NCBI GenBank assembly: GCA_013115145.1
Contig: JAAPAO010000142.1
Span: 1-63,689, forward strand
DNA: 63,689 nucleotides
Reading direction: 5' to 3'
DNA from: Perkinsus chesapeaki ATCC PRA-425
Taxonomy: Eukaryota; Protista; Perkinsozoa
The position numbers and the translations under genes were made by a program. The notes below the pieces were generated by a model that was not told the DNA's origin, did not search any database, and worked only from the letters and a program-made list of their open reading frames with translations. Shown here in pieces: positions 1 through 63,689 of the stretch; the stretch's first letter is position 1, and each line of letters opens with the position of its first letter.

Positions 1-1792
1 AATGCGGCCCTTAAGTGGCACATTCATTCTTTGACCCTTAGAGTTGACTCAAGAATTGTTTATCATTGGTTGAATTTTGAACGACGTCCTCAGATTCATG
101 AATTACATGAGATGTTGGTGAAGAGTCGTCTAAGCTTACTACGAGATTTGTTACAAGCTAACTCATTAGTGTTGAAAGTGGAGTGGGTTGGTACTTCCTC
201 CAATTTAGCAGATGTTCTCTGCCGAGTTCCGCAGAAATGGATCATTGAAGAACGTCAACTTCAATCTCCTCAACTTGCGGCGATTGGTGAATCATATGGT
301 TTGGAGCCTATTATATCTTTTGGTAAATTGCAACATCATCAGCAAAGAGATAGTGATCTTAATGAGGTTTATCGGTAGTCGAGAAAATCTACCTGCAAGA
401 TTTCTGCCTATTGGATATCGCAGGATATGGCGTCAGTTATGCATTAAGGATGGTCTACTATGTCGATCTTACCCACTGCCAGGTTATCGTAAAGTCACGG
501 TTCCTCTATTACCCTATGACTTGCGAAGTGTACTATCACGTCATGAGCATACTCATCCCACTAGTGGACATGTATCATGGGAAAGGTTGGTTGGTCGATT
601 ACGAACTAAGGTTTATTGGGTGTCAGTGAATCGTGATGTCCAACGAATTTGTTCTACTTGTAGTTTTTGTATTGCTGCAAAAGCTCGTGTTCCTGTTCAT
701 CAACCTCTCTCTGAAACTGAAATTGGTGGTCCATGGGAGGTAGTGGTTGTCGATGTATTAAAAATGCCTATGGATATGTCTGGAAATACTATTTTGGTAA
801 CGGCTTCTGATTCGTTTACAAAATGGGTTGAAGCCAGAGTAGTACCTAGAGAGGATGCTTTCAATGTTACTGAAGCACTGGTTGGTATTTTTACATCCAT
901 GAGATTACCTGGATATATAAGAAGTGATAGAGGATCGGTTTTTCGATCTCATGTTATGAAGCGACTTGCTGACGTATTTGGTGCGAAGCTTAAGTTTGGT
1001 AGTTCTTATCATCCTCAATCACAAGGTCAAATCGAACGATGGCATCGAAGTTTCTTGATGACGTTACGATCGTTTGGTCAACAGTTTGCTAACTGCTGGT
1101 CTGCAGCGTTACCGTTATTATTGTATTGTTATCGTACAACTCCATCCACTACTACTGGTGTTACTCCTTTTCGCGCTATGTTTGGTCGTGATGCGCGTGA
1201 TCTTCCTATCGATGGAAATGAATTTGCCTATTTGGTGTATCATATGCCTGGTTGGTTGTCCGTGTTGGAAGGAAGATTATCTGAATTGAGAGATTTAGTT
1301 GATCAGAATATCACTAAAGCTTCTCAGGATAATATTCAACAACGAGATTCCAGGGTTAGGAACTTCCAGAAGGGCGATTCTGTTGGCTTAAGATTTCCAC
1401 CGAAACTCACGCCTAACTATGAACTTGGTTGGAAAGTTGAAGATGTTAGTTATCCTGTTGTGCTAATAAGCCACCCCAAGCATTCTTCAAGACGAGTTCA
1501 TATTAATCGGTTAGTGTTGATTCCGACGCGAAGTTTAAATATAGATAATGATTATGATGATGGTACATGGTTACTTGATGAGAATCCAAATGTGGATAGT
1601 ACATCTTTGATTGTACCTTCTGTGTTATCATTGCCTGAATCTCAATCAGTTCATTCTAATTCGTCTGTATGCGATAATTCGACAATCAGCAAGGTTAATA
1701 CGCCTACTGATGTGATTGAGAAAGCAACTATAGTTGGCAATTATGCTTTGCGTGATCGATCGAAAGATAGACGACCAAAACGTTTTGCATGA
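1..1792 (+). mobile_element. Ty3/Gypsy LTR retrotransposon pol 3' part (RNase H end + integrase), interrupted by a frameshift near 370-380
   Basis: ORF 31-378 carries RNase H C-terminal motifs (VDSRIVYHWL, VEWVGTSSNLADVLCR). ORF 212-1792 carries the integrase HHCC finger (H..GH..YW..CSTC) and DDE core (VVVDVL, IRSDRGS, QSQGQIERWH). The RNase H-then-integrase order is Gypsy-like. Confidence 0.92.
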
Positions 1793-1815
1793 TTTGTAAT
1801 TGTATCTTTTTCTGT

Positions 1816-1978
1816 GAAAAAGGGGGGCAGATGTGAGGATTGTGTGCTAACACAAGAACTGTCCCCCGCTAAGCTGTGATAGTCTAGCACTGCTAGATAT
1901 TCCTGTATTCTATAGCATAGTTACTATAATAAGTATATTTCATCACTCACGTTGAGTGACTTGTGTTAACGGGTTACA
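1816..1978 (+). repeat. Polypurine tract (1816-1831) and probable 3' LTR starting TGTGAGG at 1832
   Basis: gaaaaaggggggcaga is immediately followed by TG. The right end is a guess at ...gggttACA (1978); the 5' LTR is outside the window. Confidence 0.55.
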
Positions 1979-2120
1979 GTATTGACCGTTATCCACTGAA
2001 GTTGGGCAGCCTGACTTGAGACTCAACCCAACCCTCATTCGTAAAAGTATCGATCCGAAAAAGCTCGCTTAAGGAATTAAGTCGCTTAAGGAATGACTTG
2101 ATAGAAGAGTCGAGCTTGTA

Positions 2121-3561
2121 TCAACAAGCACCATGCGAATCCTCTGCTGTGATTGACGCATCCCTGATAGAAAGGTCGATATTTGAAGGCGTTGGAGCTC
2201 GATACTCGATAGTGCAAGTGCGATTCTCAAATCTTCGAACTGCTTACCTGTCGTAATCCTCGTATCGCGGTTGGTCCTTCCAAAATGCGATTCTAGTTGA
2301 TGGATCTTTTGGAAAGAAGTGGTAAAAGCATATCCATAGCATTGGTGTTGTAAAGAGCGCCACCACAATATCAACCGAGTAGTGTGCCCTCTCTGCTAAA
2401 ATAGCCACGATCTCACCGAGGAAGAGCACCCATCCTGGTATCTAATGGAATCAGCCTACAAGCAGAGCAATTCCAAATTCGCATCGTGGGGGTATAGTGA
2501 AGTTAAATCATCTCCTATCCTGCTGGTCAGAACTTACATTGATTATCCAGTTCGTGGAATAGTGCGCCACAGCAAGGAGGCAGGCCATACCGCACCTGTC
2601 AAGCAAACTGGGAGGCTGACTCCTCGAGTTATTAGTAATAACTTATTACAGTGTATGGCCGCTGAAGATGAGATCGCCACAGCCACTTGTACTATGGATG
2701 AGAGAGAGGACATCACTAACAGTCAAAGGTTTCATAAAGTACCTCGAATTTGCATACATTACATCATAGAGGAAGTGTAAATATATAGGACTCGAAAAAG
2801 GATACTTACTCCTGACATTCCGGCCAGGGCGTGGGGAGCAGAGTGACCAGGAATGATATCGATCGAAGTGTGAATCCCAGTACGCAAACAAATACTGTCC
2901 TCCATAGGATACCAATGATAGTTATTCCAGGGCGAGGACGCGTAATAGTTATAACCGTGAGAGAGCCAACTGACCAGGTTGTAAGCAGAATCAACTGAGA
3001 TTAACATCATACTAAAATTAACATGTGCGTCTTGAATGCAGCATTGATGTTTCAAATTGTCTGACTTACAAGCCACGTACAGATGCCACCAGCAGGGTAT
3101 ACCTCAATAGCCGGGACGAGCATGTACCCGAAGTCTACCAGCACGTCGGACTGTTTGCCGAGCAGATTGTATCTAGATGAAATGGGCAAATATTCCAATG
3201 AAAGTACCAACGGCTTTGTGTGGTCACGAGGATACCCGGTACCTCACCTAAACTCTAATAATGACACAAGTCCAACTGCCCAACCATGCATCAAGAGCAA
3301 GAGTAATGCTACTACGAACCACGGCCACGCAACTCGGAATACCATCCAGTTAGCCTTAACCTGACATAAGGGAAAGTACAGCTTATAAAAGGCGGTATGC
3401 ATGTGAGCTGTGGTATGCTTGGAAACTACCTGAGCCCTGACCTTGCAGACTAGTCTGGCGTCATTGCTACGAGGAGTGGTAATGCCGGCCATGTTACGAA
3501 GGTAACAAGGGTGACAGACACCTACACGAGTACTACACCGTGCTGTGGCGGCGTATGCCAT
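2121..3561 (-). CDS. Sphingomyelin/inositol-phosphorylceramide synthase family protein, paralog 1 (multi-exon)
   Basis: Family motifs LVDFGYMLVP, GCGDLIFSGHT and RAHYSVDIVV in successive exons. The last exon ends DASITAEDSHGAC-stop at 2121. The start at 3561 is approximate. Confidence 0.85.
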
Positions 3562-3609
3562 TGCCGCCTCTACATATATCGAACGTATACTGACAGCGTC
3601 GGAATAGAT

Positions 3610-3928
3610 ATGGCAAAGCAGAGAGGAAGCGAGTAGGCGGCCTGCTTGCCCCGCCAGTGGCGGATTGCCACCTCAAAACAACGAGCTCTGTCAAGTATCT
3701 CCTCTAAGCCAGCTTGGCTCAGAAAAGGAAGGGGTCGAAGTCATCGCCTCGAAGGTCATCTGTCACTGTCAGGCGGAACGCAAACCTTATCCAAATCCAT
3801 CTCCGTTACATTCGACCTCCCTGCTCCTCTCCCAAGTTTCGTCTCTCCACCAGCCAACACGTTTGGGGCATTGTGTCGTGTATGACATGGAGCATATGGA
3901 ACGAACCCTCGTAGGCCCTACGACGTGA
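3610..3928 (+). CDS. Possible small spliced hypothetical protein
   Basis: ATG at 3610 and plausible short introns; no recognisable domain. Confidence 0.2.
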
Positions 3929-4721
3929 GGGATACTATCCCATGAAGTCCACGGCACAGCCCCGGTGGACCACCGGGGCAGAGCTCACCAGGTGAGCTCT
4001 ATTGTATATTCAGTGGGCGAGAGAGCGGTGAAGTGGAATTGTGCGCGTGCCCCAGTTTGTGGCTCACAGGGTTTGCGCGTCACAGTATAGCGAAACTCGG
4101 CGCATAACCCTATTGATTGTAGAAATGAGGGTCGTCACTACTTGTTCCAGAAATCTTATGAATAGCTGAGCCATTATACCCGGTGGATTGCTCAGCTCAT
4201 ATCGCCATTGTGACTTTTCATGTGTCGGAGCACGAGATATCGCCATAAGCTGCGTAAAACTTACGAAACCGGAACGATTATGCTTGATAGTCGATTCCCG
4301 ACTTCCAGTTCACCTCCCCGCGGGTTTTTACTATCGCTACGTTGCACTGCGCTATCATAATCATTATTCTATGATATTTGTTTAATGCGCAGCAAAACTA
4401 GTTGCCTTCTTCCCACTCTCCGAAAAAAGATAGCGATTTACGATATTCACAGTTTGCGACGAAATGCAAGTCTGTATATCAAATGCATCACTGAGTTTGA
4501 TAGTTTTATGGAGACTATAGTTATTCAGATATGGTTCAATCAGAGGCGATTGATCGCTTTTCCCAATGACTGACAACTCGGCACTGAACGATCACTACTG
4601 GAAGGAACTGGACAAATGATACATAAATAGCTAGTCCTTTAACTCTTATCAAGGTCGTGGGACGTTTATTGCTGCAAATTAGTGATATTGTACAATTAAG
4701 AGCTCCGATGTCATCTACGCT

Positions 4722-6226
4722 TTACACACGACGACGCGCCGAGGCTCCACGATCTTCACCAGCCTCCATCTCAACGGCCAATTCCACATCCTTCTCGGTG
4801 CTTTCGCTTTTAGCTATTTTGTGACGCATTTCCCATTTGAGATCATCCTCAACGAACCGGTACCACACAAATTGGAGAAGAATGGTGCTGAAGTGCCAGC
4901 ATGCATGCGCATCCAGTAACAAGAAATAGGGAGGGAAGTCATTGAGCTCGAACGCATACAAAAAGGGGGCAATACCGAGTGTAGCAATATAGATCCATCT
5001 GACATACTTCCCCCTACGTCGATGCGTGAGAGCCCAGTAGCACCAGCTAAACACCATTATAGCGCCAACAAAGCAGGCGACTTTCATATTCCAACCATAA
5101 TTGAAGTCGATGAATAACATATAATACTGATGGGTCATTATGAAGAGATAGACTGGTATAGCAGGTATCCATGCTCGCAGCTCTCTGTCCCCTCGCGCGC
5201 CCGCAAAGTTGTACACTAAACCGGTCACTAATGCTGTGGACACACCTAATAAGGCAGACATGTAGTCGAAGGCTTCAGTGGCTGGCCAGTCTCTAGTGTG
5301 AAATGTGGCACTGGCAATCCATACGATGATTCCAACACAGGCATAAAGTGTCCAAACATGACCAAATCGATATTCACTGAGGGGTACTGTCTTAGTTACA
5401 TAGGACTGATATAGGAATATAACATGTGGTAAGGCATTGAGGAGAGATGATATCACTGACATCAGCTCCTGCATACCTATAAAGGAGGCTGGGAATGCCA
5501 TTAGCTGATTCGAAGCCTTACCGAAGACTCTAGTAAAGGCCCATTTACCACCATATTTCACAACAGGCTCGCCATTGTCAATACGGAGCTTATGATTGAT
5601 ATGCATGCATTTATATTCACAGTTATCCTCACACCCCCATCCTGTGAACCGAAGCACTTTCCCTAACTCTTGCTGAGGTGTTGCAAGGGCAAAACCTGAA
5701 TAATGTTTAATGATAAAACTATAAGAAAACAACGGCAGTTACCTGACGCATCCACCCCAGGCCCATCATTTATAATCTCATTCCTGTCGCCTTTGTGTAG
5801 GTCAGTCATGGCGTTCTCTAAGGCAAGGTATAACCGATCGTAAAACGAAGGAGGGGCGAAGACACCGGGCTCGGACTTAACAGTTCTGATGACCTAGACG
5901 ATAGGGTTTGAGAGGCTTGTAGGCTAGATCTTACGTCAGTGTGTTTGACTAGATCATGGGGATCGATTAAGCCTTCCTTCATCATACGGTACACTGGTGG
6001 TTGACACTCAAACTGGCATTCTGCCGTACATAGCATATATCGAGAATCTCGGCTGCCATCACCAGATACCAGCTGGAAGGCGATGACAAGGAGAACAAGA
6101 ACAGATAACATAAATAGAAAACTTACGAAAAATAAAAGCAAGGCTCTCCCCACTGAACCTGTTATCGATAACGCTACAGTGGGGTTAGGAAACGATTGGC
6201 CAGCACCGAAACACGTGGTAACCCAT
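4722..6226 (-). CDS. PGAP3: Post-GPI attachment to proteins factor 3 (Per1/PGAP3), multi-exon
   Basis: Cys-rich N-terminus (CTAECQFEC, WGCEDNCEYKCMH), KYGGKWAFTRVFG, SATFHTRD..TEAFDY and DFPPYFLLLDAHACWH are Per1-family motifs. The start codon is inferred. Confidence 0.9.
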
Positions 6227-7760
6227 CAAAACTTCATAGTCTCACTCGTAACTCTTCTCGGGTCGTTAATGTGTCTCTTTGGAGGCGGTGGACTGCCGTA
6301 GTATGACAGTGTGGCCTTCGCCGCCTTCACGTCCTTCAGAAAAGGTTTGTAATTCTGAGGACGATAAGTTGCACTAAGTCAGTAGCATGACCCCTACGGC
6401 ATCGGTTTTCTGGTAGACATCCTCGAGGATGAGCAAATCCTTGTTTTCCAAAGTATCCAGAACAAGGCGGATTTCCTTTGCCACTGCCTACTTTAACCAT
6501 AACCCACTCACCACACTTCTACGTATTACCTTGAGTAGCCTATGAACCTGTTTCCACTCTACAGTGTCATACCACTCTTCATCATTATCCCCTATCACTC
6601 TCCCTATACACCACGCTATCCTAACTAGACCTAAGAAGCATCATCAGCCATCGCCCGCCGGGCAGCATCATCACCACCACCTTCGGAACCAATCTCCTGA
6701 GCCATGCCATTTCGAAAGGCATACAACAGGGCCGGAGTGACCTTAGCCAAGGCTCGTCGGAGCGGAGGGCCCCTCACACGGAAGGCGCCGAGGGCATATA
6801 CTAGGCGGTATCTGACGTTATAATAGAGGAAAGAACTTGGTTAGTGGCAATACAGGTCTCTAGGAGACACGATATCGAACTCTTCCTTATCAAGGTGATG
6901 GAACGTCTTTTGTAGTGCCGACTGCATTAACGGTGAAGCATACCTGAGACGGACCTCGTTGATGCTTCATAATAAAGGCCAGCGCGCGGATCGAACCCAA
7001 CACTGATGGATCCCAAGCCCGACAGCCTGTCGACTAGACCACCCTTATCTTACTTCACATGAACACCTGTTATACGGTAGAGCCTATAAAGTACGTCTAT
7101 AGCCATATGGGCATCGCAGCTAGGCAGAGCCTTTTCAAACCATGGCATACATACCTTGATAATCTCTGGTACTCTTAACGCTAACTGAAGAATCTACCTT
7201 CAATCCATTTCGTGTCCTCAAGTCCACCAAGTACCGCAATAACCTCCATGTATCCGATGGGGAGTCTACTATTCGCGGGAATACCTACGAAATTAGGCCG
7301 GATCTTTCAGCACTGTGGCTCCTTCTTACTTCTTTATCTAATTTACCTATAAACCCTTTAAACTCCTTACTACCCCTCTTGAAATCACCCAGATTGATTA
7401 AATGGGTAAAAGCATGGCATGCATCACCGTACGATAATGGTATTGCTGTCTTGTCCAGTATAGCCAACACCTCCGGACCTGTACAGTAGGAGCAGCAGCA
7501 GTAGGATCTCTAATCAATCTAGGCATTTTCACCATTATCCCGATCTTAAATGTATTCCATCCCTTCGAAACTCACCCTGTAATAGAATTCCTCCACCAGT
7601 CCACTCCAACAGCAACAACAAGCTCTAAGAATTCAACTATCATACCAGAAGACTCACACGTGGTGCCATCATACCAAGCTACGGGCTACACAATGTGTAA
7701 GATAAAAACGTGCTTCTCCGAATGTTGGCAACGGTAATACTTTCTTGATACATTGACATT
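6226..7760 (-). CDS. Hypothetical multi-exon alpha-helical protein (possibly helical-repeat type)
   Basis: Spliceable exons such as YRLVYALGAFRVRGPPLRRALAKV and LILEDVYQKTDA|NYKPFLKDVK...MKF-stop. The 5' end is uncertain. Confidence 0.4.
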
Positions 7761-8099
7761 GCATTGTTTACCTCTACTACCTAGTTCACATAGTTAATAA
7801 ATACTTCAGATATTGTCCGAATCAGCCTCGAAAGACCGTGGCATTATTGTCTCGATGATCCTACTATATTCTTAATCGACTTCCGATCGAGTCTGATTTC
7901 TTCAATAAAAAGTTTTGGGGATCTACAGTAGTTTGCCACTTCGTACCGTTTTCACGCTTCTCTTCGTACCACCGAAAAGCCGCTTTAAATGCTTTCTAAC
8001 GCAGCAGTTTCGAGCCGCTGAAATGTTTCGCTCCGTTGATGAGCGGGTCATTAAGCACGGTCTATTCCGACGCTCCCTCTATATCTACTTAGTAGAGGC

Positions 8100-10270
8100 T
8101 TATCGTCTAATGTACGTGGCAATGTAAGGCCGCCCATCAATGTAAACCAACGAGGCTAACTCCAAACCCAAATACTACCATTCTTGCACTTCATAAAGGC
8201 ATCGGCGAACACTGATTTCAAAGGCGGTAAAGGAACCTTCGCGCTCGGCATCTTATATCACGATCATTATAGAAGGCTAAGAGAGGAGGATATCTATCAC
8301 CAGTAGTAGTAAACTCAAGGATGGTTAGCAACATGAAAAGTCATCATCATTAACAAAAAAGGGTGTCAAATGTATATACACACCAGAATCGACGTGCAGA
8401 CACAGTGGGCCGAGCAGACACCATCTGGGGGGAGGGAGGCTGCTACAGTACAGTTGCTTCATACCGTATTCCATCTCCCAGGCATCGATACAGAGCCCTG
8501 GGGATATTTGAGATAAAGGGAGATAGAGAGATGTTCCCGGTATAATATAGGAATAACTTATTCAAATAGAACGACATCCTTGCTCTTCCCCAAGCTACTA
8601 TCCTTTCTCAACGGTTTCCCATCAAAACTGCTGCCACCACCGCAATCATCGTTGTTCCTATACGCAGTAGGATACGGGATGTGCAGACGCAAGAAACAGT
8701 TATCCTCCTGATGACAACTATATAATAGACAACCTCCATCCCAGCAATCCTCACCGGTGCATATTGATCCGGTTTGGCCGTCTGAATCGCGTTCTTGTAC
8801 TGTAAATTAGGGGTAGCTGCCGGCTTATCCTTTTGCGTACCTGAATATGGCTGTCATCCATCCAACCTCCACACACGCCACTACCTTTCTTTTTCTTGCT
8901 AGCAGAGCTTAGCCGCCCACAGAGGTTCGCACCCCAGTCCCTCAAGGTGGGATCTCCCGACACATTCATCAATTGGCGTTCAAACAGCTCCGAGAACCGC
9001 TTTAATAAATTCCATCTGCATTCGTGACGTGCGTTGAAGAAGCCCCAAGTCGGCGGGCAGATCTGCCCAGTGCCTGCACCAGCGATCTCCCTAGTGAAGC
9101 CAATGTGGCCGAGTATTACATATCTCTCGTAGCTCCTCTTCATTCACCATTATAATCCTAATCCGCAAGCTCCCTACATCGTCCAACCGGCTCACTGGCT
9201 TGTACCTTAAAATAACCTCATCACTCCGGCGGCAGCCCCGAGGGCGAGGATCTTACGGAGTGACAAAGAACCTTCCCTCCCCACTGGACCCACCACATGT
9301 AAGGGTGAAGGCATACCAGGCGCTTCTATAGTAAGACTCGCATCTGATGATACCTGCAATACCTCAGCAAGATGCTTTATTACTACCTTCGAGCCTCGTT
9401 GAAAAATATATGATATGGCGCAAATAGGGCAGAGAGGTGATTAGTACAGGTTGACAGGACGTGCCATTTATCATCACTATTGAGGAACTTCGTAAGGATC
9501 TGTAGGCAGGCAACTTAAGTGACAGCTGCAGGCGGTATTACCGGTTCGTCAGGATTGGCCTTCTTTGCAGCCTGTAAGACCTTGTTGATGACGTAGGTAT
9601 CATGCCCGAAGAAATCCTTGATATCTTTGCAGAAGACCTGAGACCGATTTCACCGCATGCCGATTCCTGGCCATTACCGTTCTCTTCTCAATCCTTCCTA
9701 ATTCGGCAAGGTGCTCCGTGGTGAGGATGCATGCTTGAATTTGCTGAAGGTAACCAAGTGCACTGCAGCAGCAGCGGTCAATGCTATTACTGTATACTCG
9801 TTGATGCCACTCCTTTTCCAGTCAGCGTAGTTCCTCTCTTTGAGATATTTCTTAATTGCAAAGTAGAGCCATCGAGCCCCGAGGGCAGCCTAAACCGGGA
9901 AGGAGTCCCCTTAGAGACAGCAGCGGCTTACCAGGATGTAGAGCGGTATGGACCGCACATAGGGGGAGCTCATGCGACGGGCTACCTGCCGAATCACACC
10001 GGAACGTAAACGGACCGTGAGTGCTTTAAATCGGTTGACTATTGACACACGAACCAACGGGGGGTAATAGCGTATCTGGTGCAGCTAGAGAGTTAGTAAG
10101 CGAGAAGGAAGGGGAAATGCCACCCAAGAACGATTACTATTGATATTATCACTGAGAGAGCCGAACGTCTCTCGGGGTTGGTAGGTGAAGGGGATGAAGA
10201 TGGTGATGATGACATAGAGGGGTGGCAGGAAGGTGACCTCTAAAATATCTTGAGACACTGTAATGCACAA
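8100..10270 (-). CDS. Hypothetical multi-exon protein
   Basis: Open exon-like segments with GT-AG borders (LYFAIKKYLKERNYADWKRSGINEYT; FCKDIKDFFGHDTYVINKVL; PPTWGFFNARHECRWNLLKRF); no family recognised. Confidence 0.35.
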
Positions 10271-10351
10271 AAGTCACTCGCCCCGAAACTGCCCAACTTG
10301 CGCTGGCCGCTCTCTAACAGTGTAAACTATTGCGAGTTTCTGGTGTGACGA

Positions 10352-10883
10352 ATGGCGGGGATTGCTTTACCGAATCGGCAGCAGCAAGATGGCAATGAAG
10401 AGTCAGCACTGTCAAAACTATCATCAGAGGACCGTCAGGTAAAGTACTGAAGGGTCTGTGTGGGGGTTGAGGCTAGGCTAGGTCCTTAAGGCTGCAGTAG
10501 AGCTTATAATGAACAGAGCAGAGCAACAGGCACATATAGGGGAAATGATTCGAGATGCCATGTTGGCACACTCTCGAACCGGTGGTGGTAGTGCCAAGAT
10601 ATCATCCACCGTCGGCCCAGTCGATATGGAGTATTGTGATAAACCTCAACGACAAGACGAGCGAGGCGGCCTTATTTACTCCTTGGTCTCTGATATAGCA
10701 GATTGTGAGCTTTAAGGGTATCCTCATGTTGAAGCTAAAAGTATCTTTCAGGTCAATTATCGCCACCTAGCCCTCTACCAGCAGAGCCCGTGAATAAGTT
10801 CTACGAGGGTGCATCCGAACTACCATTATCGTCGCCCCCTTGGGCGTCCAGTGTACTTGAGACTCCTCCACCACAACCTTTAA
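10352..10883 (+). CDS. Small hypothetical spliced protein
   Basis: MAGIALPNRQQQ...EDRQ|VLKAAVELIMNRAEQQ, with a Pro-rich last exon ending TAA at 10883. Confidence 0.35.
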
Positions 10884-11082
10884 AAAGGAAGTTCTGTGAT
10901 ACAATTTAATGGGGAATTTCCCCTACTCACTGCCAGCATGATTCTTAATATTTGATCGACCGTTGGGTGAATCTTGTGTTTTACGCACCGTGAAGGATAC
11001 GCGTAACAGCAACATCTTCGCAGTGCGAAATTGGTATGTTCTGAAAGCCCGTCTTGGCACTTGAAAGTGGCACCCGTAGCAC

Positions 11083-12243
11083 ATGCTGAGATCGTTCATC
11101 ATCCCAACCCTCGGCAGCAGGGCCTTGGACACATCAGCTTTAGAAGGGAGATTGTCAGCCCTCGAGGCAGCAGCTGATGCTAACTTCCAGTCCCTAGGGG
11201 ACAGCATAAATGCATTATCGATGCGAATCGAGGAACTAGCTCAGCAATGGGCCCTCGAATTCGAACAGTACAAAGCTTATCATGAGTCAATGCAATCTAT
11301 CCTGGCCAACTTAACGTATCTTGCCGACGACCTCAGACGCGACAAATACAACTTTCCACGAGTCGTCGATAGGCTACTCGAATCAATAGACAGCAAGTGC
11401 CCAGCACAATCGTACGCCGCTCCGGTGAAGTCCTCTTTGCTCGGTGTGGAGCGGTCTTGGCAGCTTTGCGTAAAGAGCGAAAACGACAGGGTCGATAATA
11501 TGGTCAAGTGGGAGGCATCGGCTCCAGACTGTGAACGGCTATTCTTCGGCATGACCAGCCTTGACAATACCTCCACGACTGTCCTCGACATTGGTGCCAA
11601 CATAGGCCTCTGCAGTAGTCTCTATGCTGCTTATGGCTTCACGGTTACTTCAGTGGAGCCTAATGGCCGCAATGCCGACCTGTTGGAGGCTAGCGTGTCG
11701 CTCAATGACTTCGTGTCACACGTGGAGGTATTGCGAGCTGCGGTATCGAGTCGCTTGGGAGAGGCGACGCTTTTCGAGCCCGATGGCAACACAGGCGGTA
11801 CGAGGGTCATCGAGGTAACGTCGAACACTTCTTCAATGACCGGTCGATTGCTAACGGCAAGAACTGTCACACTGGCAGATATCCTGTCCAAGCAACTTCA
11901 CGAGAATATCTTCATGAAACTCGACTGCGAGGGGTGTGAATATGAAGTCCTTGCCAGCATCGAGGGAATACTTGCATCGGGTAAGGTGCCGAGGATAATG
12001 CTGGAATTCGCACCGTCGTTATTAATCCAACATAGTCCTTTGGAAGCGCCAATGATGCTACTTGAACTGATGCACCGAACAGGATTTACTCTTTTCAAGT
12101 TGCCCTTCGCTCGAGAGCGTGCCGAAGTACAGCCGTCTGTGTTCGATCGAAATGATTTTGGCAAAGTGATTGCAATGGCCACGAAGCTGTCAATGATCGA
12201 CATCCTCGTGGTGCATGAGGATCATCGTTCAGCGTTTCGTTGA
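11083..12243 (+). CDS. FkbM-family SAM-dependent methyltransferase with N-terminal coiled coil, intronless
   Basis: 386 aa ORF from ATG with VLDIGANIG, SVEPN and FMKLDCEGCEYEVL motifs. Confidence 0.88.
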   Translation: MLRSFIIPTLGSRALDTSALEGRLSALEAAADANFQSLGDSINALSMRIEELAQQWALEFEQYKAYHESMQSILANLTYLADDLRRDKYNFPRVVDRLLESIDSKCPAQSYAAPVKSSLLGVERSWQLCVKSENDRVDNMVKWEASAPDCERLFFGMTSLDNTSTTVLDIGANIGLCSSLYAAYGFTVTSVEPNGRNADLLEASVSLNDFVSHVEVLRAAVSSRLGEATLFEPDGNTGGTRVIEVTSNTSSMTGRLLTARTVTLADILSKQLHENIFMKLDCEGCEYEVLASIEGILASGKVPRIMLEFAPSLLIQHSPLEAPMMLLELMHRTGFTLFKLPFARERAEVQPSVFDRNDFGKVIAMATKLSMIDILVVHEDHRSAFR

Positions 12244-12399
12244 ATCGCTGTCTGTCGTGTTGAGTCTCCCATGAACTTGAAACACAAAAAAACAGCTGAG
12301 CAGAAAGCATGAACTAACTTGTCACTTGTAAGTGCACCTGAGCAAGGTAAGCCAATCTGTGATGTATTATGGTATAATGTACGTCTTTGGTGGGCCCAG

Positions 12400-13560
12400 T
12401 TAGAGAGAGCCAGGCTCTACTAGGTATGTGGGGCTCTCTTATCACCACTGTAGCGCAGGGCACACTGGCCTCCAATGCAGCTATCTGAACATCAGCAATT
12501 TTGCGGAGCGCGTATTAGAGTGAGCAGTCGACCGCTACCTGCCTATACACCACATCAACAAGTCGCCTTGTTGACTTGTGAACGGCGAACTCGAAAGGAG
12601 ACAGAATCGATGCCAGCGACTCGAAGACTATCTGGAAGAAGCCAACCTCACTCACGGGAACTCACCGAGCCTCACTAGCGTGTGAGAATGTTCGGTTTGC
12701 CAAGCTTCCTGGCTGGCTCTGTGGAGGACCTTTAGGAGTTCTTCGGCCTCCTTAACGTCATACAGCGTCAACCGGCCCAGAGCTTCCTCCGAGGTGCCTA
12801 CCGACCAATCGCAGTAGAGGTTGGCCGATGTTATTGGGCCCACCATTGCTGATGTTAAGGCTCTCTAGAATTGGCAGTATCCTCGCCATTCTGCCTACAA
12901 TAATGCAAGGGTTGCCACGTCTATTGTTATCTCGTATTGCAGCCTCGATGAGTTGCACCATCGCAGGTATCTAAGCCGCCTGCCTTTTATACACCTTTAT
13001 TCGGTATAGTATGCAGATTATAATGAAGTATACAGTTACTGCATTACAGTGTATACTTCATTAGTTACTAATTGAATACTTTGTTTACTTTCGAATAGTT
13101 CAACGAGGCTTATGGTTATCAATGTAGAGGTCCTTACACTTCCCCCGCCGCTGATCCTCGTGACCCCTGTGCTCGCCAGGCATCTGTCCAATGCCTCAAC
13201 TCCGGTAATCCTGTCCAACTTCATACCGTCACATCGCTCTACAATCACCGGGGAGGGACTGCAAAGATTCCTTTACAGTTATCAACAGCAGCGCTGCGGT
13301 ACTCTCCGAGTTCCGCCAGAGTTCTGTCAACTTCTCGGCATATACCCTCCAAGGGATCGTACAATTTCCTCTTCGATGCCTTTACGAGTGTTATCGTCAT
13401 ACCGCAACAGAACCTCAAATACTTGGGATTCGCACAACGTGGCTCAACGTCTGACGAGCCCGTTTGCGCTCGTCAACCCTCTCCAAAACTACTTGCTAAC
13501 ATGAGCAACACAAGAAGGAGCCAAGAGAATGAGAAATGATGTAAAAATGCACCTTTATCA
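12400..13560 (-). CDS. Probable RAD51 paralog (RAD51D/XRCC-like), multi-exon
   Basis: RITGVEALDRCL resembles the RecA/Rad51 'ISTG...LD.LL' motif; IVFESLASILSP resembles the Walker B region. Ends are approximate. Confidence 0.45.
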
Positions 13561-13882
13561 TCACGACCATCGACTATCATCATCTCTACTATCAGGAGTA
13601 ATAGTACTTAACCACTAGGCAGATAACATCACTGCCAACGGTGACTATAATACTAATCATAAGTATTATGCTTAACATCAACATTATCAAATAGTCTTAT
13701 TAGTTCTGCTTTCTGCCCTTGAAATTTTTAGTGGGGGTCGGGGAGGAGCCCTAACAAAGACCAGTTTCAGCACGATGAGCTCTTCATAGGTACTCGAGTC
13801 GCGAAAACTACTCTCACAAAGATACGCAAGGGCCGGAGGTACTTTTCAAAGCTACGGTTTATACAACATGCAATAACGTCAC

Positions 13883-15037
13883 TTATTGTCCAGCAAACTT
13901 CTTCTTGCTCACTTTGTTGCTGCTCTGTGCCTTGGCTTTCTCGCTTTGCGAAGGGGCGGAGGATCTGACACCCTTGGCGCGTCTGGGGCACAGAAGGTAA
14001 CCAAGGCATCGGAAAGGTAGCTTGAACAGGAACACAGCCCAGCTTAATAGAGACAGACTGAGCACTATAAACACGACTCTATCGGCCAACTCGGAGCCTG
14101 AAAGAGCACCAAGTCTCGAGACTGTGCCCCCAATCGAGCCGACCTGCAATTCCTCTGGTGGCTGGGTAAGCTGCATGCATCTTCTTGAAGGGAGCAGCAG
14201 TGATGGTCTTCTGCTTCTCGTTGACAAAACTGTACACCTCCGAAACGCCAACAGTCCCAGCATCGATGACAGGATCTGAACAATAGGTCAACTCGACCCA
14301 GACTGCCAGCTCACCAATCTTAGGGGCCACTTCAGCGTAGTAAACGTCCTTGGCTTGAGCGTAATACTTTTTGCCATCACGGACAGCCTGGTTGTACTTG
14401 CCTTGCATGTCCTTTGGCAACATGCTCACAGCAGTGTCTCGGCAATACCTGAAGATGCAGCAACACCTTTGGGCGCCACAGGAAGCACCAACAGCGTACT
14501 TCGCAACATCGATCCAGTAGTAAGCAGTCTGATAGGCGACGCTTTTTACACCCTCAAAAGTAACAAGAGCGTCCGATGCACTCGAGGCAGCGGCACGAGG
14601 CGTCTCCTTGGGGGCAGCAGCAGCAGCAGCCTGAACACCAGCATCGTTCGAAGGAGCTCGTTTAGGCTCCTCCGGAGCCGGGGTGCTCGAAGAGGGTGCA
14701 ACAGTGCTCTCAACCCTCCTTGTCGGAGCCGAGGTGGTGGTAGCAGCCACCGTTGTGGCAGCTACAGTCGGCGTAGTCTGAGCTACTGCCGGGGTTGGAG
14801 GAGGGGTCAATACAACAACAGTTGGTGTGGTACTAGGGGCATGCTGCTGCTCCTCAACTACTTGAGGAGCGCTATCAACAACGACGGAGGAGGCCTATAT
14901 AAGGTAAAAAGTGAACAAGATAGACGGGGCAGCGTGGGTAGGCTGTGGTTGATAACCCTGCTCACCTTTGCGGCAGGGGCAGCCTGGGCCTGGAAAAGCA
15001 TGGCAAGCGCAGCTACGCTGGAGATAACGCGAACCAT
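13883..15037 (-). CDS. Secreted/type I membrane protein with mucin-like Thr/Ala/Pro stalk
   Basis: Signal peptide MVRVISSVAALAMLFQAQA, TTPTVAATTVAATTTSAP tract, hydrophobic VVFIVLSLSLLSWAVF segment and basic tail ending KKKFAGQ-stop. Confidence 0.65.
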
Positions 15038-15154
15038 ACGGAACGATTAAATATGAATATACTGAAAGATACGAAAGAGGTTGATTGCTTGACCGCAACA
15101 CACTGGCTGCTGGCAATGAAACTTGAGAATCAGACATGAAAAACATACCAAATG

Positions 15155-16084
15155 CTACCACTTCTCCTTACCTTCACACAGAAGCTTACACCACTTCACA
15201 CGGGTCCTCCTGCAAGGATCACACCCCCAATCACCGATATCTCGTAAAACGCATTTACGGCAGAGCCAATGCCCACATGGCCACGACAGCAGGCGCTGAG
15301 GTAGGAGGCAGCTCGAGCGGCATCTACTGCATGTAGCGGGGATAAGGAAATCCGAAGCCGCCGCAGCGTCGGTCTCTTTACTATCATAAAGGACATCATA
15401 ATGCCCACAACCACCCTCCGTGGCAGGCGCTGTGTACAGTAAGGTGACAACTCGAGCGTCATCGACACCAGCTCTGTGCACGGTACCGTCCATAGCTACA
15501 CATCCAGGAGCACGAACCACTATATCTACACCAAAGGCCCGAGCAGCGTACCCGAGCACCCAGGCTTCGGCATCGGCTAAGGGGTTAACCACAAAGTCTC
15601 GAACGGCAGCCTCTACATTCGAGGAGCCAACAGCAGCGAGTATCGCCTCGGCCTCTTCAGTGGCACCTCCATTAAGCACAGCTCTAGCAGTGGTATCTCG
15701 ACTTCTCAGAATTAGGGTTTTGTCCCAGCGGAGATCGGCCACCATACACCTGTAAGCATCGAGGGACTTATCCTCGTCACTGTCACCAAGGAAGACAAGA
15801 GGGTCGCCACCGAGGACGTGCGATAGACATTTGTGGGCTAACTCGTTACCAGCCCAAACCAAAGGCTCATAGTAACCGAGAAGTAGAGCACGATAGAAGC
15901 ATTGACCATCACCGGCAACACGCCTGACCACAACCCTGGAGTCCGCGATACTGCGGGACTCAACCAAGCCGGATACATTGTAGCGAGGGGCATCTTCAGG
16001 AGGGGGAGTCAGCGATCGGGGAGCAGTTGGTATAATAGGTTGAGGGGGAGGGGGAAGCGGCTGAATAGTGAAGTGAGCCGGCAT
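15155..16084 (-). CDS. OTU-family deubiquitinase with C-terminal C3HC4 RING finger, intronless
   Basis: RRVAGDGQCFYRAL (catalytic Cys box), GHYDVL (His box), then CSRC...CGH..CRKC...CDPC. Confidence 0.82.
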   Translation of the reverse strand: MPAHFTIQPLPPPPQPIIPTAPRSLTPPPEDAPRYNVSGLVESRSIADSRVVVRRVAGDGQCFYRALLLGYYEPLVWAGNELAHKCLSHVLGGDPLVFLGDSDEDKSLDAYRCMVADLRWDKTLILRSRDTTARAVLNGGATEEAEAILAAVGSSNVEAAVRDFVVNPLADAEAWVLGYAARAFGVDIVVRAPGCVAMDGTVHRAGVDDARVVTLLYTAPATEGGCGHYDVLYDSKETDAAAASDFLIPATCSRCRSSCLLPQRLLSWPCGHWLCRKCVLRDIGDWGCDPCRRTRVKWCKLLCEGKEKW

Positions 16085-16606
16085 TAAAGCAAAGTTACAT
16101 ATGCAGCGAGGATGGATTAGTGAATGCCAGAGTAACCGTAAGATACCAAATAGGTCAAGTTGGAACTAGCTACCGCTCAAGTGCGTTTAAAAGGATATAA
16201 TATCATTATGTTGCTAACTAGCGTAACGGGACACTAGAATGGCTCTAATCTGACAGTAAGACGAATAATATACCCAAGGCTGCATCACAGCTGAAACGCA
16301 GCCTTGTGTAGCCCTAACGCGTCATTTCCACGGTTATTATGATCCCTTTAGTGTGAAAGAAAGCAGAAGGGTCTTCGTAGAACATACCGCTAGTGAAGGG
16401 CCCACATGCTCCAAACCGTGCGCAGTGATAATCAGCGGCAGGATATGAACGTTACTTTATAATTTTGGGCGCGCGCTTTTTACGGCGCTTATTGCGAACG
16501 AAGATGATACACACCGATCGAATTTGGGGGAAGCGATGTTGGATTAATACTGCTTAGCGTCGATAGTGGAAATGGTTTTTAAACCACAACGGCTATTTTA
16601 GTGGGA

Positions 16607-18408
16607 ATGCTCTGGACTGATGAGATGGCTAAGTGCGGAGGGTATCTTAGGTAGGCTCGGACTGGAGTTGGTGGAGAATGAGTTTTTGATGAATCAGCAT
16701 TACATCACGCTATTTAATATGGTATTGTACATTATAATCAGTAGAGTATTGGATTATATAGTAACCTTTGATGAATCTTGCAGAATGTTAACCTCGGATG
16801 AATCTTGCAGTATGTTAACCTCGGATGAATCTTGCAGTATGTTAACCTTGGATGAATCTATTACACTGTTAACCTTTCATGAATCTATTCCCTCTATATG
16901 TTAACCTAATCTCCTCAGCCAACAATGTCCTCTCCTTATAATCATGCCCGATAACCCTACTCTACCAGCATTATTACCACCCCCTCACAGAGAGCCAGCC
17001 AAGTTCCTACCAGTCATCTTTGTATGCAGTATTATTACTACACTCTGGGCTATATACAACTTCGTAAGGCTCAACCAAACCACTACCATCATCACCATAG
17101 TTCTATCAGGTTCACATTGTACCGATGCTACAGCTGGACCGACCCGCAGTAGTACACCAGGACTTGTAGGGCGCAAGTCGGTAACACCGCCTGTCACTTT
17201 GTAGTAGGGCCCAACGAGGCTGGATAGAGCTGATAATCTTCAACTCCCTATCAGCAATGCTACTGCTGTGCTACACCCTTTGTGTGGTGATTCATCCTGG
17301 CGAGGTAGGTGTGGTAGGGGTACGTGGGTGAGATTCATGGCTAGATACCAGACTCGGAGGAATGGCTATATGACGGGGAGGAGGAAGAGGGGGAATCTAG
17401 TGTACTCCTGGATAGCGGCGGTGCTGCCTTACCAGGTAGTGTGGAGGTTTGTAAGGTTGTTGGTAAGATTGTAAGGGTTAGATACGCAAGAGAAGAAGAG
17501 AACTGGGGAGAGAAGGCATTGCAAATGGTGTGGCAAGTACGGCGACAGGGGAAGTCTTTGGTTTATGGATCGTTTCACCCAGGTACAAACCGGACCGATG
17601 TCATCACTGCAGGGTCTGCAAGCGCTGTGTAAGGTCCTCGTATATTATCTTTGCCATTCTTTCTGTTTGCAGGTTCTCAAGATGGACCATCACTGTCCAT
17701 GGATATACAACTGTGTTGGCTTCCGTAACCACAAGTACTTCTTCCTACTACTCTTCTATGCCACCCTAACAGCACACTTTATGTGGATTACTGTTATTGA
17801 ATCAGTAAGTGTATCCTTCCTATTACCTCCAGCATCCACTGTAAGCAGACACGTCGGGCAGTGGATGAGGAGGAGCCCTTGGGCAGGGTATTCCTCCTTA
17901 TGTTTGGCACTATTCTATCATGCCTGTTTGGACTGCTATTAACAGCCTTTTTTGCCTTTCATATATGGTAATGATATAATTACATCGTCGCTCCTCCGTC
18001 TAGCACAGTCTATTGTTCAGGTTGGCTTTTAAGGCGATGACCACTATAGAGTATTGCGAGAAGTCGAGCAAGAAGCTGGATTTCACGGGGGTAGGACTGG
18101 CCATGGCTCCCTGGTTGCCTAAGCTCCTCATCAGTCCGTTTATCATCGTGGATGCTACGGCGACTTCATTGCCGTAGTCGGACCTAATCCTCTGTTCTGG
18201 CTTTTGCCCATAGGTAGTAGTAAGGGCCGTGTCGGCTGTGGAGGGAATATGGTGTTATTTAGCTTACGGTAGAGGGGATGGTATGACATTCGCCACGGAG
18301 GGGTGTGTAAAGAGGGACAGCAGCAGCGTTGGCAACGAGGTCGCTCGGGAAGATAAAGGTGGCGATGGTTTGGTTGGTTGTGGGGGGCATATACTTGTGG
18401 TTAGTTGA
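16607..18408 (+). CDS. DHHC palmitoyltransferase, multi-exon
   Basis: [15 protein letters not shown]|[22 protein letters not shown] and the TTIEY motif. First exon and stop are approximate. Confidence 0.92.
16761..16908. repeat. 27-bp minisatellite, about 5 copies
   Basis: Unit gttaacctcggatgaatcttgcagtat occurs twice exactly, with diverged flanking copies. Confidence 0.9.
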
Positions 18409-18701
18409 TCCTTCGATGGTTACCCTACACGACCAAGGCACCAGTGATACCACCCAGTCAAAGGTAATAAGCAGTGGTGAGGCAATGTGATGAGGGTTAT
18501 AGGTTAGGAAGTACAACAAGGTGGAGAAGGAGACTCACCAGAGGCCACCACCAGAGTCTAGCGAGCCTCTGCTGCTGTTGCCCTAGGACGAATGCATGCA
18601 GCTTTGATGACCATGTTCGATGTACCTTCTTTTGAATACCCTTACAGTTGTTGTTATGATTGTTGTCCTTATGAGTTGGTTGGTAGTGTTAGTCGGTATA
18701 A

Positions 18702-21700
18702 ATGGCTGTGGTAGGTTATTACTTTTCTATGGCACCACAGCAGGTGATGTCATCATCTCGAGGAGGTCTAGAGTATTCATATGCCATTGACCGCCAGATG
18801 CCTCCACCTCAACCGATCATGCAGCAGCCACAGGGTGGTGTGCCCAAGTCACCACCTATGAGAGAAGGAGGAGGATCGCTTCCTCTTGGACAGCAGCAAC
18901 AACAGCCGGTAAGACACTTAGAGGGAAGGGTATCTTGGGTTGAAGCGTGCAAGATACAATATAGGTCGAATTTCTGTGAAATCTGTTTTTATGGTTAGCT
19001 ACACGGTGCCCATATGGAGGACATGCCAGTCCATGATGAGTATGGTCGTGGCCCTGTTCTCCCTCCCCGTCGACAGCCCTACCCTCCCCCTCCTCAACAG
19101 TATGCTGCTCCTCCTCCGCCACCCGCTAGGGACATGCCTCCCTATCGACCTCAGCAGCTTAGGCCACAACCCCCTAAAGTACCCATTGCTTGCTGTACTC
19201 CTGCTCCTGTTATGTCTTCTCTAACAGGTTGATGATCCACTGTTAAGGAAGGATGTGATGGAGTACGTATACGAGAGGACTGTGAATATCCATCAGCACT
19301 CAGAAGAGTGCACATCGGCTATAATGCAGTGTCTTACTCAGATCATTAACGCCTTGGAGTTGGGGATGCATGTAAGAGGATGGTGGTGATGATGCGTAGG
19401 GAATCTATTAGGGACATATACTCAAATTGGTGCCGTTCCATAGTGATTTTTTCCATCGTGTTCGTGCTAGACCGGACTCTCTAACAAAGAGGGTATCATC
19501 AGGCTAGATTGACTTTTTGTATTGTTCACAGCTGGCAAATTGGCTGGTGCAGTGGGTGGTTGATAGGAGTCTCCGTATGGTTGTTCTCTTCATGGCATCC
19601 CTACTGGTCAGAGTAGGGATAAGCTCATATAGTATGCCTTGGTTGGCAACTTTTCGTTCTCATCAGAAAATAAGCATCGGGATAGGCGGTCACGAGGCCT
19701 ATTATGGTATTATTACTGATACCAGTATATATTATATTATTTAGTTTATTGACTCCTAATGGTCAGTATATATAATAAATCATAATAATTGTTATAAACT
19801 AATTTATAGATGATAGGAGCCATCTTGTGTACGAAGGGGATGAACTCACTTTGACGCAACACAGTCTCCGTGGGGAGCACCGGTCATGTGTCAGAAAACC
19901 GAGGGTCGAGTGATAGAGAATATGAGCCTTAACGCGGAGCTGCAGCATGACCTCAGTAAATGCCTGTCCAAGTTGGATGTAATAGAATAGCGGCAATTGT
20001 TGCTACGTATTGTGGTGTTATATCAGGGAATAACAAGATACTGCAGCACCAATGAGGTAGGGGAGGTTATTGGAAGGGAGGAGGAAGGAACGGTGTGGTG
20101 TTTGGTGTGCAGGCACAGTTGATTGAGAACTTATCTGAGACTAAGGGGAGCGCTAGGTTTATACAACAACAGTTCGAGCAGGATGTAGGTGTAGGGAGAT
20201 GGCGTGCGGTGGGATGGTTGTTATTTTATTAGGGGAACAAGTTGGAAAGTATGCAGGCTAATTTAATGCAACTGATGGTAATAATAGTACAACAACGAGG
20301 GGGTTAGACAACGGTGTGGCTAGAAGTGGGAGGGGGTACTGTATGTAGTGGTCAGATTAGTACGATCTCTAAGTCGAGACATGTGTTCAAGTCGATTGTT
20401 TGGGCTCGTACATTGACTGGCTCGTCCCCTAATATGTTCGTTGTTGTTCAGAGGCAAGTGCAGGATGCTCCAACTTATAACGATATGAAGACCCACAGTG
20501 ATGAGGCTATATCCGCCATCTCATCGGTAAGCCGATTATCCGAGTAGTGGGAGGAGGATATCAAACTGTCTCGTTCCCTCAGCGATTTGCAAGCCTTAAC
20601 ACGACGCTACAAAAGCTGGGGAGTGATGTGGCGGAGGTGAAGTCACAGAACATGACTATTATATCGGCACTGAGCAGCGTTAGTGAGAGGCTTAGTTGGC
20701 TGGAGAAGGCTGATCAAGAGAGGGTCAGGAGGGTTTCTAGTGCAGCAGCATCACCAACGGCAATGCCTGTCCTACCGACGACTGCACCACAAATTAAAAT
20801 GTAAGGGAGTAGGAAGTACTTGTGTTCATTTCCTCATTGTGTTAACTTTGGATCGTATCTTCGCACCATGAAGATTTTTCGATCCCAAAGGAAATTACCC
20901 GTCTATAGTGGATGAGTTAGTTGGTGTGAGCAGGTACGGTACAAGCCAGCGATCGGTAATCAATGAGATGGACTTGCTTAGTAGGAATGATATAACATAT
21001 GGCACATCCGAGATGGGGACCAAGTGTCCGAGTTATCACGAGGAATACTATATTAGAGGTAGGGGCAGACTGGAGGGGGAGGAAGATCGTGCAGAACTGG
21101 CAGCGGTGGCCACTGGCTGCTGTAGGGCTCGCGGTGTGCGTTGGGTGTAGATCATCATCATCACCATGGCTGCTGCTGTCAGTTGCTATTGTTTCTATAT
21201 CTACTTTAGTGCTTGTTGATGTAGTCTATGGGGGACAACGGTACGTCGATTAGATACGCGAGAGGAGACAGAGCATCACACAGTGCCGGATGAGCCGGCC
21301 TTTTACGCGCCTCCTCCTCCTCCGGTCATGAGGGAGCAGCGGCCTCCAGCACCTACCGAGCCACTGAGAAGGCAGGAATGGGAACGTGCAGTTAAGCAAG
21401 AGGAAGCTCCGCAGGTGCAGCACGAAGAGGGTAATGTGCCTCGACGGCATCCGGTCATTTATTGCTGTTTTCATGGGTAGGAAATAGTAACGTTGCATCG
21501 GTTGTTATAGATCTTGTTGATGATGACGAGGAGCCATCGGGGGAAGTGGCCACAGCAGAGGTTATTGCCATTAGCAAGAGTCCAGGAGCATCATCTTCAG
21601 CTGCTGGGGAGTTGGCGAGGCCGTTGTTGAGCCCATCATCTTATAGTGGTAATAGGGACGGTTATCCTGGTCCTGTTCCGGTCCAAATTCCTGGGTCAAT

Positions 21701-22800
21701 AATTTACTATATACTATTTTTACTATTTTACTATTATTGCTGATTACAATAATAGGAAAATCGGTAGAGGACTAAAGCGTTTTCAGAGTCACCGGAAGTC
21801 TCCGTAAAGAGCACTGAGGAGAAGGAAGACCTGTTGCCTGCTCCTCCAGCCCCTCGCCAGGAGCAGGATACGCCTCCCGCCATACCTCCAGGCTTGGCGA
21901 GCGGCCCTGCTCCTCCTCCAGTTGTTGTGGTAGAAGAGGAGGCTCAGCCACAGAACGACGTGGCAGTTGTTGATGACATTGAGTTGCCTGTAGCATCCTT
22001 CCCAGCAGTGAGTGATGGACCAGCTTTGGAGACTGCATGTAGGGAGCTGCCGGTGGGGGTTATAGAGGGCCTTGTTAGGCTCATTGGTGGGTAAGATGAA
22101 CGAAGAGGGATTGAATGCAAATACTGATGATAAAGGAGTGTTGTGGAACACGGGAGCTAGTAAGATGGGAAGGCCTTAAGACAGGAATAACGATACAAAC
22201 ATCTGTATTAAGCTCGTATATAGGGATTTGTGTGATAAGGTAGAGGTTGCCAAGCTGCCCGTTTCAGTTGGTTCATCTAACGTATCGGGCAGCAACAGCT
22301 CCTCTTCCTCTTCTTCGTCCTCCCCCGGGGCGGGTCAGCAAGGAATGCGTTTACGTGGCCTCAATCTTCTTGCAGTAGTACTGCCCTCTTTTCCCGACTG
22401 CTCCGTCCTTCCTCCTCAGGGACACGCGTTCTTGCTGCTGGATTTTGCGACGCGGGTCTCGCGCAACTCGTAGCGCTTGCGTCGGCAGAGACTGGTGGTG
22501 ATTGTCTGAGAATCGATATTGCTAAGTTAGACGTGGAAGGGCTTCGAGGGCAGTCTGATCTCATTAGGGACTTTGGTAGGAGCTGCTGACCTCGTGCTGT
22601 CTAATGGTGTCTTTTTCAGTTCTTAAGTTAGTTGACATCTTTAATACAACTGATGTAAGTGCCAATGCGTGGGGATCTCGTCACTTCAAGTGTTTCCTAT
22701 TTAGACTGCTGCTGGTGCTGCCTTACCAGAGGCTATCAATGACCTTGTTGAATGGCTTGCTGAAGGCCCATTGGATGGGGTGCTCCTCTAGCTAACGTAG
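18702..22800 (+). CDS. One or two large Pro-rich/coiled-coil hypothetical multi-exon proteins
   Basis: Many Pro/Gln-rich and coiled-coil exons with GT-AG borders; gene boundaries unresolved. Confidence 0.4.
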
Positions 22801-23516
22801 ACAATCACACAAAGCAACAAAGCAGGCATATCGTTTGAAACATCATCATCATTATTATTATCGTTTTCGTTGTCTCCCTCTGTTGTAGTAATATGAGATA
22901 GCACTACCAGTTATTCCCCAATAGATTGACCGATTGTTTCTAATATCGCCGCTGTAGTTTGCTCAGTTGTCAATTAGTAGCAGCGGATAGGACAAGGTCG
23001 GCAAGTATGCTTCTTGGACAGTGGAAGTGCTGCTATGTCCAGAAGTTTATTAGCGAAGGTATAGAGCAAGTATAATAGCATCGTGCAAAATAATTTACTG
23101 TAAATTTGGGAGATATAGTGAAACGGTTAAATATCATATAGGAATCTGCGATGGGTATTCTTGTTGGATAATTCTACATAAATCGGGCTGGTTAGTGGGG
23201 ATATAACTGTCTTAAGGGGACATTATTAGATGTCGGGTACTGGAAGGAATTCCTACAGTACGCTGAAATGTCGCACTACTATGCACGAAAAATGGCTAAA
23301 AATCGTCGAGTTGGAGCGGGGCAAGCTCGATTCACGGGCAATTGAGTATGGAGAATTCAATAGGAAAGGAATTAGCTTGGAAGTCGACATACTTATCGAT
23401 ATTTTTGCACGTCCAGACCGCGCATCTCTAGACGTCGCGTGCTGTACTAAAGGAGAAGTATTTCCCTTACCAGCAGTTCTTGCGGAACAATATTTCGCAG
23501 TTTTTGCTTGTGGGGT

Positions 23517-26196
23517 ATGACAAATGCTGCTGCTAACACTCCACCAGGGAGGAAGCATATGAATGCAATTGAACATCAGAATGGTCTACGCTGTATTAGT
23601 CAGATGGAGGCATTGGGGGCTCAGGCACAGCTGGAGGAAGAAGGTAACCAAGGTATGCTGGGGCTGAGTAAGAGTCTTATATGGATATTAGGGAAAGTGA
23701 AGGCTCCATTGGAGAGCCCCTTGGCACCGGTAGTAGTAGAGACACCGGAGGCTAGGAAGGCCCCTAGGAAGTATCCTGATAGTGCAGGTGAACCAGGCGT
23801 ATGTTGGCTTTGGGTAGTTTGAAGGGTTAGGTTGCACATCTGGTGACATTCAGAGAGGTAGACGGAGCTCAAGTCGTGTTAGTATGGATGGAAGCAAACT
23901 ACGCTTACCTCGGGCATCTGCTACTGCTACTACCGCCGCCACCGCGGCCACCCCTCCTCTACCTCATTTTCCTGGTGCTAAGGTAATATACTATTATGGG
24001 CTAATATCTTATTATCTATACCTTTCCTACCTCCTCCTCCTCCTTATACGCCTCATATCTGCTCGTAAGCTATTGACTACACCATGGTATGCTTCATCAG
24101 TAGCACTGTGTGTCGTTACAGGAGGGTTGTTGCCTGAAGTAGTGCCCATGTTCAGAGCTCACCGGCTGCCAAGTCCAGTCCAGCAGTCGACACCTCTAAC
24201 GCAGCGGTGGATCCGGAGATTATACTGGCAGAGAAAGAAGAGAAGTTGCAGACAGCATTGAAGGAGATAGAAGCTGGCAAGTACTGTACGTTACAGTGGA
24301 GATTTTTGTAGACAGTTAAGTGCTATAGGATTGCACTGGCGGCAGAAAGGGCAAGGACAAGAACTGTGGTACAGAGGAGGGTGGACGAGGTAGGACTGGT
24401 GAAAGGGAAGGGGAACGGACATACGGTGTAGATAGGGAAGAAGCATGCAGCTGAGGTGGCGGAGCTGGAGGGGAAAATACGGGACCTTGAGGTTGTTATT
24501 AAGGGGGATAAAGAGGGGCTCAAGAAGGCAACGAAAGTTAGTGATGAAAATAACGTAGTGGAAAGTGGCGGTAGAAGTGTTAGAGGATGCGTTGTTGGTC
24601 AGACTTTAAGAGTGCGTATTAGAGACTATGAGTCTAAGCTGGAAGCGGCTAAGAATAAGATAGCTAAATTAGAGACACAATTGAAGGTTAAAGATGGTAG
24701 GAGGATGGAGAGGGGACTTGAATCACTGCAAGTGCTGGTGTCGGTTGGAGGTGCTGGCTATTTTGCTTTGAGTTAATGATACTTTCACACTGTTTAAAAA
24801 TGCAACTGGAATTGATGCACACTAATCTACTGTCAACTGTATTCACGGTATATTAATATGCTCTTTGATTAACTATTCGTGGTAGCTAAATGCCTATTGG
24901 TATACGCTATGGTATACGCCTATTGGTAGCGCTTGCCTTTCTGTTATGTAGCCAAGAGACTCATGCTCCTGAGTGATGGTGTTCCCTATCCCACGTCACA
25001 TCTTTCAGAGGATGTCCTAACTTCAACTAGGCTAGTGAAGAACCTAACAGAACAGAGAGATCTATTTAAGACACAGCTGGAAGGCCTTCATGGTGATGAC
25101 TCAATTACCAAGGGGCAGTTGGTAGTTCAGAGAGACCCTCGACCACCGAGCTCCTCGCCGCCACTGCACGTTACGAGGCCCTTGCTGTAGCACATAAGCA
25201 AGCGCTGGAGGGAGAGCAGAAGGTGGGGGTGGGTTTGGTGGGGAGGCTAGGGTTGAGGAGGAGTTGTAGGCCCGAGGGGAGGCGGCAGATTTGCGGTCAA
25301 AGAATGAGGCCCATGCTAGAGAGACGGCTCGGCTACATGGGGAAGTACACATGCTTAAAAATAAGATAATAAAGGACCAACAGGTAGGGACTGGCTGTTA
25401 AGGAGGCAGCGTGGCTCTGTAGGATCATTTGGCGGAGCGGGAGAGGATGGCTCAGACATTCAACCATCGTATAGAGGACATCACTAGGGAGTTCGCCGTA
25501 AGTGGGAGGAGTCGACTGGCGCCGAGCAGCAGCTGCCATTGCAGGACGGTGTATCAAGTAAAGTGAAGGACAGACGAAGGAGTGGTGATGCAGCTGAGAG
25601 GCTCAAGTTACGGGTGGAGCAGCTGACAATAGAGCGGGTAGGTGCAGGCAGCTTGGCGATGGCCGACAGTGGTGTTTAGGACTCCCTGTTATACGAGCTG
25701 GATGAGTACCGTAAGGAGGCGGAGTTGCCAGGGACGGCAGTAACTGTGCATGATCTCACCGCACAGGACGGGGAGGATACTAATTAATAATGATATAGTA
25801 GATGCAAGAGTGGAGGGCACGTGTTGAGTTAGTAGCAGTGACGGGGAGTAGGAGCACTTGGAGAGATAACACAACAACGGGGTAATAGCGACAACAGATG
25901 CTTGTTATAGAGCATGTTAAGAACAACTAAGCTTGAGAGGGAGGAGGGTTAAATCCAGCACTGATCACACGGGGAGGGGAGAGGGCCACCTGAGATGGAA
26001 ATGAGGATGAGGTCGATAGGAAGGGGCCTTTACTTTATAGCTGAAGGTTGATAGCATCTGGGAGGAGTGGGTGGCTGACAAGCTAGGAATAGATGCAGCA
26101 AAGGCTGGTGTCACTGGGGCACTTGAAAAGAAGGATGTACGAGAGGACTTCATGCCCTCAGTGAGGCCCTGACAGAGGAGGAGGGTCATGAACTAG
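23517..26196 (+). CDS. Coiled-coil hypothetical protein(s), multi-exon
   Basis: Heptad-like exons (AELEGKIRDLEVVIKGDKEGLKK; IRDYESKLEAAKNKIAKLETQLK; LVKNLTEQRDLFKTQLEGL). May be two genes. Confidence 0.45.
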
Positions 26197-26997
26197 CCTG
26201 AAAAGTATCTTACCTGGTATGGGTCCACCACAATTGGCACTTGACGCGGGGCTGCCCGAGCACTGCAGGAGAAGGGATTCAACCTCTTTGGGAATCTTTA
26301 TAACCTACCTGTTGCTGGCTCGCAGCTGTGGAGCAGGTGCCTGTGGTAGAGCGGTCCCTTGTTGTTGCTTGTCTGTGGTGCCGATCGCTGACTCTATCGT
26401 GGCGAACTGTTGGTGCTGTGGAAATGTCATTATATAGGGTATCTCGTACCCTATTATTTTATTAGGCTGTGATTCTAAGAGCGATAGTACTAATATAGAT
26501 TAGAAAGAGATAGGCCTACCAGCAACCTCTACTGTCTTTGCGGAATTGATAGGAAGAGCCCGACTGTGCAGATACACAGCACGAGCAATGGGCTTCCACA
26601 CTTTACGAGTAGTACCTAATTGTAAACAGTAAAGCTACTGTAGGCACTTCACCGTTACCAGCGGTCGGGGGTGGTCTGAAGGAACTGGTAAACATATCGA
26701 TAGATTCAGGAAGAGAAGCCTGTAATTACCATCCACAAGGAAGGGCAGAGCTCGAAATCTTGCGCACTTGCTCTTCCTTATATTTCCTCAGCTATTATAC
26801 GGCACTGTGAGACACTACAACGGCAAGCTCTACTTTATAGCATTCAACGCTCTCTCACGGTCCATTCACCAATCTCTCTTGAGCTGGTTAAACGTTGTCG
26901 ACTCAAACCGACTGGCGAGTCAATCGGGAAGCTTGCTTTTGCTTATTATTATCTCTTCTATTAGTGTACACTCCTATTTGAGCCTTACCTTTTTACC

Positions 26998-27460
26998 ATG
27001 GCCAAGCATCATCCCGATCTGGTAATGTGCAGGAAGCAGCCTGGTATTGCCATTGGACGTCTATGTGAAAAGTAATAAACAACCGTAATAGGTAGTAACA
27101 GCCTTCCCGCAGGTGTGACGGTAAATGCGTTATATGTGATTCCTACGTGCGGCCGTCAACCTTAGTGAAGATCTGTGATGAATGTAACTATGGTAGCTAC
27201 CAAGGAAGGTAAAGGGCCTCGGGAAGGGGTCTAAGGTATCCTGCTCTCAGATGTGTCATCTGCGGCGGTACTGGTATATCGGATGCATATTACTGTAAGG
27301 AGTGCTGTCAATGCGAGAAGGATGTAATAAAGAGTATTGGGGAGGGTGGTTGTAGTGGTGTTGAATTTAGCGTGATGGTTGCCCGAAGATAATTAACCTT
27401 GGCTCGGCTAAAACGGATATGTTTTATGAACGAAAAAAATACGGCTTCAAAAGGAGATAG
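26998..27460 (+). CDS. PHF5A: PHD finger-like domain protein 5A (SF3b subunit, Rds3), 4 exons
   Basis: Splices through three GT-AG introns to [39 protein letters not shown]...[26 protein letters not shown]. Confidence 0.98.
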
Positions 27461-27624
27461 TAGAGGAGCCCTATCTGGGCGACAACGAACGTGTTAACAT
27501 TTCCTACTGTACTTGGAGAGGGAGGAAGAAGAGTTTCGACCATCATCACCGGTTCAGGAGGACCTAGCTGTACACTGCTGTGTTGGTAGTTGGTCAATTA
27601 GGATGGGTAGTTATTGGGTTTATA

Positions 27625-28849
27625 ATGGCTAATAAGATAGACCTGGACACTATACTAGATTTGACGGGTCAGTTTGACCCAATGACAGTGGCAGTACTGG
27701 ACCTGTCTGATAAGGGACTTGAGGAGATACCGGACTGTGGGTGATTGGGTAGCAGATGCACCTCCTTAAGATATACTGTCAACAGTCTCGGGTGGTGGTC
27801 GAAACGTAATTTTGGGAATGTCTGGAAAAGGTAGATTAGATAGGTTAGCATTCTTGATTAGGACTGCATTGTTATACATTGCCATATCATAGCCACTTGC
27901 GCCCCTCCTCTTCGAGCCTTATTAGTACCTCGGACGGCGGCGTTATAGGCGTATTGGGTGGTGTGTAGGTATAGGGGAGTGTATGAATGTGGTGTATATT
28001 AATTTATCTAATAATAGGATAGAGGGAGGTAGTAGAGGAGTTGGGTAGGCTGCTGACTAGGAAAGGTTTGCCCTGCTCACAGGAGGCCTTAAGAGGCTGG
28101 TGATGCTATCATGTCTGAGTCATCTTGATTTGTCTAATAATAAGATAACAAAGGTGAGGAGCTGATGGTACCTTAGAGACTATCACCAGGTGACAGATGA
28201 CCTTAGGGGCTTGAGGAGTCTCAGGACGATCAATTTGGACGGGAATGCTATAAGTAGTACTACGGGTGCTGCTGGAGGCGATGGGGTTTGTTGTGGTGGC
28301 TTAGGGTCAGTCTCGGATCTCAAGGGGCTGGCTAGTTGCCCTCAGCTGGAGAGGGTCTCTATTAGGAGATGCCCGCTGGAGAAGGTCAGGGCTGTCACCA
28401 GGGGAGGATGACGAGCCCCGGTTAGGAATCATTCGTGTCACTCGCCACGAAACTAAGGGCTATTGTGCCTGGTTTGAAGCGGCTGAATGGCATTGATGCC
28501 ATAGAGGAGTCCAAGATGCCCTTAGAAGCCTGCAAACTATCTGCTATGGGTAGTGAAAGACAGGGGGACGTGGGGTAGGGTATCGTGTAGGGGCATGCCA
28601 AATGGTGGACGAGACATTATCGAGGGCCAATGCGGAGCTATCCAAGCCGTGGATTGAGGATGAGTTACAGCGGGCTACGGATAGGGTGAGGCTGTTAGTC
28701 CACCTGCCAGCAGCCCCCTCTTGCCTCAGTTGTATAGTCATCACTTCGAGTCACATAACATGCGCATGATTGATGATATATTGTCCCTCGGTAAGGGACA
28801 GCAGGAGGAGGAGGAGGCCCTCCGTGCTGCCACAGTTGCTGGCTCCTGA
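27625..28849 (+). CDS. Leucine-rich repeat protein (LRRC61-like), multi-exon
   Basis: LDLSDKGLEEI, HLDLSNNKITK, LRSLRTINLDGNAI and cap-like LRAIVPGLKRLNG. Confidence 0.7.
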
Positions 28850-28941
28850 CCTTGGCCAAGGCGTTGTGTCTCGTGGGGGCGGGACGAGCGAATTGTACGC
28901 ATTTTTGAGCGTTTTATGTTTCCATTCAAAAATACAATTAA

Positions 28942-30720
28942 ATGACTCCCTGTGAGAGCGGCCGGGAGGACCTCTCGCTTCATCGGGGGGTGGCTATGTT
29001 GCAGACGGAGGAGCTCCTGAGCGCACTGTGTCTGGAGCTGCTGGGGCCGAGGGCAAAGGCTGAACTGGTGAGGGTAGGGGAGTTGGTGGTTAGTAGGCTG
29101 TTATCTCAGGTGGGCCATGCTAGAGCACTTTTACACCGTGAGATAGACAACCTTGATGTTGGTGTGAAGGATAGGTGGATGAGGGCATTACCCTCGACTG
29201 AGAGGAAGTGTGATCGTAGCACCTCATCAAGTACAGTAGCATCTTTAGCAGTACTTAACACTGATGATGTAGATAACAAGGGTAGCAGGCCCCCAATGCG
29301 CCCCCCCCCATGGTTGAGCTCAGGTGATGGTGAGCTTGGCCGCCGTTCATCATCCTGGTGGTTGGCTGCTGAGCTGCTTCCCCATGTACTATCCTATATA
29401 GTGGAGGTCAGCCCCGTCCTTGGCACTTTAAGAAGGGTTTGTAAGTCTCTGCCTAGGCCTCGTTTCCCGTGGTAGTCCACCCAGGTAGAGCCTTCGACAC
29501 AGCTACTAGGTTACCTCAGTGTTATCAAGGCTCACATATATACCTAAGCAGTGGAGCCTGTAGGGCAGTAGATCCCGAAGCCCACTGGATGAAGGTCCTC
29601 GAACTGCCATTGGAGCAGGTGAGCTGGTGAGCGGCACCTTAGTGCTGCTTAGTGTCTGGGCAGGCGGCAGACATCACAATCAGCACGCTTGGAGTGCCCT
29701 ATAGGAACGTCGACCTTCTGGAGGATGTAAGAAGCCTCCTCTATGCTGTGTATAGTGGTCGGTGCTCAGGCGTTTGGAATCGATAAGATAGTCAGACATA
29801 TGAGTGGCTTTGCTCGAGACCTTCACGGTCCTAATGTTGAGGTGCTTGATGATCGCACAGTCCGTCGAAGGGACGAGTACGATCCTTTCCATGCGATAGT
29901 GCTTGGTAATGCTCCACTTAAAAGTAAGGTGCCTCTGGCCACTGCTGCTGCTGCTGATGAGGTATTAGGCCTACCGACGGGCGAGAAGTACTTTGCATTC
30001 CGGATATCAAAGACTAGTAGACGACACTTTGGTGGTGGAGTGACGATTGCTCTCTCGACTAACCCTCCATTGAGCTCGGTATCGCATTTCCCCAACTTGG
30101 ATCATGCTGCTCAAATAGGTACCTGAAAAGCTCCGAGGTTCGGATATTAGCCTGGCTATAGTGCAGAAGGGCGAGGTCTTCGTATATGGGGAGAAGATAG
30201 ACGTTCGGGTAACAAGAACTCGCCTTTGTTCCTTGTCGTAGGCAAATTGGTAGTTCCTCTACTGGAACGCATCATCACTGCGTCAGGGGGACACAGTTGG
30301 TCTGCGTGTTGATGAGGAGGGTTGCGTGACGCTGTAAGGTCTCCTGTAGTTGTGATAATAGCATTTATTATAGGTATCGTAATGGACGTATAGTTCCGAG
30401 CACTTCACCGCTTCAAATACCTAGTCTTAGCGCACCGCCACCCCAACTGCTGCCGACAGTCGGCCAGCCAGACATGTACGTTGTCATGTCTGAGGTCCCC
30501 TTGGATACGCTGCTGATGCAAGATACGCCATGCTTCACGTTAAAGCAAATACGGCGGCTATCACTTTGTTACCGGACCATGAGCCACCTGAGGAGGATAA
30601 GTTCTGGATTAGCTCGGACGATAGATGATATCACATTGCTATATGAGTTATACATTTCTCAACACGCCGTGCATCGTTACTGAATTTGGTTGTTAATCAA
30701 CTCGCGGAGCACGCTGAGCT
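28942..30720 (+). CDS. Protein with F-box-like segment and Neuralized (NHR) domain, multi-exon
   Basis: LAAELLPHVLSYI...LRRVCK (F-box-like); HGPNVEVLDDRTVRR..AIVLGNAPL, FAFRISK, GDTVGLRVDEEG and YRNG match the NHR pattern. Confidence 0.55.
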
Positions 30721-30784
30721 TCGCTTACGGACGACAGGCTGGGTTGTAGTTGATTTCACTTATACTGGTAGTGTCCATATAACA

Positions 30785-33416
30785 ATGATGAGGGGCCCAA
30801 TCACTATGCTAGTAAGTGCATTCCTGCTGTGCAGCAGCAGCAGGAGCTGTAATGCCCCCCTGTAGATCTTCTCTATCCTTGCGGGTGCGCTTCACGTTGA
30901 AGCTGAGAGGTTAGAGTCTGCTGCCGCAGTCGAGCCACGCATCGCCTCTGTTGTTGGGGAGGACTTCAAAATAGAAGATCTTGCTGGCCCGGACGGCGAA
31001 GATGATGATATTCATTCCCCTTACAGGCTCATAATTACGACCAACCCTAGTGAGCGTCCTAGCAGCACCCACCCTCCCACCGTAAGATTGTGCTGGCAGA
31101 TTCTGGAGATGGTCGTCGTCGACTTGCAAGTCTAGAAGATAGGTTTAGGAAACTGAATTCAAATAATATGGTACGTCCCCGCTAGGCTGGTCTCCACTGG
31201 TTACCGACCGTGGGCCTCAGACCCTGCACGCCCAATTCACCACCCTCATTAACAGTATAAAGTCAACCAAGGCCCTCGACACCATGTCATTGGAGCTCAT
31301 AACCCTCCACGATACCAGTAAGTTCCAGGGATACCTGCCCGACCATTACGGCTCAACCTGACTGTTGCAGACTCGTATTCACCAGAGCAGATGTGTGAGA
31401 TATTTATGGACATCCAGCACGCAGTGTGAGTTGCGCTGGATCATCGATTTGATGGCATCACCATCAACTCTCTTCAGGAATGGTGACTATGACGATGTCT
31501 TCTGCGGGCCGGATGCTATCGTCTCTGGTAACCTGCGCCGTTCCTATTGTGTGACACTTGTTGGCCTCAGCCGACGCCACTGTCCCCAATGACCCCTCAT
31601 ACACCAAGCAGTACCAGCACGCCCTCATCAACACGCCCCAGGTAGCGTGTGCTGCTCACTTTGCTGCCTAGTATCCGTCAGGCTTGGGATATGACTACCG
31701 GTGATGACTCTTTGGTGGTAGCGCTGATAGATTCGGGAATTGATTATACCCATCCCGATCTTGCTAATAATATCTGGGTCAATCCTGGAGAGATTCCGGG
31801 GGACGGTGAGCCCTTTCGGACATATCACACTTCGGCATTCATGACTAGGCATCGACAATGACGGGAACGGCTATATAGATGATGTTAATGGCTGGGACTT
31901 CCACGGCGACACTGCCAACCCTATGGACCAGTACGGTCATGGCACCCATGTTGGAGGCATTTTAGCGGCCCAAGGTGAGACTCGTGCTGCTGCCGGTTGC
32001 AATAAGTTGTTTGCAGGCAATAACGGTCGCGGAGTTACTGGAGTGAGCTGGAAAGTATCTATTGCACCACTAAGATTCTTGAACGAGAAAGGTAAAGGGT
32101 ATCTCAGCAGCGCCTTGGAGGCTATCGACTATGCAATAAGTATGAACATCAAACTCAGTAAGGCTGCTGCTGTCACGAACAACACACCGGCTAGGCGATG
32201 CCGTCAGGTGTCAACAGTTGGAGCTGCACAGGGTGCAGTGTACCCACACTCGAGACTGCAGTTCGGAGAGCAGGTCGGAAATCAACCTCTGAAATATCTT
32301 TAAGGCGAGCCGATTCAGGCGATGCTGGCCACTTGTTCGTCGCTAGCTCCGGGAACAAGCAGAACGATAACGATGTTGTAAGTGCTGTCCACAATTGCTC
32401 TTCACTTGGCTTGTTAGACTCCGACCATTCCTTGTGGTTTTAACCTGGATAACATCATCTGTGTAGCAGCAACCGACTCCAAGGACATTATGCTGTAAGA
32501 GTAGCAGCATTGCTTTGTTGCATTTCGTTCTTAGGAGCAACAGTAATTACGGTGCGACAACGGTGGACATAGCAGCACCTGGTGGATCCATCTACTCCAC
32601 CAAGCCGTAGGCCCCAGTGAATTTGATATTCATCCTGGGACCTCGTGTTGTGTCCCGTATATTTTTGATCACTTAGTCTATCTATTTCTCTAGTATGTCT
32701 GTTATACATGTTATTATTGCTCTTCCTGGGCTGATAGGCCCCCTATCGATTAGGTCCAATACGTACGCCTATATGTCGGGTACATCCATGGCAACTCCTA
32801 TGGTAGCAGGAGCAGCTGCTTTGATGTTAGCAGTTCGACCGCAAGCAACTGCAGCGCAGATCAAGGTCACCAGTGCGCCTCGAATATGTCTTTAGTGGAC
32901 CGTTTAGGCCTCCATATTGAGCAGCGCCAAGCCTGTCGCTGGGCTGAATGGCAAGTGTGTTTCGGGAGGCCGTCTTGATGTTTTTGGGGCCCTCAATGAC
33001 ATCACAAGTACGGCGTGTTTCCAGAACATTTCTTATCGTTCTTTGTAGGCACCGTCTCCGCTTCATCTGTTTCAACTACAACTATATCACGTAAGAAGAA
33101 GAACGACAAGAACTGACCGCTGCTAACTAACACTTGACACACCTTTTTGTCTATTAACCGCGCATCTCTAAGAATATTTGGTTTTTCTCCGGTCAGCGTG
33201 TGAGCAAGCTGCTAATGATGCATGTGCGGCTCTTGACAACGGCAGCTGGTGCCAACTAGGAGTCGCCGTGTCAACCTGTGGGGGATCTTTCTCAATTCAG
33301 TGCCCTTGCAGTCAGGTGGGGTTACCTCCACCTTTCACATCGCTACTGTTATCCTTCAGAACCGGCGCGCTTTGGAGCAGGCTGCTCCGGAACATGCACC
33401 CGGTCTACACGTGTGA
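30785..33416 (+). CDS. Secreted subtilisin (S8) with prodomain and C-terminal six-Cys module, multi-exon
   Basis: Signal MMRGPITML|IFSILAGALHVEA; catalytic triad IDSGID, HGTHVGG, GTSMATP; NIWVNPGEIPGDGIDNDGNGYIDDVNGWDF insert. Confidence 0.93.
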
Positions 33417-35022
33417 TCCTGATCCATTCGTGGATATATTAACTAAGTCTATCTAGAAGAACTAATTTTGCCACAACTGCATGTCTAAATGTTTAAATGT
33501 CACTTTTAACTACTGTCCCGTAGATGGTTGAAAATCCGCCATCTGCACTTTGTCGTCAAATATGTTCTCATTCATTATCGATCGTAACACTCGTTTACAT
33601 TATACCACTCGCGTTTACTTAGCATTCTTAGCATGTGATGTCTGTGGTGAATGACTCTCATTACTGTTGGGTTGAATAGTCCTCTACACCGCGCGTCAAA
33701 TTCTTATCAACTCGGGTTTTTCAAGGGTTTAAGAACAACTAAGGTGTACTCATCAACGATTACCTCAAGGATATGTTCCCTAGTCAAAATAAGTATATCC
33801 TCCAAGCTTCAGAGCCAAACTCCTTGTCAGTAGTGAGTAATTAAAAGAATCATGCAAAATCGGTGCGACGCATTCTTAGAAACCGCAGCTTAAAAATGCA
33901 CGCAAAATTCATGTTTTTGTTAGGGAAGTATATTAAAGCAGATCATTCAGACCTAATCACATACACCATTGGAAAGCTTATCCTTTCTTCACTATATGAC
34001 ATGAGTTTTGTAGTCCGACGGGTACATGTTGGAGAGCACAACCGAACTTGATGGCTAACTGTATGCACGTGCAGGCAGCAGCGAGCCAACTATCTGGTAT
34101 CCCGTGGCTTATGCCATGCTTACTGCCAGTAAGTTACTGGATACGTCGTATACTATACGAATATATATTTCCGCCACTTTTCGAAATACTCTTCCTCCCA
34201 CAATGTAGTTTTATATAATGTCCGTTTCCGATATTCTCATCGGCACGATAATAACGACGTCGATGGCCACTCAGTATATCCCATTACGCGCACACTGGCT
34301 ATAGCGGAACACTCGCTCTATTCCCTCCTTGCAATTGAATACAACGTCAGCTCTGAAGTGCTGAGGCGTCTGTTGTCCCACAATCCTTACGCATTGCCGA
34401 TGAGGTGCGCTGGGATGAGTATGGTGATCGAGAGCAAAGATCGACTGAGCTGGACGCTAAAACACGGTTTATCGTCACGGCGTCGCGGCACGAAACTTCC
34501 TCGATACATCTTGCCGCAAGATTCTTGTGTAAATTCGGTACCTCCTACGGCCTCCACATTCCGAATACATTATAGTAACGAATAGTAACGAAGAAATTAA
34601 ACCCCAAAGTTCGGTGAGAAACCCTCCGCTGTACGGACTTGTTCTGAGGAACCACATCAACCCAGATTTACGTATAGCTCACCCGGACATGGTGAAATGG
34701 TACCATTATGTGACGATGCTTCTCCATGGAGCTGGTCATTTCAGACCTCTGTAGTTACACTATATCGTATTACTACTGCAGGTGCCTAGCACTAATAGGA
34801 GAGTTATGAGAGTCTGCATAACCGTAGGCTTCCAAATAAGCCTATGTAAGAACGCGTACGCAGGACCATCTCTAAGCTACGGAAACTGGGTGTACTTCAC
34901 GTACATTGGGGGAGCGTCACGAGCAACCTTGGAGCATGAGATTCGAGCTAGCAGCCATGCCTCTCGAGAATCGAAACCCTCCGGGAGACTGGTGTTCATG
35001 TAGCCTTATCCCAGCCTTAAAT

Positions 35023-36336
35023 ATGAACATCGTCCCTTCGACGTATATTTGTATTTTCATCGTTGTTTTAGCAGTGAACATCCTTGTCTTGGTTCTGGTG
35101 AGCAGTACGATCCATTTCAACGACTTTAACACGTCGGTGGCTGCAACCACTAACTTGCTTGTTGCCGTAGTCTGTCGAAACGAGCACTTCGTCAACTTCC
35201 TCTTCACAGTGTTCGTCAACAAGTCTACCACTCTTCCCTTGCCCATAAGGAGACGCTTTGCAAAGATCTACTCCTGCTATGGGGCCCTCCACAGCGGCTG
35301 CGCAACAGCGGCTCTGATGTGGTATGCCGCATTCACCTTCAAAGCTGTTGCACCCGTTATCAACCGGGGAATAGCTAGCAACCCCTTAGCCCTTATCTCG
35401 TGTACCAGCATGTCCCTACTGCTCGTCATAATACTTTTCGCGTTGCCGTGCGTGAGAGCCCTACACCACAATTTCTTCGAGTGTGTTCACCGCTACTGTG
35501 GGTGGACGGTTATGGCGCTGCTAGTCGTGGAGCTTATCCTCGATGCCTATGACGAAGACTCGAGTTCCCCGGGAGCTTTCTGGGAGAAATTCGTCACAGA
35601 TGCTCGAGTCTGGCAAGCAGCTCTTCTGGTGATGCTCATAATATACCCGTGGTTGTACTTGAGAAGGCGTCGCGTCAAGGCATATCGAGTGTCTCCTCAT
35701 GCCCTAGTTCTCAATTTCAACTATATGGATGTTCAATTTGGCCAGGCCATTCGCTTGTCCGACTCTCCCTTCCGCGAGACTCACCCCTTCGCGGTTATTC
35801 CTAATGCTCGCAGCTCCGTGAAGAAGCTTACCGATGACGAAGCAGAATTATGGCACATCGACCAAAAAGGTTTCTCTGTCATCATTTCCCGCGCTGGCGA
35901 TTGGACGAGTCGAATAATTGATAACCCCCCCAAAGAGATATGGACCCGTGGTGTACCGCAATACGGTGCTCTACGTGTTGCTACTCTCTTCAAGCCATGT
36001 ATTGTAATGGCCACTGGTTCTGGTATAGGTCCTTGTCTTGGCATTTTTGTACAAAAACCGGATCACCCGGTGAGAATCATTTGGTCGTGCCGATCGCCAT
36101 GTGAGACTTACAGCCCAACCCTCGTCAGCACTGTTCTGCGGGTTGACCCATCCGCTGTTATTCATGACACTGACGTATCTGGCCGACCTGACCTGGTTCA
36201 ATTGGCGACCACTCTATGGGAGACAGGTGATTTCGAAGCTGTAGTGTTTATATCGAGCAAGCCAACTACTCGCACCGTCATCTCCGGTCTCGAGGCTAAC
36301 GGCATTACCGCTTTCGGCGTGATATTCGATTCCTAG
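35023..36336 (+). CDS. TmpA-family membrane flavoprotein (ferric-reductase-like oxidoreductase); conserved region is one exon
   Basis: RNEHFVNFLF, YGALHSG, HHNFFECVHRYCGW, ETHPFAV, SRAGDWT, ATGSGIGPCL, GRPDL and terminal AFGVIFDS. Possible extra spliced exons upstream at 34220-34990. Confidence 0.8.
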   Translation: MNIVPSTYICIFIVVLAVNILVLVLVSSTIHFNDFNTSVAATTNLLVAVVCRNEHFVNFLFTVFVNKSTTLPLPIRRRFAKIYSCYGALHSGCATAALMWYAAFTFKAVAPVINRGIASNPLALISCTSMSLLLVIILFALPCVRALHHNFFECVHRYCGWTVMALLVVELILDAYDEDSSSPGAFWEKFVTDARVWQAALLVMLIIYPWLYLRRRRVKAYRVSPHALVLNFNYMDVQFGQAIRLSDSPFRETHPFAVIPNARSSVKKLTDDEAELWHIDQKGFSVIISRAGDWTSRIIDNPPKEIWTRGVPQYGALRVATLFKPCIVMATGSGIGPCLGIFVQKPDHPVRIIWSCRSPCETYSPTLVSTVLRVDPSAVIHDTDVSGRPDLVQLATTLWETGDFEAVVFISSKPTTRTVISGLEANGITAFGVIFDS

Positions 36337-37050
36337 CCTCAATTTGTACTCTCCCTCTCTTGTTTTTTCATTGATCGTAAAATGGGCATCTTACAGCTGC
36401 AAGTTATTCTTGAGTCATTGGGTTATAAGGTGTTGTTGAGTTGTTGGAAAGATGAGGGAAAATCTATTTATAAAAATAAAAGATAGGAAATAGTAATGTA
36501 GCACGTATGACACTGTGTCACATAATACCACATGTGTGTTGATGTCACAGACAATATCTGTTCGGCCCGCCACTTCCCTTCATTATATACGAAACTTACG
36601 GGATGTTCAGTAAATCACTTCCGGAAAATGAAATTATGATTGGAATGAATTCTGGAATGTGTTTTGCCTGAGCTTACTGAACAGCAACCCGTTAGGTAGA
36701 GCCAGACCGTGTAACTAAATGCACAACCGTTCCCAGAGTTCATCACTTAATGATTAACCGCGCCGCATAAAACACATCAACCGTTTCATTTATCATATCG
36801 TACTGTGGTATGAGAACTGTAGTAACAATGTCTGTTGAAAATAGCATTACTACACGCAACGAACGGTGGTAAGTAACACTCAGGCGGTGAGGGCGGCGCT
36901 GTTTCAAGAGAGAACGAGCGAAAAGGCAACCAGAACCTGGTTGTGCATATCCCCTGTCGGGACCCTTTCATTTCGGGTGACTAGCGCGCGCCATTGTAAT
37001 CGATTTACGTCGCGATTCGGCGTTCCACTGTTATCGGTAGTGATTGATTG

Positions 37051-39503
37051 ATGGCCATTCAGCGAAATAAACGGAGGCGTCCGCAGCCGCCTACACCGTC
37101 TCCTGATGAAACAGGTGATCCCGTCCGAACTTTGGGATCCAATGCAATGATCAGGCTCTATCTCTTCCGATGATGAGGAGAACTTGCCCGCCCCTCCCAC
37201 CGATGACGAAGAGGACGATTTCTTCGCCCAGGAAACACCAGACGAGAAGCGTGTTCGACTGGCCAAAGCGTAGGGGACTTTTTGGATTAGCGAGTGACAT
37301 GGCCTAAGGTACCTGGCTGAGCTGGACGCAACACGAGGCAAGCCTGAAGAGGAAGCTGAATCGACGGCATCGGCGGACGAAGGTGACGACATCGACCGTA
37401 TGTTGAACGAAGAGCTGGTACTATATTGGGGGGACTTAGCGGAGGGAGCGGTATGGCTGTGTTAGAAAGTGAAATCTAAACGGCAAAGGTATAAGATAGC
37501 GGAGTCATTGCAAGTTAAAGAGGACAGCATAACATTCGCAAAAGGCCACAAGTGCTCCCCGACCTGTGTGGCAATGAACGCCGCTGAGGACCGGGCCTAC
37601 TCGGGTAGTAGCTCGTGAAGGTTAAATGCCGCCGCCCCATAGTCCTATTAGGTGGCATGGACTGTGCTATTATACAGTGGGACCTGGCCACTATGAAGAA
37701 GATAACAGTGTTCCCGGGCAATAGGAATGACTTCAAGTGTGGCGGACACTTTCAGAAGGGTAATCGACTCTGCCGTATTCCATCAAACTCGTCGACGTTG
37801 TTGTAGTTACCTCCGTCTGCACCGGAGACGCTGCCGGTCACCCGGAGCTGCTGTGCTCTGTTGGCGACGATAAGACTCTACTGCTTTGGGACATCAGATC
37901 ACCCAGTAAAGGAGCTGTAGTGATTACTGTTAATAGGCAAGGTGGTATGGATTGGTGATAGGTTCAACGTCTACTTGGTCATCAAAGCGGCATAGCATCG
38001 GTAGTGTGTGCTGAAGTGTCGGAGCAGGCTGGCGGGATGGGTGGTGCGCAGATGAGTTACTCTGGAGGGAAGGTACTATATGAAGGGCTGATGCACTTGC
38101 TGGATCGGACTGGGAGCAATTGGTCGACGTGGGCGAACGAATGCCACATAGCCGTTGTCAAACGCCAGTGGTCGAGCATTGTGGAACAGTCCCGCCATGG
38201 TAGATATTCACTCTTGGCGCGAAAGACAAGGCACTGAAGGTGTGGCATCTGGACTCGGTTTTCTCTGGACGATATGTCGACAGTCAATACGGTCATACTA
38301 ACAGCGGTACCTGTATGGATATCCTCCAAGGAGATAGGTGTGGAGCATGCTTGAAGCTAAGATATCATTACTTCTGGCGTAGGCCTGTCACCGGTGGAGC
38401 TGATGGGACTGTTCGTTACTGGAAGGTGGCCAACGATACCCATATGTTATTCAACGTCCATAAAAAGGAAGGTAGAAGTCGTGGGTTCAATCCGCGGTGG
38501 AGGCGTTTTTATACCTTGCAAATTCGTGAGGGCTCTCTGCCACTGTCCTTCTTGTTCAGGCTACGGTTCCGTTGATGCAGTATCGCTGCTTGACCCGGAG
38601 CATATCCTAGCAGGCGGCCAAGATGGAGAGCTGACTCTTTGGGCTACTAACAGTCGAAGACCTGTTGCTCGGGTAGAGGGTGCCCACAGTACCAGTAGAG
38701 CTAGAGAAGGTACCGGAGGAGGAGGCATGGATGTGTGGGTGGTTACTCTGCAATAGCAGGTGATAATAATGAGGATGATAGCGATGACGACGATGATGAG
38801 GACTTTGATTTCACGAAGGCAGCAGTAGCTCAGCCAACCGCTGATGGCAAAGCCGCTGCTGATCGTACAGTAGCGGCCCCTTGGGTGTCTTCACTGGCAT
38901 CTATCAGATGCAGTGATGTTGCCTTCTCTGGATCTGATGATGGGGTTATCAACGTCTGGAGTAATAACGTGGCGGGTTGGTAGTGTCGAGCGGCTGGTTG
39001 TTTCTTGTAAAGGGAGGGTATTGGCTGCTGATGGCTGTATTGGAATGCCTAGCCGAAGGATTCTCTAAATTTCGTGAACTTTGCAAAGAACTGCGTTCTA
39101 AAGACTTGTGTGGTTTGTTTTAAGGAGTATTGATGAAAATGATGCGTATTGGTTTCATACGGTATGAGCACGGTATGAGGATAGTAGTGGAGAGTATATT
39201 CCACGTACTAGTGTATAGTATCTTGGTCTCAGGAACCAGTGCTGCAGCGAAGGGTAAGATGAATCTAGATCTCGATAGGAGTATCAAGTTGCCTATCAAG
39301 GGTGGTTGGATCAATCAGCTTGCCGTCGGCAGCACTGGGCGGGTAAGCCCTTGGCGTTTGTACCTGACAAGGCATCTTGTGTTCAGGTTATGGTGGCAGC
39401 TATCGGTCGTAACCACCGTCTTGGCCGATGGGATACCAAGCCTGGTAGAGATGGCCTCGCCATTGTAAGGTTGGACCACAGCGGCCCGAGTCATACCATA
39501 TAG
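37051..39503 (+). CDS. RRP9: U3 snoRNP-associated WD40 protein (U3-55K), multi-exon
   Basis: ETPDEKRVRLAKAYLAEL, GHKCSPTCVA, WD repeats and IKGGWINQLAVG...IGRNHRLGRW C-terminus. Confidence 0.88.
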
Positions 39504-39678
39504 TGGCGCGCGGTCAGCTGCCGACCCTCATCAACGTACTGTTCCTTTTCACGTCCTACTCGACATTTACCACTAACGTATCGGCGGCTGGAGTCGCTCG
39601 GTTGCTTCCATAGTGGCTTTTGCCAGACCGTTGCGCTATGCCATGGGGCATCCTATAGTAGTTACTGTTTATCAATTT

Positions 39679-41858
39679 ATGGACTCTTCAATACCAACAG
39701 GGCCTCCGCCAGGCCTGGTGCCGCCACCACAGCAAGAGGCACCGAAGGAAGAGGCAGGGGAGAGCAAGAAGGAGAACAAGAAGCCTCGAGTGTGTCGGGA
39801 CTGGCGACGGACAGGCAAATGCCGCTTCGGCGACAAGTGCAAATTTGCCCATGTTAACGCGCCCGAGAAAAAAACGGAGAAGTCGGAGCCGGTGGAAGAA
39901 GAGCGACCGGCGAGGAAGGAGAAAAAGAGGCCGATTTGCCGGTACTATGCTGCTGGAAAGACTTGCAAATTCGGGGATAAGTGTCGATATCGGCATGAAT
40001 GCGTTGAGGAAGCGCAAGATAAGGCAAGTGAGCAAGTGAAGCCTATGCCGACTAGACTGGATGTGTCGGATAAGGAGCATGTAGTGAAGCTCGTGTCCGA
40101 TGGCTGGACTGTTGAAGAGGAGTTTATGAAGCTGGAAAGGATGTATAGGAATTCGGGCTACAAGAAGTCCGAGGGGGACGGTTTTGTCCGGGTGGATCTG
40201 GTGATGCAATGCACTGACCCGGACTTTAATAAAATGCTATATACTCCAGAAGGCATTCCGATGGCTGTGCTGCTTCCTCCAGCCTACACTGGTAGTGGGG
40301 AATACACGGAGGAGCTGAAGCTCATTGTGACAAAGATCAGCCCGAAAATGCCGAAGGCGGTGCGGATACTTCTGCCGGAGATTTTCGATAACTACTGTAA
40401 AGCTGTTGAGGCGCCGGTGAGCGTGTTCCGAGGCCTGCAGGGTGTAGAGAAATATATACCAAAGGTGTTCGAGGCTGCTGAAAAGAAGAAGGAAATTGGG
40501 GCGCTGACGAACGTACAGTGGGTGGAGTCCGAGAAGGAGAGGCTTGTCAAGGCTCTGGAGAAGTACTTCGAAGTTGATGTGGAAGATGGCAAATGGGAGA
40601 AGATATCAGATTATGTTGTCAGTCGAAGCGTGGAGGAATGCAAGGCTAAGTTTATAGCAATACGGCAGAGTTTAATCAAGGAGCAACAGCAGTATGAACA
40701 AGAGGAGGAGGAGGAGATATCTGACAGCGATGAGGAATCTTATTACAGTGATGATGAAGAAGAGGATGAGGAGTTGACGGATGATAATGCAGGGCAGGGC
40801 TGTGGGGGGCCGGATAATAGCTCTGAGGAGGCGGGTACGGAAAGCGATACCGACGAGCCTGGAGCGTTCACGGTTGATGATGTTAAACGGATAGGAGTGG
40901 TGGTAAAGCAGCCTCTGACGTCGATGACTGGCGTGTCGTTGGCCACCTGTGAATCTTGCGAAATTATTATTGCATGTAACCGATGCAGGAAGATGCGACC
41001 AATGGTGGTGGAGTTTGGGGAGGGTTCGGAACAGAGGGTCGTGAAGACAAGTGGAAGATGTCACACCTGCAGCCTTAGCAACACCATTTTCTCCGTACGC
41101 GAGCCGATGTTCCCGGGCAGCGACTTCACACTTTTCCGAGCAATTACGGAGTCGTGTACGATACTGCAAGTTGTGGAATGCACGCTTGAGATAAGATGCG
41201 AGGAATGCGATAAAGCAATACAGGCTCGGCATCTTAGAGCCGGCTACCGGAAGCAGGACAATTGTCAGGACTGCCACGCCAAGATGAACTTGGGCGTAGG
41301 ACAGCCCTCTGTGCCCAAGCCGGAGCATTTTATAGTTGCACCGGTAGTGAAGAAGACTCAGAAAAAGAAGCTGACTGACGATCCCAGGATAATTCCGGGT
41401 GAGTTGCGGTGTTGTGTTTTTGTGGTTCACTTTTCGTGGTCAGGAAAGCCTCTGCCCAAGAATGGTACTTGCAAGCATTACCGACATTCCTACCGATGGC
41501 TGCGGTTCCCGTGCTGTGGAATGGCCTATCCCTGCGATCAGTGTCATGACGCTGCATGGCCTGACCATCATGCCGTTTGGGCCAAGAGGATGATCTGCGG
41601 ATGGTGTGCAACAGAGCAGAACTTCGGGCCGGGCCCATGCCGGAAATGCGGCAAGCCGCTGAATAAAATCAGGACCAGGTAGGGGTTGGTAGGCGTTGGT
41701 GAAGGAGGTCCTTTGGCAGTCATTGGGAAGGCGGTGAAGGATGCCGTAACACCAGCGCTATGAGCAAGAATGATAAAAAGAAGTACGCTGGGAAGAACAA
41801 GACAATCAGTAGGAAGGCTGCAGCGGCTATCATGGCCGGCGGGAAAAAGAAGAAGTGA
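39679..41858 (+). CDS. 2x CCCH zinc finger + SANT/Myb + acidic tract + CHY-type zinc finger protein
   Basis: CRDWRRTGKCRFGDKCKFAH; CRYYAAGKTCKFGDKCRYRH; W..EKERLVKAL..WEKISDYVVSRSVEEC; CKHYRHSYRWLRFPCCGMAYPCDQCHD. Two 3' introns. Confidence 0.8.
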
Positions 41859-42550
41859 TGGCAGCGCAGTGTTTTCAAGTGTTATGGTATTGACCAGTTT
41901 CTCCATCTCAATGCTTTGATTTCCATGAGTGAAACATTCGGGGTATACCAGAACCGGTTGTCAATCTCTTCGCCTACCTGTCCAGTGCAAGTACGATACC
42001 GTGGTGAACATTGCTAAGCAGCAGTCTACATGCTGCACATGTCACCAACCTCTGCCATGAATCTTGAAGAAAGTCTATGCCACACAAACGCTGGTGAAAA
42101 CATTGCAATCTACCATGGGTATCCCTCGGGTGAAGTAGTTGGTCGAATAAGGACTTCTTTCGGAACACTGTGTAGAACTGAGAAAAGCTATCCATGCCAA
42201 AGGCGTGGTGTGGGTGCACACTGTATGGTATGCAGTATGAACTAAAATGAACCAAACCCCGGAAAAGGGGACGTGAATCGTCGATGCGGCGAATGGAGCT
42301 AGTATCACTGGAGATAAAGAAGGCCCCTCCTGGGAGAATCTTGACATGTGCGATGATCAAGTAAAAAGAACTCAACACGATCCGCACGCATGTAGCTGAC
42401 GCCAGCCGGCGGATTACTAAGATGGGGCATAGTGAGGACACTGATCAATGTTCAAAAGCTTTAATGACGTTAGCGACAAGATAGAGAGTATGAAGGAAAG
42501 CATGAGCGTTGCACATGAGAGGAATATAATAGCAAAAGGCATATAGCTCA

Positions 42551-43288
42551 TCACAAGGGAATCTGTAATTCTCTACTGAATAGTTCGTGCTCTGCTTCCT
42601 TATCGAATAATGGATGGTACCATCCACGGAACTTGGCCGAGGCTACAATCTCCCAGTTGAAGATAGAGTTATTTTGGGTATTCAGGGAGAGGTCGAGCCC
42701 AACCGCCAGTCCCAGGTTGTTGTCGTCACCAGTAGACTTTTCAAGAGATACGACAAAGCCAAGGTCATAATCTGGACCGAAATGAGCATCAATGGCATCA
42801 GATATGCTAACACCGACGCCTTCACCAAATATGATAGCTACCCCCGAGACACCAACTCCAAAACTAGCATGCCAATAACCAGTCTCGGTGTTTAGTTTAC
42901 CGATACCCTCAGGCAATGCCTCAAAGCAAAGCCCAACTGTTCCTTCCAATACATCGTCGAAGCCTTCTTTGACGATGTTAGCGCAACCACCCCCGGTGAG
43001 GTTGAGACCAGTTGGGGTCGAGCCGTCGAATGATGCTTGGAAGTTCACATGGGTGGACTTAGAGGTGTCTTCGGTGTCGAAGAGGTAGACCGACAGATCA
43101 AGATGAAGGCCTTCTGTGGCGTCCAAGCCACCGGTAACACAGAAGATTTCATCATCGGGCTTATGCTCGGGTGTGCAGTCCTTAGGGTAAATACTGGCGC
43201 TTAAGCGGTTGGGGGCGAGTCGCCTGGAAGGTTCACGAGCGGCAATGGCAAAGCATGCCACGGGTAGGGTTAGAATAACGGTCTTCAT
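42551..43288 (-). CDS. Secreted beta-rich hypothetical protein, family copy 1 (245 aa, intronless)
   Basis: ATG at 43288; signal peptide then REPSRRLAP; clearly paralogous to copies 2 and 3. Confidence 0.85.
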   Translation of the reverse strand: MKTVILTLPVACFAIAAREPSRRLAPNRLSASIYPKDCTPEHKPDDEIFCVTGGLDATEGLHLDLSVYLFDTEDTSKSTHVNFQASFDGSTPTGLNLTGGGCANIVKEGFDDVLEGTVGLCFEALPEGIGKLNTETGYWHASFGVGVSGVAIIFGEGVGVSISDAIDAHFGPDYDLGFVVSLEKSTGDDNNLGLAVGLDLSLNTQNNSIFNWEIVASAKFRGWYHPLFDKEAEHELFSRELQIPL

Positions 43289-44199
43289 GATGACACAACG
43301 CGTGATGATGAAAGATATACCTGCTCTGTTGGTCCCTGACCATTGTTCATGCGTGCAGCTGTAGCTAAGTGCATAAGCCATATAAACGGGATATCTTCGT
43401 TTCGATCGCGTACTACGTATGAAAATAGCAGCTACGCATGTATGACTCAGGCCTACCGTTCATCAGTCGAGCTAGTAGCGAGAACGCCGTCTCCCTGCTA
43501 TGCTCGGAGCAAGCGTATCTTAGATGGAGCCGCTCTATACCGAAACTTGTCGACGAACAATTGGCTTTCCATAGGTGTCTGTCAACTACATCAATTAACT
43601 GACCCATCGTCGTCGTATAAGTTGGACCATTGTGTAACCCTGGGCACACACTGTTATATTGCAACTCAGGCGGCCGTTCAGAACGGCCCGTTCTGTTTAG
43701 CCCACGAAATACATTGTCGCGTATGAGGTGCTAATCCACAGCTAACTCCACGAACCTAAATTCACCTAGTGGATATCACGAACCATACTTGTATGATTCA
43801 CTTTTGACGAGATGACGTTGCCACGAGAGACCCGAGCACACTTTGAACGGTAGGGCTGAGGGGTATGAGGCTCGCCAAGTGTAGGTGTGTTGCGCAGGAA
43901 TCTAGGAACTCCAGAGGACTTCAGCGTCAAGAACGAAAAACAGTATATCTGGTACGTCAGGGTTCGCCGACTATAACGTCTGGAGAAAACTCTCTCTGAG
44001 TCGGCTTTCCTTCCCTATATTTCGCGCGCATAGTTATGAGAGATAGATCCAGGCAAACCCTTCGATGAACATTTAGACTCAATGTTCATCAAAGGGTTGC
44101 CTGGATGATACTCAATGATTGAGTCTCTCGATCGAGATGAACTGTTGGATCGGCTCTCCCAACGAAATGAAGCCGTTGGTGGGATCATCGGCACCGCAC

Positions 44200-46272
44200 G
44201 CAGAACTGAGCTTTTTTAGAATTCATGTTTGAGGAACCATAGAGGGAGCCTGTATTCCAGCTGTTATCACGATTGTCTGCTCCCACGTTAGGAGAAGAAC
44301 CAAAAACTTGCTCTTCATGTCGAATGACTATCTCAGCAAGACTACAACTCAGCACTCTTGGGATAGGTTGAACTAACATCACTGAGCCCCATTCAGCGAA
44401 AGTTCATGGTATGGTATATAGAGAGATAACCTTACGAGCTCGATGAGATTTGCCCATCACAGAAGGCGAGGGTGTGGCAGCGAGCTGGGAGGGAGGTGTT
44501 CCTACCAACTCTAAGGACAAGAGAAGGGGTCAAAGTGAGACTTACCAACATCCTCGTGCAAAGTGCTAAAATCAACGTCATTTGAATCTTCATATCTCCG
44601 GACCTAACGTATGAAAGTAAGACAAGTTGTTCAGGGAAGCATACCAAATATCTAATAAACCTCCATAGACAAAACACGGACAGGACACATATTATGCCCA
44701 CAATCCATAAGCGAAGGCTCTCCCCTTCTCTCTGTGAAATGGCGCTATTGTACAAAGCTTGAAGCCGTTCATCTTGACCAGTACCTGGGAAAGGGCAGCT
44801 AGAAAGAGCCTTCGAGGCGGATCCCATACAGACAAGAAATCCATTCACTTCAAGACGTTCGATTCGGCAAAAGTCAATTGAAAGGTCAGAGTAGTTTCGA
44901 TGAGTGAAAGACAGTGAACAGATCTTTGCCGGGTACCTGGGCATAGTGAAAGGGGTGCATCACTCAGCATAAAGTTGGTCATGATCTTACCGTCGGGCAG
45001 GAGGATCTACCATGCACTTTAGCTCGCAAGTTACCTCTATCTCTGCCGTTTCCAGGCCAGTGCAATTCCTTAAAACGAGAGCTACCGGCACATAGAAATG
45101 TATCACTTACTCCAGCGGCCTCCACGGCATGCGGAAGGTGTTAGTACTTGGTAAGCCTTGACAAGTAGATATGTTGTACCTAGCCATATAGTAGACTTCA
45201 GATTATATTCAGCAGAAGGAAGAAGACCTAGGTGGATGGTGACAGTTAAGTCGTTCGACTATTCGTAGCCTTGAAACTCCGTGAATCTCCTTCGACTGCC
45301 GGCTCCTGAGGTTGAGTCTTCAAGTCTTAGCGGGCTGAATGCATACACCATTGCTTCAAAAAGGTTTAAAGCGCGATATTTGATAATGATTGAGAATAAG
45401 GCCGTAAGCTTCTCACTGTGATGTACAAGTCCTTCCCGGCCTGGATCCATTATGTGACGGAAAAGGGGTCTCTGGGAATTGAGTGATGTCTGTTGCGGGC
45501 GACCCTTCTTGACGAGGGCAGCGCAGTGGAACCTTACGTGGTATCGCAATGAGAGATATCTCGAGATGAGAAATAACCAACGTTTATTAGCTGCATCTGT
45601 GGTCTCCCCGAGTAGGTAGGATAACTATAAAGCTCATCCTGAAACCCCAAGTCACCTGCCCTGAAGACCGCACACCATTGATCATGGATACTGCGAAGCA
45701 CCTACGGCTTTGGCTCGGAAGAAGGAATCTGGCTCGTGGGCATGTAGATGTGACTCGTTGCAAAAAATCCTGCGAGTGTAAGTTACGTCCTAACTTGCTA
45801 AACATAGTACTGGTGACTAGCAAGTGACACAAGAACGTCATTTGTCAACGGTTGGAAGGAGCTAACTCGCACAAACCGCAGAGTAGAGCTGTTGGACACG
45901 AGATATTACTATGAACCTCGAGTGTCCAGATAACAACGCGGTAATGAGCAGAGAGGCCTCAACGGCTGTCACGCCCGGAGGAAAAGGGAAAGTAACGACA
46001 AAGCAGCGATTTCCCGTCTTATGGTAGTGAATGTGATGATTTCCCGTCTTATGGTAGTGAATGTGCTGATTTCCCATCAGTGTAATGAAAAGGTATTTCT
46101 CCTGGTCAGCAGAAGCCTGTACTGACTGCCCCAATCTCTCGCCATTCCTCGAATCGACTAGATATCTCATACAAGCTGGTAACATAAATCTCAAATACTG
46201 ACGGGACTTCACGTTACATCCAGAAAAGGCATCGAGTAGCCTCTCCCACAGAATGGAGAGCGTTTCAAGCAC
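44200..46272 (-). CDS. Possible multi-exon hypothetical membrane protein
   Basis: Exon-like segments and a hydrophobic LWIVGIICVLSVFCLW stretch; structure unresolved. Confidence 0.25.
46008..46075. repeat. 30-bp tandem duplication (about 2.3 copies)
   Basis: gatttcccgtcttatggtagtgaatgtg(a/c)t repeated. Confidence 0.85.
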
Positions 46273-47019
46273 GTCAAGGACATGTCATAGCTATGTATTC
46301 TCGCGAACCTTTCAAACGAAAGGCTCAGGGAAGGCTCTCAATTGTTGCCATAAGCGTGGCTATTTTGGTTTGTTTAGTGGTAGTCTACCCCTAGTAGATA
46401 CTCCTTGCCGATGCCACAGGTTGGCCCTATCATACCAATTGCACAACCGATCACAGCGTGTGCGCGAGTCGCGCAGCGCGACTCAGACGTGCTCGGCGGA
46501 GTACTGGGGCGGAGAAGTAATTGTTTCGATGGTTCGGAGTCGAAACACTGTAGACCTGAGTGAAGCTATTCATTCAGTGTGGGTGCACCTTGACGAGTGA
46601 ACGGAGATGAGTACTGGGAAGGACTCATATCCCGATGAGAGAAATACGAAGCAGCATTATCACATGGTCAGATCTCACTGTAGACGGGTTACTCGGCGAG
46701 AATCATTGTGTTTGCTGTGGTATGAGTAACAGAAACTCAACCCGAAAGGCATAAATCTAGTTAATACTGTCGTAGACAAGGATGCGGCCCAGTCGTGACA
46801 CAAGAACCTTACTGATGAACTTCACCTGGCCAAAAGCATTTATGACATAAATTGGAGCTGTACGACTGTATTGAATAACAACAATCGTGGAAAGTGCAGG
46901 GATTGGAAATGTGGCTACACAAGACTAGGGTCACGCACAAGGTTCAACAACGCTCGTGGGCATCTTGCCAAAGGTGACCTATCTCAAATATAAGACCCTT
47001 ATAACAATAGACAAACAGC

Positions 47020-47760
47020 TTATCTCAGCGGGATCTGGAATTCCCTATTGAATAGGACGTGCCTTGCTTCTTTATCGAAGAGTGGATGGAACCATCCACG
47101 CAACTTGGCAGTGGCGGCCAGCTCCCAGTTGAAGAGAGATCCATTTTGGGCATTCAGGGAGAGGTCGAGCCCAACCGCCAGTCCCTGGTTGTTATCGTCA
47201 CCAGTAGACTTCTCAAGAGATACGACAAAGCCAAGGTCATAATTTGGACCGGAATGAGCATCAATGGCATCAGATATGCTCACACCGACGTCTTCGCCAA
47301 ATATGGTAGCTGCCGCCGAGACACCAACTCCAACACTAGCATGCCAATAACCAGTCTCGGTGTTTAGTTTACCGATACCCTCAGGCAATGCCTCAAAGCA
47401 AAGCTCAACTGTGCCTTCCAATACACCGTCGAAGCCTTCCTTAACGACGTCAGCGCACCCACCTCCAGTAATGTTAAGCCCAGTTGGGGTTGACCGGTTG
47501 AACGATGCTTGAAGGTCTAAATGGGTGGACTTGGAGGTATCTTCCGCATCGAAGATGTTGACGGATAGATCGAGGCGAAGGCCTCCCGAGCCGTTCAGGT
47601 TGGCGGTAACACAGAAGATTTCGTCTTCAGGCTTCTGCTCCGGTGTACAACCCTCCGGGAAAGCTATGGTGGCCAAACGTCTTGGGGCGAGTAGCCTGGA
47701 AGGTTCACGAGCAGCAATACCAAAGCATGCTACGGCGATGAACAGACCCGGCAGTTTCAT
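47020..47760 (-). CDS. Secreted beta-rich hypothetical protein, family copy 2 (246 aa, intronless)
   Basis: ATG at 47760; signal peptide then REPSRLLAPRRLA. Confidence 0.85.
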   Translation of the reverse strand: MKLPGLFIAVACFGIAAREPSRLLAPRRLATIAFPEGCTPEQKPEDEIFCVTANLNGSGGLRLDLSVNIFDAEDTSKSTHLDLQASFNRSTPTGLNITGGGCADVVKEGFDGVLEGTVELCFEALPEGIGKLNTETGYWHASVGVGVSAAATIFGEDVGVSISDAIDAHSGPNYDLGFVVSLEKSTGDDNNQGLAVGLDLSLNAQNGSLFNWELAATAKLRGWFHPLFDKEARHVLFNREFQIPLR

Positions 47761-49134
47761 GGCAGCAAGTGCTATTCTGGAGAAGGGCTGATGTTTAAGG
47801 GCTGTCTTGGGGCAGGCGTGCAACTTTGGCTGTAGTTCGCTGCATACGCCGCCGGAAGCTTTACGAGCCGAAGCGCACTAGAAAGAGCCCCAATGACCTC
47901 GCGGAGCTTCGCCCTGAGTGGACTTCGGGCAGTATAAGTGTTACGCTATTCTGGAGAAGCAGAACACCATTCATACGAGTCTCGCTGGGAGGGCGGGAAG
48001 CGGCTGTTCCTATCATGAATAATGCTACTAGGCTGTGCTTAGAGTATGCTGGCCTGACCACAAGCTGCTTCTCTCTAATCTTGAGGCCGTCTCCCGCCTC
48101 CTACTAAATATATGCCATACTCTTATGACAGAGGTTAATGGGCGATGCATAAACAAATTCTATATAGCAGAGAGGTGGCGCGCGATCGCTAAGTTAGCTA
48201 TAGGGGCACACATGGCCCAGAGCAGCCTAGTGGCCCTTTTGTTTATCTGACCAATCCTTAATCTTCAATAATCAGAGTTCCGCGATTTCCTTCGCTAACT
48301 TCACTTCATTCGCTGACCAACTACCCCGTGGCCCCTATGCAGGGTGAGTAGGATAATCCTACTAGGATTCCTACTGTAGGAGATGGTAGACTCGTTATGA
48401 TGTCCGGGAGAGGCATACTGCTCGCTCAGCTTGTCAACCATACAGTAAAACGGATGTCTTCACTTCTACAGTAACATCAATCGGATACCGGACTTGACTC
48501 TCGAGGAATAGATAATCTACTGGCTCCAATAGAATAGCCAATGTACTCTTATGTGGTTCGAGGGACCAATAGATTCAAGCGGTTTTCGATCACCGATCGC
48601 ACCAGTACTACTGAGTCAGCCGACCCATCGGGATTATCTATAGTAAGAAAAGACTGAGCCATCGAGTCAATAGCTCGGTTGCCAACTGACCCAATCGCAT
48701 TGATAGGATTGGCGAGTACTCCCTTCGTGGCCCAAGGAAGAAGATGGTTGCCTACCGGTATATCGCGGCAGTAAGCGTTACATGTTTCAAATTCCGTGAT
48801 ATCGGTATCGCGGCGATACTATCACCCAAGCAAAACTCTGGTGCATCACTTCCACTACGGATTCCGCAGTAAGGGAAAGCGGCGTACTAACTCAATAAGC
48901 ACAGTTTAGTAGGTAGACTGACAAACTGACCAGCAACTGTGTCGTTACCAAGAAAAGGGTGAGCTATGACATCAGAACTTCTTCAAACAATAGTTGCCAA
49001 CTATAACGTTGGGGAAACAAACTAGCACACACTCAAATTGCACACCTTCAACGACTACACGAGATTGTCGATAACGCCAAATGTGTGGAAAATGAGTGTT
49101 ACATTACAGAAAAAATATGAGCTATGAGAGAGTA

Positions 49135-49875
49135 TTATCTGAGAGGAATTTGAAATTCCTTTTTGAACAAATCAAACTCCTTCTCCTTGTCAATGAAAGG
49201 ATGGAACCACACACGAGCTTTCGCTTTCGCCGCAAGCTCCCAGTTGAAGATGGTGTTATTTACAGTGTTCAAGTCCAAACTAAGCCCAGCAGCTACGCCC
49301 TGTCTTTTCTTCGCCTCGGTAGACTTCTCAAGAGATACAGCGAACCCGAAGTCGAAGTTCGGACCGAAATGGACATCAACAGTATCGGAGGTGCCGACGT
49401 GGTTATCTTTACCGAAAATGGTTACCGTACCCTCAACAGAAGCTCCAAGACTAGCATGCCAGTAGCCAGTATTGGGGTCAAGCTCGCCGGTTCCCTCGGG
49501 TGACGGCTCAAAGCAAAGCTGCACTGTGCCTTCCAACACCCCGTCGAAACCATTATTGAAGACATTAGCACACCCACCTCCGGTAATGTTAAGACCAGTT
49601 GGGGTTGACCCGTTCAGCGATGCTTGAAGGTCTAAATGGGTGGACTTGGAGGTATCTTCCGCATCGAAGATGTTGACCGATAGATCGAGGCGAAGTCCTT
49701 CCGAGGCGTCCAGGTTGGCGGTAACACAGAAGACTTGGTCATCGGGCTTGTTTTCCGGTGTACAGCCCTTAGGGTAAGTGATGGTGGTCAAACGTCGGGG
49801 GCCAAGTAGTCTGGAAGGTTCACGAGCAGCAATGGCAAAGCATGCTACGGATAGAGACAGGCCGTAGAGTTTCAT
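49135..49875 (-). CDS. Secreted beta-rich hypothetical protein, family copy 3 (246 aa, intronless)
   Basis: ATG at 49875; signal peptide then REPSRLLGPRRLT. Confidence 0.85.
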   Translation of the reverse strand: MKLYGLSLSVACFAIAAREPSRLLGPRRLTTITYPKGCTPENKPDDQVFCVTANLDASEGLRLDLSVNIFDAEDTSKSTHLDLQASLNGSTPTGLNITGGGCANVFNNGFDGVLEGTVQLCFEPSPEGTGELDPNTGYWHASLGASVEGTVTIFGKDNHVGTSDTVDVHFGPNFDFGFAVSLEKSTEAKKRQGVAAGLSLDLNTVNNTIFNWELAAKAKARVWFHPFIDKEKEFDLFKKEFQIPLR

Positions 49876-50559
49876 TATAACAAGATTTGCTTTGAAAAGA
49901 AGGGTTTGAACCAACTAAGCGGGAGGCGGGCGAAGCCCAGGATGTACACGTGCTACAGCCTTGCGTCGTGCCATAAAAGGGTTCGACACCGTAACATCTG
50001 CAAGTAGGGACAGGATGGTATTTTGCTCAAATCTAATGAGTAGGTCCCGGTGGACTGGTACTAAAGAACATGTCATTGTCTGCCCATGATTATCCCGCGA
50101 CGCGATCGTATTCGAGATGAAGCCTCCATCAGCTTCACTGCACGCACCTCTCACTGAGGCGCTGAGGTGGCCTCAGCCATCCAAACGAAATACTACTGGT
50201 CGCCAAGGCTGAGCTTCAGCACCAGGAAGGAAAAGTGGCGGGAAGTACAGAGGAAGAGTGACCCTTCACACGTAATACCACTACTGCAGCGAGGACGAAG
50301 CGACTGACAAGAAAACATGCCAGGGCTGTGGCTCGGAACCGTACGTAACGGTGCGTTGCCTGGCTTGCACCGAGGGCAAACGGCGAGTGTAAGCGTACAG
50401 TAGTAATGGCAATGGCTGGTTAATAACCAGTTGTTATGATAAAAGGATAGGAGTGGTGGTGACGTAGTTCGACTGTCGCAGTCATCATGCTAGTCCAGTA
50501 ACTCAGCTTTCGTCGTGACGTGTGGAATGATACTAAAAGTAATGATTATGAGATGTTCA

Positions 50560-51150
50560 AGATCCCGCATTAGTTGGCTGTAACTTAGCTAAGCTCTAGT
50601 GTTGACCTTTTGGTGTGACCGCTGAATTATGGCAGAAAGCTCCATTCGAAGCGGCCGTAATGACTTGCGTTAGGAGTCGGCTGCTCGGCCATGGCAACTC
50701 CATCATTCGAAGTGAGTTATTGCGATCTCATCTTTCGATCTATGTTGAGGTGAAGTCATCTGCATAAAGTATCTTGGCAGGCGACATTGCCTTGGCAGCG
50801 TCGCGTCGAACGAACTTGAACGAGCGGCGTTGAAGAACGAGCTTTTGAGGGATGCCTCAAGCATCCCTTTGAAGATCGGCATCAGCAGCCACCACGCCTG
50901 GGAGCTGACGCTCCTTGTACGAAATACTGTCGGTGCTGAGGTGAACCGGTGAACCAAAAAGGACAACTTCCGAGCTGTTCAGGGTGGCCATAATACAGAG
51001 GATTTCATTGTCGGGGGTTGTTTAGGCTGTGTAGTTTTTAGGACTCCGGGGAGCAGGTATGCGAAGTTATGTCAAGAATGGCCGTATCCGATTTTGGAAG
51101 ACACACCACAGTACAGCAATGTGGCACTGGCCTAGTCAGTGTCCATTACG
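50560..51150 (-). mobile_element. Decayed non-LTR retrotransposon reverse transcriptase fragment
   Basis: GIPQKLVL....F.....D...ILYADDF aligns with the G.PQG.VL.P.LF..YADD pattern at near-canonical spacing; upstream VPHCCTVVCLPK resembles the P..W....V..IPK block; in-frame stops are present. Confidence 0.55.
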
Positions 51151-51603
51151 AGTTGCGTGAGATGTCAGAATTTTATGGTTTCGAAAGCTCGTCGTTGCCA
51201 AGGCCAACAGTTCGATGCTCGTCGGAACGGAAGATGCACAAGATCATGTTGAGGCTTTGTGTAACAGGAGGGCGACTACTGTGCGACTGTGCTCCAGTCG
51301 AGCAACACGCACCGATCAACTGTGCTCATGCATTATACATTCGATTGACACCTGCCAAGTTGCTGACAGTGCCAACATTAACTGATAACCCTGCTGCGGC
51401 GGCATAGTAGTAGGAAACGGTTAAGTTGTGTAGTAAGTTGTACAGAGCGTAAACAGCATCAATTGACCTTTATACGTCTTTGTCGCTATTGAACCAACAT
51501 AAGTGGCAGCTTCCACAATAGCAGCAGCAACTCGGCGATCCTTTCAACGGTGGCGGTGGTAAGCAACAATATACAGTATATACAGTCACGTCAGACCTTG
51601 TGA

Positions 51604-53170
51604 TCACTCTTTGGTCATGTCGGGGCCGATTCCTGGCCATACGAATGCAGTAGGGGAGCCAAAGCTCGTCGCTACTTGCTCTTCTTGTGGTACTTCTCTA
51701 TCCCTAAACGCAAAGACATGAGGAGAGCGTTTAAAACTTATCACGGCATGAAACAAACGGACACCCCTTTACGGCTAAAGTTCACAACAGCGGCACCCTC
51801 AGATCCGACAAGCCCAGTTCGTAAACATCTGCTGCTGACCTGGGGAGATAAACACGTTGTGGCTGGTCCTTCCAGAAGAATATATGCTTGACTGGATCGT
51901 TAGGGAAGAAGAAGTAGAAGCATATCCAAACCATAGGGGTAGTGTACCAGCTCACCCATACATCTAATGTATAATGTGATCGCTGGGCCAGGATAAGGCA
52001 TACAAGCGTACAGCACAGCAACCACTCAATGACCTAAGATACGAAATAGGTCGATTCGTGTCCCAGGCATGAAAATGCTGAATTCTTGTAATGCTAAGTA
52101 TTCCAACACGATGGTATGTTGCAAAATAGAAATGAGGAGCACCTTCTGAGAATCGAAACTGCATAAAAGCGACAACTTTTAACCAAAGCCCGAATGTGAA
52201 TACCCAACATCACCGAACCTACCATCAAAACAAGGCTGCGAGAATAATGTGTGACGACCAGCGTTGCCAGCAGACAGTACCTGAGCAACGTTAACAGTAG
52301 TACTAAGCGAAGAGACAGCAGCAGCAGCAGCAACAGCAACTCACATCATATGGCTGCTGAAGACGAGATCACCACACCCAAACTGAACGTCAAATCCCGA
52401 GAATATAGCACCGGCATCTTTAGGAGGGCTGAAGAATGGCTCCCATGGAGCACTAGGTGGTGGAGCCCTGAGATGCCACAAATGCTGGACAGCAGACAAG
52501 TAGAGGCCTACTCCTGGCAATGTGGAGCTGGTGCGGGAAGTATAGTGACCAGAAATGAGATACAGCGGAATATAATAGTGAAGTCACAGACGTTAAGGAC
52601 CCTCCAGATGGCACCGATGAGGGTAAAATCGTCCCGGCCGAAACAGATAGGGGCCAGCACGGCAAATGCAATAGCAATAATCATACAGGCATATAAGACC
52701 TACACAAAGGGGATGCAGTAAAATAGAGAAAGGAGGCCATATGTACGGGATTCTCTGGCTCAACGGATACAGTTAAGGTATCGATGTCAGGGAAAGCCAT
52801 ATGGCCGAAGTCAACTAGAGCGTTCTCGGGACCACCATAAACATGGTATCTGACCACCAGTGACTCTGCTGCGAGACCTTCTCCTCCTCTTCACTTACTT
52901 CCCGCTCAAGTAATATACCCAATTATGGGCCCAATCATGAAGAATTTGGAAGATAACACCAATAACGATCCACGGCCAAGCGACTTTGAAAACTCCCCAT
53001 TCGATTAGAATCTGAAAATCACCGTTGGATCAGATGACAGCGGTAATCCAGGCCTCCTCCTCCTCCACCACCTTTTGCCAAACACGAGAGATATAGCTCT
53101 TGGCCTTATCGGAGGTGCTCATGTTGGTATAGTCTGCGTGTGATTCCAATTGCGGTAATGTATTATCCAT
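51604..53170 (-). CDS. Sphingolipid (IPC-like) synthase, paralog 2 (multi-exon)
   Basis: LVDFGHMAFP, GCGDLVFSSHM and RSHYTLDVWVSWYTTP; shares VAWPW, FFP.DP and FWKDQP and the final intron phase with paralog 1. Confidence 0.85.
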
Positions 53171-53331
53171 AAGTCGGTGGTTGGTGAGGGCAGCAGCAGC
53201 AGGATCAGTGGTGGGTGAGGCTGGCGACTCAGGAATTGGTAACGAGTGGAATAAAGGAAGCTGCACCACCACCACCTCCACTCAGACCGAGGCAACAACA
53301 ACAACACAACCTCCGTGATGTGAAATTGTCA

Positions 53332-55400
53332 TCACCAGTCTTCGAAACCAAAGGCTTTATGACGTTTCGATTTTCCCATTTGCCCCAGAACCGGACCGCT
53401 GGACGCCGACTCTTGCGACCCCACCGCATGGGACTTACGCTTGTGTGCCGAGGAAAGATACTTCCCTAAGGGCAGAATCAAAGACATGTGCACGCGTGCA
53501 AAAGATCTAGTACCAATTCCTGTGGAGTCTCTCTTAGGATGATCCTTCATCACATCCATACTGTCCTTCAGCAGCTGACCCTCCTTCACCTTATCCTCCT
53601 CCTCCTTCTTTTGTGCAGCTTCTTCATCCAGTATCGTCTCGAAAGGGTTAACCTGCGATCACCGTACCGTAACGGTGCTACCAACCCTCCGTCTTACGAA
53701 GACTTGCGTCTTCACTATCCTAATAGGCTCGATAGGCCGTTCTTTTTTATCAGTCTCTGTCTCGTTAAGGGCATCCAATACCGCACCTACCAGATGATAT
53801 TAATAAAGCTATCAAGAAAGCCTGAAAACATTGCCTATAAATCAGCTACCAGTTTTACCTCACACAGATAGCATCAGACACGCTACTGTGCATTCGAAAA
53901 GTGGGACTGTTAACATCATACACCTTGCGGCGAGCCACAAGTACGCAATTAGAGCTTGAAGACCTTTTCGTGACGATTCCTAGAAGCTATTCGGTCTACG
54001 ACTGGCACTGAGGGCGGCGCGACGCCTCACTTAAGTGGGCTAATGGGACAGATCACACAAGCGTCTGTTAATGTGAGATTTCAGCATGCTACCTAGTACG
54101 CACATTTCTCGCATGCGTGAGCAGATGTCACGCAGACGACGCGCCGCCGCCGGTTCATTTCGATTGTGTATGCGTAAATTTCCCTGAGCAGTTAATTCCG
54201 TAGAGGACCCCTAACTAGATTGATTGCAAGGTGAGAGTTTTTCCACCCTACATCATCGCTTAAACGCCTAGTGGAGCAGCAGCAGCAGAAGCAGCACAGA
54301 TCCCCTTTAGACTACCTCCACCAACCACCTTCCCAAAGATAGTATGGTGATTATTAAGATGTTCACAAGACTTGAACGTGATGAAGAACTGTGATCGATT
54401 AGTATCTCTGCCAGAGTTAGCCATCGAAACAACCTAAAATGAATCATATCAACTCCATCGCAACCACTCCGCTCCATCCAGCCCCACCCCTGCGCCAGTG
54501 TGCGTGAGCCTCGAATCAAACTCGTCTCGGAAGGGTTCTCCGTCCTTGAAAGCACTTCTCCCGCCCCTGCCTAAGTTAATAGAAATTCCTGTTAAAACCT
54601 TCACGCCAGCATTACCCGTTCCCTCCGGATCGCCACCTTGTATCATAAAGTTGCGTATCAGTCTGTGGAACTTCAAACCATTATAATATCCAGACTTGCA
54701 CAGCCTAAACCCACCAAACCGGTTAACGCTGTGACAGTAGCATAAACCATTCCTACTTAATGAAGTTATCACATGCCTGAGGAGCTATGTCACAATGAAG
54801 CTCCAGATTGAGCGTTCTGCCATGGTCCAGCGTCAGCGCTACATACCCCTTCTTGTGAGCCTTCCTTACCTACCCATCCACTCTACCCACCGCAGCAGCA
54901 ACACTACCGCAACCGCTTCACCTTATCATACAGTATCGTTCTCTTCTCTAAATCCGTCATCTCTCGGTACTCGTTATCATAAGCTAGATTCATTCGTGTT
55001 GAAGTGAAACTAGACGCAGCGGCACCTATAACACCTCTATCATCCCCTACCACACACTTCAAACCCCTTTACCGGTAGTGTAGAGATCGTGCTTGATGCT
55101 GACACTAGGATCAGGCTTCGCAGCATGGATTGCGGCTTCCTGCCAACAACACTGTCTATTTCCCAGCCTCCAGACTGCACTACCCTAGCCTCCGAGAAAA
55201 TAGACTTCCTCTGGTCCTCCGTAATAGGGAAATCCCCAGCCACCTTCACTCCTCTCTCGCGCAGTTTCTTCCTACCACACTTCCCTCAGAAACTCCCCTC
55301 AGGTATCCCCCTCACCGCTGGTCCCGCTCCTGGAATATTCGCCTCAGAGCATCACTGCTGCGAATCCCCTCCTTGTCTCCCTTATCAACCTGTTGCTCCT
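53332..55400 (-). CDS. PPIL2: PPIL2/Cyp60-type cyclophilin; N-terminal U-box region not found
   Basis: [72 protein letters not shown] and FGFEDW terminus match the PPIL2 layout. Confidence 0.75.
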
Positions 55401-55560
55401 GCTGCACGGACATGGGCAAAACGAAAGCAAGCTAGGGTCCCTCGAAGCCTCCAAGTACTCAACTAAGAACTCAAGGCGTCTCTTGGCTTCTTCAGTGTAT
55501 CATTCTCATTAAAGAATGTAAAAACTTACTCCCAAATAGGGTTAATGTTAGACAACGCGT

Positions 55561-58500
55561 TTAAAGTTCGTCATGAGGGTCTTCCTTCTCCTTCTTCGTT
55601 GCCTCTCCCTTACCCTCAGCAGCACCCTCCTCCTCCTTAGGAGCTTCTAATACCACACGTTCCTCAAATCACCCTCGCACCTCACAGCAGCCTACCTGTT
55701 CCTTCTGAACCCTCCGCCTTCTTTGTGTCCTCATCTGCCTTCTTATTAACGTCCATCAAGCTAAGATACTCCGTAAGCAGCTCCTGTGAACCTAACTCGC
55801 GCACAATAAAATCAGTCGTGCCTCCCCCTGCCTACTCATCTTATCCAATTTGGATGCATCGTATGTCGCATTATCTCGGGTAATGTTCCTAATAATCTCC
55901 CGAAGCTTCTCAGGTTGGAACATGTCATCCTTCTTCTTTGGCTGCTCCACTGGTTTCCTAATAAAAAGACAAACCTACCTTCACCACTACACGTCACCAT
56001 CATCACACTGTAGCTAGTATACGACCACCGCAGTAGAGCAAACTCTACTTCACTTGGCAAATAGGCAGGTTCTTGCCTTAAGCACCGAAACCGTCACAAC
56101 TTCTGGGATGCGTTCCACAAGGCAATCAGTGCTACTGTATATACCATATATTTGGATAGAAATGAAGAGCTTTGGTCCGAGCGAACAAGATACGTCGGAA
56201 GAATTATCCTAATAATGGAGATGTCGCCTCACCTTATCTTCATCAATTGATTGGCAGCCTTCCCAATAGCCGCTAACCTCTTCTTTACATCCAGCACCTT
56301 GTAAACCGGTGCCTCAGTTAACGGCGCCTTCATCTGCTTTTCCTGTTGCTCCTTAAACCAGCTCTGCCACCACAACACACCACCTTTCCCCTCCCCACTG
56401 GCCACCACTGCCTACCTCAAACTCATCAGTATCATTACCAATCTTCCACACTGTTTCATTAGCCACCCAAGTGCGGTTAGCAAGTACCTATCAACAAGCC
56501 ATAGTCCCCTAACCGGTCGACCATCCTACATTATCCAAAGTATGTCGGATACTGCCGAGCCTCTTTGACACCCATTCGGGGAGATCCTCTCTGAGCTCTA
56601 CCTCATCAGCGCGGAACAATACCGGTACCTGATAAAACACATGCCTCTTTTAACTTCATTCTTAGTCTGGTATATTCTGTTCAGTGTCTATGTGCTTAAT
56701 ACCCTCCCGCTTAACCACGGAAAATTTAGACAATAAAATCCACATGCCACATTTAGAAAGTTCCATTATTGTCAAAACGAAAGCAACAATACAGGCCTCC
56801 GTCAGATACCAAGAAGAGTGACCCCATTAGAATGCACCAATCAGCTCCAGCTCAGCTCAGCACTCCCACTACCACTCCATACTACTATCCTACTATGGGG
56901 TCAAGTAGCAATAGTGGCCATATTGACACTTCATTGATACATAGTCTACACTGACTTCAAGCAGTTCTCAAAGATTCACGTGCTCTCCACTCCACAGTGC
57001 CGCAGCACAACCCCCTCCCATTCACTACCACATCCTTCTTCAGATCATCTAAACGTTTTTTATATTCCTCAAGTTGGGCATCAAAGCCATCTTCATATAG
57101 CCAGTCTTCGGACGCAGCCAAGGTCTCTGAAGGACATCAGATCCCATCAGACTGTACCACTATAACCGTACTCATTATATCATCCCTATTATTTTCAGTG
57201 GTGACCTTATTAACTAGCTCATCATCACCTCCGAGGCGTTCTCTGACACAACACAGTAACGTACTCGAGCAAAATGGAGCCGATGGACCACAATCAGACC
57301 ACAATATTTTACTCCATATCGGCGCTCAATATAGTGTGAATTCTGTATTGAAAATTATCAGTAATATCCTATCATACGTAGGAGCTTGAGCAGGTGTACA
57401 ATATATACTGCTGAAGCCCGTATCGACCCTCAGGCCCCAATACTGGGGCGCGTGACGCCGCGAGTTACACAAGCCACTCACTCCACTGAGACACTACCTG
57501 CTGGAGTAAATATAGGCCTCAAAATCGTTCCTGGCAGACTCGGTGTCCTTAACCCTTTGATCTCGCTTATCCAAAGCCTTCCCTAAATTCCAACAACACC
57601 ATCACTACACCAACCTCTCCTCCTCCTCCTACTCCTCCTAACAGCCTTGGCTATCTCATCCTCATTCATAGGTTTAGGGTAACCAACCGATTCCACCTTA
57701 GATGTTAAAGGAACTGACACCACACCCATTACCACCTCTACACCCAGCCTAACAGTCCTTACCAAAGACCTTATTCTTAACCATCTTCCACGTAGGCTGC
57801 TTCCCAGCAGCAGCCTCTTCCTCAGTAGCAGTTTCCGTGGTATTAGTCGCAGCAGTACCTTTACAGTTCAGCTGCCAACAACCTTCTATAAAACCTTACT
57901 ATTATTTTCAGCTCCCTCCGTAGTAGTAGTAGTATTGGTAGTACTATTACTGTCCTTAGCGGCCACCTTAGCAGCCACCTTAGGCTTTATCGTCTAAACA
58001 GATTCCCCCGCCCAATACACTAAGCCACTTCCAACTACCACTTCACCTGATTCCGTAAGGTCTCAAAGATCGCCTGTGCCTTATTCAACCTCAAGATACC
58101 ACTGGAGTACGATTCAAACTTAAGCTCAACCTGACCAAAGATACCCTCTCCTCCCTCCCCACACCTCCATTACTGTCGGTATGTCAGCTAAGGCCGGCAG
58201 CTCCACAGATGGGTCGGCAGCCATTGCCGCCTCTACTATCTCCTTTCTCTTTGCCTCCTGTTTCGGCACTGCCTCCTCTATCCCCGTGATATCTAGAGTC
58301 TCCAAAAGGTTGTCATCTTCAAAAACGCTCAGCTTGACATCAAAAGGTACGTGTAGCTTGACCTGGCAAACAGATCCAAACTTCAACCTTTTCAATCACT
58401 TCTCACAGCCTTCTTCCAGGTAAGCTTATGGCCCTTTGACGCCAGCAACTGAACTCTCTCCCAGTCAGGCCCTAGTCCATCCACAGAGCCCTTCACACTA

Positions 58501-61058
58501 TCAGGATTCAGTGGCGATAGTGCTACCTTGTACCTAATCCAAACCAGCAACTCTTCCCTTCGCCACTCCAAAGCCTTTACTCGTGCTCCGAGTTAGTATC
58601 GGTGAGCCACATCTTTCGCACACGGAAGCTCTTGCTGGAGTTGGCACCGATCATAGCAGCCCCGAAGGCGATAGCCTCCTCACCTACCAAGGCTCACCTA
58701 ACGAATAGCTTCTTTATTACCATTGAGATGCTGGCCCAACTCAGCTGGGGTGACGATGTCCGCCACCACCTTGTGGAGCCTAGGGACCCTCCAGCCACCT
58801 CCAATGACCTCAGCCTCGGTGACCTCCGACATACTAGATATGTTGCTGTTGACCAATGCTTCTTGAATCTAAACCAGATCAACGCAAAGTCCATCGGGAT
58901 TCAGTAAGTGAGGGGACTATTGGCACACACACTGGGTAGCAATAATAGTACGGGACACCCTCCTCTTACATATCTGCTAAGGTACAGTAATAAAATGATA
59001 TAACATATAGTAATAATAACGAACAAACAGACTCCCCTTGGAAATGTAATATACTATTATCCATCTACCCACTGCCCACGACCACTACCGATCTGCCCAT
59101 GCAACGTAGGCAATGACCAAACCCTACTCAACTGAGGCAAGGACCTTCCCCCCTCGGAAGATACCCGTGTTCGCGTACATCCCACACGTAGAATGGGACA
59201 ATGCTACACAACAATGCAATTCGCAATCGTATGAAGTATAGTCACCTTCACCCCCCTCCAATCTCTACCACTACTTACCGTATCCTGTAATGCCTTCTCC
59301 ATGCCGGCCTTATCGATCATCTCATCCAACTCTGATCTGGTCAGGGGCTAACAAAAACCTTCCAAAAGTCCCCCAGTATCAGCAGCCTTACAGCCTTCAA
59401 GTCAGTGTCCTCATATAGACTCTCTATCTGGAAAAGCATCTCCTTATTAGCCGATAAAACATGCTTGGCGTTGTTAGCTGCCTTCAATAACTTAGCCCTA
59501 GCAAACACCCCTAACCATCACCCTCGTGCGCCTTATTACGATGCTCGCGTGCTCTTCTTGAACCCCTCGCAAAGCTTCCTATTCTTCTCGCAGAAAGTCT
59601 CTGCCATCCGATCAGCAATAAGAAGATCGATACGGTGGCCCGCGACCTGCCATTCCACGTCACGTCACGCCAAGACCCTCCCACTACCTCTCCTGTATGC
59701 GCACATCCCTGCACGTGGACATGAGGCACCGTGACGTTTCCCGGAGCGGTATGCTTGGTGTAACGCACCACGCACACCTCAGTCTGCATAGCACCAATGT
59801 TCACGAAAAGAGTGAGGAGAGAGTCGGTATTATCAAACCTAACAATCAGTCCACTGTCCGACGGCAGTAACCCACAGACATCCCTACTTAACATCGACCG
59901 CCCTCTGGACCGCTGCAGCTGTTGTCTCGTGTACCAATGTGGCCCTGGTGAAGCCGGCAATCTCAGCCGCATCCAACACAGCTTGACGGTATCTTTGTGA
60001 AGCCCATGAAGGCACCTAAGTGGAGGATGAAGTGCAACTGACCGTATAGGGATTACAGTAATGACAGCCTCAGTTGAGTGGGCGGCACGAGCAACCTTTC
60101 CCTTGCCCTTGCTGGAGGTATGATCCTCATCACTGATCTCGGCTAAGTGACGAGCAAAGGCCAGAAGATGACCTGATATCACACACAGAGGAAGTGAGCA
60201 GGAAAACTCAACCATGGCAAAGTGAGTTATATCTCGCGCACGAAATACAAACACTGAGCGGCAGTAACATAGGACAGATTCTTCACGATCGCTGCTTTAA
60301 CCGAATAGGAGCGATACTCCACAGGTAGTGACGAGTAAGCCACCCACCGCCACCACGACGATGACCTACCAGTGACCTCCTCCGAGGCCATTCCAGTGCC
60401 AAAATCTTCCTCATCTTCCTTAGATTCACCCGCCTCGCTCGGAGCCAGACTGCTAGTATCAGGCGTTATACTAGTGAAGGCTGCAGCCTAACAACAACCA
60501 CCACCACCATCTTTACCACTCCAGAGACCACCGGTACCTTGCGACCGTCAGAGTCATAGCCCAATTTATATGGATAGTAGTTCTTCGGTAAGCCTATCGT
60601 CACGTTATTTTCGGAGGAGAAGTTACCGCCCAGCAAAGACAGGAAGTACCTAAACGCGCTCAACCCAGACAGGACCTTCAAAGAGGCTTACATTGGCACT
60701 TGCTCTGGCTTCTTAGCAAATTGAGCAACAGCATCATCACCGTAGGCTCGAACCTGTCATACCGCTCTCTCCCCAAACTATCCAACTTTACACCATTACT
60801 TCCTCAGCAAAACTTATCGCAGTAGGAGTCTTCCGCTTGCTATGCAAGTTATGAACCTACCGAAGCATCACATCGCCTCCAAGCCACTGAACCATTCATT
60901 ACAATTTCGAATTTCCCTCTCTTAACAACAGCCACCTTGAAATACTGATTGCCTATATCAATACCAAGGATGTTGGCCCCAGCTAGGACTGTACACTGCA
61001 GAAGGGCCAGGGCAAGACAGAGCAGGAATCGAGGCCGTTTAAGGGATGATACGGACAT
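55561..61058 (-). CDS. HYOU1: ER Hsp70 nucleotide-exchange factor HYOU1/GRP170/Lhs1, multi-exon
   Basis: Signal peptide, ILGIDIG, SKRKTPT, ARNDFEAYIY, EDWLYEDG and C-terminal HDEL-stop at 55561. Confidence 0.9.
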
Positions 61059-61509
61059 TGGTGATACCACCGAGTGAAAACTAAGCGACGCCATTCGACC
61101 ATGGTACGGATAGGACGGATACGGATGTCTGATCAAGCAAGGCTTATTGCTTTTACGCTGTCATGAGGTAAGAATTGCACGAAAATTGCACGAAAACTAC
61201 TGAGAGTCCAAATGGCGTCGATGTTAAGGAATGCAGATGGGCCCAGGTTGGGGTGAGTAAGGGTTAGAGTGTGTCGATAGGCCCTAGTGGGAGCCAAAAA
61301 GTAGGCAACGAGCCGATACTTGGAAAAAAATGTGACGCGACAATATGCACGCATGCACAGCTGGAACTGAACGCAAAAATGGCAATGTTAGAAACAGGGC
61401 TGAGGGGGGGGGGCAACAAAGGTGCTGGGGAGAGATGTAGCCAGTAGGCTGGGACTATAAAGAACTTTAAAACCAGGGGAAGAAAACTGGGAGAAAGAAT
61501 AAATACAAT

Positions 61510-63360
61510 AACTTAAGCTACACACGCCACGAGCTTATTAGATTGACTGCAGCTGCTGGTCATCGGGGACGCAGTGGGCACCGAAGCATCCTTTATAGAG
61601 GAGAAAGCTGGGCTGGAGGGGAGCGAGGGGGTGGCCTCCAACTTGCTTTTATTAACATGCATCTCGGCAAGCAAGTCAAGTGCATGTTTAATACCACGAT
61701 CGATGCCGAAACCTGATCAAGCTTGAAGCTAAGATACGCCTACGTATGAGCCTACATGACACTCCTCCGATGATCGCCATAGCAGTGCTCATATAAAAGG
61801 GGTAGGCGTGGTGGACGGGGCTCATATCGTAGAGGACACCGGCCAGCAGTGGGCCACATATACCACCTAGAGGAACATAAATGCTAGAATGACGAAGAGA
61901 TTGCTACCTGCATTTGACATGGCGATGACTAAGGAGTTGATGAGACCCCTTTTCTTAGGAGGCGATATGACGGCATTAAAGTAAGCTAGGCCGCCGAAAT
62001 AGAGGTTACCTATATGTGAAAAGATGAACAAGTTGGGGAAAGTTTGGTATGAATACCGCCGATGTTAACCATCATTCCTAGTATAACAGCACCGTATAAA
62101 TTATATATCCATGGCACTGCGATAACAACAACACACATAAGCTGACCAATGCAACCTATTCGGGCAGGAACCATAATGCCTGAGAATAGCAATGTGGCAA
62201 ATGGTACAGTGAGAGACGTACGTGTGAGAGGGACATATATGATATTGGCCACGATGGCTACGGCGGCTTGGATGCCCATTACGACACCATTTGCTGATGA
62301 TGATAAATGGAACCTATCGGCACCGAGAAGGCCAAAGACTGTGGTCCAAGTGAGATAGACGTATCTGCTCGAATGGTTATGTTACCGCTGGGCTGCTGCT
62401 GGGGGCCTACTGGCGGCAGAACGCGGCGATGCCGAGGCAGATGACAGTGGGAATGAGCCATCGATTCTTGGGGTACTCGAAGGTCTCCTCTTCGGCCTTC
62501 TTGACCTTCGAAACCAACTTACCGCTGCTGTCTTTAACAAGGGACTCTCGAAGGAATAAGAACTCTAACAATAGCAATACACCAGATACAATGCCCATAA
62601 AGTAGAAGGGCAGCCAGAGGGACACCTGCAATAGGGCGCCACCTGCAGCAAGGGAGGTTGAAGGGGAAACGGGGGTCAGGCAGACTCACCGATAACAGGA
62701 CCAATTAGCTGGCCAACGACAACAAAAATGCCCATGATTACACCGTAGAGCTTCATATCGTCATTCTCGCTGATGTCGCTGAGATAGGCTATAATAACCG
62801 GACGAGTGCCTAGGGGGAGATGGGCTGCTGCTTATCAGCGATGTCTTACCGGCAAGGACACCTTCAAGGGCTCTGAACCCAGCCAGGCTTGCCAGGTCCC
62901 ATGCATTGGCATCCGCGAACTGTGCACCAGTATAGAGCACAAGGGCAACGAGGAACAGCGGACGTCGGCCAACTCTGCGCGAAGTCGATGCTTCAACAGA
63001 AGGGAAGGCCCTTACCTATCCGAGAGCGGCCCAGTGAATAGGGAAGTAACGAACATTCCTATATTATAGGAAGCCATGAGGATCGAGGCTGCCGTTCCCT
63101 GTCCCATATTAGGAGCCAACTTCTTCACGTACCTTGTACGGTTAAATGGTAACCTTTGGTATGCTGGATGTGCCTTACCAAGGTGTGATTGGGGCCATTA
63201 ATGTGGCACCGGTCCATTCTACTAGGACACTAGAGAAGACCATGCCTAGATCCGCTACCCTTCTCGGGTCAGTTTTCATCCTATACCGCAGTCTGCCAAT
63301 AAGGCCTAGTTTACAGTACTCCTCGGAAGACAGCAGCTGTCCCTCTATACTAGGTGCCAT
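61510..63360 (-). CDS. Major facilitator superfamily transporter (DHA1/TetA-like), multi-exon
   Basis: Motif A GPLSDR|VGRRP, FRALEG, AYLSDIS and multiple TM segments. ATG at 63360; 3' end approximate. Confidence 0.85.
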
Positions 63361-63689
63361 CAGAGCAAAAACTAAACTGATTCGTATCTTTCATTCACCT
63401 AATTTATTATCCCACATTCCTTGCCTTAACGAAGCCCGTCATCACCACTGCATCAACCACGAGCTATTAGTACATATGACATCATTAGAGGCAACAGCAC
63501 GCTCGAAGTCGCAAAAGGAAGCTACAAAAGCCTCTTCCTTTTTTGTTTGTTATTAGGAGCTACTTTAATTCCAATAATGGAGACTGTTTCTTTAACTAGC
63601 CAATAGTGTGATGATTGTGAAGGGCCCACGGGAGGCCTTAGCCTATCCGTGGAGAAGCCGGTATAACTTGACTCAGCATTACCACCACC

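Follow-up and report, generated by a model that had tools for sequence, protein, structure and literature searches.

Three intronless paralogs clustered in a 63,689-nucleotide stretch of DNA from the clam parasite Perkinsus chesapeaki (the window; contig JAAPAO010000142.1) belong to the described Pfam family DUF6740 (PF20525), of which they carry the C-terminal beta domain only. Full-length members of the family place a LolA/ependymin-like domain before the same beta domain, from which we infer that the short proteins are secreted, lipid- or membrane-binding glycoproteins. Our best explanation, which we consider probable, is that the hydrophobic face of a large beta sheet binds lipid or membrane and that the proteins are possibly trimmed at a conserved R-x-L motif.

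Three genes encode a stand-alone DUF6740 C-terminal domain

The genes lie on the minus strand as follows:

42551..43288, minus strand: copy 1 coding sequence, 245 amino acids plus stop, a stand-alone DUF6740 C-terminal domain protein
47020..47760, minus strand: copy 2 coding sequence, 246 amino acids plus stop, an open reading frame with an MK start and a PF20525 match
49135..49875, minus strand: copy 3 coding sequence, 246 amino acids plus stop, the protein used for AlphaFold2 modelling

Each reading frame is continuous, as expected of the intronless paralogs in the original prediction, and opens with a conserved Met-Lys (at 43288, 47760 and 49875 for copies 1, 2 and 3). A tblastn search found exactly three copies in the window and no further or decayed one in the 3.7-kb spacer. 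The three proteins share 63–72% identity; dN/dS values of 0.19–0.34 among them indicate purifying selection, and the mosaic profile of their identity indicates gene conversion. The database entry for copy 1 (P0003) is the 245-residue form. The GenBank model for copy 2, FOL47_001733 (P0002), runs to 383 residues with an extended N-terminus, and the sequence of this extension is not conserved among the three copies. A polyadenylated, transcript-like contig of 1027 nt encodes a short paralog of like architecture that also starts at MK; at least one paralog of the stand-alone beta-domain form is transcribed. Upstream exons that would add a hidden N-terminal domain were considered and rejected, there being no match to the DUF6740 N-domain on the contig of the window and the paralog transcript beginning at MK.

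All three proteins scored above the curated PF20525 gathering cut-off of 27 bits (copy 1, 49 bits, E = 3.6e-13; copy 2, 60.3 bits, E = 1.4e-16; copy 3, 73.3 bits, E = 1.6e-20), and a six-frame scan of the genome agreed. The family is therefore a described one, contrary to what had been suggested. The matches cover only positions ∼309–510 of the 532-position profile (313–510 for copy 1), so that the full-length architecture (positions 1–532) is replaced by the C-terminal beta domain alone. The P. chesapeaki genome holds at least 30 full-length DUF6740 genes and ∼9 short ones in five loci, and a profile search, the proposed check on family size, matched 67 clusters among 1.84 billion representatives. 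Ten of these were looked up: nine came from P. chesapeaki, P. olseni or P. marinus, and one was a giant bacterial repeat protein, which we take for a spurious match. Among the clusters looked up, the family thus turned up only in Perkinsus. We found no paper that names DUF6740, and the P. marinus relatives go unmentioned in a mitochondrial complexome paper.

The long members (∼550–600 residues) and the short copies both have an apparent signal peptide and share an F-x-[FY]-P-x-x-C anchor, a second Cys, G-C-A, L-C and C-terminal Trp residues. In the short copies everything that would match profile positions 1–300 (the LolA-like N-domain and the linker) is missing, the leader runs almost straight into the R-x-L ahead of the beta domain, and the scores are only 48–73 bits where the long members score 300–740.

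Predicted structures of the short and long proteins

The AlphaFold2 model of copy 3 (ma27845bc90ad; pLDDT 82.9, pTM 0.77) is all-beta, with ∼12 long strands of 10–20 residues, each with one hydrophobic and one polar face. The model bears out the proposal of beta-rich proteins with long, alternating amphipathic strands, and all-beta is the predicted fold class of the short proteins. Most strands are amphipathic; the last (residues 228–242) and that at 156–171 are polar or charged on both faces. The four invariant Cys that had been noted are all in the mature part (residues 38, 50, 102 and 121 of copy 3, in the contexts CTPE, FC, GGGC and LCF), and a fifth Cys lies in the leader. Conserved N-glycosylation sequons (N88, N96 and N206 in copy 3) fall within strands. 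The C-terminus is polar, which ruled out a GPI or membrane anchor.

The fold comparison that had been proposed was made for the short model and for a long-member model. For the short model there was no convincing solved relative, either by Foldseek against the PDB (TM <0.2) or by VIA (Z at most 5.8, with Z 5–6 against outer-membrane barrels). In the ESM Atlas there were only sub-threshold leads: fungal DUF7029/DUF7223 proteins at 0.77–0.79, and Omp85 and FadL barrels at TM ∼0.4. The N-domain of the long-member model matched LolA, EPDR1, RseB and LppX with Foldseek probability 1.0 (E = 3e-4 to 1e-2), and residues 1–232 aligned with 2yzy at a VIA Z of 10.6. The likeness of the family to the LolA, LppX, RseB and ependymin carriers lies in this LolA-like N-domain fold of the long members, a domain that the window proteins lack. 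The C-domain of the long-member model aligned with segments of outer-membrane barrels at Z 10–13.8, with CymA and OmpG at Z 12–13.8, with 188 residues of FecA at 2.9 Å and with TonB-dependent transporter barrels at 2.9–3.4 Å over ∼190 residues. Among the large lipid-binding sheets of the MTP, ApoB and vitellogenin type, the large amphipathic C-domain sheet aligned with MTP (184 residues, Z 5.6) and with the ApoB lipid-binding sheet, both matches being weak and non-specific.

A signal-peptide-like leader is followed by a single RRL

The N-terminal features of the three copies are:

49825..49875, minus strand: signal-peptide-like leader of copy 3, residues 1–17, judged by inspection
47710–47760 and 43238–43288, minus strand: equivalent signal-peptide-like leaders of copies 2 and 1
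49789..49797, minus strand: RRL of copy 3, residues 27–29, directly before beta-strand 1
47674..47682, minus strand: RRL of copy 2, residues 27–29
43217..43225, minus strand: RRL of copy 1, residues 22–24, shifted five residues upstream relative to copies 2 and 3

All three leaders consist of MK and ∼15 hydrophobic residues ending in AIAA or GIAA, and by inspection look like typical ER signal peptides upstream of RRL. The leader of copy 3 has small residues at −3 and −1 (A-I-A/A) and is at pLDDT <50 in the model. In keeping with the earlier description, the leader is followed in every copy by AAREPSR(R/L)L, and copies 2 and 3 have PRRL. In copy 1 the motif reads SRRL and the second, downstream site reads PNRL; each copy has one RRL, as if one must be kept. 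The contexts RRLAP, RRLAT and RRLTT fit the RRLxx form of the Toxoplasma TEXEL, as had been pointed out, rather than the RxLx[EQD] form of the PEXEL. Only ∼5–14 residues separate RRL from the likely signal-peptidase site, and only ∼10–15 lie between the leader and the confidently folded domain. A bipartite plastid-targeting leader was rejected: it would need a spacer of ∼25 residues or more, not ∼10–15, and both the disulfide-type Cys pairs and the sequons of the mature protein are indicative of the secretory route.

RRL aligns with an internal R-x-L of the long members

RRL is present in seven of nine close P. chesapeaki paralogs (the three copies and four more) and in P. olseni P0004 and P0031, with flanks that vary among the paralogs that keep it. 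It is absent from the short P. chesapeaki paralogs L033 and L034, from P0005, from the P. marinus relatives (P0034 has LRRA instead) and from one clade of long members; RRL is not conserved across the whole family, which had itself been named as a refuting condition of the export proposal. RRL near the N-terminus occurred in only one of 17 signal-peptide-bearing A1 proteases used as a control.

In 22 of 38 long-type sequences RRL aligns with an internal R-x-L that immediately precedes the beta domain and lies in a predicted flexible linker; it is thus an inherited domain-boundary motif and not only a post-signal tag. An R-x-L at most 12 residues before the domain anchor was found at 22/38 internal and 13/33 N-terminal domain starts and in 3.2% of background windows, the sequences counted being kin and the counts not independent events. 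Nine of the 22 long sequences have the R-x-L-x-[EQD] form. The long-member variants are mostly non-dibasic (RQL, RHL, RAL, RKL, RCL and RVL), with the Leu conserved; in the long-member model, R-Q-L (301–303) sits in a linker at pLDDT <50. The distance from motif to F-x-[FY]-P-x-x-C anchor is 2–5 residues in short members and 5 in long ones. The residues after RRL are Pro/Gly-rich in short members (DGPTP, APTP, VPGS), unlike the regular hydrophobic pattern L-x-x-L-V-x-F of the long members.

A plasmepsin V-type gene in the same genome

The search for an ASP5/plasmepsin V ortholog that had been proposed gave one candidate gene of plasmepsin V/ASP5 type in the P. chesapeaki genome (G000:C3082, locus L054). 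It encodes a TAXi_N-type A1 protease with a C-terminal membrane anchor, and, compared exon by exon, its best solved (PDB) match is plasmepsin V for all three exons (E = 5e-9, 0.02 and 5e-8). Both Asp are kept, but the catalytic motifs are the non-canonical DTA and DSS, as against DTG and DSG in plasmepsin V, which makes its activity uncertain. L052, a cathepsin D-like A1 protease, was also checked and does not resemble plasmepsin V. We found no literature connecting Perkinsus to PEXEL, TEXEL or plasmepsin V.

Alternative explanations for the motif and for the sheet

The R-x-L may simply cap the domain, with its Leu in the hydrophobic face of the first beta strand and its Arg in a salt bridge, signal peptidase then making the only cut. 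We rate this purely structural role as quite plausible, if at somewhat under an even chance. It would account for the near-fixed distance to the anchor and the hydrophobic pattern after the motif in long members, for the short model, in which R28-L29 already begin the first strand (28–34), and for several family members dispensing with the motif; it sits less well with RRL being kept before the differing, Pro/Gly-rich residues of the short members and with the low confidence of the motif in the long model, and the shift of RRL in copy 1 fits poorly with one fixed contact. That shift, with the old site apparently decayed to NRL, speaks instead for a plasmepsin V/ASP5-type protease of the ER or Golgi that would cut after the Leu of RRL, the new N-terminus routing an effector to secretory organelles or from the vacuole into the host hemocyte. 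The same reading draws on the retention of RRL amid differing flanks in seven of nine close paralogs and the two P. olseni proteins, on the homologous and partly R-x-L-x-[EQD] motifs in a poorly ordered linker of the long members, on the rarity of RRL in the control proteases and on the single membrane-anchored candidate gene. Like TEXEL/PEXEL substrates, the Perkinsus proteins have a signal-peptide-like leader and then RRL (the Toxoplasma form) or, in the nine long relatives, R-x-L-x-[EQD], and like those systems P. chesapeaki has a plasmepsin V-type gene. TEXEL and PEXEL are, however, apicomplexan, whereas P. chesapeaki is a perkinsozoan whose RRL is not family-wide and is so near the signal-peptidase site that cleavage would take off only a tiny peptide. 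R28-L29 are already in a strand, the DTA/DSS motifs and the silence of the literature weigh in the same direction, the counted sequences are related, and export into host cells is purely conjectural. We regard TEXEL/PEXEL-type cargo as rather unlikely. Kexin/subtilisin-type propeptide sites occur in many fungal secreted proteins, and Perkinsus is known for secreted subtilisin-like proteases, so that the dibasic RR might be such a site. The RR of all three copies and of the LRRLD group and the LRRA of P. marinus P0034, dibasic without the Leu, would agree with this, but the homologous motif of the long members is mostly non-dibasic while its Leu is conserved, and RQL, RHL and RAL suit an enzyme specific for R-x-L better than kexin; a kexin site seems very improbable.

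The sheet itself could be a membrane-inserting beta-barrel or pore-former that acts, singly or as an oligomer, on membranes of the parasite or its host. Structurally it comes closest to outer-membrane barrels of bacteria (CymA, OmpG, TonB-dependent transporters, Omp85 and FadL), with which it shares an all-next-neighbour antiparallel meander, and its strands of 10–20 residues are strictly amphipathic. Against insertion stand the last strand and several others, which are highly charged on both faces, and the conserved sequons inside strands; Z scores of 10–14 are typical of any long antiparallel meander compared with barrels, the short model reached only 5–6, and no pore-forming-toxin family was matched in Pfam or the PDB. 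The barrels have no sequence kinship to DUF6740, whose members are eukaryotic secretory proteins that combine charged strands with sequons and disulfide-type Cys. Judged from the models, the resemblance is one of structural analogy and not of family membership, and we think a pore-former distinctly unlikely.

Proposed function of the short DUF6740 proteins

We favour the reading of the short proteins as lipid- or membrane-binding glycoproteins, and the model that goes with it is as follows. The three genes would be tandem, gene-converting paralogs of a short DUF6740 subfamily, each product having a cleavable ER signal peptide, a 10–15-residue spacer with one RRL and the DUF6740 C-terminal domain alone. 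This domain of ∼215 residues is predicted to be a meander of ∼11–12 long antiparallel strands, with two probable disulfides, the conserved N-glycosylation sequons, and a sheet that is hydrophobic on one face and charged or polar on the other. The proteins would be soluble and secreted (or lie in a vacuole or wall space), and the hydrophobic face would hold lipid or dock on a membrane. That the proteins are secreted, disulfide-bonded and glycosylated, bind lipid or membrane and may be cleaved is all inferred, the grounds for lipid binding being solely the LolA-like partner domain of the long members and the amphipathicity of the sheet. P. marinus is reported to require sterol (PMC2868825), and the short proteins might have a part in host lipid uptake.

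RRL would be what the short copies retain of an ancestral R-x-L, a motif found at the N-terminal edge of the domain in much of the family. That the plasmepsin V-type protease of Perkinsus matures the proteins at this motif is possible, although we doubt it. The broader proposal, that an R-x-L at the DUF6740 boundary is the recognition site of a Perkinsus plasmepsin V/ASP5-type protease, and that this maturation predates the Apicomplexa and operates in Perkinsozoa, is more speculative still. Long members would then be cut between their LolA-like part and their beta sheet and short ones trimmed, and the trimmed short proteins might act at the interface between parasite and hemocyte.

Perkinsus species kill oysters and clams, and to our knowledge very little is known of what they secrete. 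The models provide a first structural outline for DUF6740, predicted to combine a lipid-carrier-like N-domain with a large amphipathic beta sheet. The analysis adds a stand-alone beta-domain form under purifying selection, a short conserved R-x-L at the domain boundary and a plasmepsin V-type gene in the same genome. If the link between motif and protease is true, the origin of the maturation pathway of malaria parasites and Toxoplasma would be open to study in a free-living-like, culturable relative. If there is no such link, DUF6740 would remain a candidate for capturing host lipid, in a parasite with a reported need for dietary sterol.

Three tandem paralogs in the window

The window contains three intronless minus-strand genes, whose coding limits were set by a Met-Lys start common to all three, the sequence upstream of Met-Lys being unconserved in the alignment.

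Coding sequences of the three copies (open reading frame with conserved Met-Lys start)
42551-43288, minus strand: copy 1, 245 aa
47020-47760, minus strand: copy 2, 246 aa
49135-49875, minus strand: copy 3, 246 aa

The details listed in the original prediction were all found: every copy has a hydrophobic leader, AAREPSR(R/L)L, alternating hydrophobic/polar strands and four invariant cysteines in the mature part, and PRRL is seen in copies 2 and 3. Pairwise protein identity is 63–72%, and tblastn across the window gave no copy beyond these three. The flanks are unalignable and nucleotide identity within the genes is mosaic, with blocks of 90–95% beside blocks of 60–70%; copies 1 and 2 share 90–95% identity in the 3′ half, and copies 2 and 3 share 95% in one 5′ block. 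This combination points to old duplicates that would have been homogenised through gene conversion between tandem paralogs. As dN/dS was 0.19–0.34 for every pair, all three copies are under purifying selection.

Copies 1 and 3 are represented in databases by forms of 245 and 246 aa, and copy 2 by the hypothetical protein FOL47_001733 of P. chesapeaki. The GenBank model of the latter is 383 aa long and is probably over-extended; its N-terminal extension (47761-48170, minus strand) shows no conservation among the paralogs and would leave the leader buried. Between copies 1 and 2, the 3.7-kb spacer holds a 30-nt tandem repeat (46008-46075; 2.3 copies, 97% matches) within a 136-aa ORF of doubtful reality. 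A neighbouring 689-aa ORF (39613-41682, plus strand), unrelated to the trio, encodes two CCCH zinc fingers and a C-terminal CHY zinc finger, with a weak Myb/SANT-like match below the Pfam cut-off.

The trio belongs to the C-terminal part of DUF6740

All three copies score above the curated Pfam cut-off for DUF6740 (PF20525), so that the family, proposed as undescribed, already has an entry there as a domain of unknown function. The match is limited to about profile positions 309–510 of 532, and a six-frame scan along the window's contig gave no match to the DUF6740 N-domain. Across the assembly, the six-frame scan identified at least 30 full-length genes (open frames of 540–625 aa, up to 738 bits) and additional weak matches to the C-terminal part only. 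Six more short genes of ∼245–265 aa were found: a tandem set of three on contig C2797 and single genes on C3499, C2594 and C3398. A seventh C-terminal-only match, on C2928, is a fragment of just 124 aa where its contig ends.

The short architecture is genuine. The short paralog P0005 is encoded on a 1027-nt JGI-sample contig that looks like an mRNA, with a 10-nt 5′ end ahead of the MK codon and, after the coding part, a 3′ UTR and an A-run at its terminus. No transcript evidence was found for the three window copies.

When a profile from A2, our alignment of short and long members, was searched against 1.84 billion representative proteins, only 67 clusters were recovered. Nine of the ten clusters looked up were from P. 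chesapeaki, P. olseni or P. marinus, and the tenth, a giant bacterial repeat protein, was taken for a spurious, composition-driven match; on this basis the family appears restricted to Perkinsus. One distant short relative, the 295-aa P. chesapeaki protein FOL47_003925 (P0042), carries the UniRef name ‘Mitochondrial import receptor subunit TOM40B’, which looks like an automatic mislabel, given that the protein begins with a signal-peptide-like stretch and contains the DUF6740 C-domain anchor.

Predicted folds of short and full-length members

The AlphaFold2 model of copy 3 (alignment A2; pLDDT 82.9, pTM 0.77) is predicted to be all-beta, with ∼12 strands of 8–20 residues each and with the leader and spacer at low confidence. 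Kyte-Doolittle means per strand are +2 to +4 on one face and −1 to −2.6 on the opposite face, the last strand being charged on both. The sequons N88, N96 and N206 lie in or adjoining strands, the first two being conserved in most short members, and the cysteine spacing suggests two disulfides. Foldseek found nothing in the PDB for this model (TM <0.2). An exhaustive VIA search gave only Z ≤5.8, to pieces of outer-membrane barrels and, over 184 residues, to microsomal triglyceride transfer protein; in the ESM Atlas, TM was ∼0.4 to Omp85, FadL and ApoB.

The model of a full-length member (alignment A3; pLDDT 77.7, pTM 0.51) has three parts. The N-domain (1–230) is predicted to resemble LolA, ependymin-related protein, RseB and LppX (Foldseek probability 1.0), with Z 10.6 against 2yzy, and is followed by a poorly predicted linker (∼230–315) and a C-domain (327–528) of eleven long strands. 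The lipid-carrier-like fold is predicted for the N-half of the proteins at L001:1501-3087 (minus strand) and L002–L030, and seems not yet to have been recorded for this DUF. The C-domain superposes on outer-membrane barrels with Z 10–13.8, the best rmsd being to half of 22-stranded transporter barrels (188–198 residues at 2.9–3.4 Å). Such scores are expected of any long antiparallel meander, and we therefore read this likeness between predicted models and barrels as one of architecture, not kinship.

R-x-L at the boundary of the beta domain

The motif region reads SRRLAPNRL in copy 1, SRLLAPRRL in copy 2 and SRLLGPRRL in copy 3. The four genes on C2797 and C3499 have L-[SY]-L-R-R-L-D, and the P. 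olseni proteins P0004 and P0031 have LPRRLAP and TTRRLVP. Family-wide conservation of RRL, on which the original prediction had relied, fails: the motif is missing from the short paralogs L033, L034 and P0005, from P. marinus P0034 (LRRA there) and from more distant short relatives. RRL nevertheless seems not to be noise, since it stays constant between short subgroups although the flanks differ, since copy 1 has it five residues upstream with NRL at the usual site, and since in alignment A2 its column coincides with an R-x-L of the long members, five residues ahead of the invariant F-x-[FY]-P-x-x-C anchor.

Counting unique sequences, which are related to one another and so not independent events, R-x-L is found in the 12 residues preceding the anchor at 22 of 38 internal domain starts (26 if R-x-M is included) and 13 of 33 N-terminal ones, against 3.2% of random windows drawn from the same proteins. 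Among the 33 N-terminal starts, 9 have RRL itself (background 0.7%), or 10 when copy 1, missed by the automatic anchor, is included. Nine long members have R-x-L-x-[EQD], and one long-member clade (A-K-x-x-Y ... T-K before the anchor) is without R-x-L. From these alignments, R-x-L is best described as an ancestral feature of the beta domain's N-terminal boundary, which would have been retained when a putative signal peptide became joined straight to it in the short members. In the short model R28-L29 begin the first strand (block mean pLDDT 60); in the long model R-Q-L (301–303) lies within a stretch of pLDDT <50. These observations are compatible with a short linear recognition motif as well as with a structural cap.

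A plasmepsin V-type gene

Genes for A1 aspartyl proteases are greatly expanded in this genome: a six-frame scan gave 126 matches to PF00026, many of them tandemly arranged (e.g. on C2084, C2394, C2860, C3213 and C47). One that was compared with the PDB proved cathepsin D-like and not plasmepsin V-like. The TAXi_N model is matched by nepenthesin- and plasmepsin V-like enzymes, and a single locus in the genome, L054, exceeds its cut-off.

Candidate protease gene, from TAXi_N and PDB matches
C3082:23850-25800 of assembly G000 (L054:1408-3351), plus strand: plasmepsin V/ASP5-type protease, at least three coding pieces

With the three coding pieces compared singly, not as a joined protein, the best solved relative of each was plasmepsin V (8tyf, 4zl4; E 5e-9, 0.02 and 5e-8), with BACE2 and conglutin gamma far behind. 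The plasmepsin V-specific stretch P-x-Q-R-I-S ... C-x-x-C-x-N-C-G-x-H-x-x-x-P-F is present in the alignment, and the last exon terminates in a hydrophobic membrane anchor. The proposed search for an ASP5/plasmepsin V ortholog thus yielded a candidate gene of this type; both catalytic Asp are kept, but within D-T-A and D-S-S rather than the D-T-G and D-S-G of plasmepsin V.

As a small control, RRL was found near the N-terminus of only 1 of 17 signal-peptide-bearing A1 proteases. This 806-aa protein (L051:364-2841, plus strand; C3082 ∼50.9–53.3 kb) has, after a signal-peptide-like leader, T-R-R-L-A-D at residues 44–49, which fits R-x-L-x-D.

Discussion

The trio is a tandem array under purifying selection; each gene encodes the C-terminal domain of the Perkinsus-restricted family DUF6740 on its own, behind a secretory-type leader. 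A plastid leader was rejected, the spacer being too short. Processing of R-x-L by a plasmepsin V-type enzyme is doubtful, and export of the products into host cells is considerably more improbable again. RRL could instead be a kexin-type site, but this is less likely because the R-x-L of the long members is mostly non-dibasic. The beta domain is also unlikely to be a true membrane barrel, given its charged strands and sequons.

The trio genes were already annotated as hypothetical proteins and DUF6740 was in Pfam; a literature search found no paper mentioning DUF6740. The C-domain-only subfamily, the predicted structural outline, the boundary R-x-L and a perkinsozoan plasmepsin V-type gene with altered signatures all appear previously undescribed.

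We infer that the trio products are secreted glycoproteins, in which a large sheet would present a hydrophobic face to lipid or membrane. This reading draws on the amphipathic character of the strands, on the lipid-carrier-like domain that accompanies the sheet in long members and on the sterol requirement reported for P. marinus (PMC2868825).
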